The position numbers were made by a program, and so were the translations under genes. Shown piece after piece: positions 1-64,000 of a stretch of 64,000 bases of DNA. This DNA is from an uncultured Thermoleophilia bacterium (GTDB lineage: Bacteria > Actinomycetota > Thermoleophilia > UBA2241), in NCBI GenBank assembly GCA_963702475.1, contig CAVPCT010000002.1:128001-192000 (forward strand), read 5' to 3'. The number at the start of each line of letters is the position of its first letter. Position 1 is the stretch's first letter. The notes under the pieces were generated by a model. It saw nothing but the letters and a program-made list of their open reading frames with translations, did not search any database and had not been told where the DNA came from.

Positions 1-2
1 AC

Positions 3-1361
3 CTCGACGGCGCCGACCTCGCGGCGCTCGCCGCGAGCCACGAGACCCCGTTCTTCGTGGTCTCGGAGCGGTGTCTGCGCGAGCGCGCGGCCGCCGTGGT
101 CGCGGCGTTCGCCGCACGGCACCGGGACACCCGGGTCTTCTTCGCCAGCAAGGCCTGCTCCAACCTGTGGGTCCTCGGCGTGGTGCGCGACGCCGGCCTC
201 GGCGTTGAGGTCAATTCGGGCGGCGAGCTGGAGAAGACGCTGCTCTCCGGCTTCACGCCGGACCGCATCATCTTCAACGGCGTGGCGAAGACGCGCGACG
301 AGATCGTCCTCGCCGTACGGCGCGGCGTGCGCGCTCTGCTCGTGGACTCGCTCTGCGAGCTCGACCGCATCGGCGCGGTGGCCGCGGAGCTCGGCCGCGC
401 GGCCACGGTGGCGCCGCGCATCGACGTGCACGTGCCGGCGCTCACGCACCCCGGTCTGGAGACGGCCTTCGGCGGCAAGGCGGGCATCGACCGCGACGAC
501 GCCGTCGAGGCGTTCAGGCGCGCCGCCGCCGACCCGTGGCTGGACCCGGCCGGCCTGCACCTGCACATCGGCTCGCAGATCTCGAGCGTCGCGCCGTACG
601 TCGAGGCGATGGCCACAACGCTCGACCTCGTCGACGAGGTCGAGCGCGCCGCCGGCCTGCACCTGCGGTTCCTCGACGCCGGCGGCGGGTTCGCGGTGCC
701 GTACGACGAGCGGCCGCAACATCCGCCTGCACAGCCCGATCCGCCGCCCGGTGGGCCGCCTGCGGCCCACTACTTCGCCTGCGACCTCACGTTCGACGAC
801 TACGCCGAGACGGTGTGCGGGCAGCTGCGCCGGCGCCGCCCCGACCTCGAGCTCTTCGTAGAGCCCGGACGGTCCATCGCGGCGCCGGCCGGCGTGCTGG
901 TCACGCGCGTCGAGAGCGAGAAGACCAAGCGCGTACGTGACGCGCGCGGCCGCGTGACCGGTGAGGTGCGCTGGCTCACCGTCGACGCCGGCTTCAACAC
1001 GCTGCTCGAGCACACCAACTACGGGTGGTACTACCGCAGCCGGGTGGCCGGCCGGGCCGGCGAGGCGCACGATGCGCCCTTCCGGCTCGCCGGTCCGCTC
1101 TGCGACGGCGGCGACGTGTTCGCCGGCGACAACGGCACACCGTTCCGCCGCTTGCCGGCGTCCACGACGGTTGGGGACGCCGTCGTGTTCCGCGACACCG
1201 GCGCCTACACGCTGGAGATGATGAACGACTACAATGCACGGCCGCGGGCGGCCGCCTATGCGGTCACCGCCGCCGGCGAAGTGATCGAGATCCGGCGACG
1301 GGAGACCGTCGCCGACCTCGTGCGCGCGGACCGGAACCCCGAGCCCGGCCGAGGAGGCTGA
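3..1361 (+). CDS. Fold-type III PLP-dependent decarboxylase (LysA/DAPDC family; most like D-ornithine/D-lysine decarboxylase); 5' end lies outside the window
   Basis: Frame is open from base 3 (LDGADLAALAASHETPFFVVSE). Motifs FFASKA (PLP Lys), HLHIGSQ, GGGF, EPGRS, LAGPLCDGGD, GAYT..YNARP. Confidence 0.85.
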   Translation, partial: LDGADLAALAASHETPFFVVSERCLRERAAAVVAAFAARHRDTRVFFASKACSNLWVLGVVRDAGLGVEVNSGGELEKTLLSGFTPDRIIFNGVAKTRDEIVLAVRRGVRALLVDSLCELDRIGAVAAELGRAATVAPRIDVHVPALTHPGLETAFGGKAGIDRDDAVEAFRRAAADPWLDPAGLHLHIGSQISSVAPYVEAMATTLDLVDEVERAAGLHLRFLDAGGGFAVPYDERPQHPPAQPDPPPGGPPAAHYFACDLTFDDYAETVCGQLRRRRPDLELFVEPGRSIAAPAGVLVTRVESEKTKRVRDARGRVTGEVRWLTVDAGFNTLLEHTNYGWYYRSRVAGRAGEAHDAPFRLAGPLCDGGDVFAGDNGTPFRRLPASTTVGDAVVFRDTGAYTLEMMNDYNARPRAAAYAVTAAGEVIEIRRRETVADLVRADRNPEPGRGG

Positions 1362-1473
1362 CTGCGGTGGACGCGCGGCGGAGCGGCACCGCCTTGCGGT
1401 TCGGCCGCGGCCCCGCCGGAGCGGGGCCGCGGCCGTACTTCGTGGGGACCCCGTCACGCGTCCCCGCGCTGCC

Positions 1474-2640
1474 TCACACGATCCACTGCGGCCGGACCCG
1501 GGCGAACATGTACTTCGTCGTGGAGTACCCGAGTTTCCAGAACACGTGGTAGTGGTCGGTGGTGTGCGCGTCGATGACCTTCTGCCCGGCGTTGTTGGTG
1601 CCGACGACCATGGCGACGTGGTCCCAGACGCCGTCACCGGACCAGTCGTAGTACACGGCGTCGCCCTTGCCGAGGTCGCTGATGCCGGGCACATAGTCCG
1701 TGCGCCTGCCGTTCCAGAACCCCATCTGCTTGCCCACGTTGATCCAGCTCAGGCTGTACTGGTCGTCCGAGGGTGACGACGTGCCCCTGTTGTCGTACCA
1801 CCAGCCGGTGGACCAGGCGGCCGGCGTCGTCGGCATGCCGCCGGCGCGCGCGCTCTGGGACACGAAGTTCGCGCAGTCCGCACCGAAGCGGACGACATTG
1901 GGGTTGTACGAGAGCGCGTAGCGGTCGGCGTAGGCTGCGGCGGCGGCGCGGTTGTACACGATGGTGTCCATGTAGGCGCGGCCACCGGTGCGGCCACTCT
2001 CGACACGGATGCGGGACTGGTCCCGGCGGATGCGTGCCCTGTCGGAGCGGGTGGAGTCGTCAGGCGGGGCCACCGAGCGCTCGAGCCTCCGCGCCACCTC
2101 GAGCGAGACGGCCGCGGGCGCTCCGGCGTCCTCGAGGTAGGCGGGGGCCATGACGTCGTTGTAGGCGTCGTCGGTGACCCGCCAGCCGCGCTGCTCGAGC
2201 GAGAGAGAGACGATGTGGTCGACGCCGTAGGCCTCCACGTCGGCCAGACTCTCGCGTGAATGCCACTGCACGGTGGTGATGACGTGTGCCGAGACGGTCG
2301 CCGAGGCGCCGTCGGGGGCCAGCGATACGCCGTCCACGGTCACCGCCGTCTGGACGGAGTCGATGAGATGCCCGAGCTTGCCGGCGTTCATCCCCATCCC
2401 GCGGGCGATGAGCCGCTCCCGAGCGGCGAGGCGGGAGCCGGGTGCGACCAGGAGCGCAAGAGGGGCGCCGGGGTCGGGGGCGGTGACGGCTGCGGCTCGG
2501 GCCTCGAGATAGGCTGTGGCGACCGCCTCGGGGCCGGCGTTCGTTGCGGGCGGCCTCGCCGCGGCGGAGCCTGTGGCGGCGACCGAGAGCGCCATGGAGG
2601 CTGCCGCCACCATGAGGAGGAACCGACGAGGGTGCTTCAT
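1474..2640 (-). CDS. Secreted Amidase_6-type (papain-like Cys/His) putative peptidoglycan amidase
   Basis: Signal peptide MKHPRRFLLMVAAA after RBS AAAGGGG. C-terminal YNRAAAAAYADRYA, DCANFVSQ, DHVAMV, IDAHT. Confidence 0.8.
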   Translation of the reverse strand: MKHPRRFLLMVAAASMALSVAATGSAAARPPATNAGPEAVATAYLEARAAAVTAPDPGAPLALLVAPGSRLAARERLIARGMGMNAGKLGHLIDSVQTAVTVDGVSLAPDGASATVSAHVITTVQWHSRESLADVEAYGVDHIVSLSLEQRGWRVTDDAYNDVMAPAYLEDAGAPAAVSLEVARRLERSVAPPDDSTRSDRARIRRDQSRIRVESGRTGGRAYMDTIVYNRAAAAAYADRYALSYNPNVVRFGADCANFVSQSARAGGMPTTPAAWSTGWWYDNRGTSSPSDDQYSLSWINVGKQMGFWNGRRTDYVPGISDLGKGDAVYYDWSGDGVWDHVAMVVGTNNAGQKVIDAHTTDHYHVFWKLGYSTTKYMFARVRPQWIV

Positions 2641-3204
2641 TGTGACCCCTTTCGTTCTGATTGTGGACCCGCTGTGATGGTGTGGATGAGCCAGCCTCCG
2701 GCCGTCGTCCCGACCCTCCCCAAGGTGAAGAACAGCGTCGCTGCGCCCGGTGGCACCGGGCTCTCCGGACGTCCCGCCGCGCGCACGCGAGCGACCACGG
2801 TGACGGTCGCCGGGTCCGGCGCGGTGAGCACCCTGGCGGAGCGGAACGACAGCGCCCGCACGCTGCTGCAGCTGCGCCCGCGTCCAGACGCGCTGTGCGG
2901 CGAACAGACCCGCCGCCTCCCACAGGCGCCCGGCGTCCACGAGGTCGCAGAAGAGCTTGACGGTGCGTACCGCTTCGAGCCGTGCCTGCCCGTCGAGGTG
3001 CCAGGATGCCGCGGCAGCGGACTCCTCCGGGCTTGCGTACGGCGTTGCCGCCACACCGGGCAGGATCGCGGCGCCTGCCTGGGCCGGCGCGGCAGGCGCG
3101 GCCGGACTGGGGGCGTGGCGCCGCGCTCCGGGGACCGCGGCGAAGAGGCCGCCGAACGCTGCGGCGAGGACGATGAGGAAGATGACGAGGCGGCGGCTGA
3201 CCAT
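2637..3204 (-). CDS. Membrane-anchored DUF4829/NTF2-like protein, with an apparent +1 frameshift near 2865
   Basis: N-terminal TM (MVSRRLVIFLIVLAAAFGGLF) is in one frame. The C-terminal part (VRALSFRS...TLFFTLGR...GWLIHTITAGP) is in another frame and ends overlapping the amidase ATG. It resembles 11257-11796. Confidence 0.55.
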
Positions 3205-3334
3205 GGACCCATGCTCGCCGCGTGCCCCCGTGAGCCTCAAGGATGACCCAGGCGATCCGTGGATGACGTTGAGCCGCCGTCGGCGGTGACGTTCCACCGG
3301 AGCCCGGCGATCAGGCGGCCTCCCGGCCCGCGCG

Positions 3335-3384
3335 TTGACACGGGGCCGGGACCTTCCGTAATCTTGACTGGATTTATCTAGTTT
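3335..3384 (+). promoter_or_regulatory. sigma70-type promoter of the Rrf2-cys operon with an overlapping IscR/Rrf2-like operator
   Basis: TTGACA (3335-3340), 18 bp spacer, TAATCT (3359-3364). AT-rich AATCTTGACTGGATTTATCTAGTTT (3360-3384) resembles the IscR type-1 site. Confidence 0.7.
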
Positions 3385-3407
3385 CGACGCGGAGGAGCTC
3401 GCTGGTC

Positions 3408-3851
3408 GTGAACATCTCCATGAAGAGCAGGTACGCTGTCCGCGCCCTTACCGAGCTCGCGCGCCGCGAGGAGTCGCAGCCCGCCCGCCCGGTGCGGCTC
3501 GGCGAGATCGCCGACAGCCGCGACATGCCGCTGCAGTTCCTGGAGCAGGTGTTCGCGGCGCTCCGCAGGGCCGGTATCGTGCGCAGCCGGAGAGGCGCCG
3601 CCGGCGGATACGTGCTGGCGCGCCCGGCGGGTGAGATCAGCGTACTGGAGGTCGTGGCCGCGCTCGACGGTGTGCCTTCGCCGGCGGAGTGCACGCAGGG
3701 CAAGTGCGACCGGCTCGACACGTGTGGGGCGTCGTCGGTGTGGATCGAGGCGCAGGCCGCGCTGGAGGCCGTGCTGGGTGGCACCACGATCGGGGACCTT
3801 CTGGCGCGAGAGGACGCTCTGCGCGAGAGCGCGCCCATGTACTTCATCTGA
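3408..3851 (+). CDS. Rrf2 family regulator (CymR/IscR-like)
   Basis: [32 protein letters not shown], Cys triad [13 protein letters not shown]-terminus MYFI; RBS GGAGGA. Confidence 0.92.
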
Positions 3852-3913
3852 CACGGCTTCTGACACGGCGAAGGGCGCGCCGCGGGCGCGCGGCGCCGGC
3901 GCGAGGAGACAGC

Positions 3914-4849
3914 ATGCATCGAGCAGCCAGCATCACCGACCTCATCGGGCGCACTCCGCTGCTGCGCCTCAACCGGCTCTCGGACGAGACCGGGGCGGAG
4001 ATCCTCGGCAAGCTCGAGTCGTTCAACCCGGGCGGGAGCGTCAAGGACCGCATCGGTCTGGCCATGATCGCGGCCGCCGAGCGTGACGGGCTCATCTCCC
4101 CGGGGCGCACCACCGTCATCGAGCCGACCAGCGGCAACACGGGCATCGCCCTCGCCATGGTCGCGGCCGCGCGCGGGTACGCCATGGTCCTCACGATGCC
4201 GGACACGATGAGCGCCGAGCGGTGCACCATCCTCAGGGCCTACGGGGCGCGTCTCGTGCTCACCCCCGGCTCCGAGGGCATGGCCGGCGCCGTGCAGCGG
4301 GCGCTCGACCTCGCCGCGGAGACGCCCGACTCCTTCGTGCCCCAGCAGTTCGAGAACGCGGCCAATCCCGAGGTGCACCGCCTCACAACGGCGGAGGAGA
4401 TCTGGACCGACACCGGAGGGGAGGTGGACGCCTTCGTGGCCGGTGTGGGCACCGGCGGCACCCTGACGGGCGTCGGTCAGGTCCTGCGCGAGAGGCGGCC
4501 GGGCGTGCACGTCGTGGCCGTCGAGCCTTCGGACTCCGCCATCTTGTCTGGTGGCCGTCCCGGCCCGCACCGCATCCAGGGCATCGGCGCCGGGTTCGTG
4601 CCGAAGGTGCTGGACGACGACGTGTACGACGAGATCGTGACCGTCTCCGGTGACGACGCCTTCGCGACGGCGCGCGAGCTTGCGCGCAGCGAAGGAGTGC
4701 TGGTGGGCATCTCGGCCGGCGCCAACGTGTGGGCCGCCGCCCGGGTCGCGCGACGACCGGAGATGCGGGAGAAGGTCATCGTCACCGTGCTCTGCGACAC
4801 CGGCGAGCGCTACCTCTCCACGCCGCTCTTCGCCGACGCGGGGGAGTGA
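3914..4849 (+). CDS. cysK: Cysteine synthase A (O-acetylserine sulfhydrylase)
   Basis: [56 protein letters not shown]. Confidence 0.96.
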
Positions 4850-4856
4850 GGCGAGT

Positions 4857-5642
4857 GTGCTGATCAGCGGCGGGGATCGGCTGCGGTACGACTGCCAGCT
4901 CGTCCTCAAGGACGTCGGCGAGCGCGGCCAGCAGAAGCTGCGTGACGCCGCTGTGCTCGTCGTCGGGGCCGGCGGCCTGGGGGCGCCGGTGCTGTACTAC
5001 CTCGCCGCCGCCGGCGTCGGCCGCCTGGGCGTGGTGGACGACGACGTGGTCGAGCTCAGCAACCTGCAGCGCCAGATCCTGTACACCACCGAGGACATCG
5101 GGCGCGGCAAGGCGGAGACGGCGGCCGCGCGCCTCAGGGCGCTCAATCCGGACGTGGCGGTCACCGCACACACGCAGCGCCTGCGGGCCGCCAACGTCAC
5201 TGACCTCGTGGGCGCGCACGACATCGTGGTCACGGCCGTGGACAATTTCCCGACCCGCTATCTCATCAACGACGCCTGCGTGCTGCAGAAGAAGACGCTC
5301 GTCGACGGAGCCGTGCTGCGCATGGTCGGCCTGGCGATGACGGTGAAGGGCGGAGAGACCGCCTGCTATCGGTGCCTCTTCCCGGAGCCGCCGCCGGCGG
5401 CTGCCGTGGTGAGCTGCTCCGAGGCCGGTGTGCTCGGCCCGATCCCCGGCACCATCGGCGCGATCCAGGCGCTCGAGGTCATCAAGGTGATCACCGGCGC
5501 CGGCAGGCCGCTGTACGACCGCCTCATCCAGTTCGACGGCGCCGCCATGACCTTCACCGAGGTCGAGGTGGCGCGCGCGCCTACGTGTCCCGTGTGCGGC
5601 GAGAGCCCCACCGTCACGGAGCCCATCGACTATGACGATTGA
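4857..5642 (+). CDS. MoeB/ThiF (E1-like) adenylyltransferase without a rhodanese domain
   Basis: VVGAGGLG, DDDVVELSNLQRQ, CYRC and CPVC Zn motifs, SCSEAGVLG catalytic Cys. GTG start inferred. Confidence 0.92.
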   Translation: MLISGGDRLRYDCQLVLKDVGERGQQKLRDAAVLVVGAGGLGAPVLYYLAAAGVGRLGVVDDDVVELSNLQRQILYTTEDIGRGKAETAAARLRALNPDVAVTAHTQRLRAANVTDLVGAHDIVVTAVDNFPTRYLINDACVLQKKTLVDGAVLRMVGLAMTVKGGETACYRCLFPEPPPAAAVVSCSEAGVLGPIPGTIGAIQALEVIKVITGAGRPLYDRLIQFDGAAMTFTEVEVARAPTCPVCGESPTVTEPIDYDD

Positions 5643-6558
5643 CCAACGTAGCGGAGTCAACGTCGGGGGCAGCGAAGTGGCACCCGACAATGAGCTGCGA
5701 AGCGCACTGAACGTCGGGGGCAGCGAAGGCGCACCCGACGGGGACGCGGCCCTCGCGCGCCTGCAGGCCGAGCTGGCGCAGCTGGACTCGGCCTGCGTGG
5801 CCTTCTCCGGCGGCGTGGACTCGAGCCTCGTGCTCGCCGCCGCGGTGCGCGCCCTGGGCGCCGGAAATGTCGTCGCCTACACCGCCGTGTCGGCGACGTA
5901 CCCGCCGGAGGAGCTGGAGACGGCACGCCGACTCGCGGCCGGCCTCGGCGTGCGCCACGTGGTGACGGCGACGCACGAGTTCGCCCAGGCGTCATTCACC
6001 ACGAACCCGCGCGAGCGCTGCTATTTCTGCAAGCGCGAGCTGGTGGCGGAGATGCGGCGCGCCGCCGACGAGCACGGCTGCGCCGCGCTGGTCGACGGCG
6101 CCAACCTCGACGACCTCGGCGACCACCGGCCCGGCATGCGGGCCACGGCGGAGGCCGGCGTGCGACACCCGCTGCTGGACGCCGGTCTCGGCAAGGCCGA
6201 GGTGCGGCGTCTTGCGCGGGAGCTCGGCCTGCCCACCTGGGACGCGCCGCAGCAGGCCTGCCTGGCGTCGCGGATCCCGTACGGCGAGCCCATCACCGTG
6301 GAGAAGCTCGCGGCCGTGGCCGCGGCCGAGCGGATCCTGCGCGACCTCGGCTTCCGCCAGTGCCGCGTGCGCCACCACGGCGCCGTCGCGCGCGTCGAGG
6401 TCGAGCCGCGGCAGGTGGCGCGGGCCGCCGGCGAGGCGCGCGAAGCGATCCTCGCCGGCCTGCACGCCGCCGGCTTCACCTACGTGGCCCTCGATCTCGA
6501 CGGCTTTCGCTCGGGTAGCATGAACGAGGCGCCGTCCGGCGCCGCGGCGGGGAGGTGA
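5632..6558 (+). CDS. larE: LarE-family ATP-dependent sulfur transferase, [4Fe-4S]-type (CxxC...C)
   Basis: PP-loop [57 protein letters not shown]. Confidence 0.88.
5659..5739. repeat. Two 30-bp palindromic (REP-like) direct repeats, period 51 bp, in frame within the larE 5' end
   Basis: AACGTCGGGGGCAGCGAAGTGGCACCCGAC (5659-5688) and AACGTCGGGGGCAGCGAAGGCGCACCCGAC (5710-5739); each has a GTCGGG/CCCGAC stem. Confidence 0.85.
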
Positions 6559-7334
6559 CATCAGTGCTCGGCAAGCTCGTGGGCGGTCTCAGGCGCGACG
6601 CGCGCACCGCCGTGGAAGAGATCACCCAGGACGTGCGCGCCGTGCAGGAGCGCGACCCCGCCGCCACCTCTCAGCTGGAGATCATCACCTCGTACTCTGG
6701 CCTGCATGCACTCTGGATGCACCGCCTGGCGCACCGCCTGCAGACTGCCGGCGTGCCGCTGCTGCCGCGCTGGGTCAGCCAGATGGGCCGCTTCTTCACC
6801 GGCGTGGAGATCCACCCCGGGGCGCGCATCGGCAAGGGGCTCTTCATCGACCACGGGTCGGGCGTGGTGATAGGCGAGACCACGGAGATCGGCGACGACG
6901 TCACGATCTACCAGGGCGTCACCCTTGGCGGCACCGGCAAGGAGACGGGCAAGCGGCACCCCACGGTGGGGGACAACGTCGTGCTCGGCGCGGGCGCCAA
7001 GGTACTCGGCGCCGTGACCATCGGCGACAACGCCAAGATCGGCGCCGGCAGCGTCGTCGTGCTTGACGTGCCGCGCAACTCGACCGTTGTCGGCAACCCC
7101 GGACGCCCGGTGATGCTCGAGGGTCAGAAGGTCGGCATCCCCGACATCGACTACCGCCATCTGCCCGACCCCGTGGCCGAGGCCATCAAGTGCCTCGTGG
7201 CGCGCATCGTGGAGATGGAGAAGGAACTCGACGAGATCCACCCCGACCGCGGCGGCAAGCGCGAGGAGGCCGTGCGGCAGACGCAGGCGATCCTCGCGGA
7301 GTTCCTGCGGTTCGACGCGGGCGCCGGCATCTGA
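6555..7334 (+). CDS. cysE: Serine O-acetyltransferase
   Basis: [46 protein letters not shown]; C-terminus DAGAGI. Confidence 0.96.
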
Positions 7335-7371
7335 GCTTCGCCGGCCGGCGCCCCGCAGGCTCTCCGCCGCG

Positions 7372-7635
7372 TCAGACCATCAGCGGCATCGCGCGGCTCG
7401 GTGGGACGTCTTCCGCGACCAGGCCGTCGGCGTTCCCGTCGAGGACGCCGAGGTCGTCCAGGAGGAGCTCGGGGTCGATCAGGCCGAGGCAGCGCCAGGT
7501 GCCCCGCGCGCCGGCCGTGTAGAGTACGCCGTCATCGCTGAGAAGGAGGTCGCAGGCCGGCCCGAACTGCCAGAGCGGGTCTGTGCGGATGTGGGTGTAG
7601 CCCGTCGCCTCCCGGGCTGCCGTGAAGCTGCCCAT
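7372..7635 (-). CDS. Small acidic hypothetical protein (87 aa)
   Basis: Strong RBS GAGGAGGAAGAG before ATG 7635; GC3-biased codons; no family recognised. Confidence 0.55.
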   Translation of the reverse strand: MGSFTAAREATGYTHIRTDPLWQFGPACDLLLSDDGVLYTAGARGTWRCLGLIDPELLLDDLGVLDGNADGLVAEDVPPSRAMPLMV

Positions 7636-7946
7636 CTCTTCCTCCTCGCGGTCCCGGCGAGCTCCCTGCTCCGCCTCCGACACCCCCTGCATCGGCGGGC
7701 ACGCGGACTCTGACGATGGGGAAACATGCTCACCGTTCCTGGGCACGGCGCGGCGTGCGCAAGGGAGGAAGTCTCGGACCGTCGGACGTACGGCCAGGAC
7801 CACAGGGATGGCTCCGGCTCGGTCTTCACTCCTCCGGGTGACAGCGCCGAGCATCGTTGTCTCCCGTCCGGGTGACCGGTGCGAGCGGGTGGGTATGCTA
7901 GGATTGCAGCCCTCCCCGACCATCTCGAACGGAGTGTGACCGCCCC

Positions 7947-8255
7947 ATGAGCGAGGTCCGGCGTCTCGTGCTCGACGTCCTCAAGCCGCACCAGCCCACC
8001 ATGCTCGTTCTGGCCGACAAGCTCGGCGACCTCGAGGGCGTGCACGGTGTCGACATCACCCTCATCGAGATCGACAACAAGGTCGAGAACATCAAGATCA
8101 CCCTGGAGGGCGACGACGTCGACTTCCAGGACGTCGCCGAGGTCGTGCAGGAGTCCGGGGGCAGCATCCACTCCATCGACAAGGTGTCCACGGGCAAACG
8201 CCTCATCGACGAGGTCGAGACCCCCCAGGACGGCGGCGCCCCCTGGCTCCGCTGA
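7947..8255 (+). CDS. DUF211 family protein
   Basis: RRLVLDVLKPHQP...GVDITLIEID...GGSIHSIDKV, the DUF211 signature. Confidence 0.88.
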   Translation: MSEVRRLVLDVLKPHQPTMLVLADKLGDLEGVHGVDITLIEIDNKVENIKITLEGDDVDFQDVAEVVQESGGSIHSIDKVSTGKRLIDEVETPQDGGAPWLR

Positions 8256-8286
8256 TCGCCGCGCCTGATCGTCAGGTGAGCGCGCG

Positions 8287-8925
8287 GTGAGCTTCAGCGA
8301 TCGACCCGGCCTCGCCGCGCGCCTGCGCGGGCGCGCCGCCACCCTGCGTCACTATCACGAGATCGCCGACGTCGGCGAGATCGCCCGCCGGTACTTCGCC
8401 ATGAACGCCTTCGACGGCGTGCTCACCGGCGTTGGGCGTGTCATCGGCGGGTACTTCGGCGGCGTGGACGACGCCCGTGCCGTCGTCGTCCTCGTGCCAC
8501 CACGGCCGTCTGAGCATGGGCGTGTCCGGCTTCTATGGCTCGTACCTCTCCGAGCAGGCGGAGCGCGGCCGGGCGCTGCGCGAGCTGGAGGACACGATGC
8601 TCTCCAGCCTGCATGACGACCGACCGTCGCCTCGGCGGCCGGTACGCGACCATCGCCATCGCCTGCGTGGACGGCGCGTCTGCCGTTGCGGCGGCCTCAT
8701 CGTGATGTATCCCGCTCGCCTTCAGCCGGTGCTGAGGCGATGGACACCTCCTTCTACGCCGCGGCGCTGGGGCGTCGTCGCCGCAGAATTGTTCTTGCTC
8801 GGCGTCTTCCTCGGTGCACGTCTCGCGCGAGCGCCTGTGGTGTCGGGCCTGCGCCTCGTGTTCGCGGGGGCATCGCCCTCGGTCGTCAGCTTGCTGCTCA
8901 CGTCGCGGGGGTGTGGCGTGGGGCG
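8287..8925 (+). pseudogene. VIT1/CCC1-like (TIGR00267-type) membrane protein, multiply frameshifted in this sequence (probably assembly error); 3' end approximate
   Basis: IARRYFAMNAFDGVLT in one frame; SMGVSGFYGSYLSEQAERGRALRELEDTML and ELFLLGVFLG in another. Confidence 0.7.
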
Positions 8926-11253
8926 TGGCGCGCGGGGAAAGGCCGGCCGGACTTCGAGCACCCGCTGCTCGCCGGCCTCAACGACGAGCAGCGGGCCGCC
9001 GTCACCCACCTGGACGGCCCGCTGCTCATCCTCGCCGGCGCGGGCTCGGGCAAGACGCGCGTGCTCACGCACCGGGTGGCGTACCTCATCCAGGTGCACC
9101 ACGCGCGTCCCGATGAGATCCTCGCCATCACCTTCACCAACAAGGCCGCCGGCGAGATGAAGGAGCGCATCGAGGGCCTTGTGGGCGCCATCGCCCGCAC
9201 CATGTGGATCAGCACCTTCCACAGCATGTGCGCGCGGCTTCTGCGCCGCGAGGCGCCGCGCCTCGGCTTCAAGAGCAGCTTCACCATCCACGACGAGGAC
9301 GACCGGCGCCGGCTCCTCAAGCGCTGCCTGGAAGAGCTCGACCTCGACCCCAAGCGCTTTCCGCCGGAGTCGATCTCGCGCCAGATCAGCGACGCCAAGA
9401 ACCAGCTGCAGGGGCCCGCCCAGCTGCGGGAGAGGCTGGGCGGCGGCTTTCAGCAGGCGGTGGCCGACGTGTACGAGCTCTACGAGAAGCGGCACGCCGA
9501 GATGAACGCCATGGACTTCGACGACCTGCTCATGAAGACCGTCCAGCTGCTCGAGGGGTACCCCGACCGTCTGGCGCACTACCAGCGCGCCTTCCGCTAC
9601 GTGCTCATCGACGAGTACCAGGACACCAACCACGCCCAGTACCGTCTCGCCAACCTGCTCGCCGAGGCGCACCGCAACCTTGCCGTGGTGGGCGACGACG
9701 ACCAGAGCATCTACTCGTGGCGCGGGGCGGACATCCGCAACATCCTGGAGTTCGAGCGCGACTATCCGGAGGCCGAGATCATCCGGCTGGAGCAGAACTA
9801 CCGCAGCACGCAGTGCATCCTGAACGTAGCCAACGCCGTGGTCACCCACAACCGCAGGCGCAAAGGCAAGAACCTGTGGACGCCGCGGGGCCAGGGCGCG
9901 CTCGTGCAGGTGGTCGAGGTCAACGACGAGCGCGCCGAGGCGCAGTTCGTGGCCAGCGAGGTGCAGAAGCTGCTGGAGGGGGAGTGCGATGCCGACCGGC
10001 TCTACCGGCCGGACGAGATCGCCGTGCTGTATCGAACCAACGCGCAGTCGCGCGTGCTGGAGGAGCAGTTCGGGCGGTACGCCATCGCCTATCAGGTGAT
10101 CGGCGGGCCCAAGTTCTACGAGCGCGCCGAGATCCGCGACGCCATCGCCTATCTCACGGTGTTGACCAACCCGGACGACACCACGCGGCTGCTCCGCGTG
10201 GTCAACGCGCCCAAGCGCGGCATCGGCGCGACCAGCGTGCAGCGCCTGCAGGCGCACGCGGCCGGGATGGGGGAGAGCCTGTGGGACGCCATGCAGGAGC
10301 TGGACGACGTGCCCGGGCTCTCGGGCGGCGCGGTCAAGGGCCTGGAGGCCTTCGTCAAGCTCATCCGCAACCTCCAGGCCGGGCTGGACGGCCGTCCGGT
10401 GGCCGAGATCACGCGCAGCGTGCTGGAGGAGAGCGGCTACGAGGCGTTCCTCACGTCGCAGCGTACGCTCGAGGCCGAGGGCCGCCTTGAGAACCTCGAG
10501 GAGCTCGTGGGCGTGGCCGCCGAGTACGACAAGCGCGCCGATGAGCCCAGCCTCGACGGGTTCCTGCAGGAGATCAGCCTGTACGCCGACACCGACAACC
10601 TCGCCGACACCTCGTCCATGCTCACCCTGATGACGCTGCACAACGCGAAGGGCCTGGAGTTCCCCGTGGTGTTCATCGCCGGCATGGAGGAGGGGGTCTT
10701 TCCGCATCAGCGCTCGCTCGACGAGTCCAACGTCGAAGAGGAACGCAGGCTCGCCTATGTGGGCATCACCAGAGCCATGGACAGGCTGTATCTCGTCCAT
10801 GCGAGGGCGCGCATGCTGTGGGGCTCGTCGCAGTACAACATCCCGTCGCGCTTCCTCAGTGAGATCCCATCGGCCCTGTACCAGAAGCAGGTCGTGGGCG
10901 GCCGCCCGACGTCGGGGAGCGGCGGGGCCGGAGGCGGCTGGTCGGCGCGCGGCGACGACTTGGACGACGCCGGGGGACGGGGCGGCTACGGTGGCCGTCG
11001 CGACGACGACCTCGAGGGGTTCGGCACCGGACGCCGTATCACCGGTCTCGAGAAGAGGCCGGCGAAGGACCTCGGCGACGAGGTCGTCGAGAAGTACTTC
11101 TCACCCGGGGAGCGCGTGCTCCACGCCACGCTCGGCGAAGGCACCGTGCTGGCCGTGGAGGGCGGCGGCATCGTGCTCGTGCGCTTCGAGAACGACGGCT
11201 CAGAGCGCCGCCTCATGGCGAGCGTGGCGCCGCTGCGCAAGCTGCGCGGCTGA
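8925..11253 (+). CDS. pcrA: ATP-dependent DNA helicase PcrA/UvrD (start uncertain because of a nearby indel)
   Basis: LNDEQRAAV, AGAGSGKT, FTNKAA, DEYQDTN, GDDDQSIY, LEQNYRST, TLHNAKGLEFP, YVGITRA, C-terminal Tudor-like domain. Confidence 0.95.
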
Positions 11254-11256
11254 GCC

Positions 11257-11796
11257 TCAGGGGCCAGTGCCCCAGCCCTTCACCAGCCAACCACTCTCGG
11301 CCGAGGGCCTCAGCCACATGAACAGCGTGTGCTCTCCGGCGTCGCCCCACGGCGTCGGTGACGCCCCGGCGGCGACGGGCTCGATGTAGACCTGTACCTG
11401 GACGAGCACTTCACCCGTCTCGTCGGACGGCTCATCCACGTGGTCGACGGCCACCAGGCGTGCCGCGGCGATGTCGTCGGTGGCCGCGGTGGCGCTGGGC
11501 GGCTCGCCCGGGACGCCGGCCGCCGCGACCGCGTCGTAGTCGCCGCTGTCGATGAGCTGCCAGTATGCCGCGGCGGCCTGCGCGGCTGTGCCTTCGAGCG
11601 GCCGGGAGCCGGCAACGGCGCTCGGCCGGGACGAGGACGAGGCCGCGTCTGTGCCGGCCGCGGAGGTGCCGCAGCCGCCCAGGAGGAGGGCGGCGACGCA
11701 CGCCGCGAGGGCCCCGGCCGCGATCCCGGTGAGGAGCGACACCGGATGCGGCACCACCCAGGTCCGCCTGGATCGAACACCAGCCAGCTTCCGCAT
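11257..11796 (-). CDS. DUF4829/NTF2-like lipoprotein
   Basis: Hydrophobic stretch with lipobox LLGGC, Ser-rich linker, C-terminal TLFMWLR...WLVKGWGTGP. Confidence 0.6.
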   Translation of the reverse strand: MRKLAGVRSRRTWVVPHPVSLLTGIAAGALAACVAALLLGGCGTSAAGTDAASSSSRPSAVAGSRPLEGTAAQAAAAYWQLIDSGDYDAVAAAGVPGEPPSATAATDDIAAARLVAVDHVDEPSDETGEVLVQVQVYIEPVAAGASPTPWGDAGEHTLFMWLRPSAESGWLVKGWGTGP

Positions 11797-11922
11797 GGCC
11801 GCCCCTCTCGTCGCCGTCCCTTTCGACCCTCAGGGGACCACGTCGCGAGCGTCCTGTACAGGATGACAATGGCTCCTGCGGTAGAGTTCGCGGGAGTGTC
11901 AACCCCGGCAAGGGAGGTCCCC

Positions 11923-12705
11923 ATGGCCGTGCACGTGTCCCGCGACGAGGCCGTCGCCGTCGTCACCGTCGACCGCCCCGAGGCGCTCAACGCGCTCGAC
12001 GGCGAGACCGTCGCGTCGTTGCGCGCGGCGGTCGACAGGCTCTCCGCCGATGCCTCGGTGCGCGCCGTCGTGCTCACCGGCGGCGGGGAGTCCTCCTTCG
12101 TGGCCGGTGCGGACATCCCCGAGATGAGCGCGCTCACCGCCGAGCAGGCGCGGCAGTTCTCGGCCCGAGGGCAGGCGCTCATGAGTGCCATCGAGGCGGC
12201 GCCCCAGCCGTGGATCGCCGCCGTCAACGGCTACGCCCTCGGCGGCGGCTGCGAGCTGGCCCTGGCCTGCGACGTGCGGCTCGCGGCGGAGAACGCCAAG
12301 TTCGGCCAGCCCGAGATCGGCTTGGCCATCACGCCCGGCTTCGGCGGCACGCAGCGCCTGTCGCGCAACGTCGGCTCGGGGTGGGCCAGGTACCTGGTGC
12401 TCAGCGGCCGCATCATCCGCGCCGAGGAGGCCCTGCGCATCGGGCTCGTCCAGGCTGTGTTCCCCAGGGACGAGCTGCGCAGGGAGGCGCTCCAGCTGGC
12501 CGCCGAGATGGCCGCCAAGAGCTCGCTGGCCATGCGCCACTGCAAGGCCGCTGTGACGGCCGCGGAGGCCACCGATCCGGCGACCGGCCAGGGCATCGAG
12601 CAGTACCTGTTCTCGCTGTGCTTCGCCGGCGACGACCAGCGCGAGGGCATGGCGGCGTTCCTCGAGAAGCGCTCGCCGAGCTACACGAGCCACGGCGAGG
12701 CGTGA
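11923..12705 (+). CDS. Enoyl-CoA hydratase (crotonase family)
   Basis: RPEALNAL, FVAGADI, AVNGYALGGGCELALACD, FGQPEIGL.ITPGFGGTQRL; RBS GGGAGG. Confidence 0.93.
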   Translation: MAVHVSRDEAVAVVTVDRPEALNALDGETVASLRAAVDRLSADASVRAVVLTGGGESSFVAGADIPEMSALTAEQARQFSARGQALMSAIEAAPQPWIAAVNGYALGGGCELALACDVRLAAENAKFGQPEIGLAITPGFGGTQRLSRNVGSGWARYLVLSGRIIRAEEALRIGLVQAVFPRDELRREALQLAAEMAAKSSLAMRHCKAAVTAAEATDPATGQGIEQYLFSLCFAGDDQREGMAAFLEKRSPSYTSHGEA

Positions 12706-12804
12706 GGAACGCCGCCGCGGGCCGGCCGACTCGTGTGGCGCCTGACCCCGGGCGGCCCCGGAGCGGCTTCCGTCGGACCAGACGCCTGAGCTGGCTGCGC
12801 CGCC

Positions 12805-13644
12805 TCAGCCTCCGACGCACGCGAGAAGCCGGGCCAGCACCTCCGTGACACCGGGCGTGGCTCTCACGCGCACGTCGGCCTCGTCGAGGACGCTGCGCGG
12901 CGTCTCCGCCGTGACGGCCACCACGGCGCAGGCGGTGCGGCGCGCGTCGTGCTCCGCCCAGGTGCGCAGCGCGCGGAAGGCCGTCACATCGGTGAGGTCG
13001 TCGCCGCACATCAGGGCCTCCGCGGCGTCCGCCGCCCCGAGCAGCTGCCGCACGGCCGTGCCTTTGGAGAACGGGAGCGGAGGCTTGACCTCGAAGGCGA
13101 AATGGCCCGTCCCTATGGCCAGGCCCCGCGCCCGCGCCGGTTCGACCACGTGGGTGAGGATGGCGTGGCGGGTGGCGGCGGGGTCCGCGGCCAGGCGGTA
13201 GTGGATGGCCAGCACGACCCGTTTGTCTTCGAGCACGATCCCCAGTGCCTCGCAGTCCAGGTCGCGGGCGGCCTGCGCGGCGACCGCGCGGATCTCCGCC
13301 ACGTAGCGCTCGGCCTGAGGCTCGGTGAGCAGGGAGCCGCCGGCCGTGCGGACCTCCAGGCCGTGCGTGCCGACGTAGGCGGCACCGGGCACGTCGATCA
13401 TGCGCCGCCCGTCCTCCAGCGCCCGCCCGGTGACGAACGCGACCAGGCCGAGCCGCCGGGCGAGCCCTGCAAGCAGGTCGCGGGTCTCGTCCGGCACGAC
13501 CGCCTCCGCAGGGGTGGGGGCTATGGGCGAGAGGGTCCCGTCGATGTCGCAGAACAGGGCGCCCCGCGCGGGCGCCGCCGCGAAGGCGGCCAGGCAGGCG
13601 TCGAGCGCCCGTTCTCCCTCGATGATCGTGTGGTGGTCGCCCAT
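12805..13644 (-). CDS. otsB: Trehalose-6-phosphate phosphatase (HAD family)
   Basis: DIDGTLSPI, VTGR, GTHGLE, EDK...IHYR, KGTAV, GDDLTD. Confidence 0.9.
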   Translation of the reverse strand: MGDHHTIIEGERALDACLAAFAAAPARGALFCDIDGTLSPIAPTPAEAVVPDETRDLLAGLARRLGLVAFVTGRALEDGRRMIDVPGAAYVGTHGLEVRTAGGSLLTEPQAERYVAEIRAVAAQAARDLDCEALGIVLEDKRVVLAIHYRLAADPAATRHAILTHVVEPARARGLAIGTGHFAFEVKPPLPFSKGTAVRQLLGAADAAEALMCGDDLTDVTAFRALRTWAEHDARRTACAVVAVTAETPRSVLDEADVRVRATPGVTEVLARLLACVGG

Positions 13645-13779
13645 GTGCGCTCCTCGCTTCCGGGGCCAAGCCTACCGAACACGGCGGCGACGGCCAACGG
13701 GCGCCGCTGCACTGCCCCCGGCGTCGTAGCTGCGCGCGGCGTCAAGTTCCCGCAGGCGCTGCCGATACGGGTCAGGGAC

Positions 13780-14439
13780 ATGCCTCACACCGACGACACC
13801 AGCCGCAGCGCCGCACGCACGGAGGCCGCGCCGCGCCTGCGCAGGGGGCGCGAGACGCGCGGCGATCCCTACCTCAAGTCCATGCTCCTGGGGTTGATCG
13901 AGGACAGCTATCTGCACACGGGCACGTTCACCCAGTTCGCCGCCGAAGTGCTCCAGGTGCTGGCGTACGCCGTCACCGTGCCGGTGGCGTTCACCGAGGG
14001 CTTCCTGCGCGCGTACCTCAGTATCGACCGGGTCGTGGAGGACGACGAGGGTCGCATCGTCATCGTGCCCAAGAAGGGCGCGAGCATCGAAGACCTCATC
14101 CGTGACGTGGACGAGATCACCGCCCAGGTGGAGCCCGGCGCCGTGTTCAATCCCGTGGTGCGTGCCCGTCTCGACGCGGTGCACCAGGTCTCCAGCAAGG
14201 CGATGAAGTGGGACATCGACACACTCTCTCGCATGGACGACGAGCAGCTCATGGACGTGCTCCGCGAGATGCAGGCGGAGTCGGAGCGTCTGGCCGCCGA
14301 GGCCGGGGCGCCCTCGGACGACGAGGCCACCGACGCCGTGCGCGCCAAGCTGGCGGCGATCCGCCGCAACGTGGGTCGCTTCCAGGCGCAGCAGAAGGCC
14401 GGGCAGGTACCGGGCGAAACGGAGTCCCGGCCCGGGTGA
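13780..14439 (+). CDS. Hypothetical protein (219 aa) with a helical/coiled-coil C-terminus
   Basis: Clean GC3-biased ORF divergent from otsB; no family recognised. Confidence 0.7.
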   Translation: MPHTDDTSRSAARTEAAPRLRRGRETRGDPYLKSMLLGLIEDSYLHTGTFTQFAAEVLQVLAYAVTVPVAFTEGFLRAYLSIDRVVEDDEGRIVIVPKKGASIEDLIRDVDEITAQVEPGAVFNPVVRARLDAVHQVSSKAMKWDIDTLSRMDDEQLMDVLREMQAESERLAAEAGAPSDDEATDAVRAKLAAIRRNVGRFQAQQKAGQVPGETESRPG

Positions 14440-14555
14440 CGTCCGGCCGGCCACCTCACGCTCGCTTGCGCGCCGCCGCGCCTCCGACGCCTTCCGGCCG
14501 CTTCGAGTAGGATAGGGCTCGGCCTCGAAAGGGGCAGGGCCCCGGGAGTCGTCGG

Positions 14556-15470
14556 ATGTCTCATTTCTCAGACAGACTGGCAGTCGCCGTCCGCGAACGG
14601 CGCAGCGTCGTGTGCGTCGGGCTCGACCCCGTCCTCGAGCGCATGCCCCCGCGCCTCGTCGAGACGTACCGCGCGCAGGCCGGCGACCTCGGCGACGACG
14701 GCGCCGTGGCGGCCTGTTTCGAGCGGTTCTGCGCCGACATCATCGATGCGGTCGCGGAGAGCGCCGCCTGCGTGAAGCCTCAAGCGGCGTTCTTCGAGCA
14801 GTACGGCGCGGCGGGTTGGGCGGCGCTCACCTCCGTCGTCAGGTGCGCACACGAGTACGAGCTGCCCGTGATCCTCGACGTGAAGCGTGGCGACATCTCG
14901 TCGACGGGCGCCGCGTACGGCCTGGCGGCTTTCGGCGGCGCCCCGGGCTTCAACGGCCCCGTCGCCGGTGTCGGCGCCGACGCGCTCACCGCCAGCCCGT
15001 ACCTCGGCGACGACTCGCTCGAGCCGCTGGTCCGCCACTGCGCCGGTGGCAAGGGCGTCTTCGTCCTCACGCGCACGAGCAATCCCGGCGCGGCGCTGCT
15101 GCAGGAGCGCGAGGTCGATGGCCGGCCTCTCTACCTGCACGTCGCCGCACTCGTCGAGCGGCTCGGCGCCGAGCATATCGGCGACTACGGCTACAGCGAC
15201 GTGGGGGCCGTGGCCGGCGCCACCGCGCCGGCCCAGCTGCTGGCGGTCCGCGAGGCGCTGCCGCACGCCTACCTGCTTGTCCCCGGCTACGGAGCTCAAG
15301 GCGCCGGCCCGGAAGCCCTGCGCGGCATCGCCGCCGGGGAGGCGGCGGGGTTCGTGGTCAACGCCTCCCGGTCCATCATCTTCGCCTGGCAGGACGGCTC
15401 CTCCGATCACAAGAGGGCTGCCGTCCGCGCCGCCGAATCTATGCGCAGCGACCTCGCATCTATCCTTTGA
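14556..15470 (+). CDS. pyrF: Orotidine-5'-phosphate decarboxylase (type 2)
   Basis: CVGLDP, KPQAAFFE, DVKRGDISST, RTSNPG, LVPGYGAQG, NASRSI. Confidence 0.95.
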   Translation: MSHFSDRLAVAVRERRSVVCVGLDPVLERMPPRLVETYRAQAGDLGDDGAVAACFERFCADIIDAVAESAACVKPQAAFFEQYGAAGWAALTSVVRCAHEYELPVILDVKRGDISSTGAAYGLAAFGGAPGFNGPVAGVGADALTASPYLGDDSLEPLVRHCAGGKGVFVLTRTSNPGAALLQEREVDGRPLYLHVAALVERLGAEHIGDYGYSDVGAVAGATAPAQLLAVREALPHAYLLVPGYGAQGAGPEALRGIAAGEAAGFVVNASRSIIFAWQDGSSDHKRAAVRAAESMRSDLASIL

Positions 15471-16069
15471 GCGACTACGGACACCCGGACGACCCGCCTC
15501 GTCGCCGGTACTCGGCGGACGAACAGCCGTCGCCGTACGACGCCCTCGGGCCGCCTCCGGACGACGACCCCATGGCGGCTCTCGAGCAACGCCTGCAGAA
15601 CATGGCACCCGCTGCGCCTGCGCCGCAGGCGCCGCCCCCTGCGCAGAGCGCGCCACTCGTCCCGGCGGCGTCCCGGCCGCGGGAACGCTCGCGCGGGCGG
15701 CCGCGGCCGGCGGGCGCGCGCCGTCGCCGCGGCTCCCTGGTGGCGCGCATCGCCGCGCCGGTCGTGTTCCTCTTCGCGGTCATCGCGTTCGTCGCGCTGG
15801 TCTACGAGTCGGGCATCATCGGCGGCACCGACGAGTCGCCGACCGCCTCGCCCACACCCGTTGCCACCAAGGGCACCAAGACCGACGGGCAGACCACCAC
15901 CATCGCCATCAAGAAGTACACGGTGAAGGAGGGCGATACGCTGTCGGGCATCGCGGTCAAGTACGACACCACCGTGAACACCATCCTGGACCTCAACCCC
16001 GACCTCAGCACGAGTACCCTCGTGGTGGGCACCAGGATCAAGGTGCCCAAGCCTTCCCCCAGCCCCTGA
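15467..16069 (+). CDS. Single-pass membrane protein with a C-terminal LysM domain
   Basis: Pro-rich N-terminus, TM (IAAPVVFLFAVIAFVALV), YTVKEGDTLSGIA...LNP...LVVGTRIKVP. TTG start overlapping the pyrF stop is inferred. Confidence 0.85.
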   Translation: MSDYGHPDDPPRRRYSADEQPSPYDALGPPPDDDPMAALEQRLQNMAPAAPAPQAPPPAQSAPLVPAASRPRERSRGRPRPAGARRRRGSLVARIAAPVVFLFAVIAFVALVYESGIIGGTDESPTASPTPVATKGTKTDGQTTTIAIKKYTVKEGDTLSGIAVKYDTTVNTILDLNPDLSTSTLVVGTRIKVPKPSPSP

Positions 16070-16335
16070 CGCCCGCCCGCCGGCGGTAGCCGGCCGCGCT
16101 GGCCACCTCACCCGGCCGGCCGCTGCGTCGCCCGCGCGGCGGGCATCGTCGCGCACGGCCCGCCGCTCCTCGTCGACTTCCTCCGTGCGCTTCCACGCGC
16201 CCCGTCAGCTGAGTGGCGCACGCCGGCCGCGGGCGCCGTCACCTCTCCCGCCCCGATGCCGGTCCTCGTTCCGGCGCATACCTGCGGGTGCCGGGCCCGG
16301 CGCGTCCTCGCGCCGACTGCACCGCACCACACCGT

Positions 16336-16416
16336 GTGGGGGACCAGGGGACGACAAGTGGGGAAAGAATCCTTCAAAGTGTTGCAATGTGGGGAGAAGT
16401 GGGGTACGGTGGCGCC
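16336..16416 (+). promoter_or_regulatory. dcw (mraZ) promoter with MraZ-binding GTGGG repeats
   Basis: TTGCAA (16382-87), 17 bp, TACGGT (16405-10). GTGGGG/GTGGGG/GTGGCG at 16389, 16399, 16409 (10-bp period); further copies at 16336 and 16358. Confidence 0.8.
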
Positions 16417-16854
16417 ATGCAGCGGCCGATCCTCGTGGGGGAGTACGAGTTGACGCTCGACGCGAAGAACCGCGTCGCCGTCCCCGCACGTCTGCGCGGG
16501 CCGTTCATGGAAGGCATCTACCTGGCCAAAGAGCCGGAGCCGTGTCTAGGGGGGTGGAGCCCGGACGACTTCGCCAACCGCCTCGACGAGGACACGGCGG
16601 CCACACAGCCGGGCAGCGCCGCGCGACGCGACATCAAGCGCCAGCTGGCCGCGAACGCCGTGTTCCTGGAGCTCGACCGTCAAGGGCGCGTGACCCTGCC
16701 CGCCAAGCACTTGGACTACGCCGGCGTGACCCATGACGTCACCGTCATCGGCGCGCAGGACCATCTCGAGATCTGGGACCGCGCCCGCTGGGCGCGCCAC
16801 CTGGCCCGCCTGGAGGAGGAGGCCGATGCTACCGCAGCTGAGCATGCGACTTGA
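16417..16854 (+). CDS. mraZ: Division/cell wall cluster regulator MraZ
   Basis: [37 protein letters not shown]; first gene of the dcw cluster. Confidence 0.95.
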
Positions 16855-17791
16855 TGAGTACGAGATGGCCCTCGCTCACACCCCGGTCCTCCTCGACGAG
16901 CTGCTCGAACTGCTGCGGCCGGCTCGGGGCGAGGTGGCCGTGGACTGTACGTTCGGGGCCGGCGGGCACGCCGAGGCCGTGGCCGCGCAGCTGGGCGCCA
17001 GAGGTCGTCTGATCGTGGTCGATCGCGACCCGAGTGTCGCGGAGTATCGTGCGCGACGTGGCGCGCGAGGCGCCGTGCCCGATGGAGCTGTACCAGGGCA
17101 ACTTCTCCGAGGTGCTCGCCGACATGGCGGACGCCTCGGCCGACCTGGTCTACATGGACCTGGGCGTGTCGTCCATGCAGCTCGACCGCCGTGAACGCGG
17201 CTTCTCCTACGCCTACGACGCGCCGCTGGACATGCGTATGGACCCGGACCTGGAGGTCACGGCGGCCGACCTGGTCAACACGCTGCCCGAAGGCGAGCTG
17301 GCCGACATCTTCCGCCGCTACGGCGAGGAACGGTATGCCAAGGGCATCGCCCGCGGCATCGTGCTGACGCGCCAGAAGACCCCGTTCACCACCACGTGCG
17401 AGCTCGTCGAGGTCATCAAGCGCAACATCCCCACCCCTGCCCGCTTCGGCGCCGGCAATCCCGCGCGTCGCGTCTTCCAGGCGCTGCGCATCGTCGTCAA
17501 CGACGAGCTCCAGTCGCTGGCCCGAGGCCTCGACGAGGCATATCGCGTGCTGCGTCCGGGCGGGCGCCTGGCGGCGATCAGCTTCCACTCGCTCGAGGAC
17601 CGCATGGTCAAGGAGTTCCTCAAGGGTCACGCCGCCGGCTGCATCTGCCCGCCGGGCTGCCCCAGTGCGTGTGCGGTCACGAGCCTACGCTGCGCGTGCT
17701 CACGCGCCGGCCGGTCACGCCGCGGCAGCGCGAGGTCGAGCAGAACCCGCGCAGCAAGTCCGCCAAGCTCCGCGTCGCCGTCAAGCTCTAG
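16844..17791 (+). CDS. rsmH: 16S rRNA m4C1402 methyltransferase; two apparent frameshifts (~17048, ~17655)
   Basis: [15 protein letters not shown] | [31 protein letters not shown] | [10 protein letters not shown], spread over three ORFs. Confidence 0.93.
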
Positions 17792-17799
17792 GAGCCGGC

Positions 17800-18219
17800 A
17801 TGGCGGCGACCGCACAGGCGCGGCGGGGCGCAGCGGCGCCGCGCCGGGATGAGGAGCACGAGCGTTACGAGGCGCAGGCTGCCCAGCGGCGCGCGCCCCG
17901 CTCGCGCCGGCGCGCCGCCCAGCGCGCCCGCTTCACGCGCGCGTTCGTCCTGTTCGTGTGCTGTCTCACGCTGCTGGCCGTGGGCCGCGTCGCGCTCAGC
18001 TTCGCCGTCGTGCAGAAGACCATCGAGACCGACGCGATCGCCCGGGAGCAGCGCGCCGTGACGGCTGAGAACGCGCAGCTCGCGGAAGACCTCGCCCAGC
18101 TCGGATCCACGGTCCGTATCCGCCACATCGCCGAGAACCAGCTCGGCCTCGTGGACGCCGATCACGTCCGGTATCTCCGCGTGCACCTTCCTGCCGACAA
18201 GGCGGCCACGAGGCCCTGA
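17800..18219 (+). CDS. ftsL: Cell division protein FtsL
   Basis: Basic N-terminus, TM, coiled coil, IRHIAENQLGL; lies between rsmH and ftsI. Confidence 0.8.
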   Translation: MAATAQARRGAAAPRRDEEHERYEAQAAQRRAPRSRRRAAQRARFTRAFVLFVCCLTLLAVGRVALSFAVVQKTIETDAIAREQRAVTAENAQLAEDLAQLGSTVRIRHIAENQLGLVDADHVRYLRVHLPADKAATRP

Positions 18220-19982
18220 TGGCGGCCTCCCAGCCAGGACGGCGTCGCGCGACCCGCAGGCGCGGCGGCGCCCTGCGCTCGCTCTCCCGGGCCGCCGGCC
18301 GCGGCGGCGGCGTCGCCGGGGGCCGCGGTGTGGACGGCCGCATCCGTCTGCTCCGCTTCCTCTTCATCGTGTTCCTCGTGCTCGTCGGCGGCAGGGCCGT
18401 GGCGCTCGCCTCGTCCTCGCAGCACCTCACGCAGATCGCCCTTTCACAGCAGACGGCGACCGTCGTATTGCCGGCCCACCGCGGCGCGATCCTCGACCGC
18501 AACGGCCGCGAACTCGCCGTCGGCAAGCCGGCCAAGACCGTGTTCGCCACCCCGTACCTGCTCGACGAACCGCGTGCCGCGGCCAAACAGCTGTGGCGGG
18601 TGCTCCACATCCGCCGCCACAAGGACCGTCTCAAGCTGCGCAAGGCTCTGGAGGACAAGGAGAGCGGGTTCGCCTACGTGGCCCGCAAGGTCGACCCGGC
18701 CCTCGCCAAGGCGGCCCTGGCGCTCGACATCCCCGGGGTGGGCGCGTACGACGAGGAGGAACGCGCCTATCCCGATGCGAGGCTCCGCCGGGCAGGTGCT
18801 GGGGTTCGTCGGGGTCGACGGCAACGGGCTCGAGGGGTTGGAGAAAGTCTACGAGGACGCCCTGGCCGGGGAGGCCGGCAGCGAGACCATCGTGCGGGAC
18901 CCCGCGGGGCGCACGCTCAAGACGGTCGCGCACAAGGAGCCCACCACCGGGGCCGACGTGCGCCTCACCCTGGACGAGACCATCCAGTACGCAGCGGAGG
19001 ACGTGCTCAAGTCCACTCTCCGCAGCAGCGGCGCCAAAGCAGCCGTAGCCATCGTCATGGACCCCCGCAGCGGCGAGGTCCTGGCCATGGCCAATGCGCC
19101 GGCGCTCAAGGGCGACGTCTTCAACGCCGACGCCGACGTCATGCGCAACCGCTGCGTCACCGACATCTACGAGCCGGGTTCCATCTTCAAGTTGGTGACC
19201 ATCTCGGGGGCCCTTGCGGACGGGGTCGTCACGACGAAGGACACGTTCACGCTGCCCCCGTCACTCACGCTGTACGACCGCACCATCCACGAATCCCACG
19301 AGCGCGGCACCGTCACCTACTCGGTACGCGAGATCCTGAAGTGGTCGAGCAACGTGGGCGCCGTGAAGATCGGCATGAAGATGGGCAAGGAGAAGCTCCT
19401 GAAGTGGATGCGCAGGTTCGGCTTCGGCGAGCCCACCGGCCTGGACTTCCCCGGGGAGGGGGCGGCCTCGTCCCGGCGGCCGAGCTGTGGTCCGGCACCT
19501 CCATCGTCAACATCCCCATGGGGCAGGGCATCGCCGTGACCCCCATCCAGATGGTTGTTGCGTTCTCCACGGTGGCCAACAACGGCGTGCAGGTCACGCC
19601 GCAGCTTGTCGCGCAGGTGGGAGGCGCTGTGGCGGAGGCTCCGACTGAGCGGCGCGTCATCCCGGCCAAGGTGGCGCGCCAGGTCCGCTCCATGCTCGCC
19701 ACGGCGGTCGAAGAGGGCACCGGCACCAAGGCTCAGATCCCCGGCTACGAGGTGGCCGGCAAGACGGGCACGGCCGAGAAGCCGCTGCCCAACGGCGGCG
19801 GGTACTCCAAGACCGACTACGTGGCGTCGTTCGTCGGCATGGTGCCGGCCGACCACCCGCGTCTCGTGGTGCTCGTGGCCGTGGATTCGCCGCGCTCGTC
19901 CATCTACGGCGGCGACATCGCCGCGCCCGCCGTGCAGAAGATCATGCGCTTCTCGCTGCAGCACCTGGAGATCGCCCCGTGA
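18219..19982 (+). CDS. ftsI: Class B PBP FtsI; compensating +1/-1 indels (~18772, ~19460)
   Basis: RGAILDRNG and KTGTA are in the 18219 frame; YEPGSIFK (SxxK) and SSN (SxN) are in the 18328 frame. Confidence 0.93.
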   Translation: MAASQPGRRRATRRRGGALRSLSRAAGRGGGVAGGRGVDGRIRLLRFLFIVFLVLVGGRAVALASSSQHLTQIALSQQTATVVLPAHRGAILDRNGRELAVGKPAKTVFATPYLLDEPRAAAKQLWRVLHIRRHKDRLKLRKALEDKESGFAYVARKVDPALAKAALALDIPGVGAYDEEERAYPDARLRRAGAGVRRGRRQRARGVGESLRGRPGRGGRQRDHRAGPRGAHAQDGRAQGAHHRGRRAPHPGRDHPVRSGGRAQVHSPQQRRQSSRSHRHGPPQRRGPGHGQCAGAQGRRLQRRRRRHAQPLRHRHLRAGFHLQVGDHLGGPCGRGRHDEGHVHAAPVTHAVRPHHPRIPRARHRHLLGTRDPEVVEQRGRREDRHEDGQGEAPEVDAQVRLRRAHRPGLPRGGGGLVPAAELWSGTSIVNIPMGQGIAVTPIQMVVAFSTVANNGVQVTPQLVAQVGGAVAEAPTERRVIPAKVARQVRSMLATAVEEGTGTKAQIPGYEVAGKTGTAEKPLPNGGGYSKTDYVASFVGMVPADHPRLVVLVAVDSPRSSIYGGDIAAPAVQKIMRFSLQHLEIAP

Positions 19983-20073
19983 GCTCGACCCTGTGCGCGC
20001 TTTGGACGGGACGGCGCCTCGGGCCCCGGGAGCCGGGCACCGCCGCCCGGCGGTTCTGATAGAATCCGCGCCG

Positions 20074-21594
20074 ATGAAGCTAGCCGAGCTGGTGCAGGGG
20101 GTCGACGGCGCTACGGTGCGCGGCGACCCGGCTACCGAGGTCAGTGGCCTCGCCTACCACACGCGTGACGTCGCCGACGGCACGCTTTTCTTTTGCGTGC
20201 CGGGGCTCAGCGCCGACGGACACGCCTTCGCCGGCCGGGCCGTAGAGCACGGCGCTGCTGCGCTGGTCTGCGAGCGGTCCACCGGCGCCGCGGCCGCGGA
20301 GGTCCTGGTGCCGTCGGCGCGCCGCGCCATGGCGCTCATCGCGGCGCGCTGGTACGGGGAGCCGTCGCGCGAGCTCACGGTCGCGGGCGTCACGGGCACC
20401 AACGGCAAGACGACCACGGCCCACCTCGTGGCCGGCATCCTCGCCGCGGCCGGCAAGCGGACGGCCCTCCTCGGCACGGTAGTCAACCGCATCGGCGGCG
20501 TCGACAACGCCGTCACGCTGACGACCGCCGAGTCGCTCGACCTGCAGCGCATGTTCCGGGAGATGCTGGACGCCGGTGACGAGGCGTGCGCGCTGGAGGT
20601 CAGCTCGCACGCCCTGTCGCAGGACCGCGCCCTCGGCATCGACTTCGACGCGGTGCTGTTCAGCAATCTCACGCGCGACCACCTCGACTACCACAAGGAC
20701 CTCGACGACTACTTCCTCGCCAAGCGTCGCCTGTTCCTGCCGGACGAAGCGCGCAGCGGCTCGGCCAGAGCTATCGTCAACGTCGGGGACGAGTACGGCC
20801 GGCGCCTGGCCGGCGAGTGCCGGCCGATCTACGGCGACGACCTCTGGACCTGTCTCGTCGCCGACGGGCAGACGGCAGGGCTGCAGCCGGACGAGCGGCC
20901 CGACGCGGAGGCGCGCGACCTGCGGCTGCGCGCCGACGGCTCCGAGTTCACGCTCGCCGTTCCGCGCCTGGACCTCGAGGAGAGGGTGGTACTCAGGCTC
21001 GCGGCGCGCTTCAACGTCGAGAACGCCCTGGCCGCGGCCGCGGCCGGACTGGCCCTGGGTGTCCCGGCCGAGGCCGTGGTGCGCGGGCTCTCGGTGACCG
21101 AGGGCGTGCCCGGGCGTTTCCAGGCCGTCCGTGTGGGCCAGCCGTTCGCCGTGATCGTGGACTACTCGCACACACCCGACTCGCTCGAGAACGCGCTCCG
21201 TGCCGCGCGCAGCGTCACGCGCGGCCGTGTGCTCGTGGTGTTCGGCTGCGGCGGCGACCGCGACCGCGGCAAACGGCCGCTGATGGGCGACATCGGCGCG
21301 CGGCTCGCCGACCTCGCCTACGTCACGTCCGACAACCCACGCAGCGAGGAGCCGCTGGCCATCATCGACGAGATCGTCGCCGGGGTGCCCGAGGAGCTGG
21401 CGACGCGGGTCACCGTCGAAGCGGACAGGCGCCTGGCCATCAGGCTGGCCCTGGACGACGCCCGGGACGACGACTGCGTGGTCATCGCCGGCAAGGGTCA
21501 CGAGCAGGGGCAGCTCATCGGCGACCGCCGCATCCCGTTCGACGACCGGCGGGTGGCCGAGGAGCTCCTGGCGGAGCTCGGCGGGGATTGGTGA
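20074..21594 (+). CDS. murE: UDP-MurNAc-tripeptide synthetase (mDAP-type)
   Basis: GVTGTNGKTT, EVSSH, NLTRDHLDYH, DYSHTPD, GCGGDRD, DNPR, AGKGHE. Confidence 0.96.
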   Translation: MKLAELVQGVDGATVRGDPATEVSGLAYHTRDVADGTLFFCVPGLSADGHAFAGRAVEHGAAALVCERSTGAAAAEVLVPSARRAMALIAARWYGEPSRELTVAGVTGTNGKTTTAHLVAGILAAAGKRTALLGTVVNRIGGVDNAVTLTTAESLDLQRMFREMLDAGDEACALEVSSHALSQDRALGIDFDAVLFSNLTRDHLDYHKDLDDYFLAKRRLFLPDEARSGSARAIVNVGDEYGRRLAGECRPIYGDDLWTCLVADGQTAGLQPDERPDAEARDLRLRADGSEFTLAVPRLDLEERVVLRLAARFNVENALAAAAAGLALGVPAEAVVRGLSVTEGVPGRFQAVRVGQPFAVIVDYSHTPDSLENALRAARSVTRGRVLVVFGCGGDRDRGKRPLMGDIGARLADLAYVTSDNPRSEEPLAIIDEIVAGVPEELATRVTVEADRRLAIRLALDDARDDDCVVIAGKGHEQGQLIGDRRIPFDDRRVAEELLAELGGDW

Positions 21595-21598
21595 CGCG

Positions 21599-23050
21599 GT
21601 GCTGCCCCTGACGCTCGCCGAGGTGGCGGCCGCCTGCGGCGGCGAGCTGCGCGGCAGCCGGCGCGGCACGGTGGTCGCCTCCGTCACCACCGATTCGCGG
21701 TGTCTCACGACGGGCGACCTCTTCGTCGGCCTGCGCGGTGCGTCGTTCGACGGCGACGCCTACGCCGCGGAGGCGCTGGCCGCCGGCGCCGCGGCCGCGG
21801 TGGTGCGAGCCGAGACCGCGGCTGCCCTCCCGCCGGAGGCGTCTGCGATCGTCGTCAAGGACGGCCTGCGGGCGCTGCAGGACCTGGCCACGGAAGTCCG
21901 GCGCCGCTCGCGCGCCCGCGTCGTGGCCGTCACCGGCAGCGCCGGCAAGACCTCCACCAAAGACATCCTCACGGCGCTGCTTCGCCCTGTGGCGCGCACG
22001 GTCGCCACGACGGCGAACCACAACAACGAGGTCGGTGTCCCACTGACGCTGCTGCAGACAGCGCCGGACACCGAGGTCGTGGTGGTGGAGATGGCCATGC
22101 GCGGCGCGGGGCAGATCCGCGAGCTGGCTCGCGTGGCGCTGCCCGACATCGGCATCATCACGACCATCGCCCCCGTGCATCTGGAGCTGGTCGGCACCAT
22201 CGAACACGTGGCCGCAGCCAAGGCCGAGCTCATCGAGGAGCTCGGCGGGGGCACGGCCGTCGTTCCCGCCGGCGAGGCGCTCCTGGAGCCGCATCTCGCC
22301 GCCTTCAAGGGTCGCGTGGTCACCTTTGGCGAGCCCGAAGCGGACGTGCACTACGTGGACGAGGAGCGGCGCGGCGACAGCACGCACGTGCTCGTGGATG
22401 CGTTCCGGCACCGCGCCAGGCTCGTCTTCAGCTTCACCGGCGGCCACTACCTGCGCGACGCCCTGGCCGCCCTCGGCGCCTTCGTGGACCTCGGCTATCC
22501 CCTTGAGCAGGCCCGTGCCGGCGCCGCCCAGGTCGCTTTCAGCGACCTCCGCGGCGCCGTATCGGCTCTCGCCGGCGGCGGCCTGCTGCTGAACGATGCC
22601 TACAACGCCAATCCGCTGGCCATGCGGGCCGCCGTCGACCACCTCGTGAGCATCGCCGACGCGCGGCCCACCGTGGCCGTGCTCGGCGACATGTACGAGC
22701 TGGGGGAGGGCGCGCCCGCCTACCACCACGAGGTCGGCCGCCACTGCGAGGCCGCCGGTGTGCGCGTGGTGGCCGTCGGCGCCCTCGCACACGGTTACCT
22801 CACCGGCGCTCCGGGCGAGCGCTGGTTCGCCACGGTCGGCGAGTGCATCGCAGCGCTGCCGGAGGTCGTCCCGCCCGGCAGCGCCGTGCTGGTGAAGGCA
22901 TCGCGGGGTCTGCGCCTGGAGCGGGTCGCGGAGGCGCTGGCCGCGCGACAGGCAGAGGCCGGCGCGGTCTGCGGTGGAGCCGCGGGCGCGCGGGACCCGG
23001 CCTTTGCCCCTGTGCCGGCCACGCCGTCTCGGGAGCCCGCCGATGCTTAG
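21599..23050 (+). CDS. murF: UDP-MurNAc-tripeptide--D-Ala-D-Ala ligase
   Basis: VTGSAGKTSTK, NHNNEVGVP, NDAYNANP, LGDMYELG, KASRG. Confidence 0.96.
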   Translation: MLPLTLAEVAAACGGELRGSRRGTVVASVTTDSRCLTTGDLFVGLRGASFDGDAYAAEALAAGAAAAVVRAETAAALPPEASAIVVKDGLRALQDLATEVRRRSRARVVAVTGSAGKTSTKDILTALLRPVARTVATTANHNNEVGVPLTLLQTAPDTEVVVVEMAMRGAGQIRELARVALPDIGIITTIAPVHLELVGTIEHVAAAKAELIEELGGGTAVVPAGEALLEPHLAAFKGRVVTFGEPEADVHYVDEERRGDSTHVLVDAFRHRARLVFSFTGGHYLRDALAALGAFVDLGYPLEQARAGAAQVAFSDLRGAVSALAGGGLLLNDAYNANPLAMRAAVDHLVSIADARPTVAVLGDMYELGEGAPAYHHEVGRHCEAAGVRVVAVGALAHGYLTGAPGERWFATVGECIAALPEVVPPGSAVLVKASRGLRLERVAEALAARQAEAGAVCGGAAGARDPAFAPVPATPSREPADA

Positions 23051-24029
23051 GGCCATGGGCGCCGGCGTGGTCGCCATGATCCTCATGCTCGTCGTCGGCC
23101 CGGCCTTCATCCGCTGGCTGCGCGTCAACGAGTTCGGCCAGAGCATCCGCGAGGAGGGGCCCGAGGGCCACAAGACCAAAGAAGGCACGCCCACCATGGG
23201 CGGCATGCTCATCTGGCTGGCCGTGGTCGTGCCGTTCCTCATCTTCAGCCGTTTCTCCGTCGCCTCCCTGGCGGTCATGATCGCCGCCCTCGGCAACGCC
23301 GCCATCGGCTTCGCCGACGACTGGATCAAGATCGTCAGGCGCCGTTCGCTCGGGCTCACCGCCCGGTACAAGCTCATCCTCCAGCTGGCCCTGGCACTCT
23401 TCATCGGGTTCGTGGCTCTGCACTTCGTGGGCCTCGACACGCGCGTCGACGTCCCGTTCACCGACTGGCAGGTGGAGCTGCCTCTGTGGCTCTACTACAC
23501 GGTGATCTTCCTCACGATCGCCGGGTTCTCCAACGCCGTGAACCTCACCGACGGGCTGGACGGGCTCGCGGCCGGGGCCTCGGCCATCGTGCTTGTCGCC
23601 ATGGCCGGTATCGCCTTCGTCATCGGGCGCAACGCCAGCGACCCCGGGATCAGCGACCTCATGGTCGTGGCCGGCTGCATCGGCGGCGCCTGCCTGGGGT
23701 TCCTCTGGTACAACACGTTCCCCGCCGACGTCTTCATGGGGGACACGGGCTCGCTCGGCCTGGGTGGCGCCATCGCCGGCATGGCCGTGATGACCCGCAC
23801 TGAGTTCGTGCTGCTCATCATCGGGGGCCTGTTCGTGATCGAGGCCGGCTCCGTGGCGCTGCAGGTCTTCACCTTCAAGGTCTTCCACCGGCGTGTGCTG
23901 CTCATGGCGCCGCTGCACCACCACTTCGAGCTCAAGGCGTGGTCGGAGACCAAGATCATCGTGCGCTTCTGGATCATCGCGGCGCTGTTCGCCGGCGCCG
24001 GGTTCGCAGCCTACTACGCCACCTTCTAG
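23043..24029 (+). CDS. mraY: Phospho-MurNAc-pentapeptide transferase
   Basis: KEGTPTMGG, GFADD, NAVNLTDGLDGL, FMGDTGS, APLHHHFE. Confidence 0.96.
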   Translation: MLRAMGAGVVAMILMLVVGPAFIRWLRVNEFGQSIREEGPEGHKTKEGTPTMGGMLIWLAVVVPFLIFSRFSVASLAVMIAALGNAAIGFADDWIKIVRRRSLGLTARYKLILQLALALFIGFVALHFVGLDTRVDVPFTDWQVELPLWLYYTVIFLTIAGFSNAVNLTDGLDGLAAGASAIVLVAMAGIAFVIGRNASDPGISDLMVVAGCIGGACLGFLWYNTFPADVFMGDTGSLGLGGAIAGMAVMTRTEFVLLIIGGLFVIEAGSVALQVFTFKVFHRRVLLMAPLHHHFELKAWSETKIIVRFWIIAALFAGAGFAAYYATF

Positions 24030-24042
24030 GAGGGCCGGCGCC

Positions 24043-25530
24043 ATGGAGCTGAGCGACGTCCGTTGTCTGGTGGTGCTGGGCCTGCGCCGCTCCGGGCTGC
24101 CGGCGGCGCTGCTCGCCCGCCGGCGTCTTCCCGCGGTGCGCGTCGTGGCCCTCGACGAGGGAGCGGCGCCCGAGGAGGCCACGGCCGAGCTGTTGGCGGC
24201 CGGGGTGGAGGTGCTCACCGGCGCCGCGGCCGTCCTGCCCGACGACGCGGACCTGCTCGTCAAGAGCCCCGGCGTGCCCAACGAGAGCGCCGTGGTGCAG
24301 GGAGCACTGCGGCGCGGCGTCGCGCTGTGGAGCGAGGTGGAGCTCGCCGCCCGCTTCCTGCCCAACAGGATCGTCGGCATCACCGGCACCAACGGCAAGA
24401 CCACGACCACCGAGCTCACCGGCGCCCTGTTCCGCGACGCGGGTCTGCCGGTGGCCGTGGGCGGCAACATCGGGCACGCCCTGGCCGGCATGCCTGAAGA
24501 GGTGCCGGCCGACGCGGTGGTGGTGGCCGAGCTCTCGAGCTTCCAGCTGGAGCACATCGAGCGCTTTCGGCCCGACGTGGCGGTGCTGCTGAACCTGGCG
24601 GAGGACCACCTGGACCGCCACGGCGACTACCGCGGCTACGCCGACGCCAAGCTGCGCGTCCTCGAGAACCAGACGCCGAGCGACCTCGCGGTGCTGTGCG
24701 CCGACGACCCCGGCGTGCTGGAGGAGGCGGCGGCCGGCCGTCTCACGGGCAGCGGCCGCCGCGCCTGGTTCTCGTCGGTGCCGGGGCGCGACGACGGACC
24801 CGGCGGCGCGCCGCTCATCGCCGGCGTCGGCGCGGACGGCGTGCTGTGGGTGGACGGGGACCTGGTCCCTGCCGCCGGCCGCGCGGGGGACGTGCCGTCG
24901 GCGCGACGGCCCGAGGCGGACGCTCGCGGCCGGATCGCGCTCTGTCCGGCGGCGGAGCTGTCGCTGCGCGGCGACCACAACGTGCAGAACGCGCTGGCCG
25001 CCGCCGTGGCGGCGTGCGCCCTGGGCGTGCCGCCCGTCTCCGCCGCGCAGACGCTGCGCACGTTCGCCGGCGTACCGCACCGCCTTCAGGTGGTCGCCGT
25101 CGTCGGCGGCGTCACCTACGTGAACGACTCCAAGGGCACCAACGTGGACGCCGTGCTCAAGGCGCTCACCGCGTATACGCAGCGCGTACACCTGATCCTC
25201 GGCGGCTACGACAAGGGCGCCGAGTGGGACGAGCTGGTCGTCGCGACCGAGGGTCGCGTCGTGGAGGCGCTGCTCATCGGTGCCACGGCCCTGCAGCTGG
25301 AGGCCGCCTTCAGAGCGCGCGCGGCCGCGTGCGGCTCGCGCGCGACGCCGGCCGTGGTGTGCGGCGACCTCGAGACGGCCATGCAGCTCGCCTCCGTGGA
25401 CGCGGTGCCGGGTGACGTGGTGCTCCTCAGCCCAGCCTGCGCGAGCTGGGACCAGTACAGGGATTACGAGGCTCGGGGCGAACACTTCATCGAACTCGTG
25501 GAACGTCTTGAGACAAGCGGCACGCCGTGA
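24043..25530 (+). CDS. murD: UDP-MurNAc-L-Ala--D-Glu ligase
   Basis: KSPGVP, ITGTNGKTTT, ELSSFQL, DHLDRH, NDSKGTN, LSPACASWD. Confidence 0.95.
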   Translation: MELSDVRCLVVLGLRRSGLPAALLARRRLPAVRVVALDEGAAPEEATAELLAAGVEVLTGAAAVLPDDADLLVKSPGVPNESAVVQGALRRGVALWSEVELAARFLPNRIVGITGTNGKTTTTELTGALFRDAGLPVAVGGNIGHALAGMPEEVPADAVVVAELSSFQLEHIERFRPDVAVLLNLAEDHLDRHGDYRGYADAKLRVLENQTPSDLAVLCADDPGVLEEAAAGRLTGSGRRAWFSSVPGRDDGPGGAPLIAGVGADGVLWVDGDLVPAAGRAGDVPSARRPEADARGRIALCPAAELSLRGDHNVQNALAAAVAACALGVPPVSAAQTLRTFAGVPHRLQVVAVVGGVTYVNDSKGTNVDAVLKALTAYTQRVHLILGGYDKGAEWDELVVATEGRVVEALLIGATALQLEAAFRARAAACGSRATPAVVCGDLETAMQLASVDAVPGDVVLLSPACASWDQYRDYEARGEHFIELVERLETSGTP

Positions 25531-25546
25531 CTTCGCGGAGGGGCCG

Positions 25547-26995
25547 ATGACGAGATCCCCGCTCGACCACTCGGACTGGGCGCACGGCGGAGGGACGCGG
25601 GGGCGCCGCGCCGGCGGCGCCCCCGCGTCCGCTGTGCGCCGGGACGAGGTCACGTCGTCGACCCGCCGGACACGACCTGCGGCGGGAACCGCCGGCGACA
25701 GCACCACCGCGCGCGTCACCGCTCGCGGTCGGGCCGCCGGGACTGTCTCGCGGCCCGCGGCGCCGCGGCGCGTCGACGCGCGGCGCCGGGCGGCGGCCCA
25801 CGGCATCCCGGGGCCGGGCGTCGCCGAACGCCGCACGCTCCTGCTCGTGACCTTCCTGCTCCTGCTGTACGGCCTCGTGATGGCCTACAGCGCCTCCGCC
25901 GCGCAGGCTTACTTCCAGTACGACTCCAGCTTCTACTTCCTCAAGCGCCAGGTCGTGTGGGCTCTTCTGGGCGGCGGCGTCATGTTCGTACTCTCGCGCG
26001 TCGACTACGCTTGGTGGCGCAAGGCGGCGGTGCCCGTCGCCGGGCTCGTGGGCATGCTCCTCGTGGCGGTGCTCGTGCCCGGCATCGGGAGCGTCGTGAA
26101 CGGCGCCCGGCGCTGGATCTTCTTCGGCGGCCAGGGCATCCAGCCCAGCGAGCTGGCCAAGCTGGCCGCCGTCGTGCTCGTCGCGACCCTTGTCGTGCGT
26201 CGCCCCAAAGACGTCGAGACGCCGCTCGGCTTCGTCAAGCTGGCCGGCGTCGGCATCGTGCCGCCGGCGCTGCTCATCATGCTGGAGCCCGACCTGGGCA
26301 CCTCGCTCGTCCTGGTGGTGGCCGTGATCGCGGTGCTCGTCGCCGCCGGGGCGAAGCTGCGGTACCTGCTCGCCCTGGCCGTGGTGGGGGCGGCCGGGGT
26401 CCTCGCGCTCATCGTCGTCGAGCCCTACCGTATGGAGCGCCTCACCACGTTCCTCGACCCCTGGAAGGATCCGCAAGGCAGTGGCTTCCAGGCCACCCAG
26501 TCGCTCATCTCCATCGCCTCGGGACGTCTGTTCGGCGTCGGCCTCGGCAACTCGGTGCAGAAGTTCGGCTTCCTGCCCGAGCAGGGCACCGACATGATCA
26601 CCGGGATCATCGGGGAGGAGCTCGGGCTCGCCGGGGTCGTCGTGCTGCTCGCGCTCCTGGCGGCGCTCGCCTGGGCCTGTTTCCGCATCGCTCTCACGTG
26701 CCGCGACCTGTTCGGCAAGCTGTTGGCCACCGGCATCACCGCCATCATCATCGGTCAGGCCTGCATCAACGTCGGCGCCGCCTTCGGGTTGATCCCGCTC
26801 ACCGGCGTGCCGCTGCCGCTGGTCTCACTCGGCGGCACCAGCCTCGTCGTGGTGTTCGCGGGCCTGGGTATCCTGCTCAACATCGCCACCAACCGGAGGA
26901 GCTACATTGTCGTCAGCGCTCAGCGGAAGGACGCTCCTGCTGGCCGCCGGCGGGACCGGCGGGCACCTGCAGCCGGCTCTCGCCGTAGCGGCTGA
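25547..26995 (+). CDS. ftsW: SEDS peptidoglycan glycosyltransferase FtsW (long basic N-terminal extension)
   Basis: NGARRW, QPSELAK, EPDLGT, FLPEQGTD, GEELG, TGVPLPLVSLGGTS. Confidence 0.94.
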   Translation: MTRSPLDHSDWAHGGGTRGRRAGGAPASAVRRDEVTSSTRRTRPAAGTAGDSTTARVTARGRAAGTVSRPAAPRRVDARRRAAAHGIPGPGVAERRTLLLVTFLLLLYGLVMAYSASAAQAYFQYDSSFYFLKRQVVWALLGGGVMFVLSRVDYAWWRKAAVPVAGLVGMLLVAVLVPGIGSVVNGARRWIFFGGQGIQPSELAKLAAVVLVATLVVRRPKDVETPLGFVKLAGVGIVPPALLIMLEPDLGTSLVLVVAVIAVLVAAGAKLRYLLALAVVGAAGVLALIVVEPYRMERLTTFLDPWKDPQGSGFQATQSLISIASGRLFGVGLGNSVQKFGFLPEQGTDMITGIIGEELGLAGVVVLLALLAALAWACFRIALTCRDLFGKLLATGITAIIIGQACINVGAAFGLIPLTGVPLPLVSLGGTSLVVVFAGLGILLNIATNRRSYIVVSAQRKDAPAGRRRDRRAPAAGSRRSG

Positions 26996-28004
26996 GGCGC
27001 AGGTCCGCGGGGCGCGAGTCGTCGTCGTCACCACGCCGTCACAGGTCGATCGCGTCGCGGAGCAGTACCACACCTACGCGCTCGAGCTGGCGGGGTTCGC
27101 GCGGCGTGTGGACGCGCACGCGTACCTGCGCACGGCGCGCCTGCTGCTGGCCGCGGTGCCGCGCGTCTCGCGCATCCTGGCCGAGGTCAGGCCGGACGTC
27201 GCCATGGGCGGCGGCGGGTTCGCCAGCGGTCCCGTGATCGCCGTCGCCGCGCTGCACGGTGTACCGGCACTGGCCACCGAGGCCGACGCCCACCTCGGCG
27301 TCGCCAACCGGTTGCTGCGGCCGTTCGTGCGCCGCGTCTGTCTGAGCTTCCCCATCGCCGGCCTCACACCGCCGAAATACGTGCTCACGGGGCGGCCCCT
27401 GGCGGCGGCGCAGTCGACGGCGACCGCCGAGGAGGGTCGCGAGGTCTTCGGCCTGCGCGCCGACCTGCCGGTGCTGCTCGCCTTCGGCGGCAGCCAGGGG
27501 GCGCAGAGCATCAACCGCGCTTTCGTCGAGGCCTTCGGCGGCCGCGACCTGGCGTGGCAGATCGTGCACGTGTGCGGCCCGAAGAACCACGCCGAGGTGA
27601 GAGAAGCGCTCGAGGCGCGCGGCGAGCGGTTTGAGCGCTACCGTCTGGTCGCCTACACTGACCGCCTGGCCGCCGCCATGGCGGCGGCCGACCTCGTGGT
27701 GGCCCGGTCCGGCGGATCGGTGGCCGAGCTCGCCGCGCTGGGCCGCCCGGCCGTCCTGGTGCCCTACCCGTACGCCACCGCCGACCACCAGCGCAAGAAC
27801 GCGCGCTGGATGGTGGACGGCGGAGCCGCCCTGCTGGTGGACGACGCCGAGCTCGACGGTGAGCTGCTGGCGCGCCTAGTCGGCGAGCTGCTGGCCGACC
27901 GGTCGCGGCTCGCGGCGATGGCGAGGGCCAGCAGGACGCTCGGTCGCCCGGACGCCGCGCAGCGTGTGGCCGACCAGCTTGAAGAGATCGTGAAGCAGAG
28001 ATGA
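26907..28004 (+). CDS. murG: Lipid II GlcNAc transferase
   Basis: AGGTGGH, GGGFASGP, FGGSQGA, DHQRKNA. Confidence 0.95.
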   Translation: MSSALSGRTLLLAAGGTGGHLQPALAVAAEAQVRGARVVVVTTPSQVDRVAEQYHTYALELAGFARRVDAHAYLRTARLLLAAVPRVSRILAEVRPDVAMGGGGFASGPVIAVAALHGVPALATEADAHLGVANRLLRPFVRRVCLSFPIAGLTPPKYVLTGRPLAAAQSTATAEEGREVFGLRADLPVLLAFGGSQGAQSINRAFVEAFGGRDLAWQIVHVCGPKNHAEVREALEARGERFERYRLVAYTDRLAAAMAAADLVVARSGGSVAELAALGRPAVLVPYPYATADHQRKNARWMVDGGAALLVDDAELDGELLARLVGELLADRSRLAAMARASRTLGRPDAAQRVADQLEEIVKQR

Positions 28005-28011
28005 GGGGACG

Positions 28012-29421
28012 ATGAGCGAGGACGCCTTGAAGGACTTCCCACAGCCCGTGCACTTCGTGGGCGTCGGCGGCGCGGGCATGAGCGGCATCGCCACGGTGCT
28101 CCACGCCCTGGGCGTGCGCGTGACCGGATCGGATCTGAAGGCATCGCGGTACACGCGCCGCCTCGTTGATGCCGGCGTGCCGGTCGCCATCGGGCACGAG
28201 GCGGCGAACCTGGGCGACGCCGCCGTGGTCGTGATCTCCTCGGCCATCCCCGAGACCAACCCCGAGGTGCACGCGGCGCGCGCCGCGGGCCTGCCGGTGC
28301 TCAAGCGCGCCGAGATGCTCGCCCGCGTGATGCGCCTGCGGCGCGGCATCGCTGTGGCCGGCACCCACGGCAAGACCACCACGTCGTCGATGATCTCCCA
28401 CGTGCTGCACCAGTGCGGCCTCGCCCCCACCTTCCTCGTGGGCGGCGAGCTCAACGACATGGGCTCCAACGCCGCGGTGGGACAGGGCGAATGGCTCGTG
28501 GCGGAGGCCGACGAAAGCGACGGCAGCCTGCTCTACCTGCGTCCCGAGATCGCCGTGGTGGCCAACGTGGAGCTCGACCACCACGCCAACTACGGATGCC
28601 TCGACGACGTCGTCGAGGTGTTCCGCCGCTTCGTCGCCCTGCTGCCCCCCGATGGCTTGCTCGTCCTGGTGGAGAGCAGCGGCGGCGAGACGCTGGCCGC
28701 GCACACCCAGGCCGAGGTCGTCGTCGTGGGCCTCACGGGCGGCGACCTTCGGGCTCGCATCGAACGAGTCGACGACCGCGGCAGCGAGTTCACCGTCGCG
28801 GAGGACGGCGACGAGCTCGCCCGGGTGACGCTGCGCGTGCCGGGCGAGCACAACGTGCTCAACGCGCTCACGGCGCTCGCCGTGCTGCGCCGCGCCGGCG
28901 TCTCGCCGGAGCAGGCGGCGCCCCATCTCGCGAGCTTCAGCGGTGCGGCCCGCCGCTACCAGGAGCTGGGCCGCCACGACGGCGTGCTGGTGGTGGACGA
29001 CTACGCCCACCACCCCACGGAGATCGCTGCCACCCTGACGGCGGCGCGGCAAGGCGGCCACGGCCGCGTGGTGGCCGTGTTCCAGCCGCACCTGTTCTCT
29101 CGCACCCGCTACCTGCAGCGGGAGTTCGGGCGGGCGCTCACCCTGGCCGACGAGGCCATCGTCACCGACATCTTCCCGTCGCGCGAGGAGCCGGAGCCGG
29201 GCGTCACCGGCAAGCTCATCGTCGATGCGTACCTCGCGGAGCGGCCCGGCGGGCCCGTCCGCTACCTGCCGCGCCTCGGTGACGTCGTGCGGTACCTGAG
29301 CGACCGTGTGCGCCCCGGCGACCTGGTGCTCACGCTCGGCGCCGGCGACGTGTTCCACGCCGGCGAGCAGTTGCTCGTCACGCTCGCCGAGCAAGGGGAA
29401 GGGGCCGCGCGCGGCGAATAG
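28012..29421 (+). CDS. murC: UDP-MurNAc--L-alanine ligase
   Basis: GVGGAGMSG, AGTHGKTTTS, EADESDGS, DDYAHHPTE, FQPHLFSRT. Confidence 0.96.
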   Translation: MSEDALKDFPQPVHFVGVGGAGMSGIATVLHALGVRVTGSDLKASRYTRRLVDAGVPVAIGHEAANLGDAAVVVISSAIPETNPEVHAARAAGLPVLKRAEMLARVMRLRRGIAVAGTHGKTTTSSMISHVLHQCGLAPTFLVGGELNDMGSNAAVGQGEWLVAEADESDGSLLYLRPEIAVVANVELDHHANYGCLDDVVEVFRRFVALLPPDGLLVLVESSGGETLAAHTQAEVVVVGLTGGDLRARIERVDDRGSEFTVAEDGDELARVTLRVPGEHNVLNALTALAVLRRAGVSPEQAAPHLASFSGAARRYQELGRHDGVLVVDDYAHHPTEIAATLTAARQGGHGRVVAVFQPHLFSRTRYLQREFGRALTLADEAIVTDIFPSREEPEPGVTGKLIVDAYLAERPGGPVRYLPRLGDVVRYLSDRVRPGDLVLTLGAGDVFHAGEQLLVTLAEQGEGAARGE

Positions 29422-29458
29422 ACGCGTGTAGTCGTCTACTCCCGCAGAGGGTCGGTGC

Positions 29459-30373
29459 ATGGCCAAAGGAGGCGGAGCGAACCGCCCGCGATTTCGTCTG
29501 CTTCCTACCGTGCTGCTCACGGCGGCCATCCTGCTCCTGCCCACCGCCGTCTACGCCTGGGGCAGGAACTCGAGCTCCTTCACCGTCCGTCACGTCTCCG
29601 TGACCGGCACCGAGGTCGTCCCCGTGGGCAAGGTCACTCGCGTGCTGCGGCGCGACTACCTGGGGAGGAACCTCTTCACGGTGACCGCGAAGGACGTGAA
29701 GGCGACCCTGGAGCCCCTTTCTTACGTGGCCGCCGTCGCCGTCGATAGGGACTTCCCCGGCACGCTCCGCGTGCGCATCACCGAGTACGTGCCCGCACTG
29801 TATGTGTACGCCGGTAAGCGCTGGTACGTGGTGGGCGCCGACGGCCGGGTGATCCTCGAACAGCCGGCGCCGAAGCAGAAGAAGGCCGGCGCCGGCGGGG
29901 GCGACGCCTCGAGCGACGAGGCGCACGCCACGGCCGGCGCGGCCGCGGCTTCGCCTGAGACCACCACGGCTCCCGGCGCACCTGCTCTCAGTGACAAGCA
30001 GGCCCGGCTGCTTGATACGCTCGCCGCCGGGCCGCGCGGCGCCGATCTGAAGCTGCCGCGTATGGCCGTGGCCGGAGAGCTTGGACCGGGCACCGTCACC
30101 GCCGATCGCGGCGTGCGCGCCGCCCTGTCGGTGCTCTCCGGACTTCCGGCCTCGATGCCGGCGCAGATCGCCGTCGTCGAGGCCGACGGTCCTCAGCTCT
30201 CGCTGCGCTTCGCGCGTGGCCCTCTTGTCGCTTGGGGTGACTCCTCGCGCGCGTTCGCCAAGTCCCTCGCGCTGCGTGCCGTGCTCGCGAGGTACGAAGA
30301 CGCCGGCAAGACGTGCGCGTACATGGACGTGTCCGTGCCCGACAGGGTGCTCGCCCGCCCCGTGCTCAAGTGA
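29459..30373 (+). CDS. ftsQ: Cell division protein FtsQ/DivIB
   Basis: TM, POTRA domain (VRHVSVTG...RDFPGTLRVRITE), C-terminal YMDVSVPDR; dcw position. Confidence 0.88.
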   Translation: MAKGGGANRPRFRLLPTVLLTAAILLLPTAVYAWGRNSSSFTVRHVSVTGTEVVPVGKVTRVLRRDYLGRNLFTVTAKDVKATLEPLSYVAAVAVDRDFPGTLRVRITEYVPALYVYAGKRWYVVGADGRVILEQPAPKQKKAGAGGGDASSDEAHATAGAAAASPETTTAPGAPALSDKQARLLDTLAAGPRGADLKLPRMAVAGELGPGTVTADRGVRAALSVLSGLPASMPAQIAVVEADGPQLSLRFARGPLVAWGDSSRAFAKSLALRAVLARYEDAGKTCAYMDVSVPDRVLARPVLK

Positions 30374-30383
30374 TTCCCGCGCC

Positions 30384-30590
30384 TACCCTCAACCTCGGCC
30401 TCACTGTGTGCTTGAATGAGGTAGAGGGTGCCGAGCGGTTGACGCCCATTTTGGCCTTGAGTAGTGTAGGTCCACGGTGCGGACTGCGGGGTCGACGGAC
30501 CTGGTTCCGACCGCAAAACCGCCGCAAACATGGGAATTACGCGGAGCTTGACCGGGGGCCTGCAGCGGCCCTCGACCTGTACATGAGAGT
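30384..30590 (+). promoter_or_regulatory. ftsZ promoter region with an inverted repeat and candidate FtsR-like boxes
   Basis: TTGACG (30439-44), 17 bp, TAGTGT (30462-67). Inverted repeat ACCCTCAACCTC (30385-96) / GAGGTAGAGGGT (30418-29). CCCTCGACCTGTACATGAGAGT at 30569-90. Confidence 0.6.
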
Positions 30591-30641
30591 CTGTCGGCGA
30601 CCGCGATGGCGAGCCTCGACCGCCACAGGAGGGTCAGCATC

Positions 30642-31736
<1,095 letters not shown>

Positions 31737-31836
31737 GCGGCGGCTCGAACCGCCCCCTTCCGTGGCGCGTCTCAGGGACGTCGACGGGCTGCGCCGGGCT
31801 CCAGGACGGACCTCAGCGGACCCTGCGCGGCGTGAG

Positions 31837-31865
31837 TTGCACGGGCCATGTCCGTCGGGTAGTGT
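31837..31865 (+). promoter_or_regulatory. sigma70-type promoter of secDF
   Basis: TTGCAC, 17 bp, TAGTGT. Confidence 0.55.
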
Positions 31866-31909
31866 GTACCGCCTGACGGCCCAAGAAGGTCTTCGGGCTT
31901 GAGGACTCC

Positions 31910-33535
31910 ATGAAGAGACACAGAAACCTCATCATCATGCTCGTGATGGCCGCCCTTGTGGTGGTCTCGCTGTACTACATCATCCCGCCCAGCGAGAAGA
32001 CCCGGCTCGGCCTCGACCTGCAGGGCGGCCTCGAGGTCGTCTACAGCGCCAGGACGGTCGACGGCAAGACGCCGTCGGACGCCCAGATGGACCAGACGAT
32101 CGGCATTCTGGACCGGCGCGTCAACGGTCTGGGCGTCACCGAGTCGACCATCCAGAAGCAGGGCACCGACCAGATCGCCGTGGCGCTGCCGGGCATCGAC
32201 GACGCCGAGCAGGCTCTGGCGATCATCGGCAAGACGGCGCAGCTCGAGTTCTACAAGGACGACCCTGAGTCGCGCCCCGTGGGCCCCGTCGCCACCAAAG
32301 AAGAGGCCCTTGAGGAACTGAAGAGCCAGGGCGTCTCCCAGAGCGAGATCGACCAACTGGCGACGGAGGGCAACACTGCCGACTACGCGCTCGTCGAACG
32401 GCAGGCCAGCGAGGCCGACGGTGTCGCTGCGGCCTGGTACGTGTACAAACGGCCACCGGCGCTCACCGGTGACGCCATCTCCGGCGCTCGCGCCGGCTAC
32501 AACAGCAGTGGCCAGCCCAACGTGCTGATCGATTTCACCTCGGAGGGTAGTGAGACGTTCCAGGAGATCACCCGCGAGCTGTTCCGCACCGGCCTCCTCA
32601 AAGACTCGCCGCAGACGTTCGCCATCGTACTGGACAACGTCATGGAGTCGGACCCGTACATCGACTACACGGATCCTGGACTGCGCGACGGCATCAGCGG
32701 CGGCGCCGAGATCAGCGGCGGCAACATGACCGTCCAGGAGTCGCAGGACCTCGCCTTCGTGCTCAAGACCGGTGCGCTGCCGGTCAAGCTCGATCCCGCG
32801 TACCAGCAGCAGGTCTCGGCCACGCTCGGCAAGGACTCGCTGGACCAGGCCCTCCTTGCCCTCCTCATCGGCCTGGGCCTGGTGCTGCTCTACATGCTCC
32901 TCTTCTACCGTTTCCTGGGGCTGGTGGCAGACCTCGCGCTCCTCGTGTACGGCATCCTGCTCTGGGGGCTGTTCAATGTCATCCCGGTCACGCTCACGCT
33001 GCCGGGCGTCGCCGGCCTTATCCTCACCATCGGGGTGGCGGCCGACGCCAACGTCGTCATCTTCGAGCGCATCAAGGAAGAGGTCAGCCACGGCAAGACC
33101 GTGCGTTCCGCCGTGAACTCGGGGTACGCGCTCGGCTTCAAGACCATCCTCGACGCCAACGTCCTGACCCTGCTCACCGCGCTCGTGCTGTTCATCTTCG
33201 CCACTGCGCAGCCGAAGGGGTTCGCCGTCACGCTCATCCTTGGCGTGGTGGTCAGCATGTTCACGGCCGTGCTCTTCACGCGGGCGATCCTCGGCGTGCT
33301 CGCCGGGTTCGCCTTCTTCAACCGGGCGTCGCTCATGGGCGTCAAGCCGTCACACATCCAGCAAGCGAAGGCCGAAGAAGCCAAGCTCGCGCGCGATACC
33401 GCCGGGCGCACACGCGCCGGCGCCGCCGCGCAGCCGGTGACTGAGGCCGCGCCCGCGGGCGGCGACGCCGCGTCCGCCGCCCGCCCGGCCGGGCCGCGCC
33501 GGAAGTCGACAAGCAAACGCAAGACGCGGAGGTAG
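31910..33535 (+). CDS. secD: Protein translocase subunit SecD
   Basis: LGLDLQGG, RRVNGLGVTE, FAIVLD, GALPV, DANVVIFERIKEE. Confidence 0.96.
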   Translation: MKRHRNLIIMLVMAALVVVSLYYIIPPSEKTRLGLDLQGGLEVVYSARTVDGKTPSDAQMDQTIGILDRRVNGLGVTESTIQKQGTDQIAVALPGIDDAEQALAIIGKTAQLEFYKDDPESRPVGPVATKEEALEELKSQGVSQSEIDQLATEGNTADYALVERQASEADGVAAAWYVYKRPPALTGDAISGARAGYNSSGQPNVLIDFTSEGSETFQEITRELFRTGLLKDSPQTFAIVLDNVMESDPYIDYTDPGLRDGISGGAEISGGNMTVQESQDLAFVLKTGALPVKLDPAYQQQVSATLGKDSLDQALLALLIGLGLVLLYMLLFYRFLGLVADLALLVYGILLWGLFNVIPVTLTLPGVAGLILTIGVAADANVVIFERIKEEVSHGKTVRSAVNSGYALGFKTILDANVLTLLTALVLFIFATAQPKGFAVTLILGVVVSMFTAVLFTRAILGVLAGFAFFNRASLMGVKPSHIQQAKAEEAKLARDTAGRTRAGAAAQPVTEAAPAGGDAASAARPAGPRRKSTSKRKTRR

Positions 33536-33537
33536 CG

Positions 33538-34485
33538 GTGTCCTTCTTCCGTCGCCTGTATCAGTACGACTTCATGGGCCACAAGGTCTGGTGGTTCGCC
33601 CTCTCCGGCATCCTCATCGCCGTAAGCGTCTTGAGCCTCGGTATCAAGGGTCTCGACTTCGGGCTCGAGTTCCAGGAGGGGACACGGATCACGGTGTCGT
33701 TCGAGCAGCCCCCGGCGCTCGGCGACCTTCGCGAGGCCGTGGCCGAGGCCGGGTACTCCAACGCGCAGATCCAGCAGACCTCCAATGTGGCGGGCGCCAG
33801 CGTCGAGGGCTTCCAGATCCAGGTGCCGATGCTGTCAAGCGCCGAACAGGTGGCGCTGCGCAAGGCGCTGGACGAGCAGTTCACCATCGAGGGCCCGGAC
33901 GGTAAGCAGGTCTGGGGGGTCGAGACCGTGAGCGCCTCGTTCGGCCGGCAGGTCGTCAGTTCGTCCCTCAAGGCCATCGGCGTCGCGTTGCTGCTCATCC
34001 TCGCCTACGTCACGTTCCGCTTCCAGTGGAAGTACGCGCTCGGCGCCATCGCCGCGGTCATTCACGACACCGTGATCGTCGTCGGCATCTACTCGCTCAC
34101 CGGTCGCGAGGTCAGCACGGCGACGATCGCCGCCGTCCTCACCATCATGGGCTACTCCCTGTACGACAACGTCATCGTCTTCGACCGTATCCGGGAGAAC
34201 GAGGGCAAGCTCACGCGCATGACCTACGGCCACCTGGTGAACGAGTCGCTGGTGGAGATGCTGACGCGGTCGCTGAACACGACGCTCATGAGTTTGCTCC
34301 CGGTGATCTGCCTGCTCCTGTTCGGCGGTGAGACGCTCAAGGACTTCGCTTTCGCTCTGCTGGTGGGCATCATCCTCGGCGCGTACTCCACCTTCTTCGT
34401 CTCCGGACCGGTGCTCACGGTCCTCAAGGAGCGCGAGCCGCGGTACAAGAAGCTCAAGATGGCGGCTCGCGCCGAGGAGGCCTGA
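33538..34485 (+). CDS. secF: Protein translocase subunit SecF
   Basis: GLEFQEGT, HDTVIV, GYSLYDNVIVFDRIREN, RSLNT. Confidence 0.96.
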   Translation: MSFFRRLYQYDFMGHKVWWFALSGILIAVSVLSLGIKGLDFGLEFQEGTRITVSFEQPPALGDLREAVAEAGYSNAQIQQTSNVAGASVEGFQIQVPMLSSAEQVALRKALDEQFTIEGPDGKQVWGVETVSASFGRQVVSSSLKAIGVALLLILAYVTFRFQWKYALGAIAAVIHDTVIVVGIYSLTGREVSTATIAAVLTIMGYSLYDNVIVFDRIRENEGKLTRMTYGHLVNESLVEMLTRSLNTTLMSLLPVICLLLFGGETLKDFAFALLVGIILGAYSTFFVSGPVLTVLKEREPRYKKLKMAARAEEA

Positions 34486-34504
34486 GGCGCCGCACGTGGG
34501 GACT

Positions 34505-34541
34505 TCGAGCGCCGGTCGAGGTGGTCTCGACCGGCGCTCGA
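34505..34541. terminator. Perfect 16-bp-stem hairpin after secF (terminator or REP-like)
   Basis: TCGAGCGCCGGTCGAG-GTGGT-CTCGACCGGCGCTCGA; no strong U tract. Confidence 0.55.
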
Positions 34542-34718
34542 CGCTTCTGGGGGCCTGCGCGACATGGCTCAGGCTCCCGCAGAGGCTCACGACGTACGCC
34601 GCAGAATCCGCTCCCCTGTGTCTTTACAGGGGCCTCTCTCGGGTCTAGCGTCGCGGTCGGGCCGGCGGTGGCCGGCGGCGCGCGATGAACGCGCAGGGGC
34701 GACGCGTGAGGGGGCACA

Positions 34719-35162
34719 GTGGAGCATCGATCGGGGGCCGGAGGCGGGGGGAGCCGGCGGGGTTCGCGGCTACGCCTGTACGTCCCCGATGAGCCCGGAG
34801 CCCCGCCGGTGCTCATGCTGTCCGGCGAGTTCGACGTGGCCAACGTGCGCGAGATCGACCGCTTCCTGCGCCGCCGCCTGGGACCCTTCTATCACCGTGG
34901 CGACCTAGTCATCGACCTCAGCGGGACGAGCTTCATCGACTCGAGCTTCGTGGGCTTTCTCGTGCGGCTCGTGAAGGAGCTGCGCGGTGCCGGCAGAGAG
35001 CTCCTGCTGGTGCGCCCCGGGGGGCAGGTGCGCCGCGTCTTCGCGATCGTGGGGTTGCCCAACCTGGTACCGGTGTTCGACTCGCTCGAGGATGCGCTCG
35101 GGTCGCTGCGCAGGGGTCCGCTGCCACTCATCCCGCCCCGCTTCGAGTTGCGCCGGGCGTAG
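34719..35162 (+). CDS. STAS-domain anti-sigma factor antagonist
   Basis: LSGEFDV, LVIDLSGTSFIDSS, VRRVFAIVGL. Confidence 0.85.
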   Translation: MEHRSGAGGGGSRRGSRLRLYVPDEPGAPPVLMLSGEFDVANVREIDRFLRRRLGPFYHRGDLVIDLSGTSFIDSSFVGFLVRLVKELRGAGRELLLVRPGGQVRRVFAIVGLPNLVPVFDSLEDALGSLRRGPLPLIPPRFELRRA

Positions 35163-35245
35163 GCTCGAGGGGGGTCAGGCGCAACAGGAATCAGGGCCGC
35201 GCCGGTGTCGCGTGGCCGGGACGCCGTCCCTGCGGGCGGGGGCCT

Positions 35246-35569
35246 TCAGGAGGCGCGCGGGTGGGCGCTCACGTCGCCCATCACGCGTGCCGCCAGCATG
35301 CGGGCCTGAAAGGCCTTCATGCGGCAGCCGTCGCTGCAGTACTTCTTGGCGGGGTTGGTGGTCACAAAATCCCGGCCGCACAGCTCGAAGGCGCAGCGCC
35401 GGGACATCTCCTCGTGGTGGCTGACACCCCGCACTCCCGGATGGAACTCCTCTCTCCATCCGTCCCCGTGCAGAGCGCACACCTGAGAAGGGTTGTAGGC
35501 GGAGAGCCTCGTTCCGCAGCCCTCGACCCTGCAGATCCTGCCGACCCCGTATGTGCGTGTCTTGTCCAT
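35246..35569 (-). CDS. Small double zinc-finger protein (C-terminal finger CGNR-like)
   Basis: C-x4-C-x12-C-x2-H and C-x4-C-x13-C-x3-C followed by RMKAFQAR; RBS GAGGA. Confidence 0.75.
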   Translation of the reverse strand: MDKTRTYGVGRICRVEGCGTRLSAYNPSQVCALHGDGWREEFHPGVRGVSHHEEMSRRCAFELCGRDFVTTNPAKKYCSDGCRMKAFQARMLAARVMGDVSAHPRAS

Positions 35570-35625
35570 GTCCTCACCGTCTCGTGGGGCGTACGCGCAC
35601 GCCCACGCGGGAAGTCACGGCACTG

Positions 35626-35985
35626 TCAGGGTGCTGCCGCTTTGATGGCCTCGGCGCGCGACGGGTAGATGCCGAAGATGCGGTCGAGGCCGGTGATCTC
35701 GAAGATGCGGATGATGTTCTCGTCGGTGCAGACGATGTCGAGGTTGCCGTTGCGGGGCCGCACCCGTTTGGCGCCGCTCACGAGAACGCCCAGCGCGGTG
35801 GAGTCGATGAAGGTGACCTGGGAGAGGTCGACGATGACCCGGCGGGCGCCGCCCTCGATGCCGTTCACGAGGACTTCCTTGAACTGCGGCGCGGAGTAGA
35901 TGTCGATCTCCCCTCCGAGGACCACGACACCGACGTCGTCACTCGGCGTCTCGTAGACGACGCTGAACTGCGGCCGTTCCTCCAT
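35626..35985 (-). CDS. Anti-sigma factor antagonist (RsbV/BldG-like STAS)
   Basis: GEIDIYSAP, VDLSQVTFIDSTALGVLV, RIFEITGL; RBS GAGGAGG. Confidence 0.92.
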   Translation of the reverse strand: MEERPQFSVVYETPSDDVGVVVLGGEIDIYSAPQFKEVLVNGIEGGARRVIVDLSQVTFIDSTALGVLVSGAKRVRPRNGNLDIVCTDENIIRIFEITGLDRIFGIYPSRAEAIKAAAP

Positions 35986-36061
35986 GCACGCCTCCTCTCG
36001 TTCCTCTTGTGGCTGGGCGGACGGGCACCGAAGGCGTGCGCCCGAGTGCTCGTCCACTTAG

Positions 36062-36086
36062 TTTCCGGAGGGGGTGGCAGCTAAAC
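36062..36086 (-). promoter_or_regulatory. Candidate SigB/SigF-like promoter of the RsbV/BldG-like gene
   Basis: Minus strand GTTTAG-N13-CGGAAA, close to the GTTT-N-GGGWAW consensus. Confidence 0.4.
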
Positions 36087-36140
36087 CCACCGGGGCAGGA
36101 CGGCGCCGGCCGCGCGGGCGGCGGGCGACCGGCCGCGGCG

Positions 36141-37697
36141 TCAGGGGGGCGCCGTGGGAAGCAGGTCCTCGCCGGTCGCGTGACCGCGCACGGCGTACGC
36201 GGCGATCATGCGGTCGGTGATCCACTCCACCGGGGCGCGGTCGTCGGTCCACGGCTGCGAGGAGGGGGCCGCGGGTCTCAGGTCCCGGGCGAACAGCTCC
36301 GTGTCCAGGAGGATCGGCTGGGGCGCCGACAGCAGGCGGGTGCGCAGTACCTCTTCGGGCTGCGGCGAGCTCAGGCCGACGACGAACTGGTTGAAGCGCA
36401 GCGCCTGCCAGGTGACGACCTGGGGGAGCTCGGTGGCGAGGGTGCCGGCGACGGCCTCCGCGAGGCGGTGGTCGCCGGGCACGGTGGTGACGTTGAGGGC
36501 CACGAGCCCGCCGGGTGTGAGCCGCTGCTTGCAGAGGCGGAAGAACTCCTGCGTGGTGAGGTAGAACGGCACGTAAGGCTGGCGGTAGGCGTCGATGAGG
36601 ATGAGGTCGTAGCGCGCCCGCGTGCTGCGCAGGAACGGGCGCGCGTCGGCGTCGTGCACCGTGAGGAGCGGGTTGTCGTCGAGGCCGAACCAGCGCCGGC
36701 CGACGGCCGTGACGGCCGGGTCGATCTCGACGCCGTCGATACGCGCCTCGGGGTAGTAGACGCCGTAGGCGCGAGCGGTGGTGCCCGCCGCGTTACCGAG
36801 GATCGCGACGCGGCGCACCGGACGTCCGAGGAGCGGCGGCGCGGTGAGGAACATGTCCCACTCGCCGCCGGTCAGCACCGTGTCGGCGCGCCAGATGGAG
36901 TGCACGGCGAGGCCCTCGTTCAGATAGAGCAGCCGCTCGGGCCCTTTCTGCACCACCTGGATGAACTGGTACTGCGACTCCTCCTCGTGCACGAGACCGG
37001 GAGAGGCCTTGACCACGCCGGGTGGCAGCGCCAGCAGCCCACCGATGACGGCCGCCACGACGAGGCCCGGTACGAGCCGGCGGCGCCCGAGCAGCGGCAG
37101 CGCCGAGAGGGCTATCACCAGCGCCGAGCACAGGAGGGTGCGCTGCGTGCCGATGAGCGGGATGGCGACGAGGGCTGCGAAGAAGGTGCCGAGGATGCTC
37201 CCGGCCGTGGAGAGGGCGAAGATGCGCCCTGCCACGCGTCCGGCGTCGGCCACGCCGGTGGTGGCCAGACGGACGGCGAACGGCGTCACCATGCCGAGCA
37301 GCACGACCGGCGGCGCGAACAGCAGCAGCGAGGCCGCGAAGGACCCCACCACCGCGCCGGTGGAGATCGTGTCGAGGCCTCGCACGGAGAGGTCGAGAAG
37401 GGGCCGCGCCACGAAGGGGACCGCGGCCACCAGCGCCGATGCGACCAGCACGATGGTCGCGAGCAGCGTCGCCGACGGACGCTTGTCCGCCCACTTGCCG
37501 CCGAGCCAGTACCCCAGGGACAGCGACACGAGGATGAGCCCGATGATGTTGGCCCACACCACCGTCGAAGACCCGTAGTAGGGCGCCAGCAGCCGTGAGG
37601 CGCACATCTCGGTGGCCATGGAGCCGATGCCGGCGAAGAAGACGAGGGCGGTGAGGGCGCGGCGGCGGGGTCGCTCTTGGGGTGCGGTGCTCATCAC
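36141..37697 (-). CDS. Fused MFS-like membrane domain / spermidine synthase-like methyltransferase
   Basis: About 7 TM (RLLAPYYGSSTVVW, ALSTAGSILG), then ILGNAAGT, VEIDPAV, DARPFL, DLILIDAY. Confidence 0.88.
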   Translation of the reverse strand: MMSTAPQERPRRRALTALVFFAGIGSMATEMCASRLLAPYYGSSTVVWANIIGLILVSLSLGYWLGGKWADKRPSATLLATIVLVASALVAAVPFVARPLLDLSVRGLDTISTGAVVGSFAASLLLFAPPVVLLGMVTPFAVRLATTGVADAGRVAGRIFALSTAGSILGTFFAALVAIPLIGTQRTLLCSALVIALSALPLLGRRRLVPGLVVAAVIGGLLALPPGVVKASPGLVHEEESQYQFIQVVQKGPERLLYLNEGLAVHSIWRADTVLTGGEWDMFLTAPPLLGRPVRRVAILGNAAGTTARAYGVYYPEARIDGVEIDPAVTAVGRRWFGLDDNPLLTVHDADARPFLRSTRARYDLILIDAYRQPYVPFYLTTQEFFRLCKQRLTPGGLVALNVTTVPGDHRLAEAVAGTLATELPQVVTWQALRFNQFVVGLSSPQPEEVLRTRLLSAPQPILLDTELFARDLRPAAPSSQPWTDDRAPVEWITDRMIAAYAVRGHATGEDLLPTAPP

Positions 37698-37829
37698 GGC
37701 GAGACAGTCTACCGGACCGGCGCCGGCGATGACGGCGCCGGGCTCGGTGCGGGCGCTGGTCGGGCGCACGTATGGCGGCGGCCTTGCGGGCGCTGGGCAG
37801 GCGCGCGGGTTGCGAGGGAGAGGGGGAAG

Positions 37830-37905
37830 TGGTGGAGGTAAGCGGGCTCGAACCGCTGACCTTCTGGCTGCCAGCCAGACGCTCTCCCAGCTGAGCTATA
37901 CCCCC
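37830..37905 (-). tRNA. tRNA-Ala (anticodon GGC)
   Basis: GGGGGTATAGCTCAGCTGGGAGAGCGTCTGGCTGGCAGCCAGAAGGTCAGCGGTTCGAGCCCGCTTACCTCCACCA; cloverleaf, G3:U70 pair, encoded CCA. Confidence 0.97.
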
Positions 37906-37939
37906 ACTCGAGGTGCCGGACGGGTCCGGCAGGCAACGA

Positions 37940-37968
37940 AGTATACCCGCGGACTCCGGGGGTCGCAA
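37940..37968 (-). promoter_or_regulatory. sigma70-type promoter of tRNA-Ala
   Basis: Minus strand TTGCGA, 17 bp, TATACT. Confidence 0.7.
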
Positions 37969-38094
37969 CTTCGCTGCCGCGGGGTTCCGTGGACGCCGAC
38001 GAGAGTCCCGCTCCGCGGCCCGGCCCGACCTGTCGTGTAGAATCAGGCGTCGCGCACGGCTTCGGCGCGAACGACCACCGTTCGAAAGGACCCA

Positions 38095-40572
<2,478 letters not shown>

Positions 40573-40585
40573 GGCGCGGGCCGGC

Positions 40586-41011
40586 TCAGCTCAACGCGCC
40601 CTCGATCTTGGTGAGGGCTTCCTTCTCGTGCGGGCCCACGCCCTTGGATGCGGCGGCCGTGGCCTGCGCGACGCCCATGATGAACGCCTTGAAGGCGTCG
40701 ACGTCGTCGGGTGACTTCGCTGCGACGATCTTCAGCGCCTCGTGGATGCGCTTCACGGCCTCATCGCCGAGGTGCGCGTGGTCGTGGGTCATCCGCTTGT
40801 CGTGGCTCAGCTTCACACTGCCCGCAAGGTCGTGGACGAGCGGGCTGGTGGTGTCTGCCTTGGCATGGGCCATGAACTTCGCCGCCGCCGTGGCCTCCTT
40901 GAACGTCGCCCAGAAGCTGGCTTCCGCCAGCGACACGTACGTCATCGTGTCGGTGACCGCCCACTCCAGGGTGGTCCACTCGTCGTCGGTGAACAGGGTC
41001 TTGCTCGTCAT
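40586..41011 (-). CDS. Conserved hypothetical helical protein (possibly TerB-like)
   Basis: FTDDEW N-terminus, VAQATAAAS.GVGPHEKEALTKI C-terminus; RBS AAGGAGG. Confidence 0.7.
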   Translation of the reverse strand: MTSKTLFTDDEWTTLEWAVTDTMTYVSLAEASFWATFKEATAAAKFMAHAKADTTSPLVHDLAGSVKLSHDKRMTHDHAHLGDEAVKRIHEALKIVAAKSPDDVDAFKAFIMGVAQATAAASKGVGPHEKEALTKIEGALS

Positions 41012-41245
41012 GCCGCCTCCTTGGTGCCGCCGGTCGGTCTCGTCGGCGTGACGATACTCCAGCGGCGCGGCGCTCGCACCGCGCGGCGGTCGCGGTTTCC
41101 GTCACGACTGGGTCTCCGGCAACGTCAACCGGTGCTATCCCCCCTGAGGGGCGATGCCGTGGCGGCCTGCCGGGGCTAGCCTGTGTGTGCCACGCGTCTT
41201 CGCCACGTGGCCTCACCCGCACCAGCAGCTACCCGGGAGGTCCTC

Positions 41246-41959
41246 ATGCAACTCTCACGCCGCCAGATCATCGCGTACGTGGCGGTGGCCGCGGTCGTGG
41301 CCGCCGTGGGCGTTCGGTACCTGGTGGTGCCCAGGACCGCGGGCCGGGGCGGAGGCGAGCCTCTGATGCTGTCGAGTGTGGTCCCCGGTCAGGGGTCCTC
41401 CGCGGCCGGGCAGGCCGGCGCCGCGGGGGTGCAGATCGCCGCGGGCGCTGCGTCCGCCGGCCCGGCCGCGGCCGCATCGCCGGCGGCCGACGCCGTCGTC
41501 TACGTGTGCGGCGCCGTCAGGTCGCCCGGTGTCGTGCGCCTGCCGCAGGGCGCCCGCGTTGCGGAAGCGCTCGAGCTGGCCGGTGGCGCGACGGCCGGCG
41601 CCGAGCTCGCCGCCGTCAATCTCGCGGCCAAGGTCGTCGACGGGCAGCAGATCCTGGTGCCGGAGAAGGCCGCCGCTCAGGGGCAGGCCGGCGGCGGAGC
41701 TGGTGCACTCGCCGCCGCAGCCTCCGGCGGCACGGCCGCGGGCTCCCTCGGCCCGGCGATCCCCGGAGCGCTCGTCAACATCAACACCGCGTCGCTGGCC
41801 GAGCTCGATGTGCTCCAGGGCGTCGGGCCGTCCACCGCGCAGAAGATCATCGACTACCGCACCGCGAACGGGCCGTTCGCGCGCATCGAAGACCTCATGG
41901 ACGTGAGTGGCATAGGAGAGGCCAGGTTCGCGGCGCTGCAAGCCTCCATCACGGTGTGA
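41246..41959 (+). CDS. comEA: Competence DNA receptor ComEA
   Basis: TM, SLBB domain (VYVCGAVRSPGV, VNLAAKVVDGQQI), HhH (VNINTAS...GVGPSTAQKII...SGIG). Confidence 0.94.
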   Translation: MQLSRRQIIAYVAVAAVVAAVGVRYLVVPRTAGRGGGEPLMLSSVVPGQGSSAAGQAGAAGVQIAAGAASAGPAAAASPAADAVVYVCGAVRSPGVVRLPQGARVAEALELAGGATAGAELAAVNLAAKVVDGQQILVPEKAAAQGQAGGGAGALAAAASGGTAAGSLGPAIPGALVNINTASLAELDVLQGVGPSTAQKIIDYRTANGPFARIEDLMDVSGIGEARFAALQASITV

Positions 41960-41965
41960 TCCGCG

Positions 41966-44350
41966 GTGCTCCGTCGCGTCGCGCCGCCTCACCTCCTTCT
42001 GGCCGGGTATTGCGCCGGTCTGTGTCTGGCACTCGTTGGGGCAGCGCCGCTGTGGGCGCTGCTCCTCCTGTTCGTGGCGCCGGCGGCCGGCCTGGCGTTC
42101 TGCGCGTGGGGCTGTTCGAGGGAGGGGTCCGGACCCGCATGGCTCGCGGGCGTCCCTCTCCTGCTGGTCGTGCTCTTCCTCGCAGCCGGGCTCGCGGTGG
42201 GCGCCGCCCGCCTGGCATCGCTGGGCGGCAGCGAGCTGGCCGGCTTCGTCGGGCGCACGGTCGGGCTCACGGCGGTGGTCACCGACCTGCCGGCCGTGAA
42301 AGAGGACACCGCGACCTTTGCTCTCGCCGTCGAGTCCTTGGACGGGCGAGAGGTCGGCGAGCCGGCCCACCTGCGCCTGCGTCTCGCGGAGGGGCAGACG
42401 ATGCCCGCCGGGTCCACCGGACCACTGGTCGAGGGCATGCGGGTGACCGTGGACCACGTGCACGTGGAGGGCCTGCCCGCGCCGCGGCCCGGCGCGTTCG
42501 ACTACGGCCGCTACCTGCGGCGCAGAGGCGAGCACGTCATCCTCGAGGCGGATGCGGCGGACCTCCGCCTGGCCGGGCGGCGCGGCGGGCTGCAGGGCGC
42601 CGTCGACAGCCTGCGCGAGGCGTCCCGGTCCCATCTGCGGCAGGGCCTGCACGGAGTGGTGGCCGAGGTCCTGCAGGGCATGGTGCTCGGGGACGACGAG
42701 GGGGTCGACCAGGCGGCGATCGACGACTTCCGGCGAAGCGGGCTGCTGCACATCATGGCCGTGTCCGGTGAGAACGTCGTGCTGCTGTGCAGCATGTGGG
42801 CCTTCGTCTTCTCGCTCCTGGGCATCCCGCGGCTGGTGCGGACGGCGCTGTTGGTGCCCGTCGTGCTCGTCTACGTGGTGCTCACGGGGGCGTCACCCTC
42901 GATCGTGCGCGCCGGCATCTCCGGAGTGGTGGGGCTGCTGGCAGTCATGGCCTCGCGGCCGGCCGACGGCTGGCTGCTCTGGCTCCTGCCGGCGGCCTGG
43001 CTGCTCACGCTCAACCCCAGCAACCTGTACGACGTCAGCTTCCAGCTGTCGTTCGGTGCGGTGGCCGGGCTCCTCGTCCTGGCGCGTCCGCTCACGCGGC
43101 TCTTCCGCTGGCTGCCTGGGCCGCTGCCCGAGCAGGCCGGGGTCACGACCGCGGCGAGCCTCTCCACCGCACCGGTCTCCATGCTCACCTTCGGGTCGGC
43201 TTCGATCGTGAGCGTGCCCGCCAACCTCCTGGGGGGCTTCGTCCTCGGTCCGATCATGTTCCTCGGGATGCTCTCCCTGCTGGTCGGGTCCGTGGCGAGC
43301 TGGGCCTCAGCGCCGCTCAACGTGGTCGCGGGGCTGTTCATCGGCTTCCTGCTCGAGGTGGCACACAGGTTCGCCGCTCTACCGTGGGCGGTGTTCGAGT
43401 GGCAGGGTCTGTCGCTGCGGCTGCTGCTGGTGGTCGCCGCAATCGCCGAGCTCGCCGTACTGTGGGTGCTGGCCGGACGGGCCGGCGTGGGCCTGCGCGC
43501 GTTCGTTGGCGCTCCAGGGCGGCGCTGGCATGTGGTGACGGCCACGGCCGGGCTGCTGGCGGCCGTGCTGCTGCTGGCGCCCGCCCCGGCAGCGGCGCCT
43601 CAGCGGCCGACGCTCACGTTCCTGGACGTCGGTGAGGGCGCGGCCACACTGCTGCAGGTGCCGGCCGGCCCAACGGTGCTCGTGGACGCGGGCCCGGCTC
43701 CGCTGGCTCGCACGCTGCGCGAGCACGCGGTCGAAGCCGTCGATCTCCTGATCCTCTCGCACGGGCACGACGACCACGTGGCAGGGTTGGAGGACGTCGT
43801 AGGCAGCGTCCCCGTGAAGGTCGCCGTGTTGCCCGCTCCGGAAGTACGCTCGTCAGCGCTCGACGACATCGAGGCCAGACTCCGGGCGGAGGGCGCCGAC
43901 GTACGCCGGTGCGATGGGGAGCTGCGGATACCCGGTGAGGGGTGGAGTCTCGCGCTTCTCCCGAGCGATCCGGTGGGTGCGGTGGACCAGAACCAGAGGG
44001 AGAACGACGACGCCCTGGTCGTGATCGTGGAGCTCGACGGTCAGCGGGTGCTTCTCCCGGGTGACGCGGAGGGGCCGGCGCTGGCGGCCCTCGACCTGCC
44101 GGCGTGCACGGTGGTCGGCGTCCCGCATCACGGGAGCGCGGGCGGCTTCGACGCCGCGCTCCTGAGTGAGCTCTCACCGCGCTTGGCGGTCGTTCCGGTA
44201 GGGCCCAACCGGCACGGGCACCCGAGCGCGGAGACCCTCAGCCTGCTCGCGGCCGCCGGCGTGCCGTGCGCGCGGACCGACGAGCGAGGGGATGTGGTGC
44301 TCACGGCCGATGGCGGGCAGCTCGCCGTGGTCACGGAGCGCCGCGGCTGA
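41966..44350 (+). CDS. comEC: Competence channel ComEC/Rec2
   Basis: FDYGRYL, GLLHIMAVSGEN, SIVRAG, SFQLSF, MBL domain (LDVGEG, SHGHDDH, HHGS). Confidence 0.94.
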   Translation: MLRRVAPPHLLLAGYCAGLCLALVGAAPLWALLLLFVAPAAGLAFCAWGCSREGSGPAWLAGVPLLLVVLFLAAGLAVGAARLASLGGSELAGFVGRTVGLTAVVTDLPAVKEDTATFALAVESLDGREVGEPAHLRLRLAEGQTMPAGSTGPLVEGMRVTVDHVHVEGLPAPRPGAFDYGRYLRRRGEHVILEADAADLRLAGRRGGLQGAVDSLREASRSHLRQGLHGVVAEVLQGMVLGDDEGVDQAAIDDFRRSGLLHIMAVSGENVVLLCSMWAFVFSLLGIPRLVRTALLVPVVLVYVVLTGASPSIVRAGISGVVGLLAVMASRPADGWLLWLLPAAWLLTLNPSNLYDVSFQLSFGAVAGLLVLARPLTRLFRWLPGPLPEQAGVTTAASLSTAPVSMLTFGSASIVSVPANLLGGFVLGPIMFLGMLSLLVGSVASWASAPLNVVAGLFIGFLLEVAHRFAALPWAVFEWQGLSLRLLLVVAAIAELAVLWVLAGRAGVGLRAFVGAPGRRWHVVTATAGLLAAVLLLAPAPAAAPQRPTLTFLDVGEGAATLLQVPAGPTVLVDAGPAPLARTLREHAVEAVDLLILSHGHDDHVAGLEDVVGSVPVKVAVLPAPEVRSSALDDIEARLRAEGADVRRCDGELRIPGEGWSLALLPSDPVGAVDQNQRENDDALVVIVELDGQRVLLPGDAEGPALAALDLPACTVVGVPHHGSAGGFDAALLSELSPRLAVVPVGPNRHGHPSAETLSLLAAAGVPCARTDERGDVVLTADGGQLAVVTERRG

Positions 44351-44412
44351 CGGCGGCTCGCGGCCGCTGCGCCCGCGGGGCTGCCGGCTCGGTGACCGCG
44401 GCGCCGAGGGCG

Positions 44413-45180
44413 TCAGAGCTCCTTGCGCCTGAACACGTACACGGCGGCGACCACGAAGAGCGCTGCCAGCGCGAGTGTGGTCGCCAGTGGTACGGCCAGG
44501 GCGACGTCGCGGCCCGCGATGAGCGCATCGTTGGACGCGAGGATCCCGGCCGGCGTGCGGTCCTTGACGGCGGGGAAGCCCGTCAGGACGAACAGCGTCA
44601 CGTACGCGCCGATGCCGATGCCTGCCGCCGTGGCCTGGCGGCCGGTGGCGGCCGACAGCAGCACCATGAGAGTGACGAACATCGCGGCCAGCGCCAGCCA
44701 GAGCCCCACGGACTCGAGGAACGGCACGATGCCTTGGGTGTCGAACAGGGCCACCGTGACGGCGATGCACAGAGCCGTGCCGGCCGCCGTGGCCAGCAGC
44801 AGGAGGAGGAGACCGGAGGCGGCCTTGGCCGTGACGAAGGCGCCGCGGGACAGCGGTTTGGTGAGCACCAGCACCGAAGTGCCGGCCCGGTGCTCGGCCG
44901 CCACCGACGCGGCGCCCGTGATGATGATGACCAGCAGGGCGAGCTGCGCGAGGTTGCCGAGGAACTGCAGGTACGCATCGGCCGCCTCCGGCGCCGGGTA
45001 CTCGATAGTCACGCCCGGCGTGCGGCTGGCCGTCATCTCGAGCAGCGCCGGTGTGGCGGCGGCGAGCACGGGCGTGCCGACGCCGAGAAAGACGAACACC
45101 CCGCCGAGCACCCAGAGACGCCACGTTTTGCGCGTCTCCAGCAGCTCCTTGCGCAGAAAGGAGGCGAATCCGCTCATCAT
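44413..45180 (-). CDS. ABC-2 type permease (YxlG-like)
   Basis: KELLE...TWR, 6 TM, EHRAGT...TKPLSR...AK. Confidence 0.85.
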   Translation of the reverse strand: MMSGFASFLRKELLETRKTWRLWVLGGVFVFLGVGTPVLAAATPALLEMTASRTPGVTIEYPAPEAADAYLQFLGNLAQLALLVIIITGAASVAAEHRAGTSVLVLTKPLSRGAFVTAKAASGLLLLLLATAAGTALCIAVTVALFDTQGIVPFLESVGLWLALAAMFVTLMVLLSAATGRQATAAGIGIGAYVTLFVLTGFPAVKDRTPAGILASNDALIAGRDVALAVPLATTLALAALFVVAAVYVFRRKEL

Positions 45181-45193
45181 CCTGCCTCGCCGT

Positions 45194-46498
45194 TCACGTG
45201 GCGGCCTCCCCGACCAGGTCGACGAAGACCTCTTCCAGAGAGACCTCGGCGGCCTCGAAGCGCCGCAGGGCCAGCCGCCGCTCCGCGACCAGGGCCGGCA
45301 CGTCGCGGAAGGCCGCCTCCAGGTCGGTCACCTCGACCTGGAGCTCGCGTGCCTCGAGGACGACGTGCGTGACCCAGGCGGCCGAGCTGAGCGCATCGCG
45401 AAGGCTCGCCGGGTCGTCCACCTCGATGAGGACGCGGTGGGCGCCGCCATGCCGCGCTTTGAGGTCCTCCATGGTGGCCTGTTCCACCACGCGGCCGTGC
45501 GCCAGTATGGCGACCGCGTCGCACACGCGTTCCACGTCGGCGAGGATGTGCGTGGAGAAGAACACGGTCGTGGCGCCGGCGAGCGTGCCGATCATCTCCA
45601 GGACCTCGCGCCGGCCGATGGGATCGAGTGCACTGGTCGGTTCGTCGAGGAGGAGCACTCGCGGTCCGTTGATGAGCGCCTGGGCGACGCCGAGGCGCTG
45701 CTTCATGCCGCGGGAGTAGCCGCCGACCTTGGTCGTCACGGCGGCGAGGCCGGCGAGGTCGAGCAGCGCGTCCACCCGCTCGCGCAGAGCCGAGCCGGAG
45801 AGCCCGAACAGGCGGCCGGAGAGCTCGAGGTACTCGGCCGCCGTCATCCACTTGTAGAAGCCCGGCACGTCGGGCAGGTAGCCGATGACGCGGTGCACGG
45901 CGTCGGCGTCTCGGGTCACATCGTGCCCCAGTATCCGGGCGCCGCCGGAGGTGGGGTGAGCCAGACCGGCGAGGATGCGCAGTGTGGTCGTCTTGCCGGC
46001 TCCGTTGGGCCCGAGGAAGCCGAACACCGAGCCTTCAGGCACGGTGAGGGTCACGCCGTCCAGGGCGCGGGACTTCCCGTACTGCTTGGTGAGGCCGTCG
46101 ATCACGACGGCCGGCGCTGCCGAGTGGGCCGCGCCCGCCGCGCCTCGGGCAAGCTCCGCGCTCTCCAGGGCGGCGCCCCGGCCATCGCCCGCGGGTGCGC
46201 TCTCGTACAGCAGCGCCGTGGCGGTCAGCGTCCTGTCCCGCGTCTCCGTGTCGGGGACGGCCTCCGGCTCGGCGGCCGGCGCGGATTCGCGGCCGATGGC
46301 CAGGTAGATGATCGAGCCCGGGATGGTGAACAGCACCACGAGGAGGATCCACACCCACCTGCGGTCGCCCAGTACCGCCGGCCTGCGCACGATGTCGACG
46401 ATGCAGAACACGGCCAGCACGACCTCGGCGATGCCGAGGACGACGAGTGCGACGAGTGCCCCCGAGGGGAGCACGACATCAGCACCCAGGAGTCCCAC
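45194..46498 (-). CDS. ABC ATP-binding protein (YxlF-like) with a fused N-terminal PLDc_N/YxlE-like 2-TM domain
   Basis: N-terminal FCIVDIVRR...WVWILLVVLFTIPGSIIYLAIGR; GPNGAGKTT, YSRGMKQR, LLDEPT, STH. Confidence 0.88.
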   Translation of the reverse strand: MGLLGADVVLPSGALVALVVLGIAEVVLAVFCIVDIVRRPAVLGDRRWVWILLVVLFTIPGSIIYLAIGRESAPAAEPEAVPDTETRDRTLTATALLYESAPAGDGRGAALESAELARGAAGAAHSAAPAVVIDGLTKQYGKSRALDGVTLTVPEGSVFGFLGPNGAGKTTTLRILAGLAHPTSGGARILGHDVTRDADAVHRVIGYLPDVPGFYKWMTAAEYLELSGRLFGLSGSALRERVDALLDLAGLAAVTTKVGGYSRGMKQRLGVAQALINGPRVLLLDEPTSALDPIGRREVLEMIGTLAGATTVFFSTHILADVERVCDAVAILAHGRVVEQATMEDLKARHGGAHRVLIEVDDPASLRDALSSAAWVTHVVLEARELQVEVTDLEAAFRDVPALVAERRLALRRFEAAEVSLEEVFVDLVGEAAT

Positions 46499-46665
46499 GC
46501 GTCGCCTTCCTTCTCTGTGGTCGCCGGTGGGGCAAGCCTAGCATGCGCCGGGCCGCCGCCCCGAGGGCGGCGGCCCGGCTTGCGCGCGTGCGGTTGGGCG
46601 GCGGCTCAGGCAGCGGGCGATCGGTCCGGGTCATGCCCGGGCGCGACGGCCCACCGGCCGGTAGT

Positions 46666-48792
46666 TCACTTCACGACCCGGTACGGCCGCATCATCTCGT
46701 TGTCCTCGTGCTCGATGATGTGACAGTGCCACACGAACAGCCCCGCGATGTCGAACCGTGCCTTGATGCGCGTGATCTCACCCGGATACGCGATGACGGT
46801 GTCCTTGTAACCGACCTCCCACGGCTCGGGCTGGAGCACTGCTCCCACGCCCATGTCCGCGTGCGGCGACGACTCGAGATCGACCACCTCCCGGCTCACC
46901 ACCTGGAACTGCACGAGGTGCACGTGGATGGGGTGCGCGTCGGCCGTGAAGTTGTGGAAGGCCCACTGCTCCACCTGGCCCCTCTTGACCGTCTCGGAGA
47001 CCGGGTCCATCCAATTCATCGGGTGCGCGGTCCCCGTTGCCGCGTCATAGGTGCCGAGGAGCGCTTCCTGCGGGCCGAATGGCTCGCCGTCCGCGTCGTA
47101 CACGACGTTGCCGTCCTGCTCGTCAACGTTCACGCTCATCGACATCATCTCATTCAGGCTGAGATCGCGGCTCTTGACCGGCGCCGGCAGGTCGGTGAGC
47201 TCGGGAAGCCTGAGCTTGGCCGGCCGGACGCTCGTATCGTCGCCCTGGCGCGCCACCACGCGGAACTGCATCACCTGGCCGGTGCTGCCTGGGTCGGCCG
47301 GGGCGAACGCCTCGCCGACCTCACCGCCGCCGAACGGCTCGTCGGGACCAAGGTTCTGCAGCACGATGCGCGTGCCTGCGGGGACGTTGGTGAAGTCCAC
47401 GATGACATCGGCGCGCTCTGCCGGACCGAGCAGCAGTTCGGTGAGGCGCACGGGGTTGGGCAGGAACCCTCCCTCGGTGCCGATCTGCCAGAACGGCAGG
47501 TCGTTCTCCATCTTGAGGATGAGGAACCGCGACTGTGTGCCGTTCAGCAGACGCAGCCGGTACCGCTGCTGCTCGACCTGCAGGTAGGGCCACGTGCGGC
47601 CGTTGACGACCATGGTGTTGCCGAAGAACTCGGGGTTCCACATGGGCGAGATGTCGCTCATGTGGTGCCCCCCGGGGACCATGTCCGGGATGAACGGGAT
47701 GTTCAGCACCCCGGCCTCAGGGAACTGCTTGGGGTCCTGGCCAACGGGGTTGAGGCCCTCGAAGAAGGCGCGGTTGTCGGGATAGAACAGCGAGCCGTCG
47801 GCGTTGAACGAGCGGTCCTGGATGGCGATGGGGATCTCCCGGTACTCGACCCCGGCGGCGTCGCCGCGCTGCGGCGCGGGACCGGGAAGGGTCCCTGCCT
47901 TCGTATCGTCTGGGCCGCCGCGGAGCAGGTAGAAGCCGGCGGGTCCGGCGTACACGTTGACGCGCGTCATTCCCAGCGAGTGGTCGTGGTACCAGAGCGT
48001 GGTCGCGCGCTGGTCGTTGGGATACTGGAAGACGGCCGTGCCCGGTTGCCACGCGACTCCCAGACGCTTCTCGGCGGCCTGTTTGAACTGGTCGTAGAAC
48101 ATGCCGCCGGTGGCGAAGCCGGCCGGGATGTTCTTGGCGGCCGGAAGGTACCAGGCCTCAGGATAGCCGTCGCTGTCTTCCGTTGTGTGGGCGCCGTGCA
48201 CGTGCGTCACGATCGGCACCGGTCCGGTGTACGGCTCCGCGCTGTGGCCGTGCGTGTCGGTGTTCCCGGGACCGCCTCCCGGGTTCGCCCAGTGCAGTGT
48301 CTGGTCGACCGGCAGGAGGTGCGGCAGGTAGTTGCCGTTGGCGTCGACCAGGCCGTTGATCCACTTCACGCGCACGGGGCGCTTGTGGGTGGCCTCGATG
48401 GTGAGCGCCGGGTAGTTGAGGGTGCCGCCGTCGGCGGCGGGTCGAGAGTCCTTGGCCGATGCGTAGCTCCACACTGTGGTCGGACCGACGTTGTTGGCCG
48501 TGGACCAGGACTTGGGCAGGATGTACTGCCGGAACTGTTTCACGGTGATCTCGTAGTAGTCGATCTTCTTGCCGTTCACCTTGGGCGTTCCGCTCAGCGG
48601 CATCGCCGGCGGGATCACCAGGGGCTCCACGTACTTCGGGATGGTCCTTGGGTCCAGTGACCCCCCGGCAACAGGTTCGGGCTCGGTCTCGTCGGCGATG
48701 ACCAGGGGCGCCACGACGAGTGCGAGAGCCAGTGCGAAGATGGCGACTGCACCCGCCCCGTAGGTGCGCAAACCGCGGAAGCGTCGGTTCAT
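46666..48792 (-). CDS. Secreted three-domain multicopper oxidase (CotA/bilirubin oxidase-like)
   Basis: Signal peptide (MNRRF...); Cu motifs THVHG, WYHDH, HPIHVH, HCHIIEHEDNEMM. Confidence 0.94.
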   Translation of the reverse strand: MNRRFRGLRTYGAGAVAIFALALALVVAPLVIADETEPEPVAGGSLDPRTIPKYVEPLVIPPAMPLSGTPKVNGKKIDYYEITVKQFRQYILPKSWSTANNVGPTTVWSYASAKDSRPAADGGTLNYPALTIEATHKRPVRVKWINGLVDANGNYLPHLLPVDQTLHWANPGGGPGNTDTHGHSAEPYTGPVPIVTHVHGAHTTEDSDGYPEAWYLPAAKNIPAGFATGGMFYDQFKQAAEKRLGVAWQPGTAVFQYPNDQRATTLWYHDHSLGMTRVNVYAGPAGFYLLRGGPDDTKAGTLPGPAPQRGDAAGVEYREIPIAIQDRSFNADGSLFYPDNRAFFEGLNPVGQDPKQFPEAGVLNIPFIPDMVPGGHHMSDISPMWNPEFFGNTMVVNGRTWPYLQVEQQRYRLRLLNGTQSRFLILKMENDLPFWQIGTEGGFLPNPVRLTELLLGPAERADVIVDFTNVPAGTRIVLQNLGPDEPFGGGEVGEAFAPADPGSTGQVMQFRVVARQGDDTSVRPAKLRLPELTDLPAPVKSRDLSLNEMMSMSVNVDEQDGNVVYDADGEPFGPQEALLGTYDAATGTAHPMNWMDPVSETVKRGQVEQWAFHNFTADAHPIHVHLVQFQVVSREVVDLESSPHADMGVGAVLQPEPWEVGYKDTVIAYPGEITRIKARFDIAGLFVWHCHIIEHEDNEMMRPYRVVK

Positions 48793-48887
48793 GGTCTTTC
48801 TCCCCTCTCCGTCTCACCGCCGTATCCCCCGTCGGTGAGCTTCTCCACGCGCAGCTGTGGACTTTGCCGCCACTATCCCCGCGTGGT

Positions 48888-48912
48888 TATCCCGACTAAA
48901 CAGGTTGGGATT
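48888..48912. promoter_or_regulatory. Palindromic candidate Rrf2/IscR-type operator between the multicopper oxidase and holA
   Basis: TATCCCGACTAAACAGGTTGGGATT = ATCCCRAC-N7-GTYGGGAT. Confidence 0.5.
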
Positions 48913-48961
48913 GTCGCAACGGGCTTCGAGACCGGGGATGTCGTGCTATCCTTCGCTCGCT

Positions 48962-50020
48962 GTGACCGATCCCAAGCCCCTCGATCCCGTGTACCTCATC
49001 GTCGGCAACGACCGGCCCAAGGTGCGTCGTGCTCTGCGGCGCCTGCGCGACAGGGCGGTGAGGGAGAGCGGCAGCGACATCAACGTGACGGCGGTAGAGG
49101 TCGAGGGCGGGCCGCGGGCGCCGGAGGCGCTGCGTGCCGTGCTCGACGCGGCCGCCACTCCGGGGCTCGCACTGGGCGCGCGCGTGATCATCGTCACCGG
49201 CGTGCACCACTTCCGCGTCGCCGAGCGCAAGCAGGTCGTCGCCTACATCCAGGACCCGACGCCCGAGACGACCCTGGCGCTGGAGGCGGAGAAGCTGGCC
49301 AAGGACGACGCGCTCTACAAGGCGGTGCAGAAGCACGGGCAGGTGCTCGCGTACGACCTCCCCAAGAAGTACGAGATGGCCGGCTGGGTGCGCAAGGTGG
49401 CGGCCGGCAAGAACGTCACGCTGGGCCAGGCCGCGGCCCGCCATCTCCTCGACCTCTGCGGCGAGGACCCGTCGCACGCCGAGCGGCTCGAGCGAGAGAT
49501 GGAGAAACTCTCCGCCTACTGTCGCGGCGGGGAGGCCACTGTGCAGGACGTCGACGCCGTGTGCGTGCCCGACGACGAGGTGCGCATCTACGAGCTGACG
49601 GACGCCGTCGGACGCGGCGAGAGAGAGAAGGCGTTCGCCCTGCTGGAGACGATCTACGCCGCCGGCAACCCGAAGGAAGACGCCAACTCGGTGTTCTATG
49701 CACTGCGCCGGCACATCGGTGTGCTCGCCCAGGCCGCCAGTCTGGGGCACACGGACCAGACCACGGCGGCGAGACAGCTGGGGGTGCAGCCGTTCAGGGC
49801 GGGCAAGCTGCTCGAGCAGAGCCGCCTGTTCGATGCACGTCGCCTCAGAAGGGCCTACAGAGCGTTGGCCGCGGCCGAGGTCGGCCTGCGCGGCAGGGCG
49901 CCGGCCACCCTGGAGACCGCGGCCGGCGTCAACAACAGCGACCGTCTCGTGGTGGAGCTGGCGCTGGCCCGTCTGCTCCAGGATCCGGAGCACGGGGCCA
50001 GGAGAGCGCAGTCCGGCTGA
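48962..50020 (+). CDS. holA: DNA polymerase III delta subunit
   Basis: PVYLIVGND, LEREMEKLSAY, IYELTDAV; canonical position between comEC and rpsT. Confidence 0.9.
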   Translation: MTDPKPLDPVYLIVGNDRPKVRRALRRLRDRAVRESGSDINVTAVEVEGGPRAPEALRAVLDAAATPGLALGARVIIVTGVHHFRVAERKQVVAYIQDPTPETTLALEAEKLAKDDALYKAVQKHGQVLAYDLPKKYEMAGWVRKVAAGKNVTLGQAAARHLLDLCGEDPSHAERLEREMEKLSAYCRGGEATVQDVDAVCVPDDEVRIYELTDAVGRGEREKAFALLETIYAAGNPKEDANSVFYALRRHIGVLAQAASLGHTDQTTAARQLGVQPFRAGKLLEQSRLFDARRLRRAYRALAAAEVGLRGRAPATLETAAGVNNSDRLVVELALARLLQDPEHGARRAQSG

Positions 50021-50122
50021 CGGCCGCGGACCGGGCCGTGACGGTCCGCGCACGCAGCGAGACGGCGGGGCGGGCGGGCCATCGGCCCGCCCGCCCCGCC
50101 GTCTCAGCGCTTCAGTTCCCGC

Positions 50123-50386
50123 TCAGCCGAGCTGCGCCAGCGTGTTCGCGACGCGACTCTTCTTGTGGGCGGCGTTGTTCTTGTGCAGGACGCCCTTGGC
50201 CGCGGCCTTGTCGATGCGCGAGGTGAGGAACGTCGCGGTGGCGCGGGCCTCGTCGGCCTGGTTCTCGGCGACCTGGTCCTCCAGATGCTTGAACAGCGTC
50301 TTGAGCGTCGACTTGGTATGGCGGTTGCGCAGCCGCTGCTTGGCGGCCAGGCGGATGCGCTTCTTCTGCTGCTTGATGTTGGCCAC
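50123..50386 (-). CDS. rpsT: 30S ribosomal protein S20
   Basis: MANIKQQKKR, IDKAAAKGVLHKNNAAHKKSR. Confidence 0.97.
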   Translation of the reverse strand: MANIKQQKKRIRLAAKQRLRNRHTKSTLKTLFKHLEDQVAENQADEARATATFLTSRIDKAAAKGVLHKNNAAHKKSRVANTLAQLG

Positions 50387-50648
50387 GTGATCCCTTTTCT
50401 CAGGCTAGCGTCGTGACGGTTCCAGGTGCAGTGGGGCTGCGTCCGGACGCGCGATGCTATCACGCGCGCCGGAGATGGGGCAAACGCGCGTGGGGGAGGC
50501 GGCCGCGCGCGCCGCTGTGACACGGTGGTCAGGAACGTCCAGAGAACCACCCCATCGGGGTGAGGCACGCGTTCGCTTGCCGGGAGTACGGTGGCTGCAG
50601 GACGGGACACCGTCTCCCACGGGGAGCCGAACAGACGGGGTGGGGACC

Positions 50649-51302
50649 ATGGGACATCTGCGTAGGGTCGAAGCGTGTGCCGCAGCGGGAGCCGCCCTGA
50701 TCATCGTCGCCGTGGCGCTCACGCTGGCCGGGTGCGGTAGCCTGTCGGTCCCGGTGTTTCCCCCGCCGCCGACGTCGCTGCCCCCGTGGCCGTCCGGGGC
50801 AAGCCCCAGCCCGGCCGTGGCGTATCCGGTGCAGACCGCGACCATCGGAGGCACGCGCGCCGGGTGTGAGGGCTGGAGGTTCAAACCTACGGTGGACATC
50901 GAGGTCTCGGCCCTCGGCTTCTACGACGACGGACGGGACGGGCTCAGGAGCCCGCACCGTACGGCGATCCTCGACGCCGCTTCCGAGAAGACCGTCGTCG
51001 AGACCGTCGTCCAGGGCGGCAGCCCGCTCGAGGGGGCCTTCCGCTGGGAGTCAGTTGGACCCGTCGTCCTGGAGGCCGGGCACGAGTACGCGATGGTGTG
51101 GGACTGTCCCGCACCCGGCGACCCCCAGGTCCTGAACCCCGAAGACGCCTCCCTCGCGCTCGAGCTGCGCTACCTCGGCTACGGGGAGACCGCGAAGAGC
51201 GGACCGGCCTGGGGCCGCCCGGAGACCGGTGTGGAGAACGCCGTCCTCGCCGGCAACTTCAAGTACAGACCGGTGGCGGCCTCGAGCCCGTCGACCCAGT
51301 AG
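50649..51302 (+). CDS. Lipoprotein with a DUF4082-like beta-sandwich domain
   Basis: Lipobox LAGC, Pro-rich linker, GWRF.PTVDIEVSALGFYD...FRW...PVVLEAGHEY. Confidence 0.7.
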   Translation: MGHLRRVEACAAAGAALIIVAVALTLAGCGSLSVPVFPPPPTSLPPWPSGASPSPAVAYPVQTATIGGTRAGCEGWRFKPTVDIEVSALGFYDDGRDGLRSPHRTAILDAASEKTVVETVVQGGSPLEGAFRWESVGPVVLEAGHEYAMVWDCPAPGDPQVLNPEDASLALELRYLGYGETAKSGPAWGRPETGVENAVLAGNFKYRPVAASSPSTQ

Positions 51303-51420
51303 TCACGGACTCGGGGCCGCTCCTTTCGCGGCGTCGATGCGGCCGATGTGGCAGCGGGGCCGACTACCGCGTGCTTGATGAGACAGCATCGGCGCGACGG
51401 GCGCGGACCGAGTCGGCCGT

Positions 51421-54400
51421 CTACCAGATCCAGGAGACCGGCTTCTCCGGGCCCAGCGTCACCTTGACGGTCATCGGGCGCCAGTAGTGACGGTGAAGTG
51501 CTTGCTGGGAGAGCCCTTCCGGTGCAGTCATAAGGGCACCGGACCTGAACCTGAGCGCGCTCACCGCGACCACGCTCCCCGGGGTCGCGTGCCGCAGGAA
51601 GCCGACCACGTCCTCCTCGGTGTACGTAGGCGTTCCGTCGAGCGCCAGCATGATGTCGCCGCCGACTCCGTACCACGAGCCGTCGTCTTGCACCCACTTG
51701 CCGTTGTACTTCAGGAGCTGCCGAGCCCCGCGAAGCCCGGCCTTGGCCGCAGGGCTGCCGGGCATGACGCCCCCGATCAGGATCCCCTGCTGCTCGCCAA
51801 GCCCGAACGACCTGGCCAGCTTCGTCCTGGTCGCCTCGGGCGTCAGGACACCCCAGTAATCGATGCCGAGCGTGACGGGCTGCGCATACTCCTGCATACC
51901 GCGCGCCACGCCGTCGACCGTGAAGCGGTAGTAGTTGACGCCCGTGGCGGCGCCGGGGCCTGCGAGCGCGCCCAGGTTCCTGTATCCGGTTGCCTCGGTC
52001 GCGTTCTTGTACCCGGGCCCCATCACGGCGATGAGGTGGCCGGTCGTGTCGACCAGTGCCCCACCCATCGGCGACTTCGTGGGGTTACTGGTGACCATCT
52101 GGAGGACCCGATGTTTGGAGCCAGCGACTGCCTGGGAGCCGCTGTACGTGGACAAGACGGTGCCGCCGGACCGCAGGAGCTCCCCACCCAATCGGCTCAG
52201 GCAGATGACCCGATCCCCCTTGCGGACCGAGTCGGAGTCCCCCTCGGGCATCGGCTGAAGGCGGAGCGAACCGGGGTCGACCTTGATCAAGGTGGTGGTG
52301 TCGTTCCCCGCCACGCATTTGATCTTGTAGCCGCGTAGCGTGTGATAGCTGCCATTGCCGTAGATCCCGACGGTGACGACCTCCGGGTCGATCAGGACCG
52401 GCCAGCGGCCCAGCGGGTCGTCGCTGGTGTAGATGAGTCCGTCCTTCGAGACGATCACGCCCGACTCGTGAACGCGCTTCCAGACGATGCGATGCTGCTT
52501 GTCGGCGACCCGCACCTTGGCGCTGATGTCGACGATGCTGTCCCCGTGCTTGTCGGCGATCTGCTGGGCGGTGAGCTGCACGGGCCCGGACGGCTCGTCC
52601 TGCGTCGTGGGCCTGAAGGCCACGACCGCGATCGCCGCGACGAAGGCGACGGCGATGACGGCAGTCGCGGCGACGAGGAGCGGCGCACGCCGCCGCAGGG
52701 TGCGTCGCGCGCGCCGCGAGAGGAAGAAGCGCCGCTTGGGCTTGGCGACCTCGGCGGCGACCCTCTCGGCGCGGGCGAAGTGGGCGGCCGCGGCGGTGGC
52801 GTCGAGCGGAGCCGCGCGTCCCCCGGCCAGCTCCAGGTAGCGGCTGGTGGGTCCGGCAAGCTCGTCCTCAAGCTCGAACAGCCCGCAGGCGGTGGCCATC
52901 TCCAGGGCCGTCGCGTAGTGGTAGGCGAGGATCTCGGCCATGTCCTCGGTGCGCCCGGCGGTGCGCTCCTCGAGCCACCTCGCGAGGGCGGCGTGCTTCG
53001 CGGCTCGGTCTGCGCGAGTGAGCTGCGCGTAGGCGACATCGCAGACGAGGGCGTGGATGAAGACGAACTCGGCCTCGCCCTCGATGGAGGAACTGCGCGC
53101 AGGCCGCACGAGTTCCTTGGCCACCAGCTCGTGCAGGCCCTCGAAGACCGCCGCCGGTCCCTCACCGCCCACAGCCGCCACCGCACCGGCCCAGAAGGTG
53201 CGTCCTACCACGGCGGCGTCGGCGAGCAGCGCCTTGCGCACGGGGCCGAGGAGGTCAAGGCGCGCGGCGATGAGGGCGCCTATGGAGCCCGGCGTGGGCA
53301 GCTCGGCCCCTTCCTTGAGCATCGTCTGGCCGCCGTGGGTGACGAGCAGATCGCCATCCTCCAGGAGGCGCACCAGCTCCTCGGCGAAGAGGGGGTTGCC
53401 GCCGGAGCGTTCGAGCAGGGTGGCCTGGAGCTTGACGGGCAGCGACTTGGCGCCCAGGCGGGCGAGGACGAGCTGCGCCGTCTCATCGCCGGAGAGGGGA
53501 CCGACGGCGATGTGCTCGGCGGCGGCGCAGAAGCCAGCACCCGCGCCGCTGCGCTCGAGGAGCTCGGGACGGGAGGTGGCGAGGATCAGCAGGGGAACCT
53601 CGGCGCTGCTCTGCGCGAGGTAGTCCATGAAGGCGAGCATGCCCTCGTCGGCCCAGTGCAGGTCCTCGACCACGACCACCGCGGGTCCCGCGGCGGCGAG
53701 ACCCGCGAGGAAGTCTCGCCAGGCGGCGAAGTTGTCCTCGCGGCCCGCATCCTCCGCCTCCAGACCGAGCAGAGGGCGGAGGCGGCCGCGCAGGCGGTCG
53801 CGGTCGGTCCTGTCGGCGAGGACGGCCTCGAGCCGCGCCTCCGTGCGCGCCACGCCGTCGCTGTCCAGGACGCCGGCCGAGTCTCTGACGATCTCCGACA
53901 GGGCCCAGAAGGTGACGTTGGAGCCGAACGGTAGGCAGCGGCCCTGGCGCCAGGTGACGACCTCGGGCCGCTCGTCGAGGCGGCGGGCGAACTCGGCCAG
54001 CAGGCGGCTCTTCCCGATGCCCGGTTCGCCGACGATCAGGGCGAACCGGGGATGACCGGTCTCGGCAGCTTCATCCAGGAGCTTGCGAAGCCCGGCGAGC
54101 TCCTCCTCGCGGCCGACGAATGTCGAGGCGAAACTGCGCAGCTCCGAGCCGGTACGCGCCAGGGGCGCGGTGGCGATCCAGGCTGCCAAGGGCGCGGTCT
54201 TGCCCTTGACGATGACGGGGTGGCAGGCCTCGAACGTGAAGATGCGCTCGGTGGCAGCGTGGGTGGCCTCCCCGACGGCTACAGCCATGGGCGGCGCGGC
54301 GGCCTGCAGGCGCGCGGCCACGTTGACGGCATCGCCGGTGAGAAGACCCTCGCCGCTTGAAGGATCGACATCGAGGGCGACCAGGACTTCGCCCGTGTTC

Positions 54401-54801
54401 ACCCCCACGCGCACCTCGACCGGCTGTCCGCCGATGCCCGGCAGGGCGTCGATCTCGTCGACCAGCCTCAGGGCGGCGCGCACGCCGCGCTCGGGGTCGT
54501 CCTCGTGCAGGGTGGGCACGCCAAAGACGGCCACCACGGCGTCGCCGATGAACTTCTCCACCGTTCCGCCATAGGCGTGCACCGCCCGCCGGGCCACCTC
54601 GTAGTAGCGGCGCAGAAGGGCGTTGACATCCTCGGGATCGTTCCGTTCCGAGAGGGCAGTGAAGCCGACGAGGTCGCAGAACAGGGTGGTGACCGTGCGG
54701 CGCTCCTCGAGGTGCGGTCGTGAACCCAGCAGCGCGCCGCAGTGCGGACAGGAGAGGACGGCCTCCGGGACGTCGCGACCACAAGAGGGGCAGGTGCTCA
54801 C
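51421..54801 (-). CDS. Zn-ribbon / class III adenylate cyclase / STAND (AAA_16) NTPase / TM / inactive trypsin-like (HtrA) domain / PDZ fusion
   Basis: CPSC..CPHC; LFCDLVGFT, EKFIGDAV, GDAVNVAARLQ; GEPGIGKS, VEDLHWAD, GGNPLF; TM LLVAATAVIAVAFVAAIAVVAF; SGVIVSKDG, GDSDSVRKGD, MGGALV; LGI, PGSPAAKAGLRG, GDIMLALDG. Confidence 0.88.
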   Translation of the reverse strand: MSTCPSCGRDVPEAVLSCPHCGALLGSRPHLEERRTVTTLFCDLVGFTALSERNDPEDVNALLRRYYEVARRAVHAYGGTVEKFIGDAVVAVFGVPTLHEDDPERGVRAALRLVDEIDALPGIGGQPVEVRVGVNTGEVLVALDVDPSSGEGLLTGDAVNVAARLQAAAPPMAVAVGEATHAATERIFTFEACHPVIVKGKTAPLAAWIATAPLARTGSELRSFASTFVGREEELAGLRKLLDEAAETGHPRFALIVGEPGIGKSRLLAEFARRLDERPEVVTWRQGRCLPFGSNVTFWALSEIVRDSAGVLDSDGVARTEARLEAVLADRTDRDRLRGRLRPLLGLEAEDAGREDNFAAWRDFLAGLAAAGPAVVVVEDLHWADEGMLAFMDYLAQSSAEVPLLILATSRPELLERSGAGAGFCAAAEHIAVGPLSGDETAQLVLARLGAKSLPVKLQATLLERSGGNPLFAEELVRLLEDGDLLVTHGGQTMLKEGAELPTPGSIGALIAARLDLLGPVRKALLADAAVVGRTFWAGAVAAVGGEGPAAVFEGLHELVAKELVRPARSSSIEGEAEFVFIHALVCDVAYAQLTRADRAAKHAALARWLEERTAGRTEDMAEILAYHYATALEMATACGLFELEDELAGPTSRYLELAGGRAAPLDATAAAAHFARAERVAAEVAKPKRRFFLSRRARRTLRRRAPLLVAATAVIAVAFVAAIAVVAFRPTTQDEPSGPVQLTAQQIADKHGDSIVDISAKVRVADKQHRIVWKRVHESGVIVSKDGLIYTSDDPLGRWPVLIDPEVVTVGIYGNGSYHTLRGYKIKCVAGNDTTTLIKVDPGSLRLQPMPEGDSDSVRKGDRVICLSRLGGELLRSGGTVLSTYSGSQAVAGSKHRVLQMVTSNPTKSPMGGALVDTTGHLIAVMGPGYKNATEATGYRNLGALAGPGAATGVNYYRFTVDGVARGMQEYAQPVTLGIDYWGVLTPEATRTKLARSFGLGEQQGILIGGVMPGSPAAKAGLRGARQLLKYNGKWVQDDGSWYGVGGDIMLALDGTPTYTEEDVVGFLRHATPGSVVAVSALRFRSGALMTAPEGLSQQALHRHYWRPMTVKVTLGPEKPVSWIW

Positions 54802-55117
54802 CGTTCTCGCCCCCCGTGAGGTGCCACGCTGGCTCTCCGCAAGCGCATGCGATCGGCCCCCAGGGAACTGCTTCGGATGAGTGTACCCATCGGTCAACGG
54901 TCCGGAGGGTACCGGCCTCTCAGGGCGCGCGCGAGCCCCCGCACGCCTGCCGGTGCCGTCTGAGACGGTCGGACCGTCCGGGAGGACGCACCACTGTGGA
55001 GGGAACCATCCAGCGGCCGGAATCCCCCAGCCGGACGACCTCATCCACCTCCGCCGGGAGGTTCCGGCGTGGGCTCTGTCCGGTAGGCTCGCCCACGAGC
55101 AGAGCAGGAGGAGTGCC

Positions 55118-56065
55118 ATGAGAGCGGTGGTGTGTCCAAGATACGGAGGGCCGGAGGTCCTCGAGCTGCGAGATGTGCCCAAGCCCAGTCCCAGGGACGA
55201 CGAGGTCTGCATCAGGATCACGGCGACCGCGGTGACCGCCAGTGACCTCTTCATCCGTGGATCCCGGATACCCCTGCGGTTCCGCATCCCGATGCGCCTC
55301 ATGATCGGCGTGATGCGACCGCGCCGATCGATCATCGGCCTGGTACTGGCGGGGGAGATCGAGTCGGTCGGCCGGGACATCAGGCGCTTCAAGCCCGGCG
55401 ACCACGTCTATGGCCTCACGGGGTTCAACCTCGGCGCCTACGCCGAGTACACATGTATGAAGGAGACCGACTCGACGCACGGGTGCCTGGCGTTGAAGCC
55501 GGCGAACGTGACGTACGAGGAGGCGACTGCGGCGGCCTACGGCGGGTTGCTGGCCCTGCAGGCACTGGAGACGGGTGATATCCGGCGCGGGCAGCGGGTG
55601 CTCGTGTACGGGGCCTCCAGCACGTCGGGGACGATCGCGGTGCAGTACGCGAAACATCTCGGGGCGCACGTCACGGCGGTCTGCGGCACCGCCAACGTCG
55701 AGCTGGCGCAGTCCTTGGGCGCGGACGCCGTTATCGACTACACGAAGGTTGACGCTCTCGCATCCGGCGAACAGTACGACGTCGTGCTCGACGCGGTCGG
55801 CAAGGCGAAGACGTCGAAGCTGAAGGAGTCGTGCCGAGCACACGTGTCCGGCGCAGGCAGGTACGTGTCGATCGACGATGGCAGCCTGCTGCTCGACTCG
55901 GGCCGGCTGACGCGGGTGAAGGAGTTGGTCGAGGCCGGAGCGATCAGACCGGTCGTGGACCGGTGTTACCCGCTGGACGACATCGCCGAGGCGCACAGGT
56001 ACGTGGAGCACGGACACAAACGCGGGGGAGTGGCGATTACGGTCGGGCACGAGGTCGTGGCCTGA
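55118..56065 (+). CDS. NAD(P)-dependent MDR-family oxidoreductase (zinc-independent)
   Basis: YGGPEVL, AGEIESVG, GAYAEY, VLVYGAS, AVQYAKHLGA, RPVVDRCYPL; RBS AGGAGGAG. Confidence 0.9.
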   Translation: MRAVVCPRYGGPEVLELRDVPKPSPRDDEVCIRITATAVTASDLFIRGSRIPLRFRIPMRLMIGVMRPRRSIIGLVLAGEIESVGRDIRRFKPGDHVYGLTGFNLGAYAEYTCMKETDSTHGCLALKPANVTYEEATAAAYGGLLALQALETGDIRRGQRVLVYGASSTSGTIAVQYAKHLGAHVTAVCGTANVELAQSLGADAVIDYTKVDALASGEQYDVVLDAVGKAKTSKLKESCRAHVSGAGRYVSIDDGSLLLDSGRLTRVKELVEAGAIRPVVDRCYPLDDIAEAHRYVEHGHKRGGVAITVGHEVVA

Positions 56066-56211
56066 CTGCCAGGACCGGCTGAGGAGGCCGGCGGGGCGCC
56101 CGCGGCGACTCAGCCGCGTCGACGGCCCGTGCGCCTTAGACGGCGCGGCCGGTCCGCCGTCCTCGAGGCGGCCGATGCGCCGCCTCCGCGCCGGTGGTAC
56201 GGTGGCCGGAG

Positions 56212-57393
56212 ATGATGATCCGGCCCCACAGACTCCGCGCATGGCTGCTCGCGGCACTCACGCTGGCCGCAGCCGGCGTCGCCGGTTGCGCCTCGCAGGC
56301 GAGCGGCGAGTCCGTGGCCGCGGTCGCGACCGGCGCGGCCGCGCTCCGGTCCTCGCCGGCGGCGCCGGTAGCGTCCTCGCCGGCGCCGAGCCTCGCTCCG
56401 CGCTCCGCGGTCGCCGGGTGGGGCGACCGCCGGCTGGCCGCGCAGCTGGTGATGTGCAGCGTGCCGGCGACCGACCCGCTCGCCGGCCGCAGGTACGTGC
56501 GCCTGGGCGTGGGCGGGATCGTGATCCTCGGCGCCGGGGCGCGCGGTGACATCGGCAAGGACCTGGCGTCCCTGCTCCGCACGGCGCCGCACGGCGTGAA
56601 GCCCTTCATCGCCAGCGATGAGGAGGGCGGGCAGGTGCAGCGGCTGCGGGATGTCATCTATCCGCTGCCGGCGGCCCGCGTGCAGGGCGGCTGGAGCGTG
56701 TCCAAGACGAGGTCCACCGCGAAGGACTACGGCGCCCGCCTGCGCAAGCTGCGCGTCTCGGTGGTGTTCGGGCCGGTCGCCGATCTGGACGTGCCCGGCC
56801 GCTACATGAGCTCGCTCGACCGCTGCTTCGCGTCGAAGCCCGACGACGTGGCGAGTCACGTCGTGGCCTGGGTCAAGGGGTTGGGGTCGTCCGGGGTGCT
56901 GGCGACGGTCAAGCACTGGCCCGGTCACGGTTGGGCGTCCGACACGCACGGTGGGGCGGCACGCATCCCCTCGCTCTCCAGGCTCCGCAGGGAGGACATG
57001 GTCCCCTTCGAGCGGGCCTTCGACGCCGGCGTGCCGCTCGTCATGGTCGGCCACCTGCAGTCGAAGGGCCTCACCGAGCCCGGCACGCCGGCGAGCCTCT
57101 CGCCCTCGGCGATGCGCTACCTGCGCGCGCGCGTGGGCGGGAGAACGGTCATCGTCACCGACTCGCTGTCCATGGCGGCGACCACCAAGGCGCTCGGGAT
57201 CGGCACGCCGGCGGCAGCGGTGCGTGCCCTCCAGGCCGGGGCGGACCTCGCGCTCTTCGCCTCGGCGGACCCGGACACGGTGATCGACGCCGTCACCGCG
57301 GCCATCAGGTCGGGGCGCCTGCCGCGGGCGCAGGCGGAGAAATCGGCGCAGCGCGTCCTGGAGCTCAAGCGACGGGCCGGCCTGGCGCCGTGA
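56212..57393 (+). CDS. GH3 beta-N-acetylhexosaminidase (NagZ-like) lipoprotein
   Basis: Lipobox VAGC; DEEGGQVQRL, PVADL, KHWPGHG..DTH, MVGH, TDSLSM. Confidence 0.9.
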   Translation: MMIRPHRLRAWLLAALTLAAAGVAGCASQASGESVAAVATGAAALRSSPAAPVASSPAPSLAPRSAVAGWGDRRLAAQLVMCSVPATDPLAGRRYVRLGVGGIVILGAGARGDIGKDLASLLRTAPHGVKPFIASDEEGGQVQRLRDVIYPLPAARVQGGWSVSKTRSTAKDYGARLRKLRVSVVFGPVADLDVPGRYMSSLDRCFASKPDDVASHVVAWVKGLGSSGVLATVKHWPGHGWASDTHGGAARIPSLSRLRREDMVPFERAFDAGVPLVMVGHLQSKGLTEPGTPASLSPSAMRYLRARVGGRTVIVTDSLSMAATTKALGIGTPAAAVRALQAGADLALFASADPDTVIDAVTAAIRSGRLPRAQAEKSAQRVLELKRRAGLAP

Positions 57394-57563
57394 GGCCGAG
57401 CCTGTCGACCGCGTGCGCGCGCTCGCCGGTCGCGTGACGCCCGGCCGTACCTCAGTACGGGGGTACGCGCCCGCCCGGCTTTGCTAGACTCCGCGCCGGC
57501 GCCGGACATCGCGCCGGCAGCGCCGGGCAGTAGTCTGCCGCCGGCGGTCGAATCAGAGGACTC

Positions 57564-59144
57564 ATGAGCGACCACAAGCGCAAGCTCGCCCTCGCGGCGG
57601 TCATCGTCGCCTCCGCGACCGCCGTCTCGCGTCTCACCGGTCTGGGGCGCGAGGTGATCACGGCGGCGTTCTACGGCGTCGACCCCTCGTACAACACCTT
57701 CGTCTCGGTCTCGGTGATCCCGCAACTCGTGCAGCAGCTCTTCGCCGACGCGGCGATCAGCGCCGCCTTCGTGCCGGTGTTCACGGCGCTGCTCGCGAAG
57801 GGCGAACGCGAGCGGGCGTTCCGGCTGGCCGCGAACCTTCTCGGCCTCATCGTCGTCGTCGTGGGCGTCGCCGTAGCCCTGCTCGTCCTGTTCGCCGATC
57901 CGCTCACCGCGTGGATGTATCCGGAGCTCACGGCGACGACGGCCGGCGCCGAGCTTGCCGCACAGCTGCTGCGCATCCTCGTGCCGACCATCCTCTTCCT
58001 GTCGCTGGCCGGCGCCATCAGCGGCGTCCTCTACTCGCTCGAGCGCTTCACCATGCCCGCGGTGGTCTCCATCGTCTGGAACCTGACCATCATCGCCTCG
58101 ATCCTGCTGTTCCAGGAGTCGCTCGGCGTCGAGGCCATCGCCTGGGGCATGCTCGTCGGGACCGTGCTGGAGGTCGTCCTGCTGGCCGGCACCATGCGGC
58201 GCGCGGACCGCTGGCTCTGGCCGGGCTTCGGTCTGCGCGACCCGCTGCTCGGCAAGGTACTGCTCCTCATGGTGCCGATCACGATCACGCTCGGCGTGTT
58301 GAACTTCAACGCCCTCATCGGCACCTGGTTCGCCCAGTTCGTCAGCGACAGCGCGGCGGCGGAGATCGGCTACGCCTTTCGCCTGTACCAGCTGCCGCAG
58401 GGCATCTTCGCTGTGACCATCGGCACGGTGCTGTTCCCGTCGCTCTCGCTCTTCGCGGCCGAGCACGACGAGGTGCGCTTTCGCGAGACGGTCTCCTTGG
58501 GCGTGCGGCAGATGGTCTTCGTCTCGCTGCCCTTCGTGGCGTGGTTCCTGGTCATGCCCGGGGCCTTCGTGCGGCTCGTCTACCAGCGCGGCCAGTTCGA
58601 CGCGCAGGCCACGTCCGAGGTGGCGGCGGCCCTCGCCTTCTTCGCCGTGGGCCTGGCGTTCGCCAATGCCAACATCATGTTCAACCGCGCCTTCCAGAGC
58701 ATGCAGCGGCCGCTGCTGCCGATGTACGTGAGCTTCGGCAACCTCGTCGTCAACGTGCTGCTCTGCTGGGCTCTCTACAGACCGCTCGGCGTGGCCGGCA
58801 TCACGCTGAGCATGGCGACCGTGTCGGCCGTGAACTTCGTCGCCCTGTTCGTGCTCCTGCGGCGGCGCGTGGGGCGCATCGACGGCCGCCGCATGGCCGG
58901 CGCCGCCGGCGGAGCCCTGGTCTGCGGCGGCGCGCTGGCGGCCGTGTCCTACGGCGTCTGGCGTGCTCTGCAGGGGTTCGCCGCCGGCGGCTTCTGGCCG
59001 CTGCTCGTGAGCGTGCTTGCGGCGGTGGCCGCCGGCGGCGCGGTCTATCTCGTCTTCGCGCGCCTGCTCAGGCTGGAAGAACTGGCCGTCGTGCGGCAGG
59101 TGCTGCGTCGACGTCGGCGCCGCGGGGTCGACGTCGCCGGCTGA
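57564..59144 (+). CDS. murJ: Lipid II flippase MurJ
   Basis: SRLTGLGRE, AFVPVF, RLYQLPQGIF, YQRGQF; about 14 TM. Confidence 0.94.
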   Translation: MSDHKRKLALAAVIVASATAVSRLTGLGREVITAAFYGVDPSYNTFVSVSVIPQLVQQLFADAAISAAFVPVFTALLAKGERERAFRLAANLLGLIVVVVGVAVALLVLFADPLTAWMYPELTATTAGAELAAQLLRILVPTILFLSLAGAISGVLYSLERFTMPAVVSIVWNLTIIASILLFQESLGVEAIAWGMLVGTVLEVVLLAGTMRRADRWLWPGFGLRDPLLGKVLLLMVPITITLGVLNFNALIGTWFAQFVSDSAAAEIGYAFRLYQLPQGIFAVTIGTVLFPSLSLFAAEHDEVRFRETVSLGVRQMVFVSLPFVAWFLVMPGAFVRLVYQRGQFDAQATSEVAAALAFFAVGLAFANANIMFNRAFQSMQRPLLPMYVSFGNLVVNVLLCWALYRPLGVAGITLSMATVSAVNFVALFVLLRRRVGRIDGRRMAGAAGGALVCGGALAAVSYGVWRALQGFAAGGFWPLLVSVLAAVAAGGAVYLVFARLLRLEELAVVRQVLRRRRRRGVDVAG

Positions 59145-59246
59145 CGCGGCGAGAGCGCCGGCGCCGTCCTGGGTCCGCGCCGCACGGGCCGGCTGCGGGG
59201 CGACCCTGGGCGACCGCCCCGCGCGCAGCCTGTATCATTGGCGGTC

Positions 59247-61063
<1,817 letters not shown>

Positions 61064-61064
<1 letters not shown>

Positions 61065-61666
61065 TGGCGGCGGCCGCGGACCCGCGACCTGGCCCCGCCC
61101 CGGCGTCTCAGGACGGCCCGCACCTCGCGCTGCCGTCGTCGGGGTACCAGGGCTCGTTCCTCGCCGCTCTGGGCGAGTACCACGCCGAGGGGCGGCATCG
61201 CGAGCTCGACGTCCTCCACCTCACCGATCGTGTGGAGTTCGTGCGCTATGTCGCCGCGCTCCTCGAGGACGCCGCGCACCCGGGCGCGCCAGACCGCTAC
61301 GTGCTTGGCGCTTTCGGCGTGCGCGTCGAGCCGCCGCTCGACGGCTACGTGCCGCAGACAGTGCTCTGGTGGGTGGACGGTGACGAGTACCTGGGACGCG
61401 TGAACCTGCGGCGCGACCTGAACAGGTCGCTGCTGCGGCGCGGCGGCCATATCGGCTACGAGATCCGCCCATCGGTGCGCCGGCGGGGGCATGCCACGGC
61501 GATGCTGGCGGCGACGCTGCCGCTGGCCGCGGCGCTCGGCATCGCCCAGGCGCACATCGACTGCGACGTGACCAACGTCGCCTCGCGGCGCGTGATCGAG
61601 AAGAACGGCGGGGTGTTCGAGCGCGAGGAGCGGGGCTCGTACTACTTCCTGGTGCCGACGGCGTGA
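61064..61666 (+). CDS. GNAT acetyltransferase
   Basis: GGHIGYEIRPSVRRRGHAT, NVASRRVIEKNGG. Confidence 0.9.
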
Positions 61667-62919
61667 ACGGGGGGATGGGGGGCCGCCGGCAGGCCGCCGC
61701 CCCGGCCGGCGTCACGCCGGCCGCCGTGCCCGCCTTGCATGCCGTCCCGCCGGCCGTCGCCGGCGCCTTCTCGGGCCCGGTGCGGCACTTGTACGTGCAC
61801 GTGCCCTTCTGCCGGGCCCGCTGCGACTACTGCGACTTCGTCTCATGCGCCGTCGGCGCGCCCGGCCGGCCGGGGCAGGGCGCCCTCTTCGACGCGTTCG
61901 TCGCCGCGGTGGCCGCCGAGTTGGAGCGCGAGCGGGCGGCGCACGACGTGCGCCACCTCATGACGCTCTACCTCGGCGGCGGGACGCCGAGCCTGCTCGG
62001 GCCGGAACGGCTCGAGCGGCTGCTCGAGGTCTTCCGGCTCTCGCTCACGCCGCGCGCCGAGGTCACGGTGGAGGCGAACCCTGAAGACGTGGACGCCGCC
62101 TTCGCCGCGTGGGCGGCGGGGTGGGGCGGCGACGCCGGCCGGTCAGGCGGACTGCGCGTCTCGCTGGGCGTGCAGAGCTTCGCGCCGCGTCTGCGCCTGG
62201 CTCTCGGCCGGCGGGCGCAGGCCGACCCGGCCGAGGCGTTCGCGCGCCTGCGCGACGCCGGTGCGCGTGCGCTGTCACTCGACCTGATCCACGGCATCCC
62301 CGGTCAGACCCCGGCGGACGTGGAGGCCGACATCGCGGCCGTGCTCGCCCTCGAGCCGGGCCACATCTCCTGGTACGAGCTCACCCCGGCCGCCGCGACG
62401 CCTCTCGCCGGCAGGCTCGCGGCGCTGCCGGCCGTCGACCCCGACGAGGCCGCCGCCCGCTACCGGCGTGTCGTACGCGCGCTGGCGCGCGCCGGCTACG
62501 ACTGGTACGAGGTCAGCAACCATGCCCTGCCCGGGCAGAAGGCGCGCCACAACCTGGCGTACTGGCGCGCCCGGCCCTACCTCGGCCTGGGCCCGGGCGC
62601 CGTGAGCACCGTCGGCGCCCGGCGCTGGACGAACGCGCCCGACCCGGCGGCCTGGGCCGGCGCCCTGGCCACCGGCCACGAGCCGCCGCGGCACGTCGAG
62701 CCCCTGAGCGACGACGTCCGCGCCCGCGAACGCCTGCTCCTCGCGGCCCGGTGCGGGGACCGGGTCCCCCTGCCGGAGGTGGCGTCCGTGCTCGACCGTG
62801 AGGCCGCCGCCGGCCTCGCCCTCGCTGGATTGGTTTCCCTGCACAGTGGTACAATCCGGGTGACGCGAAAGGGGCGGTACGTCGCCGGCGAGGCGTGCGT
62901 ACGTCTGTTTCGCGCTTGA
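61663..62919 (+). CDS. hemW: Radical SAM heme chaperone HemW (HemN-like); start uncertain
   Basis: LYVHVPFCRARCDYCDF, GGGTPS, EANP, YEVSN, HNLAYW; lepA-hemW-hrcA synteny. Confidence 0.9.
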   Translation: MNGGMGGRRQAAAPAGVTPAAVPALHAVPPAVAGAFSGPVRHLYVHVPFCRARCDYCDFVSCAVGAPGRPGQGALFDAFVAAVAAELERERAAHDVRHLMTLYLGGGTPSLLGPERLERLLEVFRLSLTPRAEVTVEANPEDVDAAFAAWAAGWGGDAGRSGGLRVSLGVQSFAPRLRLALGRRAQADPAEAFARLRDAGARALSLDLIHGIPGQTPADVEADIAAVLALEPGHISWYELTPAAATPLAGRLAALPAVDPDEAAARYRRVVRALARAGYDWYEVSNHALPGQKARHNLAYWRARPYLGLGPGAVSTVGARRWTNAPDPAAWAGALATGHEPPRHVEPLSDDVRARERLLLAARCGDRVPLPEVASVLDREAAAGLALAGLVSLHSGTIRVTRKGRYVAGEACVRLFRA

Positions 62920-62936
62920 CGTTTAAGGGGGCACGG

Positions 62937-63956
62937 GTGTCACTCACGCCAAGGCAAGAAGGGGTCCTGCGGGCCGTCATCGAGGAGTACATCGCCTCGG
63001 GCGCGCCGGTCGGCTCCAAGCACCTCAGTGAGCACTTCGCCTTCGGGGTCGCCGCCTCCACCATCCGTAACGACCTCGCCGACCTCGAGGACATGGGCAT
63101 GCTCGCTCACCCCCACACGTCTGCCGGACGGGTGCCCACCGACACGGGCTACAGGCACTATGTGAACGTCATCGTCGGCGAGCGTCGAGAGGCGCCGCCG
63201 GCGTTCTTCGCCGAGCGCGACCGCGCCCGCAGCGAGATCGACGACGCTCTGCGCGAGACGGCTGAGGCCCTCTCGCGCGTCACCGAACTGCTCGCCGTCG
63301 TCTCGGCTCCCGCGATGACGACGTCGACCATCCGCCACGTCGAGGTCCTCTCCCTGCAGCCGCACCTGGTCATGGTCGTGATCATCACCACGTCGGGGCA
63401 GGTCACCAAGCGCGTCTTCCAGCTGCAGAGGGCCGTGGACGAGGGCCTGGCGGAGTTCGCACGGGTGTACCTCAACGAACGCCTGGTGGGTGCGCAGCTG
63501 GGCACGCGCCGCATCGCCGCGGCCTTCGACAGCCTGGACCTGCGGCCCCGGGAGCGCGCGTTCCTCGAGACGGTGCGCCCGGCGTTCGAGACGCCCGGAC
63601 CGGGCGATCTGGAGAGTCTCCATTTCGGCGGCACTTCGCGCCTGTTCGACAACCTCAGCCGCGAGGGCGCGGGACATCTCCACGAGGTCCTCGAGATGCT
63701 CGAGCACAGGTACAACCTGCTCGAGTTGCTCTCGGACGCTCTGCGCGAGGACGGCGTGTACCTCCGTATCGGCCACGAGATGACGCCACCATCGCTGCAG
63801 GAGTGCTCGCTCGTGGCGGCCAACTACGGCGTGGCCAACCGCAACCTGGGTACGGTCAGCGTGCTCGGGCCCACGCGCATGGACTACCAGCTTGTGATCG
63901 CCACGGTGCGCGCGACCGCGGACAGCCTCAGTTCCTACCTCGAAGAGACCTGGTGA
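62937..63956 (+). CDS. hrcA: Heat-inducible transcription repressor
   Basis: PVGSK, STIRNDLADLE, PHTSAGRVPT..GYR, LGPTRMDY. Confidence 0.96.
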   Translation: MSLTPRQEGVLRAVIEEYIASGAPVGSKHLSEHFAFGVAASTIRNDLADLEDMGMLAHPHTSAGRVPTDTGYRHYVNVIVGERREAPPAFFAERDRARSEIDDALRETAEALSRVTELLAVVSAPAMTTSTIRHVEVLSLQPHLVMVVIITTSGQVTKRVFQLQRAVDEGLAEFARVYLNERLVGAQLGTRRIAAAFDSLDLRPRERAFLETVRPAFETPGPGDLESLHFGGTSRLFDNLSREGAGHLHEVLEMLEHRYNLLELLSDALREDGVYLRIGHEMTPPSLQECSLVAANYGVANRNLGTVSVLGPTRMDYQLVIATVRATADSLSSYLEETW

Positions 63957-63978
63957 TGATCGTGACCCTTGACCGCCC

Positions 63979-64000
63979 ATGAAGCGCGACTACTACGACG
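63979..64000 (+). CDS. dnaJ: 5' start of chaperone DnaJ (truncated by the window edge)
   Basis: MKRDYYD immediately after hrcA. Confidence 0.75.

Follow-up and report, generated by a model that had tools for sequence, protein, structure and literature searches.

The minus strand of the window, the 64,000-nt stretch of DNA that was analyzed, carries one long open reading frame at positions 51421-54801, as the preliminary description had claimed for a product of about 1126 aa. All coordinates are positions in this window, and residues are numbered from the GTG start at 54801. Upstream of 54801 the frame stays open as far as 55392; because relatives begin at the equivalent MxxCPxCG or farther downstream, 54801 is the likely start. 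From the N to the C terminus, the domain order is Zn ribbon, class III cyclase, STAND NTPase (AAA_16), helical arm, polybasic stretch, transmembrane (TM) helix, HtrA-like fold and PDZ. The motifs and coordinates reported earlier are all correct, including the M912 codon at 52066-52068. The features are as follows.

51421..54801, minus strand: whole open reading frame, 1126 aa plus stop, GTG start at 54801
54733..54795, minus strand: Zn ribbon, residues 3-23, CxxC...CxxC (Zn_Ribbon_1/UPF0547)
54187..54705, minus strand: class III nucleotide cyclase, residues 33-205, with D43, D87, K83, R131, N160, R164 and L153
53584..54123, minus strand: STAND NTPase core (AAA_16), residues 227-406
54007-54030, minus strand: Walker A, G258-S265
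53647-53679, minus strand: Walker B, around E379/D380
52747..53583, minus strand: helical arm/winged-helix and first TPR-like helices, residues 407-685
52687..52746, minus strand: polybasic juxtamembrane stretch, residues 686-705, 11 K/R and 0 D/E, highly conserved among relatives
52615..52686, minus strand: single transmembrane helix, residues 706-729
51886..52569, minus strand: HtrA-like domain, predicted pseudoprotease, residues about 745-972
52417-52419, 52297-52299 and 52066-52068, minus strand: codons of the former triad positions, D795, T835 and M912
51454..51879, minus strand: PDZ domain, residues about 975-1116, with the carboxylate-binding-loop motif L-G-I at 979-981

The N-terminal Zn ribbon (residues 3-23) scores under the Pfam cut-offs of both Zn_Ribbon_1 and UPF0547, but the CxxC...CxxC motif proposed earlier is nonetheless there. 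The ribbon is optional, occurring in 8/33 of the aligned relatives on which all residue-conservation counts are based. The cyclase domain matches Guanylate_cyc over residues 33-205 (75.2 bits; cut-off 21.9), and its closest PDB relative is Cya2 (2w01, E 3.8e-22). The metal-binding D43 and D87, the transition-state residues N160 and R164, and R131 line up with solved cyclases and are nearly invariant among the relatives (D43 in 32/32; D87, K83, R131 and N160 each in 33/33; R164 in 30/33), in agreement with an intact class III cyclase. An adenine-specifying lysine in EKFIGD had also been proposed, and this holds for K83 itself, which is of the adenine type. The aligned partner position (C566 of RhGC) is L153 in the window protein and Phe in 30/33 relatives, neither Asp nor Thr, which makes the label "adenylate" uncertain; with Leu or Phe beside K83, the product of the cyclase is not predictable.

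The STAND NTPase likewise appears intact, as first described: AAA_16 matches residues 227-406 at 88.3 bits (cut-off 32.6), and Walker A K264 and Walker B D380 are each present in 33/33 relatives. Region 221-690 gave no match at E 0.01 against PDB sequences. A TOMM system kinase/cyclase fusion (TIGR03903) was considered and rejected: the score of 243.8 bits is below the cut-off of 705.75, the match covers only positions 283-890 of the 1267 in the profile, and the kinase is absent. The genome carries 8 cNMP-binding domain matches.

STAND/NLR-type switches are regarded as cytoplasmic sensors. Actinobacterial cyclase-STAND-TPR proteins, such as Rv0386, Rv1358 and Rv2488c of M. tuberculosis (the mycobacterial ones with a LuxR HTH), resemble the window protein in having a class III cyclase at the N terminus, sometimes accompanied by a Zn ribbon, then an AAA_16 STAND module and a helical arm. 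These proteins are soluble and carry a TPR array of ~450 aa, whereas the window protein has a stub followed by the polybasic stretch, the TM helix and a dead HtrA-PDZ module. Two paralogs from the same genome, L003 (1158 aa) and L005 (1130 aa), are 52% identical to it over residues 2-706 and 2-678, respectively, and then continue into long TPR arrays; soluble paralogs of this type are plentiful, with up to 18 matches per genome. The likeness stops at about residue 706. The window protein has helices only up to residue 686, with the TM helix next, and the C-terminal repeat sensor array typical of STAND proteins (TPR, WD40 or LRR) is absent. The TPR array is thus reduced to a stub, as had been noted, and the shared residues 2-706 indicate that the membrane module has taken the place of that sensor.

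The polybasic stop and single TM helix proposed earlier were both recovered. One hydrophobic segment was detected (KD19 > 1.6 for windows starting at 704-716), preceded by 11 K/R and no D/E in residues 686-705 and followed by 1 K/R and 3 D/E in residues 730-750. This charge pattern fits a predicted N-in/C-out topology. The conserved RRxFL of the polybasic stretch was considered as an internal Tat motif, which it probably is not: ten basic residues lie between it and a very hydrophobic helix, an arrangement unlike Tat signals. A full-length AlphaFold2 model from a 33-row alignment (pLDDT 63.9, pTM 0.39), with the cyclase and juxtamembrane part below 50, is uninformative on coupling.

With the family alignment as input, the AlphaFold2 model of the ectodomain reached pLDDT 82 and pTM 0.83, and its Foldseek matches were Deg1, AlgW, DegP, DegQ, DegS and HtrA2 (E 1e-19 to 1e-15). 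Model and structure comparison therefore agree on the trypsin-like plus PDZ fold originally assigned to the C-terminus. At the profile level, PDZ_6 matches residues 1009-1037 at 30.7 bits (cut-off 27), and Trypsin_2 matches residues 780-926 at 26.7 bits, slightly below its cut-off of 27.6. Family-level protease profiles fall far below theirs (degP_htrA_DO, 38.7 versus 416; DegS, 32.1 versus 423), and the ESM Atlas returned generic S1C/DegS clusters only.

In alignments with active HtrAs and DegP S210A chains, the His/Asp/Ser columns are occupied by D795, T835 and M912, so that the reported loss of the protease triad is upheld. Among the 33 relatives, His is found in one, Asp in four and Ser in none, with a full triad in 0/33; Thr takes the Ser column in 12/33, and the residues in these columns differ even between close relatives. 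The oxyanion-hole G913 is present in 33/33, the invariant positions of the ectodomain are mostly Gly, and no conserved polar residue marks a common binding site in the ectodomain of the relatives. The L-G-hydrophobic loop of the PDZ is retained in most of the 33, with L-D-x or L-A-x in several. Three other HtrA genes in the genome have intact TNAHV, DVA[VL] and GNSGG motifs, and the window copy is therefore not needed for proteolysis. The ectodomain, a predicted pseudoprotease, would be a clear example of a protease fold put to a new use in a receptor.

Among characterized proteins, DegS and AlgW, which are top Foldseek and NCBIfam matches, share with the window protein a membrane anchor on the N-terminal side of a chymotrypsin-fold domain outside the cytoplasm, as well as a single PDZ, which in DegS and AlgW senses C-terminal peptides. 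DegS differs in cleaving RseA with an intact His-Asp-Ser, whereas the window protein has D/T/M and its output is a fused cytoplasmic enzyme. Animal receptor guanylyl cyclases such as natriuretic peptide receptor 1 (NPR1), whose cyclase domain matches that of the window protein at E 1.9e-10, are also single-pass proteins with a ligand domain outside and a nucleotide-binding module plus class III cyclase inside, and the ligand-controlled activity of their cyclase dimer follows an analogous logic. They differ in their opposite topology and domain order, in having a kinase-homology domain in place of STAND, and in their unrelated ectodomains. MamO, which acts in magnetosome biomineralization, is described as a pseudoprotease of the HtrA family that now binds metal (PMC4794232). 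Like the window protein, it is a bacterial membrane protein in which an HtrA/trypsin fold no longer serves proteolysis and has taken a non-catalytic role; the window family lacks a conserved His pair or other polar site, and MamO is not known to be joined to a cyclase or STAND module. A MamO-like metal site was rejected for the window family, whose ectodomain has no conserved His or Asp.

No description of the combination of cyclase, STAND, TM, HtrA-like and PDZ was found in the literature search, as the preliminary description had stated, and the source-data tables of PMC7159879 and PMC8195603 could list it. In the accessible portion of PMC7159879, cNMP cyclase and trypsin-like domains co-occur in vWA-MoxR systems, in a different architecture. 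The terms "cyclase", "AAA_16", "Guanylate_cyc" and "inactive" are all absent from PMC6411480, and matches in the available text of PMC2447327 were confined to its reference list.

The architecture recurs. Cyclase, AAA_16 and Trypsin_2 occur together in 34/45 database matches, and 10/38 genome loci, these ten from uncultured Thermoleophilia/Actinomycetota MAGs, extend to residue 1084 or beyond; six of the ten have an uninterrupted frame (1084-1136 aa) and four an interrupted one. This recurrence in many independent assemblies answers the objection that the fusion could be an assembly chimera, rather than sequence pieces spanning the TM junction: one 146-nt piece covers 52513-52658 and none crosses the whole junction (short contigs of relatives or strains). 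All 19 shorter proteins that match this ectodomain (E <= 1e-15) belong to the same family and are truncated at contig ends.

Conservation differs sharply along the protein. Mean pairwise identity is 81.5% for the cyclase, 73.9% for the NTPase, 78.9% for the arm, 75.0% for the polybasic stretch plus TM, and 35.4% for the ectodomain. Against the five intact loci used, dN/dS (NG86) is 0.18-0.32 for the cytoplasmic part and 0.5-0.8 for the ectodomain, values that are rough at 30-35% identity, where dS is near saturation. The ectodomain ratio could reflect relaxed constraint instead of adaptive diversification. At least five distinct ectodomain classes were found, certain genomes have two copies, and one paralog in the same genome is frameshifted within the protease-like domain. 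Real HtrA orthologs from five genomes of the same genus are 62-68% identical; the cytoplasmic part of the receptor is more conserved than this housekeeping HtrA of the same genomes.

Three uncharacterized protein clusters (P0058, P0212 and P0213; 550-553 aa) combine TIR, TM, dead HtrA and PDZ. They share with the window protein the polybasic-TM-pseudoprotease-PDZ module, likewise without a triad, and differ in carrying a 120-aa TIR domain in the predicted cytoplasmic part instead of the cyclase-STAND. Their ectodomains nest within the clade of cyclase-STAND ectodomains, which is split from five active HtrAs at SH-aLRT 100. The fast divergence of the ectodomain and its re-use with a TIR output support a sensor role.

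Beside the window gene lie a divergent Zn-ADH/quinone reductase gene and a convergent ORF that fits no family. The window shares no conserved neighbor with the 10 related loci; among the loci themselves, common genes occur only as scattered pairs. PADLOC returned generic PycC (cyclase) and TIR matches only, and its other defense-system models gave no match. A Pycsar cyclase (PycC) was rejected, as these matches are weak (<= 59 bits) and an adjacent cNMP-activated effector gene is absent.

The best explanation, which we hold with moderate confidence, is a single-pass, N-in/C-out receptor whose dead HtrA-PDZ ectodomain binds a peptide or protein ligand and gates a STAND-driven cyclase; its function, ligand and product are inferred. 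The ectodomain would act as the binding module, linked through the polybasic helix and TM to the STAND (NLR-like) NTPase with its N-terminal class III cyclase. On binding its ligand, the ectodomain would cluster differently or change its oligomeric state, nucleotide-dependent STAND oligomerization would thereby be released or promoted, and the oligomerized modules would bring about the cyclase dimers on which class III activity depends. The cyclic nucleotide made, probably cAMP, may then be read by the cNMP-binding proteins of the genome. The earlier proposal of a repurposed pseudoprotease sensor gains from the fold, the loss of the triad, the recurrence and the TPR replacement; its cAMP product is put in doubt by Leu/Phe at the second specificity position. 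The trimer symmetry of HtrA does not match the dimer symmetry of cyclases, which counts against the best explanation; it is also weakened because no conserved neighbor gene points to a pathway.

The same mechanism could serve a different role, in which an immune receptor surveys the cell exterior with a dead protease as fast-evolving bait or decoy and triggers defense through STAND-cyclase or TIR. We consider this unlikely, even though it is favored by the divergence of the ectodomain (35% identity versus 74-82% elsewhere; dN/dS 0.5-0.8 versus 0.18-0.32), by its at least five classes and the two copies in some genomes, and by the typically immune character of both STAND and TIR modules, which swap on one ectodomain clade. 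PycC models also match the cyclase, with scores reaching 59 bits, but this is less than the 75 bits of the Pfam cyclase model and is expected of any class III cyclase. The lack of an adjacent effector gene, of a conserved neighborhood and of other defense-system matches argues against such a role, as do the numerous soluble TPR paralogs, a pattern of regulatory families; we know of no phage or inhibitor partner. A more specific form, rather unlikely in our estimate, is that these bacterial proteins make up a family of NLR-like transmembrane receptors for immunity or surveillance, whose "integrated decoy" ectodomain would capture invader proteins and which would signal via STAND-cyclase or TIR. 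Candidate targets under the decoy reading include phage receptor-binding proteins, secreted protease inhibitors and toxins aimed at surface HtrA. If the immune reading is true, the TIR form, built of ectodomain, TM and TIR, would parallel in prokaryotes the layout of Toll-like receptors, and the cyclase form would be a STAND protein sensing outside the cell. To our knowledge, no STAND protein with an extracellular sensor has been described.

Two further explanations deny the ectodomain a sensor role. It might anchor, localize or oligomerize the protein at the membrane or cell wall or act as a chaperone-like holdase, with STAND answering a cytoplasmic cue in a membrane-tethered cyclase. HtrA proteins do double as proteolysis-independent chaperones, the polybasic stretch and TM are conserved like the cytoplasmic part (75%), consistent with a mainly anchoring constraint, and no ligand-site residues are conserved. 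This is nevertheless quite unlikely: the missing TPR array leaves no obvious cytoplasmic input domain, a mere anchor would have no need of a folded 390-aa domain whose frame stays open in over 30 diverged sequences, and the ectodomain also occurs with another output domain, TIR. Improbable as well, and the least likely of these readings, is a decaying fusion remnant under relaxed selection, or cryptic catalysis by an unconventional nucleophile such as Thr. The raised dN/dS, the free variation at catalytic positions, the frameshifted paralog and the interrupted frames in 4/10 loci speak for it. However, dN/dS is still below 1, the fold-defining glycines are invariant (G913 in 33/33), AlphaFold2 folds the ectodomain confidently from the family alignment, and ~390 codons stay open in 6/10 loci and some 30 database proteins. 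The interrupted frames come from metagenome bins, where assembly errors may account for them, and the His partner for a Thr nucleophile is absent in 32/33, the window protein having Met at the nucleophile position.

Under the favored reading of a ligand-gated cyclase receptor, exchange of the repeat sensor for a TM helix and extracytoplasmic domain would extend the STAND class to transmembrane signaling, and one dead-protease module would be wired to two oligomerization-dependent outputs, cyclase-STAND and TIR. Conservation inside and fast divergence outside point to a receptor family of many specificities in an uncultured actinobacterial lineage. Experimental biology hardly exists for the lineage carrying the receptor. 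Since its parts can be expressed in E. coli, the hypothesis is open to direct testing.

The receptor gene is a single open reading frame of 1126 codons with a GTG start (window 51421-54801, minus strand). Its frame remains open upstream to 55392, which adds 197 codons in DNA of 70% G+C (54802-55392, minus strand). Because the start of relatives is the same MxxCPxCG or lies more internally, and none reaches into 54802-55392, these codons most likely represent the non-coding open-frame excess typical of high-G+C DNA. The motifs and coordinates assigned to this gene in the preliminary description, which proposed a dead HtrA-PDZ module as the sensor of a transmembrane cyclase-STAND receptor, were all confirmed on re-examination. 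Its Pfam domains are as follows.

Residues 3-23: zinc-ribbon models, scores under the cut-offs, CxxC...CxxC present
Residues 33-205: Guanylate_cyc, 75.2 bits (cut-off 21.9)
Residues 227-406: AAA_16, 88.3 bits (cut-off 32.6)
Residues 780-926: Trypsin_2, 26.7 bits (cut-off 27.6)
Residues 1009-1037: PDZ_6, 30.7 bits (cut-off 27)

Among NCBIfam models, the cyclase-NTPase part of TOMM_kin_cyc gave a partial match far under its cut-off (residues 32-638), and the DegP/HtrA, DegS and MamE models matched weakly over residues 730-1039. When aligned to solved class III cyclases, the cyclase was closest to Cya2 (2w01, 3.8e-22). It contains D43, D87, K83, R131, N160 and R164, which, like the Walker A K264 and Walker B D380 of the NTPase, are conserved in 30-33 of 33 relatives. 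Both cytoplasmic domains look active.

A hydropathy scan detected a single hydrophobic segment (windows starting at residues 704-716). Residues 686-705 carry 11 K/R and no D/E, against 1 K/R and 3 D/E in residues 730-750; by the positive-inside rule, this charge bias places the N-terminal 700 residues in the cytoplasm and the C-terminal 390 outside, as a predicted topology. Eight positions of the polybasic stretch (R691, L694, R696, R697, R699, R700, L702 and R704) do not vary in 33 sequences, a pattern suggesting that it does more than set the topology. The same stretch (window 52687-52746, minus strand) reads KRRFFLSRR, with RRWLLSRR in relatives, and resembles the twin-arginine RRxFL motif, but it is set off from the very hydrophobic helix by ten basic residues, unlike Tat signals.

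A structural model of the ectodomain (residues 731-1126) was generated with AlphaFold2 from a 40-row family alignment (mean pLDDT 82, pTM 0.83). In the predicted structure, a PDZ-like alpha/beta unit follows two beta-barrels. Foldseek searches of the PDB with this model retrieved Deg1, AlgW, DegP, DegQ, DegS, HtrA2 and M. tuberculosis HtrA1 with E values of 1e-19 to 1e-15; the TM scores are about 0.4-0.5 because the protease-like and PDZ domains differ in relative angle. By phmmer, DegP was matched among PDB sequences at 1.6e-6, and M912 aligned with the mutated serine of DegP S210A chains. Alignment with active HtrAs gave the following triad positions, with counts for the 33 full-length family members.

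His: TN-x-H-V in HtrAs, TSDDPL in the window protein (D795); H in 1 of 33
Asp: D-L-A-V in HtrAs, TTTLIKV in the window protein (T835); D in 4 of 33
Ser: G-N-S-G-G in HtrAs, SPMGG in the window protein (M912); S in 0 of 33 (T 12, L 6, V 4, A 3, others)

None of the 33 has a complete His-Asp-Ser triad, and the residues in these columns vary even between closest relatives. The oxyanion-hole glycine (G913) is invariant in all of them, and the L-G-hydrophobic loop of the PDZ domain is present in the window protein and most relatives. The same genome encodes three HtrAs with intact TNAHV, DVA[VL] and GNSGG motifs, which score 126 bits with Trypsin_2 versus 31 for the window protein. The ectodomain is a pseudoprotease derivative, with the HtrA fold and without the catalytic residues and domain score of that family. 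Outside the window, a lipoprotein-like HtrA relative (P0062, 402 aa) keeps the His and Asp motifs (TNDHVV and DLAVIRV) but carries Thr in place of the Ser, and in its C-terminal half it comes close to the receptor family. This protein could be an intermediate, or else a metagenome chimera. In two giant proteins, P0051 (3239 aa) and P0061 (2764 aa), a part of about 80 ectodomain residues (about 138-225) is matched in 28 and 25 separate stretches, which look like a repeated half-barrel unit.

The fusion recurs in databases. Residues 690-1126, searched against proteins of 619-1971 aa, gave 45 matches, 34 of which (the window protein included; 1060-1137 aa) have precomputed cyclase, AAA_16 and Trypsin_2 domains, and one more cyclase, AAA_16 and PDZ. 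JGI names these proteins automatically 'class 3 adenylate cyclase/S1-C subfamily serine protease'. A one-genome-per-species scan found 38 loci, 10 of them matching to residue 1084 or beyond. These ten come from metagenome bins, one labelled Gemmatimonadales and the others labelled uncultured Thermoleophilia, Actinomycetota or Actinomycetes; in six the frame runs without interruption over 1084-1136 aa, and in four it is interrupted or cut. The full-length member in the Gemmatimonadales-labelled bin (L021) may reflect mis-binning or gene transfer. Among 41 genomes (this one, 24 of the same genus and 16 of the same class), four have matches past residue 1080, and all four belong to the genus (G000, the genome itself, G014, G019 and G022); G008 and G015 have N-terminal fragments at high identity. 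Public contigs aligned on the gene only as short pieces, so that order across the junction is left to the independent assemblies. Judged from these sequences, the fusion is a family and not a chimera.

The genome also holds several paralogs. Two tandem genes on contig 3 (L005 and L003; 1130 and 1158 aa) share 52% identity with the window protein over residues 2-678 and 2-706, and continue as TPR arrays of roughly 450 aa. Genes of this TPR type are abundant in the genus (up to 18 matches per genome). Since the paralogs continue as TPR arrays at this point, the polybasic stretch, transmembrane helix and dead HtrA-PDZ occupy the exact place of the presumed sensor of the soluble proteins. A second membrane-type copy in the genome (L002/L007, G000:C5:918318-921517, minus strand) is 76% identical N-terminally and 66% C-terminally. 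Its reading frame changes near residue 915, within the protease-like domain; the copy is a pseudogene unless the change is an assembly error.

The two sides of the membrane have diverged to different degrees. In the 33-row alignment, sequence pairs are on average 81.5% identical in the cyclase, 73.9% in the NTPase, 78.9% in the arm and 75.0% in the polybasic stretch and transmembrane helix, versus 35.4% (minimum 24%) in the ectodomain. For a real HtrA of the same genome, the best matches in five genomes of the genus are 62-68% identical; the receptor is thus more conserved inside than this housekeeping protease and much less conserved outside. Nei-Gojobori estimates against five intact related loci, rough at such divergence, gave dN 0.13-0.22, dS 0.62-0.76 and a ratio of 0.18-0.32 for the cytoplasmic part, and dN 0.26-0.81, dS 0.5-1.1 and a ratio of 0.5-0.8 for the ectodomain. 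At least five well-supported ectodomain classes exist, and invariance is limited to glycines and a few structural positions.

The ectodomain is also found with a different output domain. A profile-free search against 1.84 billion representatives gave 1401 matches, mostly ordinary HtrAs, the closest being fragments of the receptor family and P0058, a protein with TIR_2, Trypsin_2 and PDZ domains by Pfam. Further searching yielded three TIR clusters from separate assemblies (P0058, P0212 and P0213; 550-553 aa, 67-83% mutual identity), of which P0212 lies on a 67.5-kb contig. Each has a short basic stretch, one transmembrane helix, a triad-less HtrA-like ectodomain and a PDZ domain, a layout similar to that of a Toll-like receptor but with inverted topology. 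In a rapid maximum-likelihood tree built from 25 cyclase-STAND ectodomains (8 of the 33 were missed by the cutting pattern), the 3 TIR ectodomains and 5 active HtrAs, the pseudoproteases form one group relative to the active enzymes (SH-aLRT 100), and the TIR ectodomains fall within it, adjoining one cyclase-STAND class (SH-aLRT 91). With the TIR forms nested in a single group, a single loss of the triad is probable, followed by transfer of the module between output domains.

In the mechanism we propose, the ectodomain would bind an external peptide or protein, altering receptor clustering; the conserved juxtamembrane helix would relay this change to the STAND module, whose nucleotide-dependent oligomerisation would assemble cyclase dimers. 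Class III cyclases and TIR domains both need self-association to act, so the two outputs of the module fit a clustering mechanism. We consider this model, taken as a whole, slightly favoured. The same machine might instead serve in immune surveillance, which seems unlikely. It is more doubtful still that the ectodomain merely anchors or scaffolds the protein, and a decaying or cryptically catalytic ectodomain appears the least plausible. As proposed, the protein would work like receptor cyclases, and its core belongs to the cyclase-STAND group. MamO is reported to be another pseudoprotease derivative of the HtrA kind, in another setting (PMC4794232). Full-text literature searches, supplementary architecture tables of the large STAND surveys excepted, returned no description of the cyclase, STAND, transmembrane, HtrA-like and PDZ architecture.

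The genes around the receptor gene are as follows.

50454-51302, downstream, convergent with the receptor gene: ORF without family
54881-56065, upstream, divergent from the receptor gene: Zn-ADH/quinone-reductase-like gene
56194-59144, plus strand, 1.4-4 kb upstream: GH3 (NagZ-like) gene, then murJ

None of the neighbours recurs at ten related loci, so the receptor gene appears to stand alone. The GH3 gene and murJ are cell-wall genes and are absent beside related receptor genes elsewhere.

At the second base-specifying position of the cyclase, aligned with C566 of rhodopsin-guanylyl cyclase, the window protein has L153 and 30 of 33 sequences have Phe. Adenylyl cyclases have Asp or Thr here and guanylyl cyclases Cys; as the observed residues are neither, the cyclic-nucleotide product is not predictable from sequence. 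Eight cNMP-binding domain matches in the genome provide candidate readers of the signal, and two of these matches lie no more than a few kb from other cyclase-STAND paralogs. One (C3:748531) lies about 3 kb downstream of the tandem zinc-ribbon-cyclase-STAND-TPR pair (G000:C3:739774-745292), and on contig 5 (C5:908734-912627) a frameshifted TPR-type paralog has another cNMP-binding gene next to it.
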